64,000 nucleotides of DNA from an uncultured SAR86 cluster bacterium (GTDB lineage: Bacteria; Pseudomonadota; Gammaproteobacteria; Magnimaribacterales; Magnimaribacteraceae). A program made the position numbers and the translations under genes. Position 1 is the stretch's first letter. Each line of letters opens with the position of its first letter. The DNA lies in NCBI GenBank assembly GCA_902604855.1, contig CACLAF010000003.1, forward strand, positions 516 through 64,515, read 5' to 3'. Below are positions 1-64,000 of the stretch, piece by piece. The notes under the pieces were generated by a model that worked only from the letters and a program-made list of their open reading frames with translations, was not told the DNA's origin and did not search any database.

Positions 1-1415
1 CTTGGTATGAAGCTCATGTGAGAAGTGATGAAGGATGGAATATGATGGGTGGACTTTTTCCTGGCTCACCTTTTGTATTTGTAGGGTTTAATGAAAATAT
101 AGCTTGGGGATTTACAGTCAATAAGCCCGATCTATCTGATAGTTACTTACTCGAAGTTAATCCAGAAAATGAAGATCAATATTTACTTGATGGAGAATGG
201 GTAGATTTCAAAATTGAGATGGTAAGACTTCCAATCAAACTATTCGGACCGCTCAAATGGACTGTTAATAGAGAGGCAAAGTATTCAGTTCATGGTCCTG
301 TATTGGAAGTAGCTGATAAAAGTTATGCCCTTAGGTTTTCAGGAATGAGAGATATCAAACAGGTCAATCAATGGTTTGCAATGAATAAATCAAATTCTCT
401 AAAAGAGTGGATAGAAGCGATGAAAATGAGATCTATAATATCTTTCAATGGTGTGTATGCTGATAGAGAAGATAATATATATTTCCTTCATAATTCTTCT
501 TCACCGCTTAGGAAAGAGGGAATAGATTGGGAAAATATCATCGATGGTTCAAGATCTGATCTAGTTTGGGATAAATATGTAAATTTTGAATCAATTCCAC
601 AACTACAAAACCCATCCTCAGGTTGGATTGCAAGCACCAATCAAGATCCACTCAAAGTAACGGGTGAAGAAGACAACTTGTTATCGAAAAATTATTCCCC
701 AACTTTGGGTCTGCAAACAAGGATGACTAATAGAGCTTACAGATCCATTGAACTTTTTAGCCAAAATAACAAACTTGGCGAAAAGGATTTTGATGACATA
801 AAGTTTGATAATAAATACTCAAAGCAATCTAGATCATACAAATACATATCAGAGTTATTCAACAAAGACTTCGAGTCTGATGAGTTAAATTATGCGCGAG
901 ATATTTTAAAAAAGTGGGACTTGGCAACAGATTTTAAAAATACTTCTGCCGCTCTAGGGGTATGTGTTCTATCGAGTGAATGGATTTCTGAACAGGGGCA
1001 AAGAATACCTCAAGATCCTGAGATATCCTTAAGAGAATGCGTGAAAGAATTAATCCAAACTTACGGAAGAGTTGACCCGCCTTGGTCAGAAAGAAATTTT
1101 ATTGTCAGGGGAACTAAAAAAGAATCAGTGCAAGGCGGACCCGATGTTCTAAGGGCTATTTATGGAAGAAACGATGAAGCAGGAGATTTAAAAGCTGCGG
1201 GAGGAGATGGACTTTACATACATGTAAGTTGGGATAAGGATGGTCAACAAAAATCTAAAAGCATTCACCAATATGGCAGTGCAACTCAAGACGAAAGCTC
1301 TATTCATTTTGCTGATCAAATGGATTTGTATATTCAAGAACAATACAAACCTACTTTCTTCGACAAGGAAGATTTATCAAAAAATATCTCAAAAATTTAT
1401 AATGTCCCTTATTAA
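1..1415 (+). CDS. Penicillin acylase family (Ntn-hydrolase) protein, 5' end outside window
   Basis: Frame is open from the window edge (WYEAHVRS...). Acylase beta-subunit motifs GFNENIAWGFTVNKPD, SVHGPV, NGVYADREDNIY, NPSSGWIASTN, HFADQMDLY. Confidence 0.85.
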   Translation, partial: WYEAHVRSDEGWNMMGGLFPGSPFVFVGFNENIAWGFTVNKPDLSDSYLLEVNPENEDQYLLDGEWVDFKIEMVRLPIKLFGPLKWTVNREAKYSVHGPVLEVADKSYALRFSGMRDIKQVNQWFAMNKSNSLKEWIEAMKMRSIISFNGVYADREDNIYFLHNSSSPLRKEGIDWENIIDGSRSDLVWDKYVNFESIPQLQNPSSGWIASTNQDPLKVTGEEDNLLSKNYSPTLGLQTRMTNRAYRSIELFSQNNKLGEKDFDDIKFDNKYSKQSRSYKYISELFNKDFESDELNYARDILKKWDLATDFKNTSAALGVCVLSSEWISEQGQRIPQDPEISLRECVKELIQTYGRVDPPWSERNFIVRGTKKESVQGGPDVLRAIYGRNDEAGDLKAAGGDGLYIHVSWDKDGQQKSKSIHQYGSATQDESSIHFADQMDLYIQEQYKPTFFDKEDLSKNISKIYNVPY

Positions 1416-1436
1416 AATAAATAAAAATCAAAAGTT

Positions 1437-1829
1437 ATGTTATCTGCTCAAGTCTTAATTTCAGGTTTAGTTTGTGGTTTGATTATATTTCAGTCCGCCT
1501 TTGTTGCACCTACAGTTTTTCGAGACTTACCAGAAGAAAGCAGACCAGTAATATTAAGATCTCTTTTTCCAAAACTTTTTAAGTCAATAACTATAGCTGG
1601 GCTTTTATTAACCTTATTAGCCTTTTTAGAGGGTTCTAATTTAATAATCGCATATTGCGTTGGCGTTTTTACATTCATGGCAGGTTTGATCTGCAATTCC
1701 ATGATAGAAGCAACAAATAGGGCTAGAGATGATGGAAATGATAAACTTTTTTCTACTCTTCATCGAATTAGTGTGCTACTGACAATATCAGTTTTACTGA
1801 CAAATCTCATTTGGGTATTTATAGTTTAA
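1437..1829 (+). CDS. DUF4149 family membrane protein
   Basis: Four hydrophobic segments; FVAPTVF...L and F..LH..SV..T patterns typical of DUF4149. Confidence 0.7.
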   Translation: MLSAQVLISGLVCGLIIFQSAFVAPTVFRDLPEESRPVILRSLFPKLFKSITIAGLLLTLLAFLEGSNLIIAYCVGVFTFMAGLICNSMIEATNRARDDGNDKLFSTLHRISVLLTISVLLTNLIWVFIV

Positions 1830-1831
1830 TT

Positions 1832-2260
1832 ATGAAAGAAAGATTAAATAAATTTCTTAACACTGGCATGAATAAAGGTTTGAGTTGGACAACCATTGCA
1901 AGTGAGAAATTACTTCTAGCCTTAATTGGAATATCAACATGTATAGCTTCGGCCATGTATCTCTATGAGATGATCTTGCAAAGAGAAATCTTGCTAGGTG
2001 ATCTATTTATGCTCTTCATATATGCAGAAATCCTCGCCATGGTTGGTGCTTTCTATAGCACTAATAGGATACCTGTTACTCTTCCAATCATTGTTGCAAT
2101 TACTGCTCTATGTCGTTTGATAATAATGCAGACAAAAGAAATGGATGCGATTATGGTAATGTGGGAGGCAGGTGCAATATTTATTCTTGCTGGTTCAGCC
2201 TATCTAATGAGTCTGAAAGACAAAATAAGTCTAGAGAAATTAAAAAAGTCGAAAGAATAG
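1832..2260 (+). CDS. psiE: Phosphate-starvation-inducible PsiE family membrane protein
   Basis: DLFMLFIYAEILAMV...RIPVTLPIIVAITALCRLII PsiE signature. ATG at 1832 preferred over the overlapping TTG at 1811. Confidence 0.75.
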   Translation: MKERLNKFLNTGMNKGLSWTTIASEKLLLALIGISTCIASAMYLYEMILQREILLGDLFMLFIYAEILAMVGAFYSTNRIPVTLPIIVAITALCRLIIMQTKEMDAIMVMWEAGAIFILAGSAYLMSLKDKISLEKLKKSKE

Positions 2261-2261
2261 C

Positions 2262-2699
2262 TTATAAATAAGAACTAAATCTTTCTGATCTCCAAGAATT
2301 AATTAGGTCCTTAGAAGATTCATCTCTTGAAAACCAAACCTTGTCAGATTCATTATTTATCTGATGAACCTTGAGTTCTTCTAGCCCTGAAGGTGAGGAA
2401 TCATTAAAAAACTCCATGATGAATCTTTCATATAAATTTCGTTGGTTTAACTCCAACAAGTAGTTTGAGACTCTTTTGATCTCTTGTAATTCTCTATAGT
2501 GATAAATATATAGAAAAGAATCTTCAGCTTGATTTTCCTCTGTAAAGATCGGATTATCTTTGAGAACAAGTTCCTTAAATTTATCGCGTACTTCAGACAT
2601 ATCTAATTTCTTTAAATCTAGATTTAACTCCTCTTTAAAGAATACCTCAAAGTCTTTATAGGTTTTTTCTATTTGTTCGCTTATCTTCAAAATAAACAC
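2262..2699 (-). CDS. Hypothetical protein
   Basis: 145 aa ORF fills the gap between neighbours; GTG start; no recognisable motif. Confidence 0.5.
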   Translation of the reverse strand: MFILKISEQIEKTYKDFEVFFKEELNLDLKKLDMSEVRDKFKELVLKDNPIFTEENQAEDSFLYIYHYRELQEIKRVSNYLLELNQRNLYERFIMEFFNDSSPSGLEELKVHQINNESDKVWFSRDESSKDLINSWRSERFSSYL

Positions 2700-2815
2700 T
2701 CCGACTATGTTTTTTATATGACCAAGAGTTACTTAAAACTTTTAAAAAAACTTTAATGCTTTAAAATTAACTATCTCGCTGCCTGCCTTTCTGAATTTAC
2801 ACTCTTAGATATTAT

Positions 2816-3283
2816 ATGAAAAAATTTTTAAAAGTTGGTCTGATTATATTTATACTTTCTTCACTATTAGCCATGCCAATAAAAGCAGCAAAATACGACA
2901 AAAAAAAGCCATCAGATCTTTATACAAAAGCGATAGCACATCTAGACAAAAACCAATATGGTAAAGCTCAAAAAGTACTCCGAATCTATACTAGAAAAAA
3001 GAAAGATGATGCTGACGGATGGACACTCCTTGCCTTCTCTTCAAGAAAACTCGGCAGTTATGCAAACGCCGAAAAATATTATGAAAAAGCTTTAGAGTTA
3101 GATCCCGAGAACAAAGCAGCCCTAGAATATCAAGGAGAGCTTTTTGTTGTTCTAGATAAACTTCAGTTGGCTAACGAAAATTTGAATAAACTAAAGACTT
3201 TATGCCCAGATTCATGCGATGAATTAGAAAAACTAGAAGATTTTATCTCCAGCAAAATAGAGAAAGAAAAAATTAATATCTAA
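2816..3283 (+). CDS. Secreted tetratricopeptide repeat protein
   Basis: Signal peptide; TPR motifs ADGWTLLAFSSRKLG..A..YYEKALELDPEN..ALEYQGELF; C-terminal CPDSC. Confidence 0.8.
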   Translation: MKKFLKVGLIIFILSSLLAMPIKAAKYDKKKPSDLYTKAIAHLDKNQYGKAQKVLRIYTRKKKDDADGWTLLAFSSRKLGSYANAEKYYEKALELDPENKAALEYQGELFVVLDKLQLANENLNKLKTLCPDSCDELEKLEDFISSKIEKEKINI

Positions 3284-3356
3284 TTGATATCCCTAACTCT
3301 AAAAATTAGAGCTGCTTTTATTTGAATGAGTTGTGAATTATTTATTGAATAAATTA

Positions 3357-4259
3357 TTAAAATTCTAAATCTATGTAAAATTGATTACTTTTGAGATTGC
3401 AACTTTCTATCTCTTTAGATTTAATCCATTTAAAGAAATCGTCAAAGACTTTAGGATCGATTTTTCCGAAAGTTTCCTCATCACCGAAGTAATCTTTTGA
3501 AAACTCCAAAGAATTAATCAAATCAATATTTCTTTCCTCAAGAGGGACATTAGGTCTGAGGATGTTAGTTGACTCCGCAGTATGTTTGAAAGCATACAAC
3601 AAACCTTTTTTTGTTGCCGAGAGAAATCTTCTTAGTTCATCCTTACTTCTCTCAATCAACAAGTGAGGCACAACTATCAATGGTGAATATGAATAAGGAA
3701 TTCCGTAATCTTCTAATTTAAAAAACTTAAAATTAGGTCTTTGTATACCTTCCCAATTGAGAAATATCCAAGTTGCATCTAAATTTTGATTAATCAAAGC
3801 ATTCCATACCCCTAGTCTATCGGGATAATGTATGTCTAGATCACCTACTCCTCCATCTTTTTTAACTAATTCTTTTACAATTAGATCTTCGTATCTAGCT
3901 CCATAAGAGGCATAAGACTTTGAATCCAGGTCCATTGGTCTATTAACATTTGAATCTTCTCGAACAGCAATAGCGCTAACATCTCTTTGGAAAAGAGTAG
4001 CTATTGCCATTAAACTAAAGGGTGAATCTTTTGTTCTAAAACTTATTATTGACTCTGTTGGACATAGGGCAATATCTGCCAGGCCCAATTCCGCTTTTTT
4101 CGCAGGTGAATATTCGTAATTATCGACTTCAGGTGAAATTATCTCTAAATCTATTCCCTCCTCTTGATAAAACTCTTTTTTTTGAGCAACAAAAAAACCG
4201 ATATGGTTGATATTTGGAGTCCAGTCTAGGGCAAGCTTAAAAGTTTTTAGTCTTTTCAA
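3357..4259 (-). CDS. NMT1/THI5-like (ThiY-type) substrate-binding-fold protein, no signal peptide
   Basis: LALDWTPNINHIGFFVA..K.FY..EGID motif of the NMT1 family. Confidence 0.8.
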   Translation of the reverse strand: MKRLKTFKLALDWTPNINHIGFFVAQKKEFYQEEGIDLEIISPEVDNYEYSPAKKAELGLADIALCPTESIISFRTKDSPFSLMAIATLFQRDVSAIAVREDSNVNRPMDLDSKSYASYGARYEDLIVKELVKKDGGVGDLDIHYPDRLGVWNALINQNLDATWIFLNWEGIQRPNFKFFKLEDYGIPYSYSPLIVVPHLLIERSKDELRRFLSATKKGLLYAFKHTAESTNILRPNVPLEERNIDLINSLEFSKDYFGDEETFGKIDPKVFDDFFKWIKSKEIESCNLKSNQFYIDLEF

Positions 4260-4283
4260 TGCAGTTAAACCTTCAAAAGGCTA

Positions 4284-4733
4284 TTACATTGGAGAGTTAT
4301 GTGTATGAGCTATTCCCCAATTTCCATCTTCCTCAACTAATACGAGAGTAATGTATGTGAATGTTGGTGGACTCATCTCGCCCATACTTGGAATAAAATC
4401 TGTTCGCCTCACAAAATCTGCAATAGCTACCTCGCCATAAATTCTCACTTCTGGAGAAGATATAGTAGAAATTAACTTTAAGTCAGGATCTCGTGAAAGG
4501 TTTGCAGCCCTTCTCTCCTTTTGAATCATTAAATTCTCTGCCTGATTAGGCCATCTTTTGGAGGTTATCATGACCCGATCATCTCTTATAAGTTCCGCCT
4601 GAGCATCAAGGTCACCCTCTAAGGCAGACCATTTATAAATCGTATCCAGGACATCCTTTTCGGAGCTGAAACTAAGAAACGATAAGCTTGATAAAAATAT
4701 TACACTTATTATTTTAGAAATTAAATTTTTCAT
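4284..4733 (-). CDS. Secreted NTF2/SnoaL-like (DUF4440-type) protein
   Basis: Signal peptide; VRIYGEVAI and TLVLVEEDGNWGIAHTHNS C-terminus typical of the NTF2 fold. Confidence 0.75.
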   Translation of the reverse strand: MKNLISKIISVIFLSSLSFLSFSSEKDVLDTIYKWSALEGDLDAQAELIRDDRVMITSKRWPNQAENLMIQKERRAANLSRDPDLKLISTISSPEVRIYGEVAIADFVRRTDFIPSMGEMSPPTFTYITLVLVEEDGNWGIAHTHNSPM

Positions 4734-4832
4734 TATGTACTCCTTTACATTACAAAATTTATACTTTGGATTTAAACTGCCAGTGAATGATAAATCAAGA
4801 CCTTTAGGTTAAACCAACACTGAATATAACCA

Positions 4833-4908
4833 TGGTGCCCCCTGTAGGACTCGAACCTACGACCAAGTGATTAAGAGTCACCTGCTCTACCAACTGAGCT
4901 AAGGAGGC
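4833..4908 (-). tRNA. tRNA-Lys (anticodon CTT)
   Basis: Reverse complement GCCTCCTTAGCTCAGTTGGTAGAGCAGGTGACTCTTAATCACTTGGTCGTAGGTTCGAGTCCTACAGGGGGCACCA; 76 nt cloverleaf with encoded CCA. Confidence 0.95.
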
Positions 4909-4921
4909 AATAATAGTTTTT

Positions 4922-5356
4922 CTACCAAGTGTAAGTTGCCAAACAAACGATATAAGAAATAGTTACCAATATGGTCAAATTTGCTCTGAGGTTTCTATAT
5001 TTTACGTACTTCATCTTCTCTGAGACTCTCAATTCAAATAGATAGAATAAAATAAATGTAAGGAGACTGAGACATAGACTGTAATAAAGAAACATATTGG
5101 AGAGTGCTATTATCGAGAAGCCAGTAAGAGAGACTAAAATTCCCACTATGAGAGAAAGCTTATTATCGGCCTCTCCATCCCAGCCCCATGTCATACCTCC
5201 CAAGAAAGATAGTATTACACCTCCGTAAAATGATAAAAGTAGATTGAATACATAACCCTCAGGAAAATCTAAAAAGAGCGGATAAAATGATAAAAAAATA
5301 AAGGGAATTACCCCAAGATATCCTAATACTTGTCTTGTTCTAATGGTCATTTTCAA
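4922..5356 (-). CDS. DUF3429 family membrane protein
   Basis: LGYLGVIPF, YGGVILSFLGGMTWG and Y..LR..LT motifs. Confidence 0.8.
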   Translation of the reverse strand: MKMTIRTRQVLGYLGVIPFIFLSFYPLFLDFPEGYVFNLLLSFYGGVILSFLGGMTWGWDGEADNKLSLIVGILVSLTGFSIIALSNMFLYYSLCLSLLTFILFYLFELRVSEKMKYVKYRNLRANLTILVTISYIVCLATYTW

Positions 5357-6753
5357 CTTCTTTTCCTACTGCCATGTTTGTAATAAACAGATCTAGCAAT
5401 CTTTTTAAACTCATCTCCTTTTCTTATTGACCAAATAGTATCTCTTGCAAATTTTGCTGATTGTTTCAGGTCTACGACTGGAGAAATGTAAGCTGTTTGT
5501 AAATCTGAGGAATGTATTTTTTTTGGATCAATATCATTTAGACTTGGGATTATTTGTTTTATCCACTTTGCTTCGGGATCTTGATCTAAGCTCTGTTTAT
5601 TGACTGAATAAATTCTAGGCAGATTTATTCCAGTAACTCCACTTTGCATTTGTACTTGGGGAATATGTATACCTGGTTCGTAGTCGACAAACAGCTCTCC
5701 AAGCAAAGGAGATGTAGATTGCCATGGTTGCCATAAATTATATGATGCAAATGACATAATCATTGCTCTCATTCTAAAATTGATCCAACCCTTTTCTCTA
5801 AGATAAAGCATACAAGCATCCAGAAAAGGAAATCCTGTTTCGCCATTAATCCATCTATCAATAAATTCTTTATTCTCGAAAGGTCTGAGATCATCACACA
5901 TACTGTGCATAGAATTAAATTCTATAGCAGGTTCAGTTTCTAATTTCTGTATGAAATGACAATGCCAGTAAAGCCTTTTTCTGAATGAGTAAAGATCTTT
6001 CTTAAAAGGTGATTGAGGATAATGAGCCTCAAGCTTTTGATATATTTCTCTAATAGATATTGAGCCAAATGCAATATGAGGAGAAAGTCTTGAGCATGAT
6101 TCTTCAGCTTCATGAGGGCTAGACATTTTCTTTGAATACCCTTCAGATCTGCTATCAAAGAACGAATTAAGTTTTGCATTTGCTTCCTTGGTACCACCTT
6201 TCTGGAATCCTTTTTGGATAATACTCTTGGATAGATCTAAAAAGTCGTCAAAATTCATGAGATCTGTTGGCTTACTACTAAGATTTGGTTTTGGCTGATC
6301 ATATCGACATTTTCTCATTTGCCTATTCCAATCAAAAGACCACTTATCTCTGTTAAATTGGTCAATTTGTATTCCAAAATCTTCATATACATTTAGTCTT
6401 GATGACCCCTTGAAAGTATCTTTGAATTTCCTAATTTGATTTCTGTAATACGAAGTATCAGTTGAGTGATTAAAGTGAATCTTTGACTGAGGGTAGTTTC
6501 TGTCAATATAAGTCGATAATTCTGAATAACTTCCCTCAAAGACCTCAATGTATGAGTTAAGGCTCCTAAGTCCTGATTGAACTTCTTTCATACAATCCAT
6601 TAAAAATGAAAATTGTCTGGGAGATCTTCCATCTGATGACCAATAATGTTTATCGTAAACATAAACAACACGATAGTTCTGATTAGCAGAGCCATGGAAA
6701 AGAGCTGAATTATCCTCTAATCTAAGATTTCTATGTAGTATGATAATATCCAC
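5353..6753 (-). CDS. Cryptochrome/DNA photolyase family protein
   Basis: RNLRLEDNSAL, SRLSPHIAFGSIS, GETGFPFLDACM, GWINFRMRAM, LFVDYEPGIH FAD-binding motifs; GTG start. Confidence 0.9.
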   Translation of the reverse strand: MDIIILHRNLRLEDNSALFHGSANQNYRVVYVYDKHYWSSDGRSPRQFSFLMDCMKEVQSGLRSLNSYIEVFEGSYSELSTYIDRNYPQSKIHFNHSTDTSYYRNQIRKFKDTFKGSSRLNVYEDFGIQIDQFNRDKWSFDWNRQMRKCRYDQPKPNLSSKPTDLMNFDDFLDLSKSIIQKGFQKGGTKEANAKLNSFFDSRSEGYSKKMSSPHEAEESCSRLSPHIAFGSISIREIYQKLEAHYPQSPFKKDLYSFRKRLYWHCHFIQKLETEPAIEFNSMHSMCDDLRPFENKEFIDRWINGETGFPFLDACMLYLREKGWINFRMRAMIMSFASYNLWQPWQSTSPLLGELFVDYEPGIHIPQVQMQSGVTGINLPRIYSVNKQSLDQDPEAKWIKQIIPSLNDIDPKKIHSSDLQTAYISPVVDLKQSAKFARDTIWSIRKGDEFKKIARSVYYKHGSRKRS

Positions 6754-6765
6754 TTTGAATAAGTG

Positions 6766-6782
6766 AGCGCGGGCGTATTTTA
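6766..6782 (-). promoter_or_regulatory. Putative sigma70 -10 (TAAAAT) with GC-rich discriminator upstream of the photolyase
   Basis: Minus strand reads TAAAAT-ACGCCCGCGCT, a conspicuous GC patch in an AT-rich spacer; no good -35. Confidence 0.45.
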
Positions 6783-6870
6783 CTTGATTATGGAGTAATT
6801 AATAGTACTGAAAAATACATCTAAGTTACCAAATTTATGATGTAAAAGTGATTTTAAAAAGGAGTTTTTA

Positions 6871-8085
6871 GTGAGCAAAGTATTAAGAGATTTTCCTCTT
6901 CATCCAGAAGAGGTTACTAATGAGTTTCTTTCAAGATGTTTTAATGGAAAAGTCCTATCATATGAATTAGATACTAGCATGACAGCTGGAGGAGTTTTAG
7001 CTGATGCATTTAGGGTATTTAACATTACTTATGATGAAATTAATGATCTTCCAAAAAGCTGCTTTTTGAAATGTACTAAAGAAATTCCGGAAGTAGTCGA
7101 AATGTGTTTATCTACCCAAGTATATGCAAAAGAAGTTTATTTTTACTCGACTCTTATTCACAAAGTAAAAGATGTCATTAGAGTTCCAGAATGTTATGGA
7201 ATCTTCAAAGCGGATGATGATATTGAATGTAAGGAGTTTTGTTTAGTTTTAGAAGATTTTGATCAAGATAACTGGGTTCCATTTGATCAGTTTGATAATC
7301 CCATGACTTATGAAGATACAGTTCAATTTATGAAGGACCTTGGATACTTTCATGCAGCTTGTTGGGGTGAACCAGTATCAAATGATGCTGGATTGGGGCC
7401 CTTTAGAGCACATTGGCAAAATTTAAATGATGATTATTGGGAAGATGGCGAAACAACTTGGGACAAAGCAGTCCCTAAATGGGAAGATGTTTATGGAGAG
7501 TCATTGCTTTCAATGGTAAGCGATGAAGTTGGTGAAACGATAAAAAAACTTGTAGATATTTATGCCTCCAAAAACGGAAAAAAAATACAAGAAGAATTAC
7601 TTAAAGAGCTACAAAAAAGACCACGAACAATTACTCATGGTGATGCACGTGGGAATAATATATTTAAATCTAAAAATGATGGCAGCATGGGAATAATAGA
7701 TTGGCAGATGTGGGTAGCTGGCCCAGCAAGCAATGAATTCGGACAAGTTTGGTTTAATTCATTTTCATTGGATAGCGGAATGATACACAGACTTGATGAA
7801 ATGACATCGATATACTACGAGTCCATGATTTCTAAGAAACCTGAAATTAAAGATGAATATCCTTATGAAGTTCTTCTTGATGATCTTAAGCTTCTTTTTA
7901 TCAACATATGGCCTGAGTACTTGGGTTTCACTGTCGGATCTATTGACGGGTATAAGGATCCTGAACAACTCAAGTCAAAAGAAAACTGGAGAGAAATGAT
8001 GAAGCGAAACATGGAAACTGTTCATTATTCAGGATGCCTTGAGTCTTTTGAGAATTTTATTTCCAAACTTGATCTCTCAAACTAA
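6871..8085 (+). CDS. Ecdysteroid kinase-like (EcKL/DUF1679) phosphotransferase
   Basis: FLK, KEVYFY, LVLED, HGDARGNN (Brenner motif), IIDWQ; AGGAG RBS before the GTG start. Confidence 0.8.
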   Translation: MSKVLRDFPLHPEEVTNEFLSRCFNGKVLSYELDTSMTAGGVLADAFRVFNITYDEINDLPKSCFLKCTKEIPEVVEMCLSTQVYAKEVYFYSTLIHKVKDVIRVPECYGIFKADDDIECKEFCLVLEDFDQDNWVPFDQFDNPMTYEDTVQFMKDLGYFHAACWGEPVSNDAGLGPFRAHWQNLNDDYWEDGETTWDKAVPKWEDVYGESLLSMVSDEVGETIKKLVDIYASKNGKKIQEELLKELQKRPRTITHGDARGNNIFKSKNDGSMGIIDWQMWVAGPASNEFGQVWFNSFSLDSGMIHRLDEMTSIYYESMISKKPEIKDEYPYEVLLDDLKLLFINIWPEYLGFTVGSIDGYKDPEQLKSKENWREMMKRNMETVHYSGCLESFENFISKLDLSN

Positions 8086-8125
8086 GAGTTAATTAATCTT
8101 TTCCTAATAATTAAGAGTTAATGAT

Positions 8126-8842
8126 ATGAAAGAAAATATGTCTTTAGATGGACTCACAAGAAAAAGAATATATTTATTCAGGCACGGAGAGGTAAATTAT
8201 ATGCCCTCAGGTAAAGTTGTTGCAGATCCAAATTTAGTAGACTTAACTGAAAAAGGCCTTTTGCAAGCTAAGTTAATCGATGAGAATACAAAGGATATAT
8301 ATTTTGAAAGAATTCTTAGTTCAGGCTTACCAAGAACTATTCAGACAGGTGCTCACATGGCAGAAAGGAGAGGAATCGAAATAGAGACTTATCCAGAACT
8401 TAAAGAATATCAATGGGATCCAAAATCTTTTCAAGATAATGATGTAAAAAAATTCGGATATCTATTTGAAAGCTCTAAATCAAAAAATGCAATAGGTGGA
8501 ATTGAAGAAGCTGACGAATTTTATAATAGAGTAACAATACAGTTAGAAAAAATTATAAAAGAAGACTGGAGTCAAATAGCCATTGTTTTGCACGGTGCAG
8601 TTAATGCTGCAATCATGTGCTGGTTAAACGACATTGATATAAGTCTAGCTTCAAAATTTGACCAGGATCATGCCGCTTTAAATATTATTGATATTGATAC
8701 GAAAGAAGATGGTGAAATAATCAGGAAATCAATAAGGCGATACAATATTCCTCCGGATTTATCAGATATAGACTCAGATATAAGGTCTTCTTGGGAATCT
8801 ACAGCAAGTAAAATAATTAGCTATAATGAATTAGCCAATTAA
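8126..8842 (+). CDS. Histidine phosphatase (phosphoglycerate mutase-like) family protein
   Basis: IYLFRHGE, LTEKG..QA, SSGLPRTIQT, VLHG motifs. Confidence 0.85.
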   Translation: MKENMSLDGLTRKRIYLFRHGEVNYMPSGKVVADPNLVDLTEKGLLQAKLIDENTKDIYFERILSSGLPRTIQTGAHMAERRGIEIETYPELKEYQWDPKSFQDNDVKKFGYLFESSKSKNAIGGIEEADEFYNRVTIQLEKIIKEDWSQIAIVLHGAVNAAIMCWLNDIDISLASKFDQDHAALNIIDIDTKEDGEIIRKSIRRYNIPPDLSDIDSDIRSSWESTASKIISYNELAN

Positions 8843-9620
8843 TTATGTCTTGGAAGGCATTGGTATCCTGAATTAGAAATAGATGCCCACCTTCATAAAA
8901 CTCTAACTTACTATTATCAATTTTTTGGTGCATCTTCTCCATATTTAACATTGGAGCTATTCCATCATATTTACCTCCCAATAAAAAAGTAGGAATATTG
9001 ATTTCTTCTAAATCTCCATATGTATTATGGTCCTTTCTTGCGAGCAGTTGTTTAAGAAGGTTTCTTGGTTGAGGTTTATATGCATTCCTATTTTCCGCCT
9101 GTTCTTTTATAGATTGCCATAAATCATCATTTTGCTCTATCCACGCATCGGTAATTCTCAAATCATTTATTTTGATGCTTTTCTCGAGTTTTTCTTCTTC
9201 GTTGAATTCATCTAATGTGTGTAAGGGATAGGAAGAACCGCCATCACCGCCTGAAGAGGTGCAGGCCAAAATGAGTTTGCTTACTCTGGATGCATGTCTT
9301 TTTATAAATTCTTGAGCGACCATACCCCCAAAAGAAACACCCATAACTGGAATAGTGTCTATTTTAAGCTTATCAAGAAGATGAGCAGCATCATCAGCAT
9401 ATTGTTGCATTGAATAAGGTCCAGATGGGCTAGATGTCTGCCCTAAACCTCTTTGATCATAACTAATAATTTCAAAATGTTCTGAAAGAGGCGAATCTAG
9501 CTGATTAGGTTTATTTCTCAAATCACCTCCTGTGCCCCCTATAAATAATAAGGGTCCGTTAGGGCGAGGTGTACTCCTTTCAAAATATATATCTAGGTCT
9601 TTTGTGCTTATAATAGCCAT
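8817..9620 (-). CDS. Alpha/beta hydrolase
   Basis: YDQRGLGQT, GVSFGGMVA nucleophile elbow, GKYDGI (Asp) and GGH (His) triad. Confidence 0.88.
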   Translation of the reverse strand: MAIISTKDLDIYFERSTPRPNGPLLFIGGTGGDLRNKPNQLDSPLSEHFEIISYDQRGLGQTSSPSGPYSMQQYADDAAHLLDKLKIDTIPVMGVSFGGMVAQEFIKRHASRVSKLILACTSSGGDGGSSYPLHTLDEFNEEEKLEKSIKINDLRITDAWIEQNDDLWQSIKEQAENRNAYKPQPRNLLKQLLARKDHNTYGDLEEINIPTFLLGGKYDGIAPMLNMEKMHQKIDNSKLEFYEGGHLFLIQDTNAFQDIINWLIHYS

Positions 9621-9654
9621 GGTTCTTCGATGTTAATTATAGAATAAAATAATT

Positions 9655-9861
9655 ATGAAAAAGGCTTTTATACTAACTACTCTTTTGACGTTAATCGTTC
9701 CATCAACTTTATTTGCAAATGAGTTTAGTCTCTTTATAAAAACCTGTAAAAGTTGTGAATGGATAACCTATCCCGTGCCTTTTCGTCTCAAGGAGCAATG
9801 TGAAATAGCAAGACAAGGTATCTTTATAAAAGGTATGACTAAATGTCTAAAAACAGATTAG
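9655..9861 (+). CDS. Small secreted Cys-containing hypothetical protein
   Basis: MKK plus hydrophobic signal peptide ending LFA; four Cys in the mature part; fills the intergenic gap. Confidence 0.6.
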   Translation: MKKAFILTTLLTLIVPSTLFANEFSLFIKTCKSCEWITYPVPFRLKEQCEIARQGIFIKGMTKCLKTD

Positions 9862-9864
9862 ATA

Positions 9865-10929
9865 ATGGCTAAATGGTCAGAGTCGGAAGCCTTAGACTGG
9901 TATAAAGAGCAAGATTGGATTGTTGGATGCAACTATCTACCGAGTAATGCTATAAATCAGCTAGAGATGTTTCAGCCAGAAACATTTGATAGTGAAATAA
10001 ATAAGAGGGAATTATCTTGGGCGAATAATCTAGGCTTTAACTCAGTTAGGGTTTATCTGCATGATTTGCTTTGGAATGATCCAGAAACCTTTAAAGATAT
10101 CTTAGATAGATTCCTCAACATTTGTGACCAAAACAATATAAGACCAATATTAGTTTTATTTGATGACTGCCACAGACCTTTTCCAAAACTGGGGACACAA
10201 CCTAAACCGGTAACAGGAGTTCATAATTCAGGCTGGAAGCAAAGCCCCGGCATGGCCATTGTTAGTGAAATTCATGATAATGATAGTCATCCAGAAATAC
10301 CTAGACTTAAGAATTTCGTCCAAGAAACACTACAGTATTTTAGCAATGATCAAAGAATACTTCTTTGGGATATTTACAATGAACCAGGTCAATTTGGGAT
10401 AGGTGATAAATCTTTTGCATTGTTAAAATTAGTTTGGGAATGGGCACTAGAAGTTAGACCTTCTCAGCCATTAACTGCCTGTTTAGATGGCTCAGTTGGT
10501 CAAGAGATTATTGAATTAAATCAAAAAAATTCTGATGTAATTACTTTTCACACTTACGAGGCCGAAAAACTTCAAGAGACAATCGACAGACTTAAAAACT
10601 TCAATAGGCCTTTAATATGTACTGAGTATATGGCTAGAGAATTTGGGTCAACTTTTGAATTTAGCTTACCTATTTTTAAAAAAAATAATATTGGATGTTT
10701 TAACTGGGGGCTTGTAGCTGGAAAAAGCCAAACACATTTTGGCTGGTCTACAATCTTAGACCTAAAAAAGAAAAAGGAAGAAGGTGATTTTTTAAAAGAA
10801 GGTGATGATATACCTGAGCCTGAAGTATGGTTTCATGATATTTTAAGAGCTGATGGTAGCCCTTACTCTTCGGAAGAGGAAATTTTTATAAAAGAAATGA
10901 CTGCTTCTAAGACCCTAGTTTGGAAGTAA
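9865..10929 (+). CDS. Glycoside hydrolase, GH-A clan (GH5-like)
   Basis: GFNSVRVYLH, WDIYNEP (acid/base), ITFHTY, ICTEYM (nucleophile). Confidence 0.85.
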   Translation: MAKWSESEALDWYKEQDWIVGCNYLPSNAINQLEMFQPETFDSEINKRELSWANNLGFNSVRVYLHDLLWNDPETFKDILDRFLNICDQNNIRPILVLFDDCHRPFPKLGTQPKPVTGVHNSGWKQSPGMAIVSEIHDNDSHPEIPRLKNFVQETLQYFSNDQRILLWDIYNEPGQFGIGDKSFALLKLVWEWALEVRPSQPLTACLDGSVGQEIIELNQKNSDVITFHTYEAEKLQETIDRLKNFNRPLICTEYMAREFGSTFEFSLPIFKKNNIGCFNWGLVAGKSQTHFGWSTILDLKKKKEEGDFLKEGDDIPEPEVWFHDILRADGSPYSSEEEIFIKEMTASKTLVWK

Positions 10930-10932
10930 ATT

Positions 10933-11451
10933 TCAATCGATATCAATATACTTTGTCCATTCCTCATCTTTGAAGTTATAAGAAGAATCTAAATAAGATC
11001 TCATCATATGCTTTAAGGTTGGCTTCTTAGGCGTCGTCAATGGCTTCAAATCAGAATTCCCTTTTTTGTTATTACAAACTTTGCATGAAGTAGTGACATT
11101 CTCCCAAGACGTATCACCTCCTTTCGAAATTGGAATTACATGATCTAAAGTAAGGTCATTTCTCGGAAATTTTTTTTCACAGTACTGGCATACATAGTTA
11201 TCCCTAAAAAAAACATTAGATCTCGAAAACTTTACCTCTTTTTTTAGATGATGATAATTTGAGAGCATGATTATGCTTGGAACATTGAAGGCCATGCTTG
11301 GAGACCTGACAACCCAATCACTGTGATCTTTCACAACGAAGACTTTTCGGTTTAAAGTGAGTTTTATCGCAGAGTGCCAGTCGACTACTGAAAGTGGAAA
11401 AAAGCTCAGAGGCCTTCCATCTCTATTCAATATCAAACAATCTGCAGACAC
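10933..11451 (-). CDS. HNH endonuclease (COG1403-type)
   Basis: RDNYVCQYC...LTLDHVIPISKGG..SWENVTTSCKVCNNKKG; N-terminal LILN.D..PL. Confidence 0.92.
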   Translation of the reverse strand: MSADCLILNRDGRPLSFFPLSVVDWHSAIKLTLNRKVFVVKDHSDWVVRSPSMAFNVPSIIMLSNYHHLKKEVKFSRSNVFFRDNYVCQYCEKKFPRNDLTLDHVIPISKGGDTSWENVTTSCKVCNNKKGNSDLKPLTTPKKPTLKHMMRSYLDSSYNFKDEEWTKYIDID

Positions 11452-11540
11452 TAAGGTAATATAATATTTTTTTTTAAATTTTTCTAGATCAATAAAGTTA
11501 CTTTCTAGTTACTTTTTTTGTCTGTAAAATTTATATTAGA

Positions 11541-12137
11541 ATGAATAAATTATTTACCTTGCTGGCAGTACTTTTTATTGCTCATTCGTCATATTCTGAA
11601 GAACCTAAGAAAGTTTTATGTGAGTTGGAAGGTAATTATTCCATTACTTATGATGACTTCAGAAGAAATTATTTTAATGAAGCTGTAGAGATTGCAAAAA
11701 ATGTAGCTGTAACCACAACTCAATCAATATTTTTTTTAAATAGAGCAAAACAAACTCTTAATAAAGATGCATGGGATAAAAATAAAATTGATGTGATCCA
11801 ATATTGGGCCTTGGATGAAAATTCAGATGATCTCCTACAACTAGACTATGTTGTCGAACCAGCTCCGGTCTGGGTTACGCAAAGTGACTGGGTAAAAGAG
11901 AAAAAAGAGACCGGCATTATGGTAACTCATTTCATTGAGAATGGAGCAATGCATCCAAATTATCCCGAATATAAAGTTGATATTTATAAAATAAATAATG
12001 AGATAAATTGGTTTACTGGTAAAGCAAGAATTAAAGGAGATATTTGGCTAAAAAGAGTAGATGGTAAAAAGGGTAAAGATCCAAAAATAGAAATTCTAGC
12101 AAAAGGAAACTGCGAAAAACAAAAGAAAAAGTTCTAA
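11541..12137 (+). CDS. Secreted hypothetical protein
   Basis: Signal peptide; single Cys near each terminus; no family recognised. Confidence 0.65.
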   Translation: MNKLFTLLAVLFIAHSSYSEEPKKVLCELEGNYSITYDDFRRNYFNEAVEIAKNVAVTTTQSIFFLNRAKQTLNKDAWDKNKIDVIQYWALDENSDDLLQLDYVVEPAPVWVTQSDWVKEKKETGIMVTHFIENGAMHPNYPEYKVDIYKINNEINWFTGKARIKGDIWLKRVDGKKGKDPKIEILAKGNCEKQKKKF

Positions 12138-13046
12138 TTAAAGGCCTTGCACTAATAATAATGAAGTTGGAATAATTATTGACCAAATTACGCATGCTAA
12201 GGCTATTGGTTTGAATTGAAGCTTACTCAAGCTATCTCTGTTTATCTGAGTTCCAATACAAAAAAGACCTGTCAAAAGACAAATTCGATTAATTTCCTTA
12301 AGGTAGCCTGTAATAATCTCATTAGGTTGGAAAAAAGAATTTAATAAAGCGGCAATCAAGAAGAATATTACAAAAAGAGGTAACCCTAGTCCTTCATTCT
12401 TACTTCTATAAATCCAAGCTGCAAAAATTACCAAGGGGACTATCCAAATAGTCCTTGCTACTTTAAGTGTTGCTGCAACTTCAACTGACAATTCACCGAT
12501 GCTAGAAGCAGCACCAACAACAGATGCCGTATCGTGTATTGCAAGTGCGACCCATGCTCCAAACTGAACTTCATTAAGTTGAATGAAGTTATTTAAGGTA
12601 GGAAATAATAAAACAGCGATAGCATTTAATAAAAAAACTATCGTAATAGCCATCGTTAAGTCTTCTGGTCTAGCTTTAATTGAAGGTGCAACTGAAGCGA
12701 TAGCAGTTCCGCCACAAACCGCTGTTCCGGAAGCCAAGAGAAAGGATAACTTTTGAGAAACACCCAATAGTTTACCTAACAATATAACTGCACCGAATGC
12801 CAAAACCACATAGAGCGAAATCCAAAAGAAGTAAACTGAATTGGTCTCGTAAAATGAATCTAAACTCAAACTACCTCCTAAAAAAACTATGCCAGTCTGT
12901 AAAATTCTGGATCCATACTTTTGAGTAAGAAAATCTTTAGGTAATTTATAAAAGAGCGCTAGAGACATACCTAAAAATAGTGAGACTGCTGAATTACCAA
13001 TCCATAAACTTATTGCAATGATAATTATCGTAATAAAATAAAGCAT
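12138..13046 (-). CDS. YeiH/putative sulfate exporter family membrane protein
   Basis: SGTAVCGGTAIA, ALAIHDTASVVGAA, ATLKVARTIW motifs; ATG at 13046 preferred. Confidence 0.85.
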   Translation of the reverse strand: MLYFITIIIIAISLWIGNSAVSLFLGMSLALFYKLPKDFLTQKYGSRILQTGIVFLGGSLSLDSFYETNSVYFFWISLYVVLAFGAVILLGKLLGVSQKLSFLLASGTAVCGGTAIASVAPSIKARPEDLTMAITIVFLLNAIAVLLFPTLNNFIQLNEVQFGAWVALAIHDTASVVGAASSIGELSVEVAATLKVARTIWIVPLVIFAAWIYRSKNEGLGLPLFVIFFLIAALLNSFFQPNEIITGYLKEINRICLLTGLFCIGTQINRDSLSKLQFKPIALACVIWSIIIPTSLLLVQGL

Positions 13047-13191
13047 TATTGAAGTTTGGTGAGTCACAAATGAATTTGATCTGTAACAATTCAATTATGA
13101 GAGTATTAATAGTATAAATCAATCTTACAAAAGACTTTTCAAGTGGCAATTAAGTCAAAAATTCCCTTTTTTTAACAATCTTCAAGGGGGG

Positions 13192-13223
13192 TTGACAACT
13201 ATGCTATGTTATTAGCATATAAC
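13192..13223 (+). promoter_or_regulatory. TTGACA -35 box followed by a 7-6-7 palindrome (TATGCTA-N6-TAGCATA), candidate metal-regulator operator
   Basis: Perfect TTGACA at 13192; palindrome at 13200-13219; immediately upstream of zigA. Confidence 0.5.
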
Positions 13224-13241
13224 TATTTTTTAAGGGCAAAA

Positions 13242-14447
13242 ATGGAAAATCTTCTGAGTAATAAACTCCCAGTTACTGTGCTTTCAGGTTTTTTAGGCGC
13301 AGGTAAAACTACCGTACTAAGTCACATTTTAAATAACAGAGAAAATAAACGAGTAGCCGTAATAGTGAATGATATGAGTGAAATTAATATTGACGCTGCT
13401 ATCGTTCAAAATGAAGTTTCTCTAAATCGTAGTGAAGAGAAACTGATCGAAATGAGTAATGGTTGTATCTGCTGCACACTTAGAGAAGATCTTCTAGAAG
13501 AGGTCAATAAACTTGCGCAAGAAGGTAGATTTGATTATTTAGTCATCGAATCCACTGGAATATCTGAACCCCTTCCTGTAGCAGAAACATTCACTTTTGC
13601 TGATGAAAATGGAGTTTCTTTGTCCGATGTAGCTAATTTGGACACAATGGTGACGGTAGTTGATTCCGTCAATTTCCTTAAGGATTATGATGAAGCAAAG
13701 TATCTACAAGATACTGGTGAATCTTTAGGTGAAGAGGATGAGCGGAGTGTAGCTGATCTTCTCGTTGATCAAGTTGAGTTCGCTGATATTATTTTATTAA
13801 GTAAAACCGATTTAGCTAGTCCACAAGAAATAGAACGTTTACAAGCTATTTTAAAAACACTTAATACTGAAGCCAAAATAGTGCCTATCGCAAATGGGAA
13901 AGTTGATATAAATGAGGTGTTAGATACCGGTCTCTTCGACTTTGAGCGCGCTCAACAAGCTCCAGGTTGGTTGAAAGAAATGCGCGGTGAACATGTTCCA
14001 GAAACTGAGGAATATGGAATTGGTAGTTTCACATATGAAGCAAGAAGACCTTTTCATCCTGACAAATTTTTTAAATTTCTTCATGGTACTAAACAGTTTG
14101 GTAAGCTTATCCGCTCAAAAGGCTATTTTTGGTTGGCCACTCGTCCTGAGTTTGCAGGACAATGGAGTCAAGCTGGTGGTATTGCTCATTATGGATTTGC
14201 AGGAATGTTCTGGAAATCTGTTCCGAAGAAGGATTGGCCTTTAGACGAAGAATACCTAGACGCAATTAGAAAGATGTGGGTGGAACCTTTCGGTGATATG
14301 CGTCAAGAATTGGTCTTTATCGGCCAAGGGTTAGATAAAGAAAAGATGATAGAAAGGCTTGATGAGTGCCTTTTGAGCGAAGATGAAGTTCTAAAAGGTA
14401 AAGCATACTGGAAAACATTAAATGATCCTTTCCCAGCATGGCAATAA
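13242..14447 (+). CDS. zigA: COG0523 zinc metallochaperone GTPase (ZigA/YciC)
   Basis: [10 protein letters not shown] Walker A, NGCICC metal motif, ESTGISEP, CobW C-terminal RSKG...RQELVFIG; ATG at 13242 preferred. Confidence 0.92.
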
Positions 14448-14463
14448 AATTAATAAACTCTGA

Positions 14464-15078
14464 TTGATAATGAATTTAGTTATAGGAGATCAATTAAGTT
14501 GCTTTTCAGATATACATTTAGATGATGTCGAATTAGTCAGTGTTAAAAGGCAAAAATTTGACAGCATAAAAGATTTATCAACAAATTTTATTAAATCCAG
14601 AAAGGTCTTAAAACTTCAATGGCATCAAGATTTAGACGACTCTTGGGCGATTCAAGAAAACCTACCCGAGTCACTAGATACATCATTCAGGTCAATGTTA
14701 GTTGATTTGATTTTAGAAAGTGGTGAAATGCTAGGAAGTCTTGTAGATTGTAAAAAAATTGGAGTAAGAATTGCCACTCTAAGATCACCTATGTGTCCGC
14801 TCTTTCATGTAGATAATATTAAATGCAGAATGCTCATTACTTTGTGCGGAGAGGGAACGCAATGGATCTCAAACCAAGACGTTGATTGGGAAATCCTTCT
14901 AGATAGAGATAATAAAGACATACCCATTAAGGAAAATGCAGATATCAAACAAATGGTTACAGGTCATTGGTCTTTACTTAAGGGTGGTGCTTGGAATGAT
15001 AAATTTAATGGCGTCGTGCACCGATCCCCTCATGATGAGAAAGATAGATTGATTTTGTCAATCGACCCCCTTTTTTGA
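14464..15078 (+). CDS. DUF1826 domain protein
   Basis: MCPLFHVD...RMLITLCGEGTQW...LLKG...VHRSP; a usual zigA neighbour. Confidence 0.85.
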   Translation: MIMNLVIGDQLSCFSDIHLDDVELVSVKRQKFDSIKDLSTNFIKSRKVLKLQWHQDLDDSWAIQENLPESLDTSFRSMLVDLILESGEMLGSLVDCKKIGVRIATLRSPMCPLFHVDNIKCRMLITLCGEGTQWISNQDVDWEILLDRDNKDIPIKENADIKQMVTGHWSLLKGGAWNDKFNGVVHRSPHDEKDRLILSIDPLF

Positions 15079-15153
15079 CCTATGAAGTAGGATATAACCT
15101 TCCTTAAATAGACGTTCATTTTCAAAGAACTATAGAAAGTATAAAATTAATAT

Positions 15154-15624
15154 ATGAAAAAAATATATCTTGGTTTTCTGGTGTTCCTATTAACCTCCTT
15201 AGTAGGAGCTACTAGTAACAGTAAACAAAATAGTGATTCCAATTTTGAACTACTAGTTCATAAAACTCCAACCTGTGGTTGTTGCAAAATGTGGGTTAAG
15301 CATATGGAAGAGAACGGATTTACAGTAAATACAAAAGATCACCAAAGCCTTGTAAAAATAAAAGAAGAATTAAAAATAGAGCCTAAGCATAGGTCATGTC
15401 ATACGGGGGTTTCCTCACGAGGACATTTTTTTGAAGGCCATATACCAAGTGAATATGTCTCACAATTTCTTTCAGAAGGTAATCCAGATGCAATTGGCCT
15501 ATCAGTTCCTGGAATGCCTTTGGGTTCACCGGGTATGGAAGTTGAGGATCGCTTTTCTCCATATGATGTGCTTGTGCATTACAAAGATGGGTCAACTAAA
15601 GTTTATGCAGAAATAAGAAAATAA
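15154..15624 (+). CDS. DUF411 (CopG-like) periplasmic metal-binding protein
   Basis: Signal peptide; KTPTCGCC..W..H, SCHT, EGHIP, GLSVPGMPLGSPGME. Confidence 0.9.
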   Translation: MKKIYLGFLVFLLTSLVGATSNSKQNSDSNFELLVHKTPTCGCCKMWVKHMEENGFTVNTKDHQSLVKIKEELKIEPKHRSCHTGVSSRGHFFEGHIPSEYVSQFLSEGNPDAIGLSVPGMPLGSPGMEVEDRFSPYDVLVHYKDGSTKVYAEIRK

Positions 15625-15705
15625 AATCCTTATTCAAGGGTGTTTCTGAATCTAGTAAATAGCTTTTAATTAAACAGGATAGCGAATCATCATCAAAATT
15701 AGAGT

Positions 15706-16545
15706 ATGAATGTAAAAGTATATGGTTTTACTCACTCTCCTTGGGTACAAGCAGTCTTACTTGCCCTATATGACAAAGAACTAGAATACGATCTTTATGT
15801 AAGACCGCCTTATGAAGTTTTCAAAAAATGGGGCGTCTATATGCCTGCAGTTTCGCTAAATGAAGAACCTTGGGAAATTGAGTCAACACAAATACTGACT
15901 AAATTAGGTTATAAATCTATCTTTGCCGATGAACTTAAAGCTGCCAATAATTCTTGGCAAGGAGTTCTGCATAGAACTGATAATCCATTCAGGTTCTTTC
16001 TAAACTTTGCTCGCGGAGGTCAGATTTCTGGATCTTTAATCAATAATACAGTAACTAACTTTCTTTTAAGTTTTGTTGCCTTCTATATGTTTATGTTAAT
16101 AAATATTGGAAAATGGACACTAAAACAAAAGGAACCTGATGACTTTGGTGACCAATTTTTATATTGGGAAAATATACTTTATGCTTCTAAATGTCCTTTT
16201 ATAGACGGCGAGAAGCCTGGAACTAGAGACTTTATTTTGTTTGGGGTAGTTCAATGTCATTCCAGCATTCCTGTTCCAGCGATCGATGCATTATTAAATG
16301 ATGAGAGGCTAAAAAATTTACGAAGATGGATATTAACCATGCAAAAAAGATTTCAGAAATATCCTTATCTTTACTCAGTTAAATATTTTGGATCTGATGC
16401 ATCTCAACCCAAAAATGCTGGAATTTTCCAAACGGGAGTATTTTTCATAGGGTTATTCATAATGGTTTTATTATTACCGATATCTATAGCCGCAGTGTTA
16501 AAATTAATGAGCAGGGTAGAGGATTACAGAATTAAAAATTTTTAG
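15706..16545 (+). CDS. Glutathione S-transferase-like protein with C-terminal membrane anchor
   Basis: N-terminal VYGFTHSPWVQAV, MPAV, ESTQI; C-domain FIDGEKPGTRDFILFG; hydrophobic tail. Confidence 0.65.
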   Translation: MNVKVYGFTHSPWVQAVLLALYDKELEYDLYVRPPYEVFKKWGVYMPAVSLNEEPWEIESTQILTKLGYKSIFADELKAANNSWQGVLHRTDNPFRFFLNFARGGQISGSLINNTVTNFLLSFVAFYMFMLINIGKWTLKQKEPDDFGDQFLYWENILYASKCPFIDGEKPGTRDFILFGVVQCHSSIPVPAIDALLNDERLKNLRRWILTMQKRFQKYPYLYSVKYFGSDASQPKNAGIFQTGVFFIGLFIMVLLLPISIAAVLKLMSRVEDYRIKNF

Positions 16546-16687
16546 TCTGATAATCTTTAAAAAGGAAAATATTCTTGAAGCAATACCTTTATCCCATAGC
16601 TTGAATACTAAGGCTATCTATGCGAAGAAAATTTTTAATCCCAAGGTCATCAATGATCAATTCTTTTTGTCGAAAAGAGGTAATGCT

Positions 16688-17881
16688 ATGAAAATTGCAA
16701 TTATAGGATCTGGAATATCAGGCCTCTCGGCTGCTTACTATTTATCCAGTGATCATGAAGTAGATTTATTTGAAAAAGATTTGAGACTGGGTGGGCATAC
16801 ACATACGCACACTTTAGAGCTTGAAAAGAGAATAAGAGTTGATTCAGGCTTCATCGTAATGAATGACAGGAATTATCCACTTCTTACAAAGTTGTTTTTG
16901 GATCTAGAGGTAGAACTTCATCCAACCTCAATGTCTTTCGGGGTTGAGACAGAGAATCTTAAGTGGTGCTCAAATGATTTCCTAAAATTAAGATTTTTAA
17001 ATAGTTTTAAAAAGATAAGACTTTTTCTTGAAATGATTAGATTCAATAATCTTGCATCTAATGTTGAGACAAATTCTTCTGTTGAAAATTGGCTAAGAAA
17101 AAATAATTTTTCAGATTTCTTCATTGCTAACTACATACTCCCTATGTCCTCATCGATATGGTCGTCATCTCAAGAATCAATAAAAAGATTTCCCATGAAA
17201 TCACTATCAAGTTTTTTTAAAAACCATGGTCTTTTAGATTTAATTAAAAGGCCACAATGGTTCACAGTCCTAGGGGGAAGTGATAACTACATAGAAAAAA
17301 TAATTAACGTCTCTGATATAAATAATGTTATCACTAATGCTGAACTGCTTATAAAGAGAGAAGGAAATAAAGTATCACTTCAAAATAAAAGCGTAACAAG
17401 CCAGTATGATGTATTAATTTTTGCCTGTCATGCTAATCAAATCCAAGAAATACTTACTGATATTTCTCCAAAGGAGGCTGAAATCTTATCTATGTTTGAA
17501 TACACCAGCAATAATGTGTTGCTTCATGATGATAAAAATCTTATGCCAAAAGAAGAATCTCTTTGGTCCTCTTGGAACTCTTTTAAAAGTAAAAACTATG
17601 ATTATGTTACTTATTGGATGAATAATTTACAAAAATTGGATACAGAAAAAGAAATTTTTGTAACGTTAGGTAATTGCCCTGAAATAGATCAAGAAAGAGT
17701 TTTTAAAAAAATTTGTTATGAGCATCCTTTGTACAGTGAAAATACTCTTGAAGGACAAAAATACCTTAAATCTATGCAAGGGGAAAATAATACATATTTT
17801 GTTGGTGCACATCTGGGCTATGGATTCCATGAAGATGGTATAAAATCAACGAATGAATTGTTAAAAAATTTTAATGAATAA
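16688..17881 (+). CDS. FAD-dependent oxidoreductase (COG2907; UfaD-like fatty-acid desaturase)
   Basis: MKIAIIGSGISGL, RLGGHTHT, VDSGFIV.N.RNYP, TYWMNNLQ, YEHP, GYGFHEDG; ATG at 16688 after AGAGG. Confidence 0.88.
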   Translation: MKIAIIGSGISGLSAAYYLSSDHEVDLFEKDLRLGGHTHTHTLELEKRIRVDSGFIVMNDRNYPLLTKLFLDLEVELHPTSMSFGVETENLKWCSNDFLKLRFLNSFKKIRLFLEMIRFNNLASNVETNSSVENWLRKNNFSDFFIANYILPMSSSIWSSSQESIKRFPMKSLSSFFKNHGLLDLIKRPQWFTVLGGSDNYIEKIINVSDINNVITNAELLIKREGNKVSLQNKSVTSQYDVLIFACHANQIQEILTDISPKEAEILSMFEYTSNNVLLHDDKNLMPKEESLWSSWNSFKSKNYDYVTYWMNNLQKLDTEKEIFVTLGNCPEIDQERVFKKICYEHPLYSENTLEGQKYLKSMQGENNTYFVGAHLGYGFHEDGIKSTNELLKNFNE

Positions 17882-18614
17882 TACAAGATTAAGATTCTTT
17901 GATGGTGCTGTATTTCACAAAAGAGTGGGATCTAAGACGCACAAGTTTAGATATACATATAAATCAACTTTCATTGAAGAGGTCTATGATTTCAATTCAG
18001 AAAGTTTTCTATATGCACACTCAAAGATTTTGAGTTTCGAAAAAAAATACTCTGACATGTCAGAAAAGGTTATTGAGAATATGAGATTATTTATTAAAAA
18101 AAATAATATTGATTCTGATGCATGTCGTATTAACTTATTGAGAACTCCAAACATAGGTTTTATTAAATCTTTCAACCCTGTATGTTTTTGGTTTTTAGAA
18201 ACTGATGAAGGCTGCAAATTTTTTACTGCAGAGGTTGAAAATACTTTCCACGAAAAACAAATGTACGTCATAGAGAATAAAGGAGATACAATTTCTCAAA
18301 ATATATGGTTGGAAGTGAAGAAAAATATGTATGTTTCGCCGTTTGCAGAAAAATCTGGATTTTATAAATTTAATTTATCTAGTGATCCTTTTAAAATAAA
18401 GATAAATCAATTTAATAAAGAAAAAAAAGCAGAAATAGTTACAAATATTAGGGGATCAATTATTCAAGTTAAAGGTCTAAGAAAATTTAGGTTTTATATG
18501 GGATTGATTTCAAGTTCTCTACTTGTGCTTGTAAGAATTCATATTCAAGCATTCTTTCTTTGGTTGAAAGGATTCAAAATTTTTCCACATGGAAGTAACG
18601 GATATGCTGACTAA
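17874..18614 (+). CDS. DUF1365 family protein (UfaO-like)
   Basis: VFHKR...H.F.Y, FNPVCFWF, AEVENTF.E, K.MYVSPF, RIHIQA..LWLKG. Confidence 0.88.
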   Translation: MNNTRLRFFDGAVFHKRVGSKTHKFRYTYKSTFIEEVYDFNSESFLYAHSKILSFEKKYSDMSEKVIENMRLFIKKNNIDSDACRINLLRTPNIGFIKSFNPVCFWFLETDEGCKFFTAEVENTFHEKQMYVIENKGDTISQNIWLEVKKNMYVSPFAEKSGFYKFNLSSDPFKIKINQFNKEKKAEIVTNIRGSIIQVKGLRKFRFYMGLISSSLLVLVRIHIQAFFLWLKGFKIFPHGSNGYAD

Positions 18615-19767
18615 AGTCATTCAAAATTTTTTAAATAAAAATATCGGAAAATTAGAGAGAGGTAATCTTTCTTTAATTCTTCCAAATGAGAAAAAAATTC
18701 AATTAGGAGATAACCTAGACTCTCTAGAAATTCGTTTTAACTCATGGCTTGGTATATGGCTTATCTTAAGACGGGGTGCTTTAGGACTGACTGAAGGATA
18801 CATGAAAAGCTATTGGCAAACAGATAAATTAATTGAATTGATGGATTACCTTCCTAAAAATTTAAACGCGCTTTCAAAAATCGCAAATGGAATGCTTTTT
18901 TTTAATATCTTCGCAAAAATTAATCACTTCCTTAATAAAAATACTATCAAAGGAAGCAGAAAAAATATTGAAGCACACTACGATCTAGGTAATGACTTTT
19001 TTAGTCTTTGGCTAGATAGCACTATGACTTATTCTTCGGGAATATTTTATAAAGATACAAAAACCCTTTGTGAAGCTCAGAATAATAAATATCAATCAAT
19101 CTTGGATTTACTGGATTTAAAAGAGGGATCGAAAATACTTGAAATCGGATGTGGCTGGGGAGGATTCCTAGAATATGCATCCAAAAGAGGTTTTGATGTT
19201 AAGGGAATAACAATATCGCCAAGTCAATATGAGTTTGCAAAAACTAGGCTTCGAAAAATTAAGGAATACCCTGAGATAGAGCTTATAGATTATAGGAAAG
19301 TTTCGGGAAAATATGATGCTATTGTTTCGATTGAAATGTTCGAGGCTGTTGGCTCGCAATATTGGGATACATTTTTTTCTAAAATTAAATCATTATTAAA
19401 AAAAGATGGTAAAGCAGCTATCCAAACTATAACTATTGGAGACCATTTATTTGAATACTATAAAAATAATCCAGATTTTATTCAGACATATATTTTTCCT
19501 GGAGGTATGCTTGCCAGTGATCAAATAATTCATAAACTTGCCAAAAAAAATGAACTCAAATCAGAAATCCAAATAGATTTTTCTCAATCTTATGCAAAAA
19601 CATTAGAGACATGGTTCTACAATTTTCAAAAATACTGGCAGCAAATCGAAACTTTAAACTTCGATAAAAAATTTAAGAATACTTGGGATATGTATTTAGC
19701 TTATTGTAGAGGCGGGTTCTTAAATGAAAGAATCTCTGTTTCACAATATTTATTGGAAAATAAATGA
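18604..19767 (+). CDS. cfa: Cyclopropane-fatty-acid synthase family SAM methyltransferase (Cfa/UfaM-like)
   Basis: NIEAHYDLGNDFF, MTYSS, LEIGCGWG, SIEMFEAVG, FIQTYIFPGG, YLAYC..GF. Start is 18604 or 18589. Confidence 0.9.
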   Translation: MLTKVIQNFLNKNIGKLERGNLSLILPNEKKIQLGDNLDSLEIRFNSWLGIWLILRRGALGLTEGYMKSYWQTDKLIELMDYLPKNLNALSKIANGMLFFNIFAKINHFLNKNTIKGSRKNIEAHYDLGNDFFSLWLDSTMTYSSGIFYKDTKTLCEAQNNKYQSILDLLDLKEGSKILEIGCGWGGFLEYASKRGFDVKGITISPSQYEFAKTRLRKIKEYPEIELIDYRKVSGKYDAIVSIEMFEAVGSQYWDTFFSKIKSLLKKDGKAAIQTITIGDHLFEYYKNNPDFIQTYIFPGGMLASDQIIHKLAKKNELKSEIQIDFSQSYAKTLETWFYNFQKYWQQIETLNFDKKFKNTWDMYLAYCRGGFLNERISVSQYLLENK

Positions 19768-20777
19768 CAAAAATAATATTACGTCTAACAGAAAGAGGAT
19801 TTGTTCCAGATTTTTTAATAAAAAAAGCCGCTCTTTATTTATCTAAGAAGCGGCTCTCGGAACCAAGTATCGGCAAGAATAAGGAAAAAGTAATCAAATT
19901 TCTGTCAGATGGAGATGTTGCTGAAAAAACAGTTGATGCAAACGAACAGCACTATGAGGTACCTCCGGAATTTTTTAAAAAGGTTCTTGGCAAGAGATTG
20001 AAATATTCTTGTTCACTATTTAATAATCAAATCACTTTAGACGAAGCTGAAGATGAAATGTTGGAACTTTATATTGAGCGAGCTGATATTTCAAATGGTC
20101 AGGAAATCTTAGATCTTGGTTGCGGATGGGGTAGTTTTTCTTTATTTGCTGCAGCAAAATTTCCCGACTCAAAATTTACGTCATTAAGTAATTCAATTGA
20201 TCAAATTAATTTTATTAATAATCAGGCGGAAAAAAGAAATTTAAAAAACATAAATACTATTAAGATGGACGCAAATAACCTTAGTTTAAATAAGAAATTT
20301 GATCGTATCATTTCTATTGAGATGTTTGAGCATTTGAGGAACTACAAATCAATACTATCTTCGTTAAGTGATGTTCTTTTAGATGAAGGAAAAGTGTTCA
20401 TACATATTTTTTGTAATAAGAAATTAGCTTATCTTTATGAAGTAAAGAATGACCTTGACTGGATGACTAAATATTTTTTTTCAGGAGGAATAATGCCAAG
20501 TAAGGATATTTTCAGTCACTTTGATGAGCACTTAAGTCTAATTAATCAGTGGGACGTAAATGGCAATCATTACTCAAAGACTTCAAAGGGATGGCTTGAA
20601 AACCTTTACAAAAATAAACAAGAAGTGATGGACATATTCAGAGATCATTACAATGACCCAGTAGTTTGGTTTAATAGATGGAGAATATTTTTTCTCACGT
20701 GCGAAGTTTTTTTTGCGATTAATAAAGGAAATGAATACTTTGTTTCGCATTACCTTTTTGAAAAGACTAATTCATAA
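19764..20777 (+). CDS. Second CFA/CMAS-family SAM methyltransferase
   Basis: ANEQHYEVP, LKYSCS, LDLGCGWGS, SIEMFEH, WMTKYFFSGGIMPS. Confidence 0.88.
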   Translation: MTKIILRLTERGFVPDFLIKKAALYLSKKRLSEPSIGKNKEKVIKFLSDGDVAEKTVDANEQHYEVPPEFFKKVLGKRLKYSCSLFNNQITLDEAEDEMLELYIERADISNGQEILDLGCGWGSFSLFAAAKFPDSKFTSLSNSIDQINFINNQAEKRNLKNINTIKMDANNLSLNKKFDRIISIEMFEHLRNYKSILSSLSDVLLDEGKVFIHIFCNKKLAYLYEVKNDLDWMTKYFFSGGIMPSKDIFSHFDEHLSLINQWDVNGNHYSKTSKGWLENLYKNKQEVMDIFRDHYNDPVVWFNRWRIFFLTCEVFFAINKGNEYFVSHYLFEKTNS

Positions 20778-20804
20778 TTTAAATATCTTTGGGAGATTTT
20801 TGTT

Positions 20805-20846
20805 TGATGGATTAGACGGATTCAAAGCTTAATGAATGTATTAAGA
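20805..20846 (-). repeat. Possible heavily eroded copy of the tRNA-Ile2 3' half
   Basis: TGATGG...GGATTCAAAGCT...AATGTATTAAGA aligns by hand to TGGTGG...GGACTCGAACCT...AATGGATTATGA (about 25/44 with two gaps). Confidence 0.35.
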
Positions 20847-20894
20847 ATAAACTTGCTTTAACCACAAAATAATCAGCGTGTTAAGATAATCTAA

Positions 20895-21260
20895 GTGAGA
20901 AATTTTCCAAAAAAATTAATTTTAGTATCCTGTTTACCTATGATATTAACGTGTCAATCAATGAATGAGAATCTTTACAAGAATGATCATGATGTTCTCA
21001 CGATTGATCGTTCTCAGGTTAATAATCTGAATTGTGTTTATCTTTATAATACCGAAAAGAGAGAAAGTGGATGGAATAATTCTTTTGCAACTGCAAACGC
21101 ATTACGTGTCTTGAAAGATCAAGTTAAAGTGGCTGGAGGAAATGCCATTGTAATAAGAGATATATATTCTTCAGAAGATTATAGGGATGGTTATAAATTA
21201 GATGCAGCAGGTGTATATATTGATGTCTATAAATGTCCTGAAAATAGAATTAAGGAATGA
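20895..21260 (+). CDS. Putative lipoprotein (DUF4156-like)
   Basis: Lipobox-like ILTC; C...LKDQ....GGNAIVI...VYKCP pattern. Confidence 0.6.
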   Translation: MRNFPKKLILVSCLPMILTCQSMNENLYKNDHDVLTIDRSQVNNLNCVYLYNTEKRESGWNNSFATANALRVLKDQVKVAGGNAIVIRDIYSSEDYRDGYKLDAAGVYIDVYKCPENRIKE

Positions 21261-21269
21261 TATTTTAAA

Positions 21270-21314
21270 TGGTAGGCCCGGGAGGACTCGAACCTTTGAC
21301 CAATGGATTATCAG
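21270..21314 (-). repeat. Direct repeat of the tRNA-Ile2 3' half (att-like scar)
   Basis: Matches 22175-22219 at 41/45 nt; spans the CCA end to the far edge of the anticodon loop; offset 905 bp. Confidence 0.9.
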
Positions 21315-21361
21315 GGCTATGTTCGATTAAGAGTCATTGGAGCAGTGGATTCTAATTGTAT

Positions 21362-22057
21362 TTATAAAATAGGATCAAAATGCTTTGTCACAACATAAGT
21401 TATTTCTCTATTAGTTGCTTCGATAATTTCAATACGAGTTCCCCTAAATCCTATAGTTTTTCCCTCATTAAGATCATATTGAACTTCTTGAGTGAAAAAA
21501 GGTCTCAAATATTTCCCTTCAGACACTTCTCTGTATAAGAACTTTACATAATCTCCAACTCTTCCATTATAAATTAATTGCTGTTTAACATTTGGTTGAC
21601 TCAAATCAAAATATTTTTTTTCTATAATCAAATTGTTTGGGATGCAACGCTGAGTTGCTACAACCACACATAAACCCTTGTCTGTATAAGTTCCTCTATA
21701 AAATGCAACATTTGGTATTGGTCCATTTATTGATAATGCTCCAAAGGCTGATATATTTTCAAATTGATAGGTCACAATTCCGTCTTGATTTATTGTGACC
21801 GGCTTGAGAGTTTGCGAAGGAAATACATAATATAAACCAGCAAAATTAGGCTCAGTTCTATATTCTTCATTTATTGAAATTGAGTCTACGTATGATAAGA
21901 CGCTGTATTCAACTAGAGTATTTCCAAGCTCTTGAGATATTTCCGTATTTAAAGACGGTGTTTTTATAACTTCTTTATTGAATGTTACAAGTGTCTGAGG
22001 AATAGATGCACATGAAGTTATAAAGATTAAAACAAGTAACTGAAAATATTTGATCAC
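21362..22057 (-). CDS. Putative lipoprotein
   Basis: ITSC lipobox; C-terminal QQLIYNGR...KFLYRE...RP.FTQEVQYDL....IGFRG.RIEII.ATN..I.Y.V domain; function unknown. Confidence 0.75.
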   Translation of the reverse strand: MIKYFQLLVLIFITSCASIPQTLVTFNKEVIKTPSLNTEISQELGNTLVEYSVLSYVDSISINEEYRTEPNFAGLYYVFPSQTLKPVTINQDGIVTYQFENISAFGALSINGPIPNVAFYRGTYTDKGLCVVVATQRCIPNNLIIEKKYFDLSQPNVKQQLIYNGRVGDYVKFLYREVSEGKYLRPFFTQEVQYDLNEGKTIGFRGTRIEIIEATNREITYVVTKHFDPIL

Positions 22058-22101
22058 TAATAGATAATGCCATATTAATAGATTAAAAAATACTTATTAA
22101 A

Positions 22102-22150
22102 TGAGAACAAAGATTACCTGTTCTCACCTGTACTCATTTTCTAAGAACAG
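22102..22150. repeat. Cluster of four (C)TGT[T/A]CT[C/T]A motifs, direct and inverted; terminator or recombinase arm sites
   Basis: Inverted at 22102-22109, tandem ACCTGTTCTC/ACCTGTACTC at 22116-22135, inverted at 22142-22150. Confidence 0.6.
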
Positions 22151-22174
22151 TAAGACTTCGGAAACACTTCAAAA

Positions 22175-22251
22175 TGGTGGGCCCGGGAGGACTCGAACCT
22201 CCGACCAATGGATTATGAGTCCACTGCTCTAACCAACTGAGCTACAGGCCC
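22175..22251 (-). tRNA. ileX: tRNA-Ile2 (anticodon CAT, lysidine type)
   Basis: GGGCCTGTAGCTCAGTTGGTTAGAGCAGTGGACTCATAATCCATTGGTCGGAGGTTCGAGTCCTCCCGGGCCCACCA; paired G1-C72 (not initiator), C4-G69/C5-G68 TilS determinants, position after rpoD. Confidence 0.9.
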
Positions 22252-24123
22252 TTATTCGTCTAGGAAACCTTTCAAGTGAGAGGATCTAGTTGGGTGTCTT
22301 AATTTTCTTAAAGCTTTAGCTTCTATTTGTCTAATTCTCTCTCGAGTTACATCAAACTGCTTACCAACTTCTTCTAGAGTATGATCAGTATTCATCCCAA
22401 TACCAAATCTCATCCTCAAAACCTTAGCTTCTCTTGCAGTAAGACTGCCTAATATGTCATCGGTAGCACCCTCGAGATTTTCTTCTATAGCTGCAATATC
22501 AGGAGCATCGATAGAAGTATCTTCAATGAAGTCACCTAAGGTTGTATCTTCCTCATCTCCAATTGGAGTCTCGGTTGAAATTGGCTCTTTAGCTATTTTT
22601 AATACCCTTCTAACCTTATCTTCTGGAAGGTCCATACGCTCGCCTAATTCTTCAGGAGTAGGTTCTCTTCCCATTTCTTGAACCATTTGGCGTGACACAC
22701 GATTAAGCTTATTAATAGTTTCTATCATATGAACTGGTATACGAATAGTTCTTGCCTGGTCAGCTATCGAACGAGTGATTGCTTGACGGATCCACCATGT
22801 GGCATAAGTAGAAAATTTATAGCCTCTTCTATACTCAAATTTATCCACTGCTTTCATCAGGCCAATGTTGCCTTCTTGAATAAGATCTAAAAACTGAAGT
22901 CCTCTATTGGTATATTTTTTGGCTATAGAAATAACTAATCTTAGATTCGCTTCTACCATATCTTTCTTAGCTCTTCGTATCTTCGCTTCACCTATAGACA
23001 TTTTTCTATTTATATCTTTAATTTCACTGACAGGTAATTGAATAATTTTTTCAAGTTTAGAAAGTTTATTTTGCAATCTAACGATCTCGGCTAGATTTCC
23101 TTTTACTTCTTTTGCCCAAGGTTTTCTCGATTTAGCCATCTTTTCAGACCAAGAAGGGTCAGCTTCATTTCCAGCATATTCTTGGATAAATTCTTTTCTT
23201 GGCATCTTTCCCCTCTTTACATAGATGGTAAAAAGATATTTTTCAACTTCTCTAATAATTTCAAGAGCGTCTCTTGCGGGATCGGCTATTATTTCGAATT
23301 GAGTGGGTGATAATTTAAGAAATTGAAAGATTTCACCTAATTTTTCTTGTTCTTGAATAGCTGCTTTACTTGTCCTTGTTCTTGCACAAGCTTTATTCGA
23401 TTTATTGAATTGCCTTTTAAGTGAACTAAAGCGTTTCTTAACTTCAACTGGATCTGGCCCTGAGGGCTCTTCTTCATCAGATTCACCCTTCTCTTCTTTT
23501 TCTTTCTTTTGAGCTAAAGCAGGCGGCGGAATACCTTCTTCTATATCCATGAATCCAACTAATACTTCCGATAACCTTCTATCGCCTACTACAACCTCTT
23601 GGTACTCATCTAAAATTCTATCGACAATACCTGGGTAAAAACAACAAGCCTGCAATAGTTCTCTTGCGCCTTCTTCAATTCTTTTTGCTATTGCTATTTC
23701 GCCTTCCCTCGTAAGGAGATCTACTGTTCCCATTTCTCTCATATAGAGACGAACTGGATCAGTTGTCCTTCCTACCTCAGACTCAACAGTAGTCAATGTG
23801 GTTCTAGTATCTGCAATAGTTTCTGGGGCTGCCTCAGAATTGTCATCATTGGCAGAACTATTTGATTCAAGAACTTCTATACCAATGTCCATCAGCATCT
23901 GAATAGTCTCTTCAACCTGATCAGGATCAGATATATCTTCAGGTAGCATGGAGTTTATGTCCTCATATGTAAGAAACCCTTGATCTTTTCCTTTATCTAC
24001 AAGTTCTCTAAGCCCTGAGTTTTCTAGGTCTTCCTCTCCAAATAGAGCTTCATCAGAGGCCTCAACAGCCTCTATTTCTTTTTCTTTTGACTCAACGGGT
24101 GGATTTTTTGCTTTTCTTGCCAT
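22252..24123 (-). CDS. rpoD: RNA polymerase sigma factor RpoD
   Basis: [60 protein letters not shown]. Confidence 0.98.
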
Positions 24124-24135
24124 AACAAATTTTAA

Positions 24136-24150
24136 GGGTGGGCAATTATA
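24136..24150 (-). promoter_or_regulatory. rpoD promoter -10 with GC-rich discriminator
   Basis: Minus strand TATAAT-TGCCCACCC in the dnaG-rpoD spacer. Confidence 0.55.
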
Positions 24151-24187
24151 TTAGTTTTTTCCACAAAATGCCTAACTTTTAATTTAA

Positions 24188-26005
24188 TTAGCCTTTTTGA
24201 CTAAGTACTTTTAATAGATTCTTCTCAGGCTCTTCAAGTCGATGAAGATTAGCCAACAAATGCTGTTGAAGCTCAAAAGTTTCATCCTCGGATAATTTTC
24301 CGGTTTCAAATATTTCTTTTAGCTCAATTATTCTTGTTACGGAATCTGATTTCTTCAATTTCGATATACAGTCATTCAAATAATCAATAGCATTTTGCTC
24401 GTCTACCGCATCGTGTACTGAAATCAATGCGCCTATGAATGAAGCTGATTCCTTATCCAGCGTGCTTAAGAGATAAGAAATACCCGCATCAGGCTTTTCT
24501 TTAAAAAATGACACTACTGTCATCATCAATTGAACTTCAGGTTCATGAAAGTCCCTAAATTTTTCATGATCATTGATCTGATTAGCCAAGTACGGATAGG
24601 TTAGAACTAAAGATAAGATTTTAGATCCCAATAAGGTAGAGTCAAAACTTATTTTATCTTCTGGAAGATCGGATGTTGGATTTTTGATTTCACGTCTTGG
24701 ATAACTTATTTTTTTGCTATGAGTTTTGATATCTTTAATTTCTAAACCTGTTACCTTAGAAACCTCCCCTTCCAATAATTTCTTAATCGAACTTTCTTGC
24801 ATACCAGAAAGTAATTCCATAGCTTTAGAGGCCAGTGAAGCTTTCTGTTCTAGTGAAGTGACTTCAGAAGCCATAGTTAATCTATCTATAAAATATTCAG
24901 ATAATAATGTTGCATTTTTAGACTTTGCTTTCAGTTCCTCCACAGAATTTTTTTCTAACAAACTAGCGGGATCCTCTCCTTCAGGTAGAAATAGAAATTT
25001 TATCGTCTTACCATCGGTTACAGCTGGTAAAACATTTTTAAGAGCACCCCATGCAGCTCCTCTTCCAGCATCATCACCGTCAAAGCAAAAGATTATTTCG
25101 TTTACTACTTGCAGTAGCTTTTGAATGTGAAATCTGTTCGTTGCAATTCCCAGTGTAGCGACTGAGTTTGTCATACCATGTTCATACATAGCTATAGAAT
25201 CCATATAACCTTCAACTACAAAAATTTCTTTCAAATCCTTTCTAAATTCTAAGGCCTCATAAAATCCATAAAGTTCTCTATTTTTCTGAAAAACTGGGGT
25301 TTCTCCGGTATTTAAATATTTTGGTTGATCATCAGGACTCATAACTCTGCCACCAAAACCAACCACTCTCCCTTTCCGATCTTTTATTGGAAACATTAAC
25401 CTATCTCTAAAGAAATCAAATAACTTATCGTCTTTATTCTTTTTTGCTAAACCTGCTTTAATTAAAACTTCTTCTTTTATACCTTTATTTAGCATCTCTT
25501 TAGAAAGTGCATCCCAAGAATTAGTAGCATATCCTAGAGAGAATTTTCTACAGACTTCACTCGAAATCTTTCTATTGTTAAGTATGTAATTTCGAACATG
25601 TTCCGAATCCTTGGACTTTGATAAGTTCTTTTCAAAAATCTCCATTGCCATTTTTAATGCAGCGTATAAAGGATCTTTTTCACTTGTAAATGATTGGGTG
25701 TTTTCATAGGGGACTTCTACACCAGCTCTTGCTGCCAGCGCCTCTACAGATTCGATAAAATCATATCCTTGATGGGACTGTAAGAAACCAATCACGTTCC
25801 CTGTAGCTCTACATTTAAAACAATAATAAAATTGTTTCTGGTCACTGACACTAAAGGATGGATTTTTTCCATCATCACAAAAAGGGCATTGACCAAAATG
25901 GTCTTTACCTTTCTTTTTCAGAGGTAAATAAGATTCCACTAAAGAAACAATGTCAGTCATATCTACGATTTCTGTAATGAAATCTTTAGGTATAGAACCT
26001 GACAC
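24188..26005 (-). CDS. dnaG: DNA primase
   Basis: Zinc-finger CPFC...CFKC, RLMFPI, KYLNTGET, VEGYMD, FDGDDAG, EDP TOPRIM motifs. Confidence 0.97.
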   Translation of the reverse strand: MSGSIPKDFITEIVDMTDIVSLVESYLPLKKKGKDHFGQCPFCDDGKNPSFSVSDQKQFYYCFKCRATGNVIGFLQSHQGYDFIESVEALAARAGVEVPYENTQSFTSEKDPLYAALKMAMEIFEKNLSKSKDSEHVRNYILNNRKISSEVCRKFSLGYATNSWDALSKEMLNKGIKEEVLIKAGLAKKNKDDKLFDFFRDRLMFPIKDRKGRVVGFGGRVMSPDDQPKYLNTGETPVFQKNRELYGFYEALEFRKDLKEIFVVEGYMDSIAMYEHGMTNSVATLGIATNRFHIQKLLQVVNEIIFCFDGDDAGRGAAWGALKNVLPAVTDGKTIKFLFLPEGEDPASLLEKNSVEELKAKSKNATLLSEYFIDRLTMASEVTSLEQKASLASKAMELLSGMQESSIKKLLEGEVSKVTGLEIKDIKTHSKKISYPRREIKNPTSDLPEDKISFDSTLLGSKILSLVLTYPYLANQINDHEKFRDFHEPEVQLMMTVVSFFKEKPDAGISYLLSTLDKESASFIGALISVHDAVDEQNAIDYLNDCISKLKKSDSVTRIIELKEIFETGKLSEDETFELQQHLLANLHRLEEPEKNLLKVLSQKG

Positions 26006-26430
26006 TAATACTTACTCCTAAACCAATCTTCCAAAATAATTTGTGCAGAAATACTATGTTTATTTCTTGAATCTTTTATTCCCATCTGGATATTTTCTAA
26101 CCTCTCTTTAGCCTCTCTGCTGGACAATCTCTCATCGGTTTTTTCTATACTTATATCATATCTTTTATTCAGAGCAGTAGAAAATTTATCGGATGAATCT
26201 TGAATCTTGCTCCTAGTTCCGTCCATATTTAATGGATCGCCTACAATAAACAAGTTGGGATTCCATTCTTTGACGATCATATCTAAATCTGCCCAGTCAG
26301 GTAAGCCATCATTTGCACGAATAGAGTAAAAAGTAGATGCTGTTTTAGTGATTTCTTGTCCTATCGCAATACCAATATTCTTAGTACCAAAATCAAAGGC
26401 CATTATCACTCTAGGAGAATCTTTGCTCAT
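26005..26430 (-). CDS. yqgF: Pre-16S rRNA nuclease YqgF/RuvX
   Basis: AFDFGTKNIGIAIG, VGDPLNMDGT, DERLSS. Confidence 0.93.
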   Translation of the reverse strand: MSKDSPRVIMAFDFGTKNIGIAIGQEITKTASTFYSIRANDGLPDWADLDMIVKEWNPNLFIVGDPLNMDGTRSKIQDSSDKFSTALNKRYDISIEKTDERLSSREAKERLENIQMGIKDSRNKHSISAQIILEDWFRSKY

Positions 26431-27368
26431 TTAGAAAATTCTTCGACCGATTCAATAAAAATTTCAGCTACGTTGATATCACAAAGCTCTTTATATTCCT
26501 TAAAGCAAGTCGGACTTGTTACATTTATCTCCGTTAGATAATCTCCAATAATATCGAGACCTACTAATAAAAGTCCTTTTTCTACTAATGATGGGCCCAC
26601 TTCTTCACATATCCATAAGTCTCTATCTGATAGAGACTTTGCAACCGCAGAAGCACCTGCAGCTAAGTTACCGCGAAGCTCTCCTTCCGCAGGCACTCTG
26701 GCAATGGAAGCACTCATAGGTTTCCCATCCACAATTAGAATACGTTTATCTCCTTCGGTTATTTCAGGTATGAATTCTTGGATCATGACCTTTTCAGTGA
26801 AATGATCAGTAATTGTTTCTAAAATGACATTTAAATTTGGATCATTAGCCTTCACTCTAAAAATAGAAGCTCCACCCATTCCATCTAGTGGCTTAATGAC
26901 AGTATCTTTATTTTCCAATACAAAATTGGCCAAGAAATCTTTGCGGCTAGTAACAAGGTGTTTAGTGCAACATTGAGGAAATTCTGTAGCATAAACCTTT
27001 TCATTACAGTCTCTCAAGCTTCTAGGATTATTAAAGATATTAACTCCTTGTCTTGCTGCCATTTCTAAAACGTAAGTGTTGTAAATATATCCGGAATTAA
27101 AAGGAGGATCTTGCCTCATCAAAATTGAATCGAGTTCGCTGAGTTCAATTATTTTTTCCTCTTCTTTGGTGAACCACTCCGATGGATCATTTCTAACCTC
27201 CATTTTATTGGAACTTGCATAGGGAATACCCGATTTAATGAATAAAGAATCAGGAGTGATATAAATGATTTCATGTCCTTTCCTTTGAGCTTCAATCATC
27301 ATCGCTAAAGTGCTATCTTTTTTGAAATTGATAGTCTCGATGGGATCCATAACAACACCTAGCTTCAT
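26427..27368 (-). CDS. gshB: Glutathione synthetase
   Basis: MKLGVVMDPI, MRQDPPF, KPLDGMGG, RGNLAAG, EINVTSPT; ATG at 27368. Confidence 0.96.
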   Translation of the reverse strand: MKLGVVMDPIETINFKKDSTLAMMIEAQRKGHEIIYITPDSLFIKSGIPYASSNKMEVRNDPSEWFTKEEEKIIELSELDSILMRQDPPFNSGYIYNTYVLEMAARQGVNIFNNPRSLRDCNEKVYATEFPQCCTKHLVTSRKDFLANFVLENKDTVIKPLDGMGGASIFRVKANDPNLNVILETITDHFTEKVMIQEFIPEITEGDKRILIVDGKPMSASIARVPAEGELRGNLAAGASAVAKSLSDRDLWICEEVGPSLVEKGLLLVGLDIIGDYLTEINVTSPTCFKEYKELCDINVAEIFIESVEEFSK

Positions 27369-27387
27369 CTTTAGTCTGACTCCTGAA

Positions 27388-28122
27388 TTAAAATTCCTTT
27401 GCACCGTATCTTAAAGCACTTATAACTGATATTGCTGCAGTTTCTGCTCTTAAAATACGCGGTCCTATAGTAACAGGTATAAAGCCATCTTCTTTCAAAC
27501 CCCTAATCTCCTCCTCAGTGAAATCACCTTCAGGTCCAATAGCGATTGAAATAGAATCTTTAATTTCAATTTCTGATAACATTATTTCTGCGTCTGGATA
27601 GAGAACTATCTTGATATCGGAATTGATTACCTTAGACCAATCCTCAATTTTGAGAGGCTCAGTTATTTCGGGAATCCAATTCTCGCCACATTGTTCGCAT
27701 GCTCCTTTAGCTATTTGATTCCATTTTTCTATTCTTTTTTCTAAATTAACATTTGTTGTATTAGCTGTGACTCTTTCAGTCAACAAGGGTGAAAAGTTCC
27801 CAACACCTAATTCTGTAGCTTTTTGGATTGTTAGGTTAAAAGGATCATTCTTTATCAGAGACTGTCCTAAATTAATGTGAATTCCATGTCTATTGGATAC
27901 AGGATAATTTTCTATGATTAAAATCTTAAGAATTTTCTTATCAATGTCTAAAATCTCAGCTAAAGCCGAGTTCCCCTTACCATCGAAAACAGTAAACCTA
28001 TCCCCGACTCTTTTCCTAAGAACATTAAGTTCATGATGAAAATCTTTTTTATATAGAGACATAACTTCCTCTTTAATATAGGGAAGATCTAGAAATGTTC
28101 TTGTGTAGTCAGTATTACTCAT
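27388..28122 (-). CDS. rsmE: 16S rRNA m3U1498 methyltransferase
   Basis: QKATELGV, ACEQC, IGPEGDF, GPRILRAETA. Confidence 0.95.
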   Translation of the reverse strand: MSNTDYTRTFLDLPYIKEEVMSLYKKDFHHELNVLRKRVGDRFTVFDGKGNSALAEILDIDKKILKILIIENYPVSNRHGIHINLGQSLIKNDPFNLTIQKATELGVGNFSPLLTERVTANTTNVNLEKRIEKWNQIAKGACEQCGENWIPEITEPLKIEDWSKVINSDIKIVLYPDAEIMLSEIEIKDSISIAIGPEGDFTEEEIRGLKEDGFIPVTIGPRILRAETAAISVISALRYGAKEF

Positions 28123-28268
28123 TAAAGGATATATTAAATCATCAAATCTATTTTTAGGGCATCGTAAAAATAACTGTTCAGTATTTCACTAAACTCCTTG
28201 AAAGAAAAAATATGTTGGGTATTATTCGTAGTCCCTTCAGTAAATAAAGATGACGAAAATTTAGTAAA

Positions 28269-28532
28269 GTGACAGATAACAAGAAAAAGAAATTCAACGG
28301 TGAAGGCAAGCAGTTAGGTCATCAAGTTTCCAAAAGTATGCGCAAGTATTTCAAGCAGTTAGATGGCGAGAATCCTACTGATATTTACAATATGGTCTTA
28401 AAAGAAGTTGAACTTCCTCTGCTAGAGATCGTGATGAAGCAGTGTGATGATAATCAATCAAAGGCCAGTAAGATATTAGGCATAAATAGAGGTACCCTTA
28501 GAACTAAACTAAAGGAACACAATCTACTCTAA
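28269..28532 (+). CDS. fis: DNA-binding protein Fis
   Basis: YNMVLKEVELPLL...NQSKAS.ILGINRGTLRTKLK; upstream of purH. Confidence 0.92.
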   Translation: MTDNKKKKFNGEGKQLGHQVSKSMRKYFKQLDGENPTDIYNMVLKEVELPLLEIVMKQCDDNQSKASKILGINRGTLRTKLKEHNLL

Positions 28533-28539
28533 ACTATAG

Positions 28540-30108
28540 ATGGCTCAAACTGCCAACCCAAAGATTAAAAGAGCTTTAGTAAGTGTGTCAGATAAAGATG
28601 GCATTGTTGATTTTTGTTCATCGTTATCTAATGATTTGGGGATAGAAATCATTTCTACAGGAGGTACTCTAAAAACCCTCCTAGATGCAGGAATCAATGC
28701 AATAGATATTTCAAAGCATACAGGATTTCCTGAAATGATGGATGGGAGAGTTAAAACCCTTCATCCAAAAGTGCACGGAGGCATACTTGCCAGAAGAGAT
28801 ATAGATCAGCAGGTCATGTTAGAGAATGGGATAAAAGAAATAGACTTAGTAATTGTGAATCTTTATCCATTTATTGAAACCATTGCAAAAGAAAATACTG
28901 AGCTTGAGACTGCAATCGAAAATATTGATATCGGTGGACCTAGTATGGTTAGGTCAGCCGCAAAAAATAATTTATATGTCGGTGTGGTAGTGGAGCCAAA
29001 TGATTATGAAAAAATCCTTCAAGAGATTAAAGATAACGATGGCTCACTTACTTTAAATACTAGAAGAAATTTAGCAGCCAAAGCATTTAGCCATACAGCA
29101 AATTATGATTCGGCAATCTCGGATTACCTCAACCGCAAACAAACTACGAAACCTGAGTATTTGTTTGGTAGATATCAGCTTAAACAAGAACTGAGATATG
29201 GTGAGAATCCGCATCAATCGGCTGCCTTCTATATAAATACAAGTCAGTCCGAGGGAAATAATGTCTCATCTGCCGAACAGATACAAGGTAAAGAGCTTTC
29301 CTATAATAATATTGCAGATACAGACGCTGCCTACGAGTGTGTGAAAGTTTTTTCTGAACCAGCTTGCGTAATAGTAAAACATGCCAATCCTTGTGGAATA
29401 GCACTTGGGTCTAATATTAGAGAAGCATATGAAAAAGCTTTTGCTTCAGATGAAACATCAGCATTTGGAGGAATAATAGCTTTTAATCGATCACTCGATC
29501 AATCTACAACTGATAAAATTATTGATAATCAGTTTGTGGAGGTAATAATTGCTCCAGGTGTAGATCATCAAGCACGTGAAATACTATCTAAGAAAGAAAA
29601 TGTCAGACTTTTAGATACTAAGGAATTGGGTGAACCTGCAAAAGAACCAAAAATATTGAGTGTAAATGGTGGATTGTTAATCCAAGATAATGACTTAGCA
29701 GTTATCTCAAATGAAGATCTAAAAGTGGTATCTGAGCGAAAACCAAGTAAAGATGAAATAGAAAACTGTCTTTTCGCTTGGAAAGTATGTAAGTTTGTTA
29801 AATCAAATGCCATTGTTTATACAAAAGATAATCAAACGATTGGTATAGGTGCCGGACAGATGAGTAGGATTGATAGTGCACAAATAGCAGCGTCTAAAGC
29901 GGTCGAAAGAGGCTTTGAAACAAAAGGATGTTCTATGGCGTCCGACGCTTTCTTTCCTTTCAGAGATGGAATTGATGCTGCAGCTAAAATAGGAATCACC
30001 TCCGTCATCCAACCCGGAGGTTCGATGCGCGATCAAGAAATAATAGATGCCGCTGATGAAGCTGGTATGGCCATGTTATTCACTGGCGTGCGGCACTTTA
30101 GACATTGA
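28540..30108 (+). CDS. purH: Bifunctional AICAR transformylase/IMP cyclohydrolase
   Basis: [38 protein letters not shown]. Confidence 0.98.
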
Positions 30109-30111
30109 TAA

Positions 30112-31398
30112 ATGAAGGTCTTAATAGTTGGGTCAGGCGGCAGAGAGCATGCCCTCTCGTGGAAAATATCTAAAAGCCCTTTAGTAAAAGAAATTTTTGT
30201 TGCTCCAGGAAATGGGGGAACAGAATTGGAAAATTCTGTCATCAATGTTGATATACATGCTGATGATATTGAGGGACTGATGCAATTCGCCCTTAATGAA
30301 CAAATCGATTTAACCATCATTGGACCAGAAAATCCTTTGGTCAATGGCATAACAGATAAATTCGAAGAATCAGGATTAAGGTGCTTTGGGCCATCAAAAG
30401 GAGCCGCACAACTTGAAGGGTCTAAGGAGTTCATGAAGAATTTCCTAAAAAAATATAATATACCTACTGCAGAATATTCCGCGTTCACTGACCCTATTAA
30501 AGCTATCGATTATGTAAGAAAAAAAGGATGTCCTATTGTAATCAAGGCTGATGGTCTAGCTGCAGGAAAAGGTGTAACAATTGCAAATAATATTGATGAA
30601 GCCAAAGAGGCAATAGATCTGGCTCTTGAATCTGAAATTTTTGGAGAAGCCGGAAGAAAAATTGTCATAGAAGAGTTCCTGAGTGGAGAAGAAGCAAGTT
30701 TTATAGTAATGACCGATGGAATTAATGCTATCCCTTTTCCAACTTCACAAGATCACAAAGCAAGAGATGAAATGGACAAGGGACCAAATACTGGTGGTAT
30801 GGGTGCATATTCTCCAGCGCCAGTAGTTGATAGCATTGTCCATAAGAAAATCATGCAGGATGTAATTTATCCTACCCTAAAAGGCTTGCAAGAAGAGGGT
30901 TTTAAGTACGTAGGTTTTTTATATGCTGGGATGATGATAGATCAAGATAAAAATCTAAAAGTACTAGAATTTAATTGCCGTTTTGGTGATCCTGAGACAC
31001 AACCCATAATGATGAGACTCGAATCTGATCTAGCTGACCTTTGTTTTAAAGCATGTGAAAGTGATCTTAGTAATCAAACGCTTGAGTGGAATGAAAAAAA
31101 ATCTTTAGGGGTGGTTATTGCTGCAGAAGGATATCCTTCTAAGTATGAAATAAATAAAAAGATTAAAAACATCCCTTTAGAAAAAAATGATCTTAAGGTT
31201 TTCCATGCTGGTACTAGATTCCAAGAAGACAGCTTAACTTCAAATGGAGGAAGGGTAATGTGCGTCACTGCACTGGGCTCTTCGATTCAATCTGCTCAAA
31301 AAAAAGTTTATAATGCGATATCAGAAATTACCTATGAAGATGCTTTTTACAGAAAAGATATAGGTTACAGAGCAATAGCTAGAGAAGAAGAAAAATGA
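30112..31398 (+). CDS. purD: Phosphoribosylamine-glycine ligase
   Basis: GSGGREHAL, KADGLAAGKGV, GPNTGGMGAYSP, EFNCRFGDPETQ. Confidence 0.98.
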   Translation: MKVLIVGSGGREHALSWKISKSPLVKEIFVAPGNGGTELENSVINVDIHADDIEGLMQFALNEQIDLTIIGPENPLVNGITDKFEESGLRCFGPSKGAAQLEGSKEFMKNFLKKYNIPTAEYSAFTDPIKAIDYVRKKGCPIVIKADGLAAGKGVTIANNIDEAKEAIDLALESEIFGEAGRKIVIEEFLSGEEASFIVMTDGINAIPFPTSQDHKARDEMDKGPNTGGMGAYSPAPVVDSIVHKKIMQDVIYPTLKGLQEEGFKYVGFLYAGMMIDQDKNLKVLEFNCRFGDPETQPIMMRLESDLADLCFKACESDLSNQTLEWNEKKSLGVVIAAEGYPSKYEINKKIKNIPLEKNDLKVFHAGTRFQEDSLTSNGGRVMCVTALGSSIQSAQKKVYNAISEITYEDAFYRKDIGYRAIAREEEK

Positions 31399-32024
31399 GC
31401 TTAATAGATAGATTTATAACTGAGATTGATAAAGGTTTAAAGTTTTCAATACAAAACTACCAGAAAGAATCGAGACAATATCCTGCACAAAACATTGAAG
31501 AAGACTCTTTGAGTGAACTTGATAGAAGTATTTCTGCAAGCTTGATGAGAATAAATCATGCTGGAGAAGTTTCTGCCCAAGGCTTATATAGAGGCCAGGC
31601 ACTAACGGCTAGACTCGATGGCACAAGAGAAAAAATGGATGAGGCGGCCGAAGAAGAACTTGATCATTTAGCTTGGTGCAATAAAAGACTTGAAGAACTT
31701 GATGAGAAACCAAGTATTTTTAATCCAATCTGGTATGGATTATCTTTCACTATGGGAGCAATAGCTGGTATGGCTGGAGATAAATGGAGTTTAGGTTTTG
31801 TCCATGAAACAGAAGAGCAAGTTGTTAAACACCTGAAAAGTCATATGGATAAGATTCCAGCTAGTGACGCAAAAACTGCCTCGATTTTGGAACAAATGGC
31901 CATAGACGAAGCGCATCACAGCGAAGAAGCTCTACAATCAGGTGCTGTCGAATTGCCTGAAAATGTAAAAAAACTGATGGCTGGCATTGCTAAAATAATG
32001 ACTAAATCTAGTTATTATGTTTAG
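31395..32024 (+). CDS. coq7: Demethoxyubiquinone hydroxylase Coq7
   Basis: MRINHAGEVSAQGLYRGQ, EE.DHLAWC, ETEEQV..HL, DEAHH di-iron motifs. Confidence 0.95.
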   Translation: MSLIDRFITEIDKGLKFSIQNYQKESRQYPAQNIEEDSLSELDRSISASLMRINHAGEVSAQGLYRGQALTARLDGTREKMDEAAEEELDHLAWCNKRLEELDEKPSIFNPIWYGLSFTMGAIAGMAGDKWSLGFVHETEEQVVKHLKSHMDKIPASDAKTASILEQMAIDEAHHSEEALQSGAVELPENVKKLMAGIAKIMTKSSYYV

Positions 32025-32049
32025 TAAAAAATTATTTTTAAATTACCCA

Positions 32050-32100
32050 TTGCTAATTAAATCTACACAGGTATAGTGCGCGCGTAACAATAATGTTACG
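32050..32100 (+). promoter_or_regulatory. sigma70 promoter, GC discriminator and 5'-UTR inverted repeat of the RRM gene
   Basis: TTGCTA-N16-TATAGT-GCGCG, then CGTAACA-ATAA-TGTTACG. Confidence 0.6.
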
Positions 32101-32118
32101 GTTTTTGAAAAGGATAAT

Positions 32119-32364
32119 ATGAATATATACGTTGGAAACATTGCTTGGAGCACATCTGAGGAAGATTTAGAAGCTCATTTCGCTCAATATGGAGACGTCA
32201 AAGCAGTTAGGATAATCACAGAAGGTCACTCAGGTAGATCAAAAGGTTTTGGTTTTGTAGAGATGGAATCAAAAGAAGCTGGTCAAGCGGCTATCGAAGC
32301 GCTTGATGGAACTGATTTTGCTGGCAGAGACTTAAGAGTAAACGAAGCCAAACCTAGAGACTAG
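32119..32364 (+). CDS. Single-RRM RNA-binding protein
   Basis: RNP2 IYVGNI, RNP1 KGFGFVEM, GRDLRVNEAKPR; AAGGA RBS. Confidence 0.95.
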   Translation: MNIYVGNIAWSTSEEDLEAHFAQYGDVKAVRIITEGHSGRSKGFGFVEMESKEAGQAAIEALDGTDFAGRDLRVNEAKPRD

Positions 32365-32373
32365 CTCTCTCAG

Positions 32374-32449
32374 TAGAAGAATTAATCTTTTCTTCTAAAA
32401 TACATAAACAAAGTTCAAAGCTTAGATATTATCTTGGCTTTTCTTTGTT
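32374..32449. terminator. Two hairpins between the convergent RRM gene and trpC, probable bidirectional terminator
   Basis: TAGAAGAA...TTCTTCTA and AACAAAG..AAAGCTTAGATA/TATCTTGGCTTT..CTTTGTT inverted repeats. Confidence 0.5.
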
Positions 32450-32462
32450 ATGTTGTTCCAAT

Positions 32463-33257
32463 TTATTCTGGGGAGAAAAAAAGCTTTCTTAGTTCAGTTC
32501 CTGGATTTTCAGCTCGCATAAAAGACTCCCCGACCAAAAAGTTTAAAACATCATAATTGAGTATTTGATCTATATCTTCTCTTGTCTTTATTCCGCTTTC
32601 AGAGACGAGTAGTTTGTCTTTTAAGTTTAGAGATAATTCTCTGGTAGTTTTAAGGTCCACTTCAAAGGTACTTAAATTCCGATTATTAATACCAATAAAT
32701 GGGAAATCTATTGGTTGAATACGTTCCAGTTCATCTTGGTTATGAATCTCCACCAAAACATCTAGATCTAGGCTTTCAGCAATAGTCTTAAACTCCTTAA
32801 GTTGACTATCTGATAAAGCAGATACGATTAATAAAATACAATCTGCACCATATAATTTGCTCTGATAAATCTGATACTCATTAATAATAAAATCTTTTCT
32901 TAAAAGAGGAATCTCTACTATAGACCTTATCTTCTTAAGATATTCTAGAGAGCCATGAAAGAATTTTTCGTCAGTCAATACGCTCAGACAAGTAGCATTA
33001 TTTTCCTCGTATTGTTTAGCGATAGTTTCAGGTGAAAAGTTTTCTCTAATCACACCTTTGCTAGGAGAAGCCTTTTTTATCTCTGCAATTACAGATACAA
33101 GTCCTTCATTATTTCTTTGCTGGATAGATTGAATAAATCCTCGTCTTGGAGGCAAATCCACAATCTTAGATTTGATATCTTCTAAACTTTCTCTTCTTTC
33201 TTCCTCAGTTACTACTGAGCGTTTATCTTTAATAATTTCGTCAAGATAGCTTGCCAT
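32463..33257 (-). CDS. trpC: Indole-3-glycerol phosphate synthase
   Basis: IAEIKKASPSKG, SVLTD, LRKDF, GINNRNL, SESGI. Confidence 0.97.
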   Translation of the reverse strand: MASYLDEIIKDKRSVVTEEERRESLEDIKSKIVDLPPRRGFIQSIQQRNNEGLVSVIAEIKKASPSKGVIRENFSPETIAKQYEENNATCLSVLTDEKFFHGSLEYLKKIRSIVEIPLLRKDFIINEYQIYQSKLYGADCILLIVSALSDSQLKEFKTIAESLDLDVLVEIHNQDELERIQPIDFPFIGINNRNLSTFEVDLKTTRELSLNLKDKLLVSESGIKTREDIDQILNYDVLNFLVGESFMRAENPGTELRKLFFSPE

Positions 33258-34273
33258 TAGAATTTAGAGGAATATTCAACCAGTTGATTAAGTTTTTCAA
33301 TCCCACCGCCATCTTTTACACATTCATTGGCTAATATAATACCTGCCTCTAATGAGCTTGATACTTCAGAAACATATAGTGCAGCGCCAGCTGCCATCGA
33401 GATCATAGAAGAAGCTTCTTTATGTTTATCGACTAACGCAAGTTTAATGAGATTAAGACTTTCTTCTGGAGAATTCACTTGTAATCCATTAAGCGTAGAA
33501 GTTTTGAAATTAAAATCTTCGGGATTAATAGTATACTCAGAGATATCTCCATCTTTCATCTCTATTACAAACGTTGGAGAGGCAATACTTATCTCATCCA
33601 AGCCATCTTCAGAGTGAATAATCATCGTATGTTCACTTCCCAATTCCTTTAACACATTAGTAATAGGCCTCATCCATTTCTTATCATAAACACCCATAAC
33701 TTGTCTTTTCGCAGATGCGGGATTAGTCAATGGTCCAAGGATATTGAAAATACTCTTTTGGGCAATTTCTTTTCTAGGACCAACAACATGCTTCATAGCA
33801 CTATGGTGAGCTGGAGCAAACATAAATCCTAGGCCGATGTTTTTTATACAATCTGCCACTTCACTGGGTTTAAGTGTAAGAGGAACACCTGCTTGTTCAA
33901 GGAGATCAGCGCTACCACTGCTCCTCATTGCTGACCTGTTGCCATGTTTTGCAACTTTTGCTCCACATTGACTTGCAACAAATGCAGATGCTGTTGATAC
34001 ATTAAAAATACCAATTCCTGACCCTCCTGTACCACAAGTATCTACCAGATGAGTTAAATCAGTTTTGACTTTTTCAGAAAGTTCTCTCATTACTTCGACT
34101 GCGCCAATTACTTCTTCAACCGTTTCACCTTTCATAGATAAAGCTATTAAAAAAGCACCGATTTGCGCATCAGTCGCTTTACCTTCCAATATCTCAAACA
34201 TAACAGAAGACATTTCTTGTTTTTGAAGATCTTGATTTGAGACTACTTTGCTTATTCCTTCTTGTATATTCAT
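33257..34273 (-). CDS. trpD: Anthranilate phosphoribosyltransferase
   Basis: DTCGTGG, FNVST, AKHGNR, GSADLLE, DGLDEIS. Confidence 0.97.
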   Translation of the reverse strand: MNIQEGISKVVSNQDLQKQEMSSVMFEILEGKATDAQIGAFLIALSMKGETVEEVIGAVEVMRELSEKVKTDLTHLVDTCGTGGSGIGIFNVSTASAFVASQCGAKVAKHGNRSAMRSSGSADLLEQAGVPLTLKPSEVADCIKNIGLGFMFAPAHHSAMKHVVGPRKEIAQKSIFNILGPLTNPASAKRQVMGVYDKKWMRPITNVLKELGSEHTMIIHSEDGLDEISIASPTFVIEMKDGDISEYTINPEDFNFKTSTLNGLQVNSPEESLNLIKLALVDKHKEASSMISMAAGAALYVSEVSSSLEAGIILANECVKDGGGIEKLNQLVEYSSKF

Positions 34274-34842
34274 TACGAGTAAATATCTAGAAAGTTTATA
34301 AGAAGGGATTTGCCGTGTTCAGTCGCGATGGATTCAGGATGAAACTGTATTCCGGTGACTGGTTCTGAATTATGTTGAATAGCCATTATTGTCCCGTCTT
34401 CAGATCTAGCCGTGATGTCAAATTCTTTTGAAAGTGATGACTCTTCAATAACAAGAGAATGGTATCTTGTAGCGAGAAATTCGTTTTCTACTGAAGAAAA
34501 TATACCTTCTCCATTATGACTAATCTTTGAAAGTTTGCCATGCATAATCTCTTTAGCTTTTATTATATTTGCACCATAAGCAGAACCAATAGATTGATGA
34601 CCTAAGCAAACACCTAAAATGGGTACTTTACCTGAAAATTCTTTGATCACGTCAACCGATATTCCAGCTTCTTTTGGTGTACAGGGGCCAGGAGATATAA
34701 CAATATAATCTGGAGATTTATTTTTAATTTCCTGAACGCTTATTGCATCATTCCTATGCACCTCTACTTCCTGTGACATTTCGTAAAAGTATTGAACAAG
34801 GTTGTATGTAAAAGAATCATAGTTATCGATCATTAGTAACAT
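34273..34842 (-). CDS. trpG: Anthranilate synthase component II
   Basis: IDNYDSFTYNL, SPGP, GVCLGHQ, RYHSL, QFHPES. Confidence 0.96.
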   Translation of the reverse strand: MLLMIDNYDSFTYNLVQYFYEMSQEVEVHRNDAISVQEIKNKSPDYIVISPGPCTPKEAGISVDVIKEFSGKVPILGVCLGHQSIGSAYGANIIKAKEIMHGKLSKISHNGEGIFSSVENEFLATRYHSLVIEESSLSKEFDITARSEDGTIMAIQHNSEPVTGIQFHPESIATEHGKSLLINFLDIYS

Positions 34843-34845
34843 ATC

Positions 34846-36288
34846 TCAACCTTCTAGTTTTTCCTGTACCATTTCTGCAGCTTTGAAAATAGCTCGACCT
34901 TTATTTAGTGATTCTTTCCATTCTAGATCCGGAACTGAGTCTGCAACCCAGCCTCCTCCTGCCTGAATATAGAGTACTTCGTCTTTGATGACTGCTGTCC
35001 TGATTGCAATTGCCATATCCATATTACCCTGCCAAGAAAGGTATCCTATTGCCCCACCGTAAATACCTCTTTTCACAGGCTCGAATTCATCGATGATCTC
35101 CATAGCTCTGATTTTAGGAGCACCTGATACAGTTCCTGCAGGGAAAGTAGCCTTAAATAAATCAATGGCAGACATACCGTCTTCCAATTCAGCTTCAACA
35201 TTAGAAACCATATGCATAACGTGACTGTATCTTTCTATCCCAAATTGTTCAGTAACATTTACAGTACCAGGTTTAGCAATTCGTCCTACATCATTCCTGC
35301 CTAAATCGATTAACATGAGATGTTCTGCAATTTCTTTAGGGTCATTAACCATATCTTTTTCCATAGCTATATCATCTGCATCATCTTTACCTCTTCTTCT
35401 TGTACCGGCAATTGGTCTTACCGTAACCTTATTATCTTCAAGTCTTGCTAAGATTTCTGGAGAGGATCCCACTATATGAAAATCATGTAAGTTTAAATAA
35501 TACATATAAGGTGATGGATTTAATTGCCTTATAGATCTATACAGCGCAACCGGATCGGCAGTAAAAGGAATAGACATACGCTGCGAACAAACAACTTGCA
35601 TGATGTCTCCCTCTTCGATGTATTTTTTTGCTTTCTCTACTGATTTTTTGAATTCATATTCACCAAATCCAGAAATGAAATCAGATTCATTTATAGTTTT
35701 TTCAGGTTTCTTGAAATCTTGAAATATAAGTGGCTCTTTAAGCTTTTCCTCTAACTCATCTAATCGTCTCTCCGCAATATCTCGATCATCTTCTCTATCA
35801 ATTAATATAATTAAATGAAGTTTATTCTTTAAATTATCAAATACAGCAACTTCTTCAGAGACCATAAATAAGGCATCTGGTGTCCCTAAAGAATCTGGAG
35901 GAATAGATTCGATCAATTTCTTTTCAATGTATCTGACACAATCATATGAAAAATAACCGACAAGACCACCATTAAACTTTGGTAAATTTGTATCTTCTTC
36001 AAGAGTGAAGCTTTTCTGTAGCTGATCTAAATAATCTAAGGGATCATCTGTTGTTATGGTCTCAATTTGTTTCCCATCTTGAAGAATTACAACTTCATTT
36101 TTTATAACCTTTATTAATCTCCTGGCTTTTAAGCCGATAAGGGAGTATCTAGCCCACTTATCTCCGCCTTCAACCGACTCAAACAAATAACTATAAGAAC
36201 AGTTAGCCAATTTCCTATATACACTAAGGGGGGTCTCCATATCGGCTAGGATTTCGCGAGAAATTGGAATTTTTTTTTGTATATCCAC
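34846..36288 (-). CDS. trpE: Anthranilate synthase component I
   Basis: LFESVEGG, NPSPYM, RPIAGT, EHLMLIDLGRND, GTVSGAPK. Confidence 0.97.
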   Translation of the reverse strand: MDIQKKIPISREILADMETPLSVYRKLANCSYSYLFESVEGGDKWARYSLIGLKARRLIKVIKNEVVILQDGKQIETITTDDPLDYLDQLQKSFTLEEDTNLPKFNGGLVGYFSYDCVRYIEKKLIESIPPDSLGTPDALFMVSEEVAVFDNLKNKLHLIILIDREDDRDIAERRLDELEEKLKEPLIFQDFKKPEKTINESDFISGFGEYEFKKSVEKAKKYIEEGDIMQVVCSQRMSIPFTADPVALYRSIRQLNPSPYMYYLNLHDFHIVGSSPEILARLEDNKVTVRPIAGTRRRGKDDADDIAMEKDMVNDPKEIAEHLMLIDLGRNDVGRIAKPGTVNVTEQFGIERYSHVMHMVSNVEAELEDGMSAIDLFKATFPAGTVSGAPKIRAMEIIDEFEPVKRGIYGGAIGYLSWQGNMDMAIAIRTAVIKDEVLYIQAGGGWVADSVPDLEWKESLNKGRAIFKAAEMVQEKLEG

Positions 36289-36292
36289 TATT

Positions 36293-36967
36293 TTAGAGAG
36301 CTTCTAAAGAGGATCTCATTTGTTTAATTACCTTAGAATAGTCTTCTTGATTAAAAATAGCTGATCCAGCAACGAAAGTATCGGCACCTGCTTCAGCTAC
36401 AGTAGCAATATTTTCTAAGTTAATTCCACCATCGACCTCAAGTCTTATATCTAAATTTTTCTTTTCAATCGTATCTCTTACTTTTGTGACTTTGTTAAGC
36501 ACAGAATCAATAAACTTTTGACCTCCAAAACCGGGATTAACGGACATTAGCAGAATCATATCCAATTTATCGATTGACTCCTCAATTAAGCTAACTGGAG
36601 TTGCAGGGTTTAGGACTAAACCAGCTTTACAATCATGACTTTTGATAAGTTCTATTGATCTATCTATATGGTCAGTAGCTTCAGGATGAAAAGTGATATA
36701 AGTTGATCCGGCTCTTGCAAAACTTTCTATTAAACTATCCACTGGTTTAACCATCAAATGAGTGTCTATAGGTGCTTTGATACCATAATCCCGCAATGCT
36801 TTGCATACCATTGGCCCTATAGTTAGATTAGGCACATAGTGATTGTCCATGACATCAAAATGAATCCAGTCTGCACCAGAAGTTAAGACACTTTCAGCTT
36901 CCTCGCCCAGGCGCGCAAAATCTGCTGACAAGATAGAAGGAGCAATTATGTAGTCTTTAGTCATCAT
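36293..36967 (-). CDS. rpe: Ribulose-phosphate 3-epimerase
   Basis: [36 protein letters not shown]. Confidence 0.97.
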
Positions 36968-36979
36968 TGAGATGCAAGT

Positions 36980-37645
36980 TTACTCCTCGCTCAGTAAACC
37001 GTCTAATCTTTCAACATCATCGAGAGTATTGAGATTCTCGTACTTGCCTTCAAAGATCTCACCTGAAACAAGATTATTTAAAGAAGCTGGTTTAAGAATA
37101 TCATTCCAAAGTTGCAGAGGTCCTACCTTAGACAAACTAAACAAATCTGGTGAAATAATCATTATTCCGGAGAAAGTATATTTATTTTCTTCTAGGTCAG
37201 ACCTAACATAACCATCGATTAGTGAAACATCTCCTTTTAGATTGCTCTCAGGATTAGGAATAAGAATCATATGGGCCAAGAAATCATCCTTAAGCTCTAA
37301 ATTATTAAAATTAAAATCTGTCCATATATCTGAACTAAGAACAAAAAAAGGTTCCTCGAAATGATGTATAGCATTTTGTATTCCGCCCCCCGTACCCAAT
37401 AGTTCTTTTTCCAGGGAATAGGAAATCTTGAGCCCATAATCTGAGCCATCTCCAAGTAAGTTCACTATCTTTTCACCTCGATGGTGAAGATTAATAACAA
37501 TTTCTTCAATATTGGTATTTTTTAAGCTCTTAATTATCCTTTCAATCAAGGAAACTCCGCCAACTTTTACCAATGGCTTAGGATTATCCTCTGTAAATGG
37601 AAGAAGTCTTTTGCCCTTCCCTGCTGCAAGTAAAAATGCTTTCAT
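36980..37645 (-). CDS. murU: N-acetylmuramate alpha-1-phosphate uridylyltransferase
   Basis: LAAGKGKRLLP.T...PKPL, LGTGGGI; downstream of amgK and divergent from lptD. Confidence 0.85.
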   Translation of the reverse strand: MKAFLLAAGKGKRLLPFTEDNPKPLVKVGGVSLIERIIKSLKNTNIEEIVINLHHRGEKIVNLLGDGSDYGLKISYSLEKELLGTGGGIQNAIHHFEEPFFVLSSDIWTDFNFNNLELKDDFLAHMILIPNPESNLKGDVSLIDGYVRSDLEENKYTFSGIMIISPDLFSLSKVGPLQLWNDILKPASLNNLVSGEIFEGKYENLNTLDDVERLDGLLSEE

Positions 37646-38655
37646 TGAATATTTCTTAAAGTTTTAATGAGTTTCGGTTCAACTTTTTCTGTTAAAAAGT
37701 TAGCCAATTCTTTCAAAGAAGCATATTTTGCTAAGTCTACTTGAAGAAATCTTAGAGTCTGTTTTAAATCCTTAAGTCTAAAAGATTTTTTATCTCTAAG
37801 GTGTAATCTTGATAGTGTTCCTAAAATCCTAAACTGGCGTTGGAAACCAGCAAAATCTATATCCTTTTCAAGGTCTGAGAGTTTTAACTTTTCTGATTTG
37901 TTGCCCTTGATATCTTCCATATAGTATTTAAGATAATTTAGTAAATCTTCATGACTCAATGGGTTTTCTATATCTTTTAAAATCGACACAAGATCTATGG
38001 CATAAGGTCCTAAGCATAAATCTTGAAAATCTAATATTCCAATTTCATTTTTTTCTAGAAGCATAAGGTTTCGGAATTCAAAATCAAAATGACACATTAC
38101 ATGGGATTGTTGTGAACACTCTCTAGCTATTAGCTCCCAACTATCATCTAGCGTTTTTTTATCATTATTAGAATAGTCTAATTCTAAAAAACCCACAAAA
38201 AACCACTCTTCAAAAAGACACATTTGCTGTTTCAACGTCTGCTGCGTAAGCTTGAAGAGATCAGCAGGTGGTTTAATTTCTTGAAGTTGATGGATTTTTT
38301 GTAATGATTTTTTAAAAAGGAACTCTTTATTTTCTTCATTTATTTCCAGTTGAACGACTTTGTCACCGAAATCCTCTAAAATCATAAAACCTTTAAGATG
38401 ATCTGAAGCTTCTACTTTGGGTACTTTAATACCATTTTTTGTCAGAAAATTGGAATGAATCTCAAATAATTCATTTTGTTTAGAATTTGGCTCAGATATA
38501 AGACCTATTTTTGTTCCTGTATCAGTCTGAATCCTGAAATAATGCCTCAGACTTGCTTGCTCTCTTAGAGGCTGCAAGCTTTCAATATTTTTAAATCCTA
38601 AACTTGATCCTTGCAATAAGGCCCAATTTAACAAGTCATCTTTCATCTCTGTCAT
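37642..38655 (-). CDS. amgK: Anomeric MurNAc/GlcNAc kinase
   Basis: ASLRHYFR, LEDFGD, HFDFEFRNLM, LDFQD, RL.LRD.K; conserved synteny. Confidence 0.85.
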   Translation of the reverse strand: MTEMKDDLLNWALLQGSSLGFKNIESLQPLREQASLRHYFRIQTDTGTKIGLISEPNSKQNELFEIHSNFLTKNGIKVPKVEASDHLKGFMILEDFGDKVVQLEINEENKEFLFKKSLQKIHQLQEIKPPADLFKLTQQTLKQQMCLFEEWFFVGFLELDYSNNDKKTLDDSWELIARECSQQSHVMCHFDFEFRNLMLLEKNEIGILDFQDLCLGPYAIDLVSILKDIENPLSHEDLLNYLKYYMEDIKGNKSEKLKLSDLEKDIDFAGFQRQFRILGTLSRLHLRDKKSFRLKDLKQTLRFLQVDLAKYASLKELANFLTEKVEPKLIKTLRNIQ

Positions 38656-38742
38656 AATATTATAGTAATCTGAAGAGGTCTTCCTTTATGATCTCAACAA
38701 GTTTATGGAACAATCACTACCAAAAATACTCTAATTTGTACT

Positions 38743-40956
38743 ATGTCTAAAAAGTACTCCTTTATTTTATTAATAATCGTTTCATCTATGATTATTTTTT
38801 CAAACCTCTTGAAGGGAAATGAAGACAAAACTCTTAAGATAAATTCTATTGACGCAGAAGTTATAGAATCCTTAGATCAGGAAATTCTTAGTTTAACGGG
38901 CAATGTTGTTATTAAAACTGATATTGTTCAATTATGGTCAGATAAAGCAATTTACGACCGTGAAAACCAAATCATACAGCTTGAAGGAAATATCAAGGCA
39001 TTGTCTAAAAACCTTTCTGTTGAAGCGCAAAACATGGAAGCTGATTTTATTGATAATGAGTTCTTCATCTCAGGCTCTAGTTTTAACTTTATGGGAAGAG
39101 GATTTGGCGAAGCTCAGTATATAAATCTCAAGTTTAATGGCGATATAGAATTATTAAATATTTCAATTACAAGTTGTAAAAAGGAAGATCTATCTTGGAA
39201 TTTAAATTCTAAGAGAATAACAATTCTTGAAGATAGAAAGAATGCTGTTATTAAAGACGTGACAATTGAAGTTAATGAGACGCCAATCTTTTATTTGCCT
39301 TATGCAAGGACAGCAATAGGAAAAGAAAAATTCTCTGGGTTTTTAGCACCATCTATTAAACAAGGCAAAGATGGGCTAGATCTATCAGTGCCTTACTTTT
39401 TTAGTCTAGCTCCAAACTATGATCTAACAATCTCACCACGATATATAGAAAAAAGAGGATCCGGGATCAGTTCCGAAGGAAGGTTTCTTTCTCAAGATTC
39501 TGAGGGTCTTATATCATTCTCATATTTTATTAATGATAGAAAGTTTCTAGATCAAACTGGAGAAACTAAAAAAAGATGGGCAACAAAGGTACACAGTCAA
39601 ACAAATTTAGGCTCTAACCTATACCTCAGCATTAGTACTGAACACGTAAGCGATAATCTATACTTTGAAGACTTAAATGATGATATCTTAGGAACTCAAC
39701 AAAAGGATTTCTTGAAGAGAAATCTCTACGTCGACCTCAATACAAAAAATTTGAAAATAATAGGTAGATTGAAGCAATTTCATAATTTAAATCCTTTTTC
39801 TTCCAATGAATATAAAACTCAACCTCGCTTGAATATTGAGTATCAAGGAAATCTCTTCGGTATGTCCGCAAGGTTAGTAACCGATTATGCGAAATTTTCA
39901 TTTGATGAAAAATTTAATCCATTAAATAAAGAGACAGACGTAAAGAGAATATATATCGAACCCTCATTATCATTTGAAAAAGGTAATAGATCTTCACTAA
40001 CTTCATTCAAAGCCGGAAGAAGAGAAACAGAATACCAAACTAAATTGGATCCTATTGATAACTCATACAACTGGGCTGAACTTAGTTATAGAATTTTTAT
40101 GGAAAAGAAATCAAAAAATCAATTCCATAGTCTAACTCCGATATTTAAGTATGTTTACATTGATGGAGAAAATAATTACGAGAAAGGGATAGATTCAAAA
40201 CTTCAAAATTTAAACTTTGATACTTTATTTAAAAGGAACTGGTACTCTGGTTCAGACTTTTTTTTAGAGCAAAGTAGATTAATTCTTGGTTTTGAACATA
40301 ATTTTTATAATGCCAGTAATGGCAATGAAAGATATTTCTCTTTAGGAAGAGCATTCTTTCGTGATAATGAAAATAGTCTTAATAATAAGGGTTCAAAAAA
40401 ATCTTCTATTGTTGCTGAGTTCAAAGCTGACATATCAAGTCATCTGAAAATGAATAGTTCATTAGAGTTTGATTCTGACTTGGAAAAAATATCTAGAGGA
40501 AGTTTAGGAATCGTTTATGAAAAAGAAGAAAGAAAAAACATACAATTAAGATCTATATATAAGAGAGACCCAAAATATCTTAATTTAATAAGTGGTTGGT
40601 CTGATGACGGATTGCCTATAAATCAAATTGAACTAATTTCTCAGTGGGAACTTTCAAGTAAATTTTTAGCCTTTGGAAAAATCTCCAGAGATTATGAAAA
40701 AAATTATTCAAGAGATCTATCCTATGGCATAGAGTATGCCAATTGTTGTTTAAAATTAGGCTTAATGAAAAGAAAATGGCTCGATCAAAATTACTATTCT
40801 TTTTTTGGAATGAATAAAGAAGATATTAATTTAATTGAAAATAGTCCTTTTACCGAAAGAGAAAGGGATAATATTTATTTATTCTTTGAGCTAACTGAAT
40901 TAGGTAGATTTGGAAAGAGGATATCAGAAGTTTTAAGTTCTAGACGATTTCAGTAA
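38743..40956 (+). CDS. lptD: LPS assembly protein LptD
   Basis: N-terminal OstA-like region, PIFYLPY, SGFLAP, PYFFSLAPNYD, EYANCC; precedes surA. Confidence 0.92.
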   Translation: MSKKYSFILLIIVSSMIIFSNLLKGNEDKTLKINSIDAEVIESLDQEILSLTGNVVIKTDIVQLWSDKAIYDRENQIIQLEGNIKALSKNLSVEAQNMEADFIDNEFFISGSSFNFMGRGFGEAQYINLKFNGDIELLNISITSCKKEDLSWNLNSKRITILEDRKNAVIKDVTIEVNETPIFYLPYARTAIGKEKFSGFLAPSIKQGKDGLDLSVPYFFSLAPNYDLTISPRYIEKRGSGISSEGRFLSQDSEGLISFSYFINDRKFLDQTGETKKRWATKVHSQTNLGSNLYLSISTEHVSDNLYFEDLNDDILGTQQKDFLKRNLYVDLNTKNLKIIGRLKQFHNLNPFSSNEYKTQPRLNIEYQGNLFGMSARLVTDYAKFSFDEKFNPLNKETDVKRIYIEPSLSFEKGNRSSLTSFKAGRRETEYQTKLDPIDNSYNWAELSYRIFMEKKSKNQFHSLTPIFKYVYIDGENNYEKGIDSKLQNLNFDTLFKRNWYSGSDFFLEQSRLILGFEHNFYNASNGNERYFSLGRAFFRDNENSLNNKGSKKSSIVAEFKADISSHLKMNSSLEFDSDLEKISRGSLGIVYEKEERKNIQLRSIYKRDPKYLNLISGWSDDGLPINQIELISQWELSSKFLAFGKISRDYEKNYSRDLSYGIEYANCCLKLGLMKRKWLDQNYYSFFGMNKEDINLIENSPFTERERDNIYLFFELTELGRFGKRISEVLSSRRFQ

Positions 40957-40991
40957 TTGCAACAACTGGAAAAAAGAAGACAATAGTAAAT

Positions 40992-42311
40992 ATGGATCTA
41001 ACAAAAAAACTTTTTATCAAGATTTCAATTAAGAAAAGGATAGTCTTTATCCTGCTAGGTTTTCTGATATCTACAAATACTTATACGAAAATTGAGTTGA
41101 TCGATAGAGTCGTAGCTGTTGTAGATTCAGGCGTAATTATGGAATCTCAACTAAATTCTAGAGTTGAAGAAATACTTATAAGATTAAAAAATGATAAAGC
41201 CGAACTGCCTCCTTTAAACCTCTTGGAAGAGCAAGTTTTAGATAGATTAATCATTGAAGAAATACAGCTTCAGCTAGCGGACAGGGCCGGCATAAAAATT
41301 AGTGATTCAGAGCTCAATCAAACTCTTTCCAGGGTTTCATCACAAAATAATCTCAGTTTGGAAGAATTCAGACTGAAGCTTGAGGCAGAAGGAACTTCTT
41401 ACAAATCCTTCAGGGATACTATAAAGAAAGAACTAATAATCCAAAGAGTGCAAAGAGGTAAAGTTGGAGCAAAGATAGATATCTCTGAACAGGAACTCGA
41501 AAATTTTATTAATTCCGAAGAAGGCAGAACCCAGCTAGCCGAGCAATACAATGTTCAACATATCCTCCTATCTGTTAAAAGTGGTTTATCGGAAATAGAA
41601 ATAGAAGCGATAGAAGATGAAGCAGTTTCATTATTAGAAAGACTTGAAAATGGAGAAAGTTTTGAAAAGCTTGCCGCATCTTACTCTGCAGGACAGAAGG
41701 CTCTGGAGGGTGGTTTCCTTGGCTGGAGAACCTCCGCAGAATTACCAAGTCTTTTTGCTGAAGTAGTATCAGGACTAACAGTTGGAGAAGTAGCGCAACC
41801 AGTAAGGAGTGGAGCTGGGTTCCACATACTTAAATTAACTGATAAAAGAGGAAATACTGTTAAATTCCTTGATCAAACTCTAGCAAGGCATATTCTTATC
41901 CAGCCCTCTGAAATAAGAACAGAGAATCAAGCTGAAGTGCTTATCAATGATATCTACAAGAGATTAAAAGAAGGAGAAGATTTTAAACAACTTGCCCGAC
42001 AATTCTCTGAGGATCCTGGGTCAAAAATGGACGGAGGTGAGTTGGGTTGGAGTAATCCTGGAGATTATGATCCTGCATTTGAAATGACTTTAAATGCAAC
42101 TGAAATAGGTCAGCTATCCGAACCTATTAAGTCTTCTTTTGGATGGCATATCATTGAGGTCATGGATCGAAGAAATGAGGACGTAAGTCAAGAAGAACAA
42201 AAAAATAGGGCCTATCAAATAATTTTTAAAAGAAAATTTGATCAAGAACTACAAAGTACTCTTATAGAACTAAGAGCAGAGGCTTATGTAGATATAAAAC
42301 TAACCTCATGA
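40992..42311 (+). CDS. surA: Periplasmic chaperone/PPIase SurA
   Basis: DRVVAVVDSGVI and two parvulin domains (HIL...GG.LGW...GFHI). Confidence 0.95.
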   Translation: MDLTKKLFIKISIKKRIVFILLGFLISTNTYTKIELIDRVVAVVDSGVIMESQLNSRVEEILIRLKNDKAELPPLNLLEEQVLDRLIIEEIQLQLADRAGIKISDSELNQTLSRVSSQNNLSLEEFRLKLEAEGTSYKSFRDTIKKELIIQRVQRGKVGAKIDISEQELENFINSEEGRTQLAEQYNVQHILLSVKSGLSEIEIEAIEDEAVSLLERLENGESFEKLAASYSAGQKALEGGFLGWRTSAELPSLFAEVVSGLTVGEVAQPVRSGAGFHILKLTDKRGNTVKFLDQTLARHILIQPSEIRTENQAEVLINDIYKRLKEGEDFKQLARQFSEDPGSKMDGGELGWSNPGDYDPAFEMTLNATEIGQLSEPIKSSFGWHIIEVMDRRNEDVSQEEQKNRAYQIIFKRKFDQELQSTLIELRAEAYVDIKLTS

Positions 42312-43306
42312 TCAAAATTGCTGTCTCTTCTGGAGATCCAGCTGGTATAGGTCCCGATATCTGCATTAAAGCTTTTGGTCAAAAGAAATCCCTAGCCTAT
42401 AAACCAGTAATTTTTGGAAATATAGATCTCTTGAAAGAAAGAGCTGACGAAATCAAGATTAAGGTTGATGTAAAGGAATACAGCGGTGAAGATTCAAACT
42501 CTCTAACTCATGAATCTTTATGGGTAGTAGATAGACCTATGAGCTCGGAAGTAAAATCAGGTAGTCCTGAACCAAGCACAGCTAAATACATAATGTCTAT
42601 TTTCAAAGAGTCAGTTAAAAAAACTATATCAAAGGAATTCAATGCAGTAGTAACGTGTCCAATAAATAAAGAATTAATGAATGAAGGAGGCGTATCATTT
42701 ACTGGCCACACTGAAGAACTAGCAAGTCTTGGCAATACCAAGGACGTTGTAATGATGTTAGCTAATGAGAAAATCAAGATAGCATTAGCTACAACTCATC
42801 TACCTCTCAGTGAAGTACCCTCTCATATAAATGAAGATCTTCTTATCAACACGATATCTATAATTAATCAGTCTCTGAAAAATCACTGGAAATTGGAAAA
42901 TCCAATTATCAAAGTGCTCGGTTTGAATCCTCATGCCGGAGATGGAGGTTATTTAGGTAGGGAAGAAAAAGATATTATTGGCCCAACTTTGGACAAATTA
43001 AGAGAGCAAGGTCTAGAAATAATAGGTCCAGTTTCTGCAGATACAGCCTTCGTTGAGTTAGATAAAACTGAAAAGGCAGATGCTTTTCTTGCAATGTTCC
43101 ATGATCAAGGACTTCCAGTAATTAAAACTATGGGTTTCGGTGAGACTGTTAATATCACTTTAGGACTACCATTCATACGCACTTCTGTGGATCATGGTAC
43201 TGCATATGATAAGACTGGAACTGGTCAGGCTGATGAATCAAGTCTTCTTGCAGCAACAGAAATGGCATGTTCAATGAGCAAAAGATCTGAGAATGCCAAA
43301 AGCTAA
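42308..43306 (+). CDS. pdxA: 4-hydroxythreonine-4-phosphate dehydrogenase
   Basis: GDPAGIGP, GHTE, LNPHAG, MFHDQGL, RTSVDHGTA. Confidence 0.96.
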   Translation: MIKIAVSSGDPAGIGPDICIKAFGQKKSLAYKPVIFGNIDLLKERADEIKIKVDVKEYSGEDSNSLTHESLWVVDRPMSSEVKSGSPEPSTAKYIMSIFKESVKKTISKEFNAVVTCPINKELMNEGGVSFTGHTEELASLGNTKDVVMMLANEKIKIALATTHLPLSEVPSHINEDLLINTISIINQSLKNHWKLENPIIKVLGLNPHAGDGGYLGREEKDIIGPTLDKLREQGLEIIGPVSADTAFVELDKTEKADAFLAMFHDQGLPVIKTMGFGETVNITLGLPFIRTSVDHGTAYDKTGTGQADESSLLAATEMACSMSKRSENAKS

Positions 43307-44057
43307 AAAAAGTTTAGGGCAGAATTTTCTAATTGATCCAGCTGTTACAAACCAAATACTTCAGTTTATCAATCCAGATTCCAAAGATATTTTTTTAGAA
43401 ATAGGACCTGGCAAAGGGGCAATTACTGAACAACTTGCGAGTAGAGTAAAAACTACTCATGCAGTTGAAATAGATAAGGAATTATCTTACAAACTAAGGA
43501 AATTAGAAGATGAAAAAAATTTCTATGTTCATAATAAAAGCATATTAGATTTTGATCCTAGAGAAATTTTTACAAATAAAGTTAGAGTTATTGGAAACTT
43601 ACCATACAACCTATCTACGCCTATTATGTTTTGGAGTTTTAAATATTTAGCTAAGTTTTGCGATATGCACTTTATGTTACAAAAGGAATTTGGAGAGAGG
43701 CTTATTGCTAAAAACGACAGCAAAGACTTTGGGAGAATCACAGTTATTACTCAATATCTAACAAAGCCAGAGTATTGTTTTTTAATCTCGCCTGAAAGCT
43801 TTTCACCAAAACCGAAAGTGGAGAGTGTCTTTATAAAATTTAATCCTATAGCGGGAAGAAGTATAGATGATCCAATTGCAATAAGATTGCAAGAAGTAAC
43901 AAGAATTGCTTTTATGCATAAAAGAAAGATGGTTGGGAAATCTCTTGAAAAAATTATATCTTCTGAAAAATTAGATTATTTAGGTATAGATAGAAAATGT
44001 AGACCAGAAAATATATCAGTTGAAGATTATGTAAAAATTTCTGGAGCACTCATCTAA
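43293..44057 (+). CDS. rsmA: 16S rRNA dimethyladenosine transferase
   Basis: KKSLGQNFL, EIGPGKG, GNLPY, F.PKPKVES. Confidence 0.96.
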   Translation: MPKAKKSLGQNFLIDPAVTNQILQFINPDSKDIFLEIGPGKGAITEQLASRVKTTHAVEIDKELSYKLRKLEDEKNFYVHNKSILDFDPREIFTNKVRVIGNLPYNLSTPIMFWSFKYLAKFCDMHFMLQKEFGERLIAKNDSKDFGRITVITQYLTKPEYCFLISPESFSPKPKVESVFIKFNPIAGRSIDDPIAIRLQEVTRIAFMHKRKMVGKSLEKIISSEKLDYLGIDRKCRPENISVEDYVKISGALI

Positions 44058-44890
44058 TGTCAAATTATGCTATCGGAGATTTGCAAGGTTGTTATAGCGA
44101 GTTGCAATGCCTGTTAAAAAAAATCTCATTTGATAAAGATGAAGATAAATTATGGTTTTGTGGTGATTTGGTAAACAGAGGTTCTGAATCTCTGAACTGT
44201 CTAAATTTTCTATATTCTATTAGGGAAAATTGCCATATTGTCTTGGGAAATCATGATCTCCACTTAATTGCAGTTCAAAACTCAATCAGAGATATAAGCA
44301 AAAATGATACATTCCATGATATTTTACATAGCTCAAAAGATGATTTCTTAATTGACTGGTTAAGATCGCTTCCCTTTCATTTCATTAAGATAATTGATAC
44401 AAAAGAAGGCGAAAAAGAATTTATTATGACACATGCTGGTATTCCACCTCATTGGACAAAAAAAGATCTAGTTGGTCATTCAAATAAGCTTAGTTCAAAC
44501 CTTGTAGGTAATGACTACCGTAAATTTCTTAAAAAAATATTTGGTAATAAACCCGATCATCCAGATAAATGTAAAAAAGATGAAGAAGTATCAAGATTAA
44601 ATATTAATTTTTTAACGAGAATGAGATTTTACAACCCCGACGGGTCTCTTGAATTGGATTACAAAGGGAAGATTGAAACAGCTCCAAATAATTTAAAACC
44701 TTGGTTTGAATATAAGCTGAAAATTTTAGAAGAAAATACACATATACTGTTTGGTCATTGGGCAGCATTAAATGGTTTTACTGGGAAAAATAACATTACG
44801 GCCCTAGATACAGGTTGTGCATGGGGCAACAAGTTAACTGCAATAAGGCTAGAAGATAAAGCAACCTTTAGCTGTGATAAGCTAAATTAG
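44057..44890 (+). CDS. apaH: Diadenosine tetraphosphatase (symmetrical)
   Basis: [39 protein letters not shown]. Confidence 0.96.
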
Positions 44891-44894
44891 ATAT

Positions 44895-45959
44895 ATGAAT
44901 ATTTTTTTAGTTGGTGGTGCAGTTAGAGATGCCTTATTGAATATAGAGGTACAAGAAAGAGACTGGGTTGTTGTAGGTGCCTCTGAAAGTGAGTTAATCA
45001 ATAAAGGGTATAAAAAAATTGGCAAAGATTTTCCTGTTTTCTTACATCCCGAAACTAAGGAAGAATATGCCCTTGCTAGGCAAGAGCGAAAGACGGCTCT
45101 AGGACATAAAGGTTTTGAATTTAAGTTTGATTCTTCTGTAACGTTAGAAGAAGATTTGCTGAGACGAGACCTGACAATCAACGCAATAGCAAAGGATAAA
45201 GATGGTAATTTAATTGATCCTTATGGCGGGATGGAGGATATTAAAAATAAATTACTCAAAAGTGTCTCTGCTTCTTTTGATGAAGATCCTTTGAGAGTAC
45301 TTAGAGTTGCAAGATTTGCTTCTAAGCTCAAATTCTTAGATTTTAAAATAGAAAATAAAACATTAGAACTAATGAAAAAAATTAGCTCTTCAGGAGAAAT
45401 AGAGACTCTAAGCAAAGAGAGAGTCTGGCTAGAAACATATAAAGCTCTCTCTACTAGAAATCCTGAGGAATATTTTTCTATTCTTTTAAAGGTAGGTGCC
45501 CTAGAAAAAATTTGCTCACCTATAAATCTTAATCTTAATGCTCTAGAAAAGACATCATCAGACAATCAAGATTACGCTATCAAGTGGTCCGTTTCGATTT
45601 CAGAAAATGAGAATATCGAGGAAATAAACAACTCTTTTAATGCACCCAAAGAGTTTAGCGAGATAACTGAAATCTGTAGCCAGATAAATTTATTTTCTAG
45701 TAAAAAGATATCCCCTGAGTCTTCGATGGATCTAATAAATAAATGTGACTTGTTAAGAAAGCCCGAGAGATTCTATAAGGCTTCAAAAGCTTCCTCATAT
45801 TTAATTGAGTCATTATTGAAGCCCAAAAATTGGATAGAGATTTATGATCTACTTAGTAATGTCAGTGTTGATAAAACATTAAGAGAAGGTAAGTTAATTG
45901 CAAAAAAATTAAATACAGATAGATTAGTTGCCTTAAAGAAGTATCTCGAAAAATTATGA
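44895..45959 (+). CDS. cca: tRNA nucleotidyltransferase (CCA-adding), short form without HD domain
   Basis: [37 protein letters not shown]; no HD motif seen. Confidence 0.93.
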
Positions 45960-46687
45960 CACAAAAATTTATCTTTCTTACTGGTGGTGCAAAAAGAATT
46001 GGGAAGACTACTTGTCAACATTTCCACAATGAAGGTTTCAATATCATATTTCACTACAATTCTTCTGAATCAGAAGCGAATGAGATAAAAGAAACTTTAA
46101 ACGAAATTAGAAAAGACTCTTGTTTCACTATACAGGCAAATTTTGATGATAAATCTTCAATAAAAAAATTGACTCAAGGCTTGTCTGAAATTACTGATGA
46201 GCTGTCAGTTTTAATAAATAATGCGTCTAGTTTTTACCCTACTCCAATAGATGATGCATCTATGGATGAGTGGAATAACTTAATGGCTACTAACGCAACA
46301 ACTCCTTTATTCTTAACTCAGGCCCTTCTGCCCTTCTTAAAAAAAGCTAAGGGATGCATAATAAACATTTCAGACACACTAGCACCAAGTGGTATAAAAA
46401 ATTTCAGTCTGTACTCAGGTGCCAAATCTGCTTTGGAAGGTATTACTAAGTCTTTAGCAAAGGAGTTAGCCCCAGATATAAGGGTAAATGCAATCTCTCC
46501 CGGAGCGATACTATGGCCTGAGGATGAAGACTTAAATGAAGATCAACAAAAGCAAAGATTAACAAAAGTCCCCTTAGGGAGGATTGGTTGTCCAGAGGAT
46601 ATTTCATCTTTGGCAGTCTTTTTATCTGAGGCAGAATATATAACGGGTCAAGTGATCAAAGTAGATGGTGGTCGATCCATAAACTAG
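45956..46687 (+). CDS. folM: Pteridine reductase / FolM-like SDR
   Basis: [18 protein letters not shown]...[13 protein letters not shown]; located between cca and folK. Confidence 0.8.
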
Positions 46688-46734
46688 ACAATTTTTTTCT
46701 TTTATCATTTTTACATCTATCTTATTATTAAGTA

Positions 46735-47799
46735 ATGGGGAATGAATTACACGAGACTGACGAAAATACTGGAACTATGGAAGTTCTGGAGAGACATCAA
46801 TTTGATGTCTCAAAACTTCAAGATTTCATGCATGAAAATGTAGATGGTTTTGAAGGAGATATTAAATTAGAAGAATTTAAAGGCGGTCAATCTAATCCAA
46901 CCTACAAAGTTATAACGCCGAACCAATCCTATGTTCTGAGACGTAAACCTCCTGGCAAGTTATTAAAATCTGCTCATGCAGTAGATAGAGAATATAAAGT
47001 TATTACTGGTCTTAATAAAACTAATGTTCCTGTACCGAAGAGTTATGCGCTTTGTGAAGATGATGATGTGATTGGTACAGCTTTCTATCTAATGGAATTT
47101 AAAGATGGAAGGGTCTTATGGGATGCATCAATGGAGTCTAGTGATAAGGATGAGGCTTTAGGTGTTTATCAATCAATGAATGACTCTATGGCTAAATTAC
47201 ATTTAGTTAATCCAAATGAAATAGGCCTGGAAGACTTTGGCAAACCAGGAAATTATGTTGGTCGACAAGTTTCAAGATGGTCAAAGCAATATATTGATTC
47301 TGAAACAGAGACAATTGATTCAATGAATAATTTAATAGATTGGCTACCCAAAAACTTACCATCAGAAAAAAGGACAGGAATTGTCCATGGAGATTACAGT
47401 TTAACCAATGTGATGATTGGGAAAAATGATCCTAATGTCATTGCGATACTTGATTGGGAGCTCTCTACATTAGGTGATCCGTGCGCAGATTTTAATTATC
47501 ACTGTCTTCAATACACTATGAATCCAAAACTAGCAGATAAAGCTTATTGTAAAAATCAAGGCATTCCAGTCATTGATGATTACGTAAAAATGTATTCCGA
47601 AAAAATCAATATAGATTTGACTGAAGAATGGAATTTATACTCGGCTTACAATCTATTTAAATTAGCTGGTATTCTTCAAGGTATCCTGGGCAGGGTTAGA
47701 GATGGTACTGCTGCTCATGAGAATGCTGCGGAAAGAGCTAGCGGAGTTAGGAACTTATCCGATACTGCTTGGGATTTAGTAAAAAAGAATTTTTTATAG
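46735..47799 (+). CDS. ACAD10/11-type (LvaA-like) phosphotransferase
   Basis: GGQSNPTY, VLRRKPPG.LL.SAHAVDREY, HGDY, LDWELSTLGDP. Confidence 0.88.
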   Translation: MGNELHETDENTGTMEVLERHQFDVSKLQDFMHENVDGFEGDIKLEEFKGGQSNPTYKVITPNQSYVLRRKPPGKLLKSAHAVDREYKVITGLNKTNVPVPKSYALCEDDDVIGTAFYLMEFKDGRVLWDASMESSDKDEALGVYQSMNDSMAKLHLVNPNEIGLEDFGKPGNYVGRQVSRWSKQYIDSETETIDSMNNLIDWLPKNLPSEKRTGIVHGDYSLTNVMIGKNDPNVIAILDWELSTLGDPCADFNYHCLQYTMNPKLADKAYCKNQGIPVIDDYVKMYSEKINIDLTEEWNLYSAYNLFKLAGILQGILGRVRDGTAAHENAAERASGVRNLSDTAWDLVKKNFL

Positions 47800-47808
47800 G
47801 AGAGAAAT

Positions 47809-48312
47809 ATGGCGATCAACAAATTTTTAGTAGAGGCCAGTCATATCATGATGTTTGCAAGATCAGTTGGAGATGCAAATCCAATCTATCATGATGAAGA
47901 CTATGCCAAAGAAACAGACTTAGGAGGGATAATAGCTCCACCTACATTTGCACAGTCAAGTGCTCAATTTGATCCTGATTATTTTCTAAGGCCTAAAATA
48001 GGAGGCGAAGGATGGTTTGGTTCAGGAAAAGAAGCATCAGGCGCGAAACCATCTAAAGATTCAGGTGGAAGTGGAGGCGGTGCAGCTATGGGGCTTCATG
48101 CCGAGCAGCACTTTGAATATCACAAACCAGTAAAAGCTGGAGATATTCTCTCAGCTACAACAAAACCAGGAAACTCATGGGAAAAAGAGAGCAAAAGAGC
48201 GGGTAAATTAAAATTTAGTGAAAGTGTAACTGAGTATAGAAATCAAGATGGTGAGTTAGTTATAACTGCAACAGGTGTAGGTGTTCAAACAGAAAGAGCT
48301 GTAGATAGCTAG
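47809..48312 (+). CDS. MaoC/FAS1-like dehydratase subunit (HadA-like)
   Basis: FARSVGDANPIYHD, APPTF, LHAEQHFEYHKPV.AGD. Confidence 0.85.
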   Translation: MAINKFLVEASHIMMFARSVGDANPIYHDEDYAKETDLGGIIAPPTFAQSSAQFDPDYFLRPKIGGEGWFGSGKEASGAKPSKDSGGSGGGAAMGLHAEQHFEYHKPVKAGDILSATTKPGNSWEKESKRAGKLKFSESVTEYRNQDGELVITATGVGVQTERAVDS

Positions 48313-48321
48313 GAGAGAAAA

Positions 48322-48741
48322 ATGCTTAAAGAAAATGAAATTAAAGTTGGAGATACTCATACCGCAGTATTAGTTGAAGATCTGAAAAGAACTCAAATAG
48401 TTCAATATGCGGGAGCCTCTGGGGACTATAACCCTCTACATACCGATGAAATATTCACAACACAGGTAGCAGGATATCCAAGTGTGTTTGCACATGGGAT
48501 GTTATCCATGGGACTTACCGGAACTATGCTTACAGACTACGTTGGTGACGGGGCATTGAAGAAATACGGAGTTAGATTCACGAATCAAGTTTGGCCAGGA
48601 GATACACTCACTGGAAAAGCTACTATCATCGAAATACGTGAAGAGGATGGATCTAAGGTAATTGATCTTATGATTGAAACAACAAATCAAAATGATATTG
48701 CTGTGATAACTGGTAGTGCTACAGCAGCCATAGAAGGTTAA
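48322..48741 (+). CDS. MaoC family dehydratase (HadB-like catalytic subunit)
   Basis: YAGASGDYNPLH (catalytic D-x4-H), AHGML, RF...VWPGD. Confidence 0.9.
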   Translation: MLKENEIKVGDTHTAVLVEDLKRTQIVQYAGASGDYNPLHTDEIFTTQVAGYPSVFAHGMLSMGLTGTMLTDYVGDGALKKYGVRFTNQVWPGDTLTGKATIIEIREEDGSKVIDLMIETTNQNDIAVITGSATAAIEG

Positions 48742-48768
48742 TCATCTAATTTAAAAAAAGGAAAAACT

Positions 48769-50349
48769 TTGTCAGAAGAAAAAAATTCTGAGGTTGGAGG
48801 TTATCACGCAAAAATTGCTTTAAGCCTTTTGGTTTTGGTATACATTTTTAATTTCATTGATAGGCAAATACTTTCTATATTAGCTGAAGATATTAAAGCT
48901 GATTTAGGAATATCTAATAGCGATATAGGTTTCTTATTTGGAACAGCATTTGGTGTCTTTTACTCAGTAGTAGGAATACCTATGGGTAAATTAGCTGATT
49001 CTTGGAATAGGAAAAATCTAATAAGTATCGGTCTGGCTTTTTGGAGTTTGATGACATTCCTTTCAGGGACAGCAAAATCTTTTCTCAGTCTATCGATTTA
49101 TAGATTTGGTGTAGGTATTGGCGAATCAAGTGCATCCCCCTCAGCATACTCATTACTTTCAGATTATTTCTCTCCAAAAGTAAGAGCCACGGTGTTATCC
49201 ATCTATTCAAGTGGACTTTACATAGGTGCAGGAATAGGTCTGTTCTTGGGAGGCGCAATTCTTGATACATGGAATTCTGCTTATCCTGATTATACGCAAG
49301 CTCCCTTTGGTCTAAAAGGATGGCAAGCAGCTTTTATGGGAGTTGGGCTTCCAGGAATCTTATTATCGATAATCACCTTTTTCTTTATAAAAGAGCCAGT
49401 AAGAGGACTCAGTGAAGGGATTGTCACTGAGCCAAGCAAAGAGCCCTTTAAAGATACCTTCAAAGAATTCATTGGATTAACTCCTATTTCTCTCCTAAGC
49501 GAAAAAGAGTCATTAAAGTCTATAGGTATAAATGCCCTGATTGGTTTTATAATCTTTAGTTTATGCTTTGCTCTATATAATCTCACAGGGGACTTCCTTC
49601 AATGGACCGCTTGGGGCATTGGGACCTACTTAGTCTCTACTTGGATTCAAAGTTTGAGTAAAAGAGATATCGTTGCCTTTACGCTGATGTTTAAAAGCAA
49701 AGCGGCTATATATTCTTTCATTGCTTTCCCATGTATACCTTTTGTAGGTTATGCCTATTCAGCTTTTACCCCATCTTTTTATATCAATAATCATGGCATG
49801 TCTGCTCTTGAAATAGGGACATTAATTGGTCTTATAACAGCGATTGGATCTTTTATTGGTGTCATAGGAGGCGGATATTTTGGAGATAAGCTACGCGATA
49901 AATATGTAGGTGGGAGGCTATATGTAATTTTTACGGGTGGAGTGCTCATTACTCTTGTGGGGTGTTTTGGAATGATTTACTCTGAATCAAAAAATATTTC
50001 TCTCATTTTTAACTTCATATATCACATTGGTAGTTCGGTCTATGTTGGTTGTGCTGCAACTACTGTTACAAATTTAGTATTGCCTAGAATGAGGGCAATG
50101 GCTGGAGCTTTCTTCATTCTTACATTAAGCATGATAGGTCTAGCACTTGGACCTTACACTTTAGGAAGGATTAGTGATGCTTTTGAGAGTCAAGGTTATG
50201 CAGCTGGTGACGCGATGCAAACATCCATGGCTTGGATATTAATTATATTAATAATACCAAGCATAGCTCTATTCTTAGCCGCAAAAAACTTAAAGGAAGA
50301 TGAAGAATCTGTGACCGAACGAGCTAGAGCCTTAGGAGAGATCATTTAA
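48769..50349 (+). CDS. Spinster-like MFS transporter
   Basis: FNFIDRQILSIL...IK.DL, G.LAD.WNRK, RFGVGIGE...SP.A.SLLSDYF. Confidence 0.88.
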   Translation: MSEEKNSEVGGYHAKIALSLLVLVYIFNFIDRQILSILAEDIKADLGISNSDIGFLFGTAFGVFYSVVGIPMGKLADSWNRKNLISIGLAFWSLMTFLSGTAKSFLSLSIYRFGVGIGESSASPSAYSLLSDYFSPKVRATVLSIYSSGLYIGAGIGLFLGGAILDTWNSAYPDYTQAPFGLKGWQAAFMGVGLPGILLSIITFFFIKEPVRGLSEGIVTEPSKEPFKDTFKEFIGLTPISLLSEKESLKSIGINALIGFIIFSLCFALYNLTGDFLQWTAWGIGTYLVSTWIQSLSKRDIVAFTLMFKSKAAIYSFIAFPCIPFVGYAYSAFTPSFYINNHGMSALEIGTLIGLITAIGSFIGVIGGGYFGDKLRDKYVGGRLYVIFTGGVLITLVGCFGMIYSESKNISLIFNFIYHIGSSVYVGCAATTVTNLVLPRMRAMAGAFFILTLSMIGLALGPYTLGRISDAFESQGYAAGDAMQTSMAWILIILIIPSIALFLAAKNLKEDEESVTERARALGEII

Positions 50350-50363
50350 AGAGACAAAGTAAC

Positions 50364-50813
50364 TTAAGATAAGCTATTTTTTATTTCTCTGTAAGAGATT
50401 TTGAGTACTGGATGAATAGAATCGGCTGCTAATTCGCATAGAGGCTCAAGAACGAAGTTGTACTTTTCAATATCTTCACTAGGTATATCCAATAGCTCTG
50501 TTTTAGCGATTAGGTTTCCATAAAGAATTAGATCTATATCTATAACTCTACTCGACATGCCCTTTTGGTCTATTGTACGGCCCATTTTCTCTTCAATCTC
50601 TTTTAAAAATGCTCTTAATTCAAGGGGGTCCATACTTGTCTCAAATGAACAAACTAAATTCAAAAAATCTTTTCCAGCGAAGCCTTCTGCCGGTGTTTTA
50701 TAGATACTTGAATAGCTCACTTTAAAATTGCTATCAAGATAGATCTTAACCTGATCAATATTCTTTTCAGGATCAAGGTTTGAACCAATGCTTAGAAATA
50801 CTTTTTCAGTCAA
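50364..50813 (-). CDS. folK: 6-hydroxymethyl-7,8-dihydropterin pyrophosphokinase
   Basis: LSIGSN, FLN, IE..MGR, SRVIDIDLILYG. Confidence 0.92.
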   Translation of the reverse strand: MTEKVFLSIGSNLDPEKNIDQVKIYLDSNFKVSYSSIYKTPAEGFAGKDFLNLVCSFETSMDPLELRAFLKEIEEKMGRTIDQKGMSSRVIDIDLILYGNLIAKTELLDIPSEDIEKYNFVLEPLCELAADSIHPVLKISYREIKNSLS

Positions 50814-51157
50814 GGTCGTTCAATAATTATACCTACAGACTCTGAACCTCTCAGAGCTCCTGGTTTGCTTAAAGTTACTTTGACTTTTTCTACAGGGAAT
50901 TCTTTAAGAATTATTTTGGCGATATTCTCGGCAAGTGATTCGACAAGTTGAAATTTTGATTTTTGTATGAAAGCGGTAACTCTCTTTCCCACTTTTTTAT
51001 AGTTTAATGCATCTTCTATTGAATCTGACTTAGCAGCTTTTTTGTTATCAAATTCCATTTCTATATCGACAGATATAACTTGTTTTACTTCCCTCTCCCA
51101 TTGAAAAATACCAATGATTCCTTCAACTTCTAAGCCTTTTATAAAGACTTTATCCAT
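50810..51157 (-). CDS. folB: Dihydroneopterin aldolase
   Basis: IGIFQWER..KQ, LNY, LVESLAE, KPGA...VG..IER. Confidence 0.95.
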   Translation of the reverse strand: MDKVFIKGLEVEGIIGIFQWEREVKQVISVDIEMEFDNKKAAKSDSIEDALNYKKVGKRVTAFIQKSKFQLVESLAENIAKIILKEFPVEKVKVTLSKPGALRGSESVGIIIERP

Positions 51158-52160
51158 TTGCTAACTCCGATAAAGGCCATCTAGGTCTAATATTCAAATC
51201 AAGATCTTTTTGAATATCCTGCATATAAAAACTGCCAGCGTAAGCGATCATGGCTCCATTGTCTGTACATCTGTTAATAGGGGGGAAATAGATTTTTTTA
51301 TCCTTCATCCCTTCCATTAACTTAGTACGTATATATTTATTAGATGCAACACCTCCACCAATAACCAATTCTTCTAAGTCAGTTGACTCCATTGCTTCTC
51401 TAGTTTTTATTAAAAGAGTATCCGCTACAGCAGCTTGAAAGGAAGCCGCTAAATCTGCTTTCTTGGAATCGTCTATTTCTTTTATTTTTTTGAATTCATA
51501 ATAAACAGCTGTTTTTAAGCCACTGAAGCTAAAGTCAAAGTTTTTCTTATTTGTCATCGGTCTTGGAAAATTAAATGATTCGGGATTTCCTTCTTTTGCT
51601 AAAGACTCTATCTTAGGTCCGCCTGGGTAACCTAATTCTAAAATTTTAGCAACCTTATCAAAAGCCTCTCCCACAGCATCATCTAAAGTTTGTCCTAAAA
51701 TCTCATAATCTCCTAAAGCCTTTGCATTAATCAATAAACAGTGCCCGCCAGAAATTAGGAGCGTTAAAAAGGGGAAAGAGGGAGCGGGATTTTCTAATAA
51801 ATTAATTAATAGATGCGCTTCCATATGATGTATGCCTATAGAAGGCTTTTTTATGGACATGGAAATTGCTTTAGCCATAGAAGCGCCAATCAAAAGAGGT
51901 CCTCTCAGACCAGGTCCAGCCGTATAAGCAATTGCATCAATGGATTGAAGATCATGACCAGACTTATCAATTGTAAGTTCTATTAAAGGAACTAGTTTCT
52001 TAAGGTGATCTCTTGAAGCCAGCTCTGGAACTACACCTCCGTACTCAGCATGCTTAGAAGCTTGACTATATAGTTGCTCAGAAATAATACTGTTTGTATC
52101 AGTATCAAATATGGCTACACCTGTTTCATCACAAGAAGTTTCTATTCCAAGTATTTTCAT
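51150..52160 (-). CDS. tsaD: tRNA N6-adenosine threonylcarbamoyltransferase
   Basis: MKILGIETSCDETG, GGVVPELASRDH, HHMEAH, CTDNGAMIA; ATG at 52160. Confidence 0.97.
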   Translation of the reverse strand: MKILGIETSCDETGVAIFDTDTNSIISEQLYSQASKHAEYGGVVPELASRDHLKKLVPLIELTIDKSGHDLQSIDAIAYTAGPGLRGPLLIGASMAKAISMSIKKPSIGIHHMEAHLLINLLENPAPSFPFLTLLISGGHCLLINAKALGDYEILGQTLDDAVGEAFDKVAKILELGYPGGPKIESLAKEGNPESFNFPRPMTNKKNFDFSFSGLKTAVYYEFKKIKEIDDSKKADLAASFQAAVADTLLIKTREAMESTDLEELVIGGGVASNKYIRTKLMEGMKDKKIYFPPINRCTDNGAMIAYAGSFYMQDIQKDLDLNIRPRWPLSELANG

Positions 52161-52207
52161 AAGTTTAAGGATAGCTATTTTCGTTGAAAATAAAAAAAAA
52201 GAAACAC

Positions 52208-52243
52208 TTTCCAAATTAAAAATGGTTCTATAGAATTGCCGCC
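52208..52243 (+). promoter_or_regulatory. rpsU promoter
   Basis: TTTCCA-N17-TAGAAT-TGCCGCC (GC-rich discriminator). Confidence 0.55.
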
Positions 52244-52259
52244 TCTTTAGAGATTATTT

Positions 52260-52475
52260 ATGCCATCAATAAAAATAAGACCAAATGAATCTTTTGATGT
52301 AGGGCTCAGGAAGTTCAAGAGAGCCTGTGAAAAAGCAGGCATTATCCCAGAAGTAAGGAAAAGAGAATTCTACGAAAAGCCGACGTCCGTTTTAAAGAGG
52401 AAGAAAGCTGCTGCTGTTAAAAGAGAACAAAAAAATCAAAGAAAAAATAGATTAGGAAGACCTCCTAGATTCTAA
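52260..52475 (+). CDS. rpsU: 30S ribosomal protein S21
   Basis: [12 protein letters not shown]...REFYEKP...KAAAVKR. Confidence 0.97.
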
Positions 52476-52486
52476 TCAATAGCCAT

Positions 52487-52939
52487 ATGGCAGACTCAAT
52501 CAGGCATCTCATAGAAGAGGCAGTCAAATCCTCAATGAGAGAAAGAAACAAGGATAGAACATCCACATTAAGGATGGCACTATCTGAATTAAAAAAAGAA
52601 GAAATAGATAATAAGATTGAATTGTCTAATGAGGGCTCAATTAAGATTCTTCAAAGAATGATAAAGCAAAGAAAGGAATCAATGTCTCAATTTTTAAATG
52701 CGCAAAGAAATGATCTCGCAGAAAAAGAAGAGTCGGAAATTGTTATATTGCAAGACTTTCTCCCAGAGCAAATGAGCGTGGATGACATCAATAAACTGGT
52801 CATTGAGGCGATTAATGAAACTAATGCCAAAGAACCTCAGGACATAGGAAAAGTGATGGGCTTTTTAAAAACCAAAATTCAAGGAAATGCTGATATGGGA
52901 GTTGTCAGCAAACTAGTTAAAGAGAATCTACAAGGCTAG
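52487..52939 (+). CDS. yqeY: GatB/YqeY domain protein
   Basis: KQRKES..QF....R.DLAEKE..E, LP.Q, DIGKVMG, ADM..VS..VK. Confidence 0.92.
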   Translation: MADSIRHLIEEAVKSSMRERNKDRTSTLRMALSELKKEEIDNKIELSNEGSIKILQRMIKQRKESMSQFLNAQRNDLAEKEESEIVILQDFLPEQMSVDDINKLVIEAINETNAKEPQDIGKVMGFLKTKIQGNADMGVVSKLVKENLQG

Positions 52940-53538
52940 TTTTCTTCAAATCTTGCCTCAGCAGCTTTCACAGCAGCATAAGTCGTTTGATCTACTTCAA
53001 TATTAAGTGAATCACCATCTTTAATACCAGAAAGGTTGGTTGCGTTTAATGTTTCTGGAATTAAATAAACAGAGAAAGAATCTTCTGTTTTATTGGCAAC
53101 AGTAAGGCTAGCTCCATTTATCGCAATATAACCCTTATGAAATATATAATGTATCCACTCTTTGGGGCACTGGACTCTGAGCTCAATTTCTTCATCCGAA
53201 CTAATTAGCTTTGAAGGCGCTCTGCATGAAATATGCCCAGATAAAATATGACCTCCCACTTCATCACCAAACTTTAAAGACCTTTCAAGATTAACTTTTG
53301 AGTCAATAGATAGAAATTCTATGTTTGTGACCCTTAAAGTTTCAGGTATTACATCAAATGAGACGATATCATTTTTAAATTCGATTACTGTTAAACAAAC
53401 ACCATTGACAGAAATGCTAGCTCCCTTCTCTAACTTATTAAGAAAAGTTTTTGAAACTTTAATCTCAAGCCTTATACCTGATTCAGTTTCTTCTTTATTA
53501 GAAATAATACCGATTTCTTGAACAATTCCTGTAAACAT
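52936..53538 (-). CDS. ribC: Riboflavin synthase alpha chain
   Basis: MFTGIV N-terminus, SISVNGVCLTV, VNLER, GGH..SGH. Confidence 0.95.
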   Translation of the reverse strand: MFTGIVQEIGIISNKEETESGIRLEIKVSKTFLNKLEKGASISVNGVCLTVIEFKNDIVSFDVIPETLRVTNIEFLSIDSKVNLERSLKFGDEVGGHILSGHISCRAPSKLISSDEEIELRVQCPKEWIHYIFHKGYIAINGASLTVANKTEDSFSVYLIPETLNATNLSGIKDGDSLNIEVDQTTYAAVKAAEARFEEN

Positions 53539-54168
53539 TTAAGTACCTAAAAGATAGTTTTTTATAATTTTAGCTTCATCTTGACGTTCACAGTCTTCTA
53601 AAAATTCTATGAGTTGTGAAATTTTAGCTATAGAAGTCACAGAGATATTAAAATCTTGAAATATTTTATCTCTTGCCAATAAATCATCTAGGATTTCTTC
53701 TCTATCTAATGCAACTAAACAACCTATTGCACTACCACCTTCTTGAGAAATTATTTCTAGTGACTGTTTAAGAGCAGTACCCGCTGTGAGCACATCATCA
53801 ATCACTAAAACTTTCTTATCCTTTAACTCCCCTACTATACTGCCGCCTTCACCATGAACTTTCGCTTCTTTTCTGTTGAAAGCAAAGGGAATTGGTTTAG
53901 AAATCTTAGCACTTAAAGAAGCTGATATGGCTGCAGCCAGAGGTATGCCTTTATATGCAGGACCAAAAATTACATCGAACTCTAATTTGCTAGAAATGAT
54001 TTCTTCGGTGTATAGATTTGATAACTCAGCTAAGAAGCCTTGATTAAAAAAAGATCCAACATTAAAGAAATATGGACTTTTTTTTCCAGACTTTAAAATG
54101 AAATCACCTAACAAGAGTGCATCCGACTTTAGAGCCAGTTCAAAGAAAAGAGTTTCATTTTTTAACAT
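53539..54168 (-). CDS. pyrE: Orotate phosphoribosyltransferase
   Basis: LKSG..SPYFFN, GPAYKGIP, RKEAK.HGEGG, IDDVLTAGT. Confidence 0.97.
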   Translation of the reverse strand: MLKNETLFFELALKSDALLLGDFILKSGKKSPYFFNVGSFFNQGFLAELSNLYTEEIISSKLEFDVIFGPAYKGIPLAAAISASLSAKISKPIPFAFNRKEAKVHGEGGSIVGELKDKKVLVIDDVLTAGTALKQSLEIISQEGGSAIGCLVALDREEILDDLLARDKIFQDFNISVTSIAKISQLIEFLEDCERQDEAKIIKNYLLGT

Positions 54169-54227
54169 ATATTCTAAAAACTTAAATATTTTAAATGTAT
54201 TTCACCTACAATAAACTTTTTTTAATC

Positions 54228-54842
54228 ATGGGCAAATTATTTGTTATTTCTGCACCGTCTGGAACCGGCAAAACTTCCCTTATACAGGCTATTCTTGAAG
54301 ATCCGGTTGCCTCTAATACCTATCTGGGGATTTCTTATACAACTAGAAAAGCAAGACCGAAGGAAGAGGATGGTATTTCGTATTTTTTCATTTCACAAAT
54401 GAGTTTCATGGAAAAAGTAAAAAATAATGATTTTCTGGAATATGCAGAAGTATTCGGTAATTTTTATGGCACTCCTAAAGACTGGGTACTTTCAGTGCTT
54501 TCAAAAAAAGAAAATGTGCTGCTCGAACTTGATATTCAAGGTGCATTACAAGTCAAAAAAGCTTTTCCTGAAGCAAAGACTGTATTCATCATTCCTCCTT
54601 CTTATGAGGATTTGACCAAAAGACTCGAATCTAGAGATCAAGATTCAAAAACGGAGATAGCTAAAAGACTTAAAGAAGCTAGAAATGAAATCGATATTGG
54701 GAAAGATTTTGATCAAGTAATAGTAAATGATGATTTTGATGCCGCTTTAGAAGATTTGAAACAATTTATGTTCACATCAGAGGGGATAACTAATGAAAGA
54801 AGTGAAATTATCAAAAATTCTCTTGATCTATTACTGGATTGA
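54228..54842 (+). CDS. gmk: Guanylate kinase
   Basis: SAPSGTGKTS, SYTTR..RP.E.DG..Y.F, GNFYGT; ATG at 54228. Confidence 0.96.
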   Translation: MGKLFVISAPSGTGKTSLIQAILEDPVASNTYLGISYTTRKARPKEEDGISYFFISQMSFMEKVKNNDFLEYAEVFGNFYGTPKDWVLSVLSKKENVLLELDIQGALQVKKAFPEAKTVFIIPPSYEDLTKRLESRDQDSKTEIAKRLKEARNEIDIGKDFDQVIVNDDFDAALEDLKQFMFTSEGITNERSEIIKNSLDLLLD

Positions 54843-54892
54843 AGCTTAAGTTTGCATTAGAATGCGCAACCGCACATTAAAACACTAAGATT

Positions 54893-55165
54893 ATGGCCAG
54901 AATTACAGTAGAAGAAGCTTTAGAAAAAGTCAGTACAAGATACGAGTTAATTATACTTGCTGCTAAGAGAGCTAGACAGCTTGCTACTGGTGGTAGACGC
55001 CCTACTCTTGAGTGGGAAGACGATAAACCTACAGTAATGGCATTAAGAGAGATTGAAGCTGGAACTGTCACAACAGACAATATTAATGAACTAAAAGTTG
55101 ATATTGCTGATTTAGAACAAGAGTTCTCTGATGAGCTCTCTGCTGAAGATCTGCCTCAATCTTAA
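54893..55165 (+). CDS. rpoZ: RNA polymerase omega subunit
   Basis: MARITVE...RYEL...AAKRARQL...KPTV.ALREI. Confidence 0.97.
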
Positions 55166-55198
55166 AAAACCTAAAAATATTCGCAATAAGCTCTAAAA

Positions 55199-55219
55199 AC
55201 AGGGATACTAAATCTCTGT
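55199..55219 (+). other. Hairpin in the rpoZ-spoT spacer
   Basis: ACAGGGAT-ACTAA-ATCTCTGT, 8 bp stem with one G-U pair. Confidence 0.35.
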
Positions 55220-55231
55220 ATTAATATTATT

Positions 55232-57373
55232 ATGGAATCAATTGGAGCCTTATCAAAGAAACTGTCAGACTATTTAGATCCAAAAAAGGTTAGACAAGTT
55301 AATAAAGCATATAACTTTGCTTGTGAAGCTCATTCTGGTCAGTTTAGATCCAGTGGAGACCCATATGTTACGCATCCAATAGCTGTTGCTTCGATATTGA
55401 GCTCTTTCAGGATGGACGAAGATAGTCTATCTGCTGCTATGCTTCATGATGTCATTGAAGATACAGGTATCCCAAAAGCTATTATAGAAAAAAAATTTAA
55501 TAGGGATGTTGCTAACCTTGTAGATGGAGTTAGCAAACTAGATAAACTTTCAATATCTAATCGCACTGAGGCTGAAGCAGAAAATCTCCAAAAAATGGTT
55601 TTAGCAATGTCTAAAGACATCAGGGTAATCGTCGTAAAACTTGCAGACAGACTTCACAACATGAGAACTTTGATGTATCTCAATAGAGAGAAGCAAATAA
55701 AGATAGCAAAAGAAACACTAGAAATTTATGCCCCAATTGCCCATAGGATTGGTATGAATAATTTGTATCGTGAACTTGAAGACTTGGCATTCAAGGTTAT
55801 TTATCCAAAGCGTTATGAAAGGCTAACCTCCGCCGTTAAAAAGAATAGAGGCGGTCAAAAAAGAATACTAAATAAAATACAAAAAGAACTCAGTAAGAGG
55901 CTTCTAGATCAAGGTATCCCCGCTTTAGTGGAAGGGAGAGAAAAGCATACCTATAGTATTTATAGAAAAATGAAAGAAAGGCACAGATCCTTTGAAGAGA
56001 TTATGGATGTATATGCCATAAAAATTATTGTAGATACCCCAGAAAACTGTTACCGCACTATTGGTCATATTCATAACTTATACAAACCTGTGGAAGGTCG
56101 TTTTAAAGATTACATAGCTATTCCCAAATCGAATGGATATCAGTCCCTTCATACGGGTGTAGTCGGATTGAAAGGATTTCCCGTGGAAGTTCAAATAAAA
56201 ACACAAGAAATGAACGATATGGCAGAAAATGGGATAGCTTCTCACTGGCTATATAAATCAGGTGATAAGTCAGATTTTAATCCTCAGATAAGGGCACGGA
56301 GATGGGTAGCTGGTCTTCTTGAGATGAGAGAAAATTATGATTCTACTGAAGAGTTCATTGATTCAATAAAAACTGATATTTTTCCTGACGAAATATATGT
56401 ATTTACTCCACAAGGTAAAATTATTGAAATGTCTAGCGGCTCGACTGCTATAGATTTTGCATATGCAGTCCACACAGACATTGGCCATCATTGTAGAGCG
56501 TGCAGAATAAATAAAAGACTCGCCCCTCTAAGTGTCCCTCTAGAAAGTGGTCAAACAATTGAAATTCTTACCGAGAAGGTTCCTCAAACCTCACCTGCTT
56601 GGTTAAATTTTGCAGTAACCCCGAGAGCCAGAAATGGTATTCGTCACTATTTAAGTAACCTAAAGACCTCCGAAGCAAGAAAATTTGGAAAGAAGCTACT
56701 TGATCAATCATTGACGAATATGGGGATTAAGTTAAGAGAAATAGAAAAGAATGAACTGCGTAAAGTATTAAAAAATATTGGAGTAAGAAGTCTCAACAAA
56801 CTACTAGAGGAAATAGGGTTAGGTCAAAGAGTAGGTAATATTGTAGCTCAACAAATAACAGGATTCTTAAAAGATGATGATATTGAGCACAAGGAAGTAG
56901 TGCCTCTTGAGATTACTGGATCGGAGGGTCTGATTGTAAATTATGCGATCTGCTGTAAACCTATCCCGGGGGATTCTGTTATTGGTCATTTCACTGCTGA
57001 AAGAGGTCTCGTCATACACCAAGAAAGGTGCAAAAACATCCTATCTGTCAGAGAAGATCCTCAACAGTGCTTCCCTGTAAATTGGGGTAAACCCTCCGGA
57101 AGGTCCTTCCTAGTTCAAATAAAGGTAATTGCAAGAGATGAGCCAGGCCTTCTTGCAAATTTAGCTGCTGTAATTACAGGCCTCGAAACTAATATAGCTT
57201 CCATTCAAACAATGGACACAAATACTGAGATACATGAATTTATACTCGATCTTGAAGTGTCAGATAGAACACATCTTTCCAAGATATTAAGAAAAATAAG
57301 AACAGTAAACAATGTCGTTTCTGTAACCAGAATACATGATTGGGAGATGAGGCAAGCAGCAGCATTACACTAA
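55232..57373 (+). CDS. spoT: Bifunctional (p)ppGpp synthetase/hydrolase
   Basis: Intact HD hydrolase motif (LHDVIED), KDYIAIPKSNGYQSLH, TGS and ACT domains. Confidence 0.97.
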   Translation: MESIGALSKKLSDYLDPKKVRQVNKAYNFACEAHSGQFRSSGDPYVTHPIAVASILSSFRMDEDSLSAAMLHDVIEDTGIPKAIIEKKFNRDVANLVDGVSKLDKLSISNRTEAEAENLQKMVLAMSKDIRVIVVKLADRLHNMRTLMYLNREKQIKIAKETLEIYAPIAHRIGMNNLYRELEDLAFKVIYPKRYERLTSAVKKNRGGQKRILNKIQKELSKRLLDQGIPALVEGREKHTYSIYRKMKERHRSFEEIMDVYAIKIIVDTPENCYRTIGHIHNLYKPVEGRFKDYIAIPKSNGYQSLHTGVVGLKGFPVEVQIKTQEMNDMAENGIASHWLYKSGDKSDFNPQIRARRWVAGLLEMRENYDSTEEFIDSIKTDIFPDEIYVFTPQGKIIEMSSGSTAIDFAYAVHTDIGHHCRACRINKRLAPLSVPLESGQTIEILTEKVPQTSPAWLNFAVTPRARNGIRHYLSNLKTSEARKFGKKLLDQSLTNMGIKLREIEKNELRKVLKNIGVRSLNKLLEEIGLGQRVGNIVAQQITGFLKDDDIEHKEVVPLEITGSEGLIVNYAICCKPIPGDSVIGHFTAERGLVIHQERCKNILSVREDPQQCFPVNWGKPSGRSFLVQIKVIARDEPGLLANLAAVITGLETNIASIQTMDTNTEIHEFILDLEVSDRTHLSKILRKIRTVNNVVSVTRIHDWEMRQAAALH

Positions 57374-57374
57374 T

Positions 57375-57755
57375 ATGAAAAAAAAAATTAGCTCTAAAAA
57401 AGCACCGGCAGCAATTGGACCATATTCTCAAGGAATAGAGACTGAGCATTTGATATTTCTATCAGGGCAAATACCCTTAGATCCCGAGACAATGCAATTA
57501 GTTGAAGGAGATGAAAATCAGATTCGACAAGTTTTTAAAAATATCGATGCTCTATGTGCTGAAGCTGATCTAAATATGAATCATATAGTTAAACTCAATG
57601 TCTCTCTTCATGATCTATCACTCTTCAGTTTGGTAAATGAAATTATGAAAGAATTATTTACAGAACCTTATCCTGCAAGAGCCGCGCTTCAGGTAGCAAG
57701 ACTACCTTTGGACTCTTCTATTGAGGTAGAAGCCATTCTAGCCAAGACCATATAA
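57375..57755 (+). CDS. ridA: RidA/Rid family enamine deaminase
   Basis: APAAIGPYSQ, SGQIPLDP, PARAA..V..LP....IEVEAI. Confidence 0.92.
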   Translation: MKKKISSKKAPAAIGPYSQGIETEHLIFLSGQIPLDPETMQLVEGDENQIRQVFKNIDALCAEADLNMNHIVKLNVSLHDLSLFSLVNEIMKELFTEPYPARAALQVARLPLDSSIEVEAILAKTI

Positions 57756-57759
57756 ATAA

Positions 57760-59844
57760 ATGACTGAAGAATCTAAAGATCTTCATTCAATCCAGGAACT
57801 GAAGGGCGTAGGTCCAAAAAGTGTAACCTCTCTCAATAATTTAGGAATATTTAATATTCCAGATGCCGCGTTTCATCTTCCCTTCCGTTATGAAGATAGG
57901 AGCTTTATAACTCCAATAAGTTCAGCAAATTATCAAACACCAGTTTTGATAGAAGGTGAGATTATGAAGTCCACAGTAGTCTTTAAAGGGCGAAGGATGC
58001 TCTTTTCGGAGATTTATGACGGTACCGGAAAACTGACTATGAGAATGTTCAATTTTGCAATGGCTCAACACAAAGCCTTAGAAAAAGGAAAGATGATTAG
58101 GTGTTATGGAAATATTACTCCAGGGCCTAATGGTAAACAAATGATTCACCCTCAATATCAAGTATTCAGTAAGGAAGATTCAATAGAAGTTGAAAAGAAT
58201 CTTACGCCGATATATCCAACAACTTCTGGGATGCAACAAAATAAACTCAAAAAGATTATTGAGAGCTCACTGATTTACTGTGATGAAAACAATCTGCTGA
58301 AGGAAGAATCGGAAAATAATGATTACTCTGAATTTGGTAATCTTCTAGAAACTTTAAAGTTTCTTCATAAGCCACCTGTAGAAACTAATCTTTACGAATT
58401 AATTGAAGGTAAGCATCCAGCTCAACAAAAACTAATAAAAGAGGAACTAGTTGCACATATGCTATGTGCAGGTATTTTAAAGAATGAACTTGAAGGAAGA
58501 AAAGGACCATCAATGGTAAAAAATTCAATCTATGAAAAAGATTTTTTTGACTCTCTACCTTTCAATTTAACAAATTCGCAAAGAAAAGTTTGGGATGAGA
58601 TAAAGGATGATATGTTGGCCATGGTTCCAATGAGAAGATTATTACAAGGTGATGTAGGATCAGGTAAGACAATCGTAGGAGCATTAGCTGCCCTTCTTGC
58701 TAAATCCAATGATTGGCAAACCGCAATTTTATGCCCTACTGAAATATTAGCTGAACAACACTTTTCCTCTTTTTCAGATTGGTTTGAGTCTCTAGGTATA
58801 AAAGTTAGTCTGCTGACAGGATCTACTAGAGCTAAAGATAAAGTACCATTAATTAGAGAACTAGCTGAAGGTAATATAGACATTCTTATCGGAACTCATG
58901 CCATATTCCAACAAGGAATTGAATTTAAGAATCTTGGCTTAACAGTTATAGATGAGCAGCACAGGTTTGGAGTTCATCAGAGATTTTCAATGTTAGAAAA
59001 GGGAGGAGAAACAAATCAGAGTCCACATCAATTAATTATGACCGCTACCCCAATTCCTAGAACTCTGGCAATGACGGTTTACGGCTCTCTAGAAACATCC
59101 ATAATAAATGAACTCCCGCCCGGTAGAAATCCAGTTCAAACGTCTTCGAGGCCTGATTCGCTTAGAGAAAAGGTCATCAAAAGAGTAGAAGAAGTTTGTT
59201 TAACTGGAAAAAGAGCTTATTGGGTTTGTACGTTAATTGAAGATTCTGAAGAGTTAGAAGCTCAATCAGCAGAAGAACTATACAAAGAGATCTCAAATTC
59301 GTTACCAAAAGTTAAGGTTGGGCTTGTGCATGGCAGGCTTAAGAAAGATCAAAAAGATTCAGTCATAGAAAAATTTAGGAATGGAGATATACAGCTTTTA
59401 GTTTGCACTACAGTTATTGAAGTAGGTGTAGATGTACCAGAGGCTACGCTAATGATTATAGAAAATCCGGAGAGATTAGGATTATCTCAGTTACATCAAT
59501 TAAGAGGTCGAGTGGGAAGAAAAGCTAATACTGATTCTCATTGTCTGCTTCTTTATAAAGAACCTCTTTCTGGTCTTGCTGAAGAAAGAATAAAGACTAT
59601 GGAATATACCAATGATGGTTTCAAAATAGCAGAGAAAGATTTGGAATTAAGAGGAGCTGGGGATATTTATGGTATTAGACAATCTGGTCTAATGGATCTG
59701 AAGATTGCAAATCCTATTAGAGACTCAAATCTATTGTTAGTTGCTCAAGAAGAAGCTATTGAACTAAGTAAAAATGAACAAGGGTTCGCTAAGACGCTTG
59801 TTGACAGATGGATAGGTAATAGAGTCGATTATTCTGATTCTTAA
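57760..59844 (+). CDS. recG: ATP-dependent DNA helicase RecG
   Basis: LLQGDVGSGKT, DEQHRFGV, TATPIPRT, QLHQLRGRVGR. Confidence 0.97.
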   Translation: MTEESKDLHSIQELKGVGPKSVTSLNNLGIFNIPDAAFHLPFRYEDRSFITPISSANYQTPVLIEGEIMKSTVVFKGRRMLFSEIYDGTGKLTMRMFNFAMAQHKALEKGKMIRCYGNITPGPNGKQMIHPQYQVFSKEDSIEVEKNLTPIYPTTSGMQQNKLKKIIESSLIYCDENNLLKEESENNDYSEFGNLLETLKFLHKPPVETNLYELIEGKHPAQQKLIKEELVAHMLCAGILKNELEGRKGPSMVKNSIYEKDFFDSLPFNLTNSQRKVWDEIKDDMLAMVPMRRLLQGDVGSGKTIVGALAALLAKSNDWQTAILCPTEILAEQHFSSFSDWFESLGIKVSLLTGSTRAKDKVPLIRELAEGNIDILIGTHAIFQQGIEFKNLGLTVIDEQHRFGVHQRFSMLEKGGETNQSPHQLIMTATPIPRTLAMTVYGSLETSIINELPPGRNPVQTSSRPDSLREKVIKRVEEVCLTGKRAYWVCTLIEDSEELEAQSAEELYKEISNSLPKVKVGLVHGRLKKDQKDSVIEKFRNGDIQLLVCTTVIEVGVDVPEATLMIIENPERLGLSQLHQLRGRVGRKANTDSHCLLLYKEPLSGLAEERIKTMEYTNDGFKIAEKDLELRGAGDIYGIRQSGLMDLKIANPIRDSNLLLVAQEEAIELSKNEQGFAKTLVDRWIGNRVDYSDS

Positions 59845-60776
59845 GAAGCTTTTCCTAATAAATAAAATTTCCTTTTGGGTGCAGGGTATCCCTCTATGGT
59901 GAGAGATTTGTTTTGCAAATTTAGTGCAGATTCAAATGATTTAAATGGCATCCACTTGGTACTTCTTTGCTCATTGTCATTCGTTACTGCTATATCGCTT
60001 TCAGCGTGAACTTGTAGACTAAGGTTTCTAAAAATCGACTTGCACCCATTATCTGTATGGACAAAATGAACATTTGGCATTGATGCATATTTTCCATTAG
60101 AAGGTTCTAGGGCTATACCAAATTCTTTTGGCGAAATAATTGTTTCAAGAACTAACTTTCCATTATCTGCTAGTAAATCTTTTAAGTTATTCAGGTGCTC
60201 AAAAGGATTTCTTTGGTGATACAAGAGACCCATACTAAATATCACATCGAATTTAGAATTTGCTAACCCAGACTCTTCTAAGCGCTCAGGTATCATCCTG
60301 ATCTTTTCAGAGTTAACAAAATGATTAATAGCAGAGAATTGTGAAACGTGTACCAGGTTAGGCTCTAAACAAAGAACTTTGTCTGCACCCATGCCTACCA
60401 TTCGAAAAGCATAGTATCCATTACCAGATCCAACATCAAGAATGGACTTACCATCTAAGTCAAGATTAAGTTTTTGAAATCTTTTCCATTTTTTAGCGGA
60501 GTCCCATTCACTATCAATAAATATATCATTTATTCTAAAAGGTCCCTTCCGCCATGGGATTAGTTCCAAAAGTAAGCGTTCTATTTCGTCATTGTCTTTA
60601 ATATCAAAATCTATATTAACCCCATTAATTAATTCCACTTCTTCATTTAGAGTAGAAGGTAATCTGCTTAATATTTCTAACCAACTTTCAATTCTTCTGT
60701 CTTTCTTATTACCAAATGGATTATTTTGATATTGGTAATACAATGCCTCTACTTCTTTAGAGATAAACATGCTCAC
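59841..60776 (-). CDS. cmoB: tRNA U34 carboxymethyltransferase
   Basis: PWRKGPF, IDSEW, LDVGSGNGYY, SMGLLYHQR, TIEGYPAPKR. Confidence 0.93.
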   Translation of the reverse strand: MSMFISKEVEALYYQYQNNPFGNKKDRRIESWLEILSRLPSTLNEEVELINGVNIDFDIKDNDEIERLLLELIPWRKGPFRINDIFIDSEWDSAKKWKRFQKLNLDLDGKSILDVGSGNGYYAFRMVGMGADKVLCLEPNLVHVSQFSAINHFVNSEKIRMIPERLEESGLANSKFDVIFSMGLLYHQRNPFEHLNNLKDLLADNGKLVLETIISPKEFGIALEPSNGKYASMPNVHFVHTDNGCKSIFRNLSLQVHAESDIAVTNDNEQRSTKWMPFKSFESALNLQNKSLTIEGYPAPKRKFYLLGKAS

Positions 60777-61495
60777 TTTGAAAATACAAAGGTCCTGAAA
60801 TTTAAATTAGATAAAATTTTCTCAGCCTTAGCAAAACCAGCTTTTCTTGCTCTTAAAATATGTTCTTCTTCACATTCGGTCTTTAGAACCCCTTCTAAAG
60901 AATCTCGTTTTCCAGAAATTTCTAAATCAGAGTAACCATTTGCTGATTTAAATAGATGATGTGTATTGATAATTCTTTGATTCTCAAATTTATTTTCATA
61001 ATGAACTTTCTCTGACAAAATTAAAATTCCATTCGGGATTAAGGCTTTAAATATTTTTTTGAATAGAATATCTCTTTCTTCCAAGTCCAAAAATTGAATG
61101 AGATAATTTACAACTATTAGAGAAGCATTCTGTAAATCAATTTCCATAATATCTTTATTTAAGAAAATTAATGAGCTAGGATTTTTATTGTTTTTAAATA
61201 TACGCTTGCACTCATCTATCATAGCCTCTGATTTATCAATCGCGATTATTTTAGCTTTGTTTGCGCCTTGAAGAATTGAAAAGCTAGAGGCTCCTAGAGA
61301 GCAACCAATGTCATAACAATTTGTATCATCCTTATAAAAATTTTTAGCATAATGGGTAATGATATTTAAACTAGTTTTATAGCCAGGAACAGATCTTTGT
61401 ATCATATCTTCAAAAACTTCTGCCACCTCTTCATTAAAGGTAAAGGACAAACCACTTAAATTGCCTTTTTCATAAATATTATCCTGCTTTCCCAT
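60773..61495 (-). CDS. cmoA: Carboxy-SAM synthase
   Basis: F.F.EEVAEVFEDMIQRSVPGY, YDIGCSLGA, FK.ANGYSDLEI..KR..LE. Confidence 0.94.
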   Translation of the reverse strand: MGKQDNIYEKGNLSGLSFTFNEEVAEVFEDMIQRSVPGYKTSLNIITHYAKNFYKDDTNCYDIGCSLGASSFSILQGANKAKIIAIDKSEAMIDECKRIFKNNKNPSSLIFLNKDIMEIDLQNASLIVVNYLIQFLDLEERDILFKKIFKALIPNGILILSEKVHYENKFENQRIINTHHLFKSANGYSDLEISGKRDSLEGVLKTECEEEHILRARKAGFAKAEKILSNLNFRTFVFSK

Positions 61496-61525
61496 AACAG
61501 CTATTGTAGAATCTAACCCCTTAAT

Positions 61526-61969
61526 ATGCCTAATTACTCTATAAAATCCCCTGAAAATAATGAAGAATGGGAAAGCTATCTCTTATTTAGATGGGAAGTA
61601 CTTAGAAAGCCTCTAGGTATGTCAAAAGAATCTCTAGCAGATTCCATAGAAGATAAAAGTTTTCATTTGATGGGAATAGATGAAAAGGAAAATGTAATCG
61701 CTTCAGGCAGAGTGCATTTCAATTCTGAGAATGAAGCTCAAATAAGATATATGGCCGTAGATAGTCGGTTTAAAAGGAGGGGTATAGGCTCAGAGATTGT
61801 TGATAAATTAGAAAAATATGCAACTTCTAAAGGAGCAGGAATTATGGTTTTGAATGCAAGAGAAGAGGCAATAAGTTTCTATTCAAATCTTGGTTACAAA
61901 GAGGTATGTCCATATCATTCTGATACAGGCATACCTCATAAAACTATGAAAAAAGGTCTTCTTATTTAA
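61526..61969 (+). CDS. GNAT family N-acetyltransferase
   Basis: RWEVLRKPLG, QIRYMAV...R.GIG, LNARE.A..FY..LGY. Confidence 0.88.
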   Translation: MPNYSIKSPENNEEWESYLLFRWEVLRKPLGMSKESLADSIEDKSFHLMGIDEKENVIASGRVHFNSENEAQIRYMAVDSRFKRRGIGSEIVDKLEKYATSKGAGIMVLNAREEAISFYSNLGYKEVCPYHSDTGIPHKTMKKGLLI

Positions 61970-63972
61970 AGCAAAGGAGCAATCACTAAACTTACAATTG
62001 CCATTACATTAATTAGAATGTTCATTGATGGTCCTGATGTGTCCTTGAAAGGATCTCCGACGGTGTCACCAACAACAGCTGCTGAATGAGTATCTGTTCC
62101 TTTGCCACCAAGGTTTCCTTTTTCAATGTACTTCTTAGCATTGTCCCAAGCACCCCCAGCATTCGCCATGAATAATGCCATAAGCACGCAAACTAGAAGA
62201 CCTCCCGCAAGCATTCCACCCAAAGCCTCAGCGCCAATTCCTAGTCCAACTAAAGGCGGTGCCGAAACAGCAATGACTCCAGGTAGGAGCATTTTCTTAA
62301 GTGCTGCTGCTGTTGCAATATCTACACATTTTGCAGTATCAGGCTCTGCATTACCTTCTAAAAGTCCTGGGATTTCTTTGAATTGTCTTCTTATTTCATT
62401 AATCATTTCAAAGGCGGCATCTCCAACAGCTGTCATAGTAATTGAAGCTATTAAGAAAGGTATTGCTCCTCCAATAAATATACCTATTAGTACTGTAGGG
62501 TTAGATAAAATAAGTTGAAGAGGCTCGGCTCTATTAGCAGAAACTGTTTCAACAAAAGCCGAGATTATTGCTAGCGCTGCCAAAGCAGCAGCTCCGATAG
62601 CGAAGCCCTTACCAATAGCAGCGGTAGTGTTACCTTGCTCATCTAATTCGTCTGTAATTACTCTAGTCTCAGAAGGCATACCTGCCATTTCTGCAATCCC
62701 TCCAGCATTATCTGCTACAGGTCCGTAAGCATCTATAGCCATGGTTATTCCTACAGTCGACAACATACCAACTGCGGCAATACCAACACCATAAAGGCCA
62801 GTTAATTCAGTTGAAATATAAATAATGAGAATAATGCAAGCTATAGGTAGGACCACAGATTGCATGCCTACTGAAAGTCCAGTGATCATTACAGTCGCAG
62901 AGCCAGTTTGGCCAGCTTCAGCGATCTTTATTACTGGGCTAGAGCCAGTATAATATTCCGTAATTAACCCAATAGCTATTCCACCTACTGAACCGCAGAC
63001 AACAGCCAACCAAACATCAAAACCATTAGTTCCAACCAAAGCATTAGTTAAGAAATAAGCCGCTATGATAAAAATAAATGGCGCACCCATAGTACCCCAT
63101 CTCATTGCATTTGCAGGTGAAGACTTTGAAAACAGTCTAACAATTACAATTCCTAGAATAGACGCTATCAATCCTATTGAAGCTAATGCCAAAGGTAAGA
63201 ACATCATTCCATCTTTGTCTGCTTGAGAAAATTCAGAGGTTATGAGATAAGTTGACGCTATTGCTATACAAGCCACCATAGAACCACAATAAGATTCAAA
63301 AATATCTGAGCCCATCCCAGCTATATCACCTACATTATCTCCGACATTATCAGCTATCACTCCAGGATTTCTTGGATCATCTTCCGGAATCCCAGCCTCT
63401 ACTTTGCCCACTAAATCTGCGCCTACATCAGCACTTTTGGTATAGATCCCTCCACCAACTCTTGAAAATAAAGCCACGATAGAAGCACCCATTGCAAATC
63501 CTTCAATTGAATGTGCATCACCACTTAATATATAAAAAAGCGTTCCCAGGCCAATCAATCCGAGTGAAGCTACACAAAGACCCATGATCGAACCGCCATA
63601 AAAAGCTACGGATAAAGCTGCTTCAGCACCGGAGTCAGAAGCAGCTGTTGCTGTTCTTACATTTGCCTTAGTAGCAGAGTACATACCTATCCAACCGGCC
63701 ACAGAGGAAGATAAGGCCCCTGCGAAAACAGCTATTGCTGTTCCTTCGCCCAAGGAAAACCATACTAAAGCTATAACTATTAATGCAAAAATGCTTAAGT
63801 AGGTATATTCGGTCTTCATAAAGGTCATTGCACCAAGATGTATTTGATCACCAATTTTCTTTACACTCTCATCTCCTTCAGGAAATCTAGTAACAACAAG
63901 ATATATACCCAAAGCAACTAATAAGCCCAAAACACCAAGCATTGGTGGTACTGCAAGATAACTTTCTAACAT
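61966..63972 (-). CDS. hppA: Membrane-integral pyrophosphatase, K+-dependent (probably Na+-translocating)
   Basis: [35 protein letters not shown] (Ala = K+-dependent clade), [15 protein letters not shown]. Confidence 0.95.
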
Positions 63973-64000
63973 TATTTCTCCTCAAAAATATTGGAATTTC

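Follow-up and report, generated by a model that had tools for sequence, protein, structure and literature searches.

Downstream of rpoD, in the 64-kb stretch of DNA analysed here (the window), which comes from a small-genome marine gammaproteobacterium, a tRNA(CAT) gene is accompanied by a displaced copy of its own 3' half, and a single gene lies between the two. This arrangement raises the question of whether a unit of less than one kilobase can be a mobile element in its own right and, if so, how it enters the tRNA. Our answer is that the segment 21315-22174 is a discrete, recombinase-less mobile cassette with one lipoprotein gene, inserted within the tRNA's anticodon loop; we consider this cassette-recombination model, taken as a whole, fairly likely.

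The tRNA gene (22175-22251, minus strand) was located with ARAGORN and scores 75.5 bits with the Rfam tRNA model. The assembly has three CAT tRNAs; this one is probably tRNA-Ile2, judged by synteny from its position after rpoD. A sequence-only reading of the window had reported that 22175-22219 recurs 905 bp away at 21270-21314 with 41 of 45 positions identical, and that the repeat has its edge at the anticodon loop. The repeat is real: in extended coordinates the displaced copy (21267-21314, plus strand) matches the tRNA 3' half and three flanking bases at 44 of 48 positions with the same spacing. Identity spans the 7-nt anticodon loop and the alignment stops at the 5' edge of the loop, as claimed; one of the four changes in the copy lies inside this overlap. 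Exactly two copies of a 20-nt core are present in the window, compared to 0 expected from 100 shuffles, and the whole 1.36-Mb assembly holds no further copies. On other contigs 3'-half copies end, and 5'-half copies begin, at the anticodon loop. Direct repeats of a tRNA half that end in the anticodon loop are likewise found for autonomous tRNA-integrating elements. The displaced copy is best read as the former 3' half of the resident tRNA (a putative attL core), and the present 3' half (22175-22219) as the copy of the attachment core that the element would have brought along.

The only open reading frame between the copy and the tRNA is c35 (21362-22057, minus strand), which encodes 231 amino acids with a lipobox, in agreement with the earlier claim that the repeats enclose one lipoprotein gene and nothing else. 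The protein has no Pfam family and none of its 86 homologues is named. It is a predicted lipoprotein of an uncharacterised all-beta family, with an AF2 model of pLDDT 93; structure searches with Foldseek and VIA-align against the PDB gave no clear match (best Z 5.6). Closer homologues of c35 (52-68%) are found in other contexts, without tRNA copies or arms.

Two conserved arms flank this gene. The left arm (21315-21353, plus strand) is an imperfect palindrome of about 38 nt, the distal end of which is an inverted repeat of 10 nt from the tRNA's own 5' half; in an alignment of 30 left arms (A2) conservation ends after about 36 nt. The right arm (22087-22174, plus strand, about 80 nt) contains a palindrome at 22102-22126, which measures 25 bp in the window and, with a 12-2-12 geometry, 26 bp in most relatives. 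It further comprises a second direct copy of a 9-mer (22128-22136), an inverted partial copy (22143-22150) and a conserved stretch of about 22 nt abutting the tRNA 3' end. In the alignment of right arms (A3) conservation sets in abruptly at the palindrome, whose spacing is constant in two sequence variants, both half-sites changing to match. With nhmmer profiles built leaving out the window's own unit, the left arm is matched with an E-value of 6e-4 and the right arm, over 22087-22168, with an E-value of 2e-13.

The right arm lies downstream of the tRNA and upstream of c35, which is co-oriented with the tRNA, and the arms could serve expression instead of recombination. As an intrinsic terminator the right arm was not recognised by a consensus scan, and its fold z-score is -1.4. 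We rejected the left arm as a folded, attC-like hairpin: 88.6% of cells pair, the covariation does not exceed that of shuffles (130/500) and RNAalifold returned no structure.

We compared the rpoD-tRNA(CAT) locus, which was found in 23 of 25 congeners, over 20 loci. The interval from c1, a conserved DUF411 gene, to the tRNA varies in its content by discrete units, with at least seven locus states. About ten genomes have the arrangement c1-c7-tRNA, two (G008 and G015) carry an extra four-gene CFA cluster, and G019 has a homologue of a 121-aa lipoprotein alone. G002 holds one unit bordered by near-exact tRNA-half copies, and G007 two units, neither with a recombinase, bordered by exact copies of 48/49 nt. 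The gene c35 is absent from all 24 congeners searched, and the tRNA(CAT) sequence is 100% identical wherever it was found whole. The locus is an additive flexible genomic island in which genes turn over across relatives in whole units, as the sequence-only reading had predicted.

Evidence for mobility comes from a second species, represented by L143. It carries the same 860-bp unit with the same ends at 97.7% nucleotide identity to the window (cargo gene 98.7%, right arm 95.7%), whereas the core neighbours rpoD, dnaG and c7 are only 79.2%, 74.3% and 79.3% identical. At the tRNA/rpoD border the identity profile drops to about 80% from values of 96-100%, and left of the copy the two sequences are unrelated; the high identity is bounded by the repeats. 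At the L143 locus, where the CFA cluster and the 121-aa gene are missing, the unit directly follows the stop codon of c7, and L143 has its own tRNA-half copy at the equivalent place, differently mutated. A 1.7-kb unit likewise shows 91% identity among G007, G002 and metagenome contigs, with rpoD at 79-84%. These identities show that the window cassette moved recently between species. The step in identity between L143 and the window also argues against a cassette that was already in place in a shared ancestor of all cassette-bearing lineages. At present the window cassette is probably locked in place, because its anticodon-loop overlap is mutated.

The same comparison bears on whether such small units are merely in-place deletion remnants of larger integrase-bearing elements and immobile as such. 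Internal deletion does happen, as seen in L054, where a 1.2-kb derivative of the 1.7-kb unit has lost an HTH gene and kept the arm end. The genus also has ordinary integrase-bearing islands, at tRNA-Val, and degenerate tycheposon remnants with partial tRNAs are described in Prochlorococcus (preprint 10.1101/2020.12.28.424599). For the window unit, however, this explanation is largely refuted, because two species share the unit and its ends at 97.7% identity although the arrays around it differ and the flanks are only 74-79% identical, and a large recombination tract shared by L143 and the window is excluded by the identity profile. In addition, no integrase fragment occurs in 44 distinct units or 98 cargo families, and both arms are kept at a frequency far above that expected from random deletion. 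We consider deletion remnants a very improbable explanation. Thus neither of the two outcomes held to speak against unit-wise mobility was seen: the 905-bp unit is not an in-situ remnant and c35 is not fixed in relatives.

The window cassette belongs to a larger family. We found 83 marine metagenome contigs with a partial copy of the tRNA, which yielded 46 complete units of 486-6874 bp. Together with the congeners, the same arms bound at least 44 distinct units, mostly 0.5-2 kb with one or two genes, drawn from 98 cargo families; across units the arms are conserved and the cargo is unrelated. A strict pattern for the right palindrome is matched in 32 of 44 units and in 3 of 820 interior controls, and that for the left arm in 30 of 44 and 1 of 820, respectively. 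Within arrays, modules of arm, core and arm (about 165 bp) recur in direct orientation, and cargo genes are biased in orientation relative to the site (44:17). A second cassette family with other arms occupies the 5' side of the same tRNA. The proposal of an array of surface-protein genes fits the window; the cargo of the family is broader and includes enzymes, regulators and restriction-modification genes besides envelope proteins.

These features suggest the following mechanism. A circular form would carry the right arm, the 48-nt tRNA core and the left arm, and its recombination with the tRNA would take place at the 7-nt anticodon loop. The tRNA would be rebuilt by the core copy that the cassette brings, and the resident 3' half would be pushed outward as a partial copy. 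Later arrivals would stack by the tRNA while older scars decay. The order suggested before, newest nearest the tRNA, does not hold without reserve, as there are arrays in which mismatches are more numerous in the tRNA-proximal partial copy than in the distal copy.

A dedicated recombinase would be dispensable if RecA-type homologous recombination acted on DNA acquired from relatives, either inserting a circle, Campbell-fashion, via the 48-nt core or exchanging DNA between arrays via the modules of about 165 bp, with the arms acting as homology anchors or expression signals. The 100% identity of the tRNA across the genus makes it a perfect homology patch, the modules recur in direct orientation, and no recombinase was found in cis or elsewhere in near-complete cassette-bearing genomes. 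Nevertheless, 48 nt of homology is short for RecA, and in both 3'- and 5'-side cassettes the repeat invariably has its end precisely at the anticodon loop, as expected for crossovers at one fixed site and not for crossovers scattered along a patch of homology. Moreover, the arms are conserved beside insertions into empty sites (L143), where anchoring is impossible, and in L143 no raised identity reaches into rpoD. We therefore regard the RecA route as unlikely.

For site-specific recombination at the loop, the enzyme would be supplied in trans. Most likely it would be a tyrosine integrase specific for this tRNA and encoded by a rarer autonomous relative, with the 9-mer repeats of the right arm as its arm or accessory sites. 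The earlier claim that the 64 kb hold no integrase stands: profile searches of the window with PF00589 and PF00239 were empty. In the whole assembly (83% complete) there is one PF00589 match, Xer-sized and on another contig, and no PF00239 match. Among the 25 congeners PF00589 identifies XerC/D-sized genes everywhere and scattered integrases of 400-490 aa, none of them at tRNA(CAT); two of these integrases lie in ordinary tRNA-Val islands (G007, G008), which shows that the same methods detect such islands. None of the 44 distinct units encodes a tyrosine integrase, a Pfam tally of 94 cargo representatives and 20 further proteins contains no tyrosine recombinase, and phmmer with eight integrase seeds gave no match among 480 ORFs of the 83 contigs. 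A search for homologues of the cassette HTH protein yielded only more copies of the same cassette. A scan of IMG/VR for both arm types and any partial copy was without matches, and a scan for the tRNA core returned two T4-like phage fragments carrying the complete tRNA. A circular form or an attP-only contig was not seen. The accretion reading is thus supported in that gene content changes in discrete units without a tyrosine integrase; the trans-acting enzyme that it called for, a tyrosine integrase beside the same core, was not found in the assembly, the 25 congeners, the 83 contigs or IMG/VR. A Xer/IMEX route (XerCD acting at dif) was rejected: the dif candidate of the assembly, which lies on contig C2 and has four mismatches to the E. 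coli consensus, shows by eye no resemblance to the loop core or junction.

The sole recombinase found in the family is a small serine recombinase, a 201-aa protein of resolvase/invertase type (PF00239, E 1.5e-38, plus HTH_7), encoded at the left end of three larger units of 6-7 kb (L068, at 4806-5411, L078 and L124), where extra copies of the right-arm 9-mer adjoin its gene. This protein, together with the constant palindrome spacing and the matching half-site changes, would be in keeping with the right-arm palindrome being a serine-recombinase crossover site, used for excision, insertion and shuffling between arrays, so that only the initial insertion into an empty tRNA would call for a second activity. 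However, PF00239 is absent from G000, G002, G162 and G125, all of which carry cassettes; G162, which is 97% complete, has two Xer-sized tyrosine recombinases and no serine recombinase. The gene occurs in only 3 of about 83 contigs, cassettes join native DNA within the tRNA instead of the palindrome, and the size of the palindrome fits a repressor operator equally well. A serine-recombinase site is thus quite improbable.

Outward from the window cassette lies further accessory material. The gene c32 (20895-21260, plus strand; 121 aa with a lipobox, predicted lipoprotein) is an older, separate single-gene insertion without family arms; since its stop codon is 6 nt from the displaced copy, there is no room for a right arm after it. 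G019 has a homologue immediately adjacent to its tRNA, and G008 and G015 lack the gene. The absence of arms or a significant repeat from this unit counts against the proposed mechanism. A second, strongly decayed tRNA-half copy had been suggested at about 20805-20846 (plus strand). By itself this stretch does not rise above chance: aligned locally to the tRNA half it scores 18-20, compared to an average of 13-14 for shuffles, of which 63-126 in 2000 reach the score, unrelated 120-nt pieces of the window score higher (22-24), and nhmmer junction profiles do not detect it. That it may nonetheless be a copy is suggested by comparative context, as it comes after a short flank common to the sequence preceding the tRNA in G008 and G015, and can be aligned to a stretch, decayed to the same degree, that follows the stop codon of c7 in G019. 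Further out, a four-gene accessory cluster (16601-20777, plus strand) comprises an amine-oxidase-like gene, a DUF1365 gene and two CFA-synthase-like genes with a Pfam CMAS match. It is found in the same hotspot in G000, G008 and G015 only, of 25 congeners, and no repeat is recognisable at its left edge.

Additive flexible genomic islands at tRNA genes have been described in Alteromonas (PMC4898812) and at tRNA-Lys in 'Ca. Methylopumilus' (PMC10872708), in the latter case with cassettes of 330 bp-42 kb. The likeness includes the fixed hotspot on the tRNA side, cassettes that differ between strains or species, partial tRNA repeats at the borders, cassettes common to distant genomes at an identity above that of the core, and sizes down to a few hundred bp. 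The defining features are all present here: the same tRNA-side position, discrete cassette differences, border repeats and higher-than-core identity, with border repeats seen for the window unit, G002, G007 and 46 units in all, and the CFA cluster and c32 being without demonstrated repeats. In contrast, the two papers (PMC4898812, PMC10872708), as far as consulted, neither describe conserved arms on each cassette nor take up the absence of a recombinase; at the present locus the two arms are defined, most units measure 0.5-2 kb and a second family occupies the tRNA's 5' side. The kind of island is thus already published and the published picture of additive islands is unchanged; new are the lineage, the tRNA and the detailed structure of the cassette ends.

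Tycheposons of Prochlorococcus (Hackl et al., preprint 10.1101/2020.12.28.424599) are 10-20 kb in size and carry an integrase and often a replication module. Like them, the units described here occur in a streamlined marine host, integrate at a tRNA, push older elements outward between partial tRNA copies and bring adaptive cargo. Unlike them, they are about ten times smaller and have neither integrase nor replication module: the window unit consists of a lone lipoprotein gene, and no primase or polymerase is among the 25 Pfam families listed for 94 cargo representatives. A tycheposon-like parent at tRNA(CAT) was not found.

The comparison with integrons, made in the sequence-only reading, holds as an analogy only. 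Arrays of mostly one-gene, recombinase-less cassettes, entry at one end and the bias in cargo orientation are shared, whereas intI, attI and attC are missing and the cassette border consists of a tRNA half and two arms. The CIMEs of streptococci are bounded by att sites, lack recombination genes of their own and stack in tandem by site-specific accretion at ICE sites, using the integrase of a related element. They are few, kilobases to tens of kilobases long, and adjoin the ICE that supplies the integrase (cis-accretion); here, by contrast, the cassettes are many and tiny, and no helper was found in the same genome.

How streamlined ocean bacteria, with few plasmids, prophages or transposons, maintain large pangenomes is a wider question, to which a route for single genes to enter and leave would be relevant. 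We tentatively suggest, as a possibility that we rather doubt, that tRNA(CAT) of these small-genome gammaproteobacteria, which are SAR86-like to judge from genome size, GC content and the four-family order, anchors a dedicated gene capture that resembles an integron in function though not in construction. Att-only cassettes with the module of about 165 bp would enter on the 3' side and the second family, with its other arms, on the 5' side; insertion, excision and shuffling would be left to unlinked, rare recombinases (for entry an integrase specific for the tRNA, and perhaps a small serine recombinase at the 26-bp palindrome), with the cargo expressed by read-through or from an arm promoter. 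If true, bacteria poor in mobile elements would swap single genes via a standing pool of recombinase-free cassettes. The locus provides a testable unit, namely a sub-kilobase cassette with defined ends that has demonstrably passed between species with a nucleotide identity of about 75-80%. The arm-core-arm module can be used as a search key for the missing recombinase and for counting how often cassettes move, in single-cell genomes and long-read metagenomes.

The tRNA(CAT) gene lies on the minus strand at 22175-22251, directly after the rpoD stop codon, and its 3' half, extended by three flanking bases, is duplicated 905 bp away at 21267-21314 with 44/48 positions identical. The repeat is real, as the sequence-only reading had claimed: the window contains two instances of its 20-nt core, where none is expected, and the rest of the 1.36-Mb assembly adds no further one. 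Identity spans the anticodon loop and ends at the 5' edge of the loop, also as claimed, and the repeat does enclose one lipoprotein gene, since a single 231-aa ORF (c35), whose product has a lipobox, is present between the copies. The protein belongs to an unnamed family of ~230 aa; its structure model is all-beta and confident (pLDDT 93), and no clear structural match to the model was found.

To compare gene order we took the rpoD-tRNA locus from 19 congeners. The base state, found in about ten genomes, consists of the DUF411 gene c1 and the 279-aa gene c7, followed by the tRNA; in G020, where this junction was read, one base separates the c7 stop codon from the tRNA 3' end. A four-gene CFA-type cluster is added in G008 and G015, only a homologue of a 121-aa lipoprotein adjoins the tRNA in G019, and G012 and G013 carry a 322-aa gene at the hotspot. 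G002 has one 1.7-kb unit bordered by a near-exact tRNA-half copy, while the closed genome G007 contains two units of 5.8 kb and 1.7 kb bordered by exact 48/49-nt copies, with no recombinase among their seven genes. Gene content at the site changes by units among congeners, which is the turnover predicted from the sequence, and the c35 lipoprotein gene is not fixed there, being missing from every genome searched (24 congeners and 16 further members of the order).

Scanning metagenomes for a tRNA half followed by non-tRNA sequence yielded 83 marine contigs and two MAG contigs. Together with the congeners these provide 46 units that are complete from copy to copy and measure 486-6874 bp; 44 are distinct (median ~1.5 kb), and 39 hold one or two ORFs. 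The units share a left arm of ~38 nt immediately past the anticodon loop and a right arm of ~80 nt adjoining the tRNA 3' end, and in alignments of both arms (A2 and A3, respectively) conservation ends abruptly where the cargo starts. The right arm contains a 26-bp palindrome of two 9-mers at fixed spacing, often accompanied by a second direct and a partial inverted 9-mer; it occurs in two sequence variants, between which the half-sites co-vary. Strict patterns for the right palindrome and the left arm are matched by 32/44 and 30/44 units, compared to 3/820 and 1/820 interior control pieces, respectively. Profiles made without the window's unit detect both of its arms, at 21315-21353 (left, E 6e-4) and 22087-22168 (right, E 2e-13), and the window's unit thus belongs to this family. 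In the left arm, which forms an imperfect palindrome, no covariation was seen. The far end of this arm (21338-21348) is an inverted repeat of 10 nt of the tRNA 5' half (22220-22232, D-stem/anticodon-stem 5' strand) and its start resembles the acceptor 5' strand; the arm has the look of an inverted and degenerate tRNA 5' half. The right arm is not predicted as a terminator, and it could conceivably serve cargo expression.

The 178 cargo ORFs fall into 98 clusters. Pfam assignments include aminotransferases, dehydrogenases, a sulfatase and an MFS transporter, as well as TetR regulators, DNA methyltransferases, ResIII, GmrSD-type, MORN and cadherin-like proteins. By a crude measure, about half of the cargo has hydrophobic N-termini. 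Cargo is co-oriented with the tRNA in 44 clusters versus 17 that are not, and in 17/20 single-gene units.

A c35 homologue with 98% identity is found in GCA_902635615.1 (locus L143), in a unit with the same arms and a 906-bp period. It is bordered directly by the c7 stop codon with a displaced tRNA half on one side and by the tRNA on the other, with neither the CFA cluster nor the 121-aa lipoprotein gene at the locus. At the nucleotide level this unit is 97.7% identical to that of the window (gene 98.7%, right arm 95.7%), compared to 79.2% for rpoD, 74.3% for dnaG and 79.3% for c7. In 75-nt steps, identity is 96-100% over 21351-22175 and ~80% just beyond the tRNA, while the sequence left of the copy is unrelated. 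The near-identical unit between diverged flanks shows a recent transfer of the exact repeat-to-repeat unit across a species boundary. The sequence-only reading had named as a contrary outcome that the unit is a deletion remnant of one large integrase-bearing element. In-situ deletion is excluded by the identity step at the unit borders and by the presence of the same 905/906-bp unit in L143. The mutations differ between the displaced copies of the window and L143, which would be expected if each copy is the former tRNA half of its own recipient. Both copies are probably no longer excisable, because the loop overlap is mutated in the window, where the right-arm palindrome is also one base short, and interrupted by an insertion in L143. 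The 1.7-kb unit is a second case of mobility, with 91% identity between its copies in G007, G002 and several contigs, against 79-84% for rpoD; contig L054 has a 1.2-kb internal-deletion derivative of it that keeps the arm end.

Without exception, 3'-half copies terminate at the anticodon loop. Four contigs (L054:1241-2720, L069, L071 and L107) harbour a second cassette family on the other side of tRNA(CAT), towards rpoD, with units of ~0.7-1.4 kb, a different arm motif of the GTGTCA/TGACAC type and borders formed by 5'-half copies that start at this loop. This family is absent in the window because rpoD abuts the tRNA. Since the 3'-half copies end and the 5'-half copies begin there, the 7-nt loop is the common overlap. 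An overlap in the anticodon loop is usual for tyrosine integrases targeting tRNA genes. Insertion into an empty site, e.g. in L143, must fall inside the tRNA, as no arm is present beforehand. We infer from this that a circular arm-core-arm cassette would integrate into the tRNA by Campbell-type, site-specific recombination, with the enzyme produced elsewhere. The idea of a recombinase acting in trans fits the 905-bp unit and the unit-wise locus, although the enzyme itself was not found.

None of the cassette units encodes an integrase. Serine recombinase genes are missing from the assembly, and its only tyrosine recombinase is Xer-sized and encoded on another contig, bearing out the earlier remark that no integrase is recognisable in the 64 kb. 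The cassette-bearing genome G162 (97% complete) has only two Xer-sized recombinases. A dif/Xer route was rejected, as the candidate chromosomal dif site of the assembly (contig C2, near 160641, minus strand, 4 mismatches to the E. coli consensus) is by eye unlike the core. IMG/VR contains neither arms nor partial copies, and the search for a tyrosine integrase for this core in the assembly and IMG/VR phages was negative; no circular element with a matching integrase turned up either. The lack of an integrase here is not a failure of detection, because the same methods find ordinary integrase-bearing islands at tRNA-Val in G007 (L037:1108-11613, ~10.4 kb) and G008 (L039:9415-16066, ~6.5 kb), each with a 40-44-nt tRNA half copy adjoined by a 456-473-aa tyrosine integrase. 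The size and symmetry of the right-arm palindrome would also fit a site for a small serine recombinase, and three units of 6-7 kb encode a 201-aa resolvase/invertase-type protein at their left end, next to extra 9-mer copies; this stays a minority reading because cassette-bearing genomes lack a serine recombinase gene. Two T4-like phage fragments in IMG/VR (L035:1874-1950 and L036:7551-7627) with PhoH, gp32, gp59 and DNA ligase carry tRNA-Arg(TCT) and a tRNA(CAT) 77/77 identical to the host gene. Their GC of 0.35 matches, and they are likely linked to this host. The phage tRNA(CAT) is present as a whole gene rather than as an attachment site.

A decayed second copy proposed at ~20805-20846 remains unproven as a repeat: its alignment score is reached by 3-6% of shuffles, unrelated sites elsewhere in the window score higher, and the junction profiles miss it. 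Comparative evidence nevertheless indicates that the 121-aa lipoprotein gene (c32) is a separate insertion, as it is present in the window's assembly and G019 and absent in G008 and G015, two genomes that have the same CFA cluster as the window's assembly. In the window, the CFA stop codon is followed by a short flank, also found before the G008/G015 tRNA, and then an AT-shifted tRNA-like stretch, which aligns with a similar stretch immediately past the c7 stop codon in G019. Contrary evidence is that the gene has no family arms and that its identity to G019 (86%) is lower than that of rpoD (93%). We treat it as a putative older insertion and assign no mode of insertion.

The interpretation as serially added units holds for the 905-bp unit and the locus. 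The kind of system is already known. Additive flexible genomic islands show the same pattern, being tRNA-adjacent hotspots where cassettes with partial tRNA repeats turn over and are common to different species (PMC4898812), and at tRNA-Lys of 'Ca. Methylopumilus' units are reported to be as small as 330 bp (PMC10872708). Variable regions bounded by tRNAs in D2472/SAR86 are announced as forthcoming work in a 2026 preprint. Partial tRNAs also accompany the same kind of stacking in the tycheposon islands of Prochlorococcus; tycheposons, however, carry integrase and replication genes. What is added here is the well-resolved cassette ends.

The CFA/furan-fatty-acid-type four-gene cluster (16601-20777) at the same hotspot is itself accessory (3/25 congeners), and att scars are not recognisable there. 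A c35 homologue of 55% identity is located immediately downstream of a CMAS-family methyltransferase in another marine lineage (L129-L134), a hint of a functional link. In G012/G013 (L022, L025) the tRNA is adjoined by the 322-aa membrane-protein gene known from the common 1.7-kb cassette, here without tRNA copy, arm or HTH gene; the gene is broken into two ORFs in G013, and the arrangement looks like a domesticated or decaying cassette. Gene c7 (15706-16545) falls into two divergent classes (~74% versus 86-99% protein identity; neighbour genes 88-99%). It is missing in G002, G007 and G014, whose DUF411 gene is followed by the displaced tRNA half, and may itself be exchangeable.
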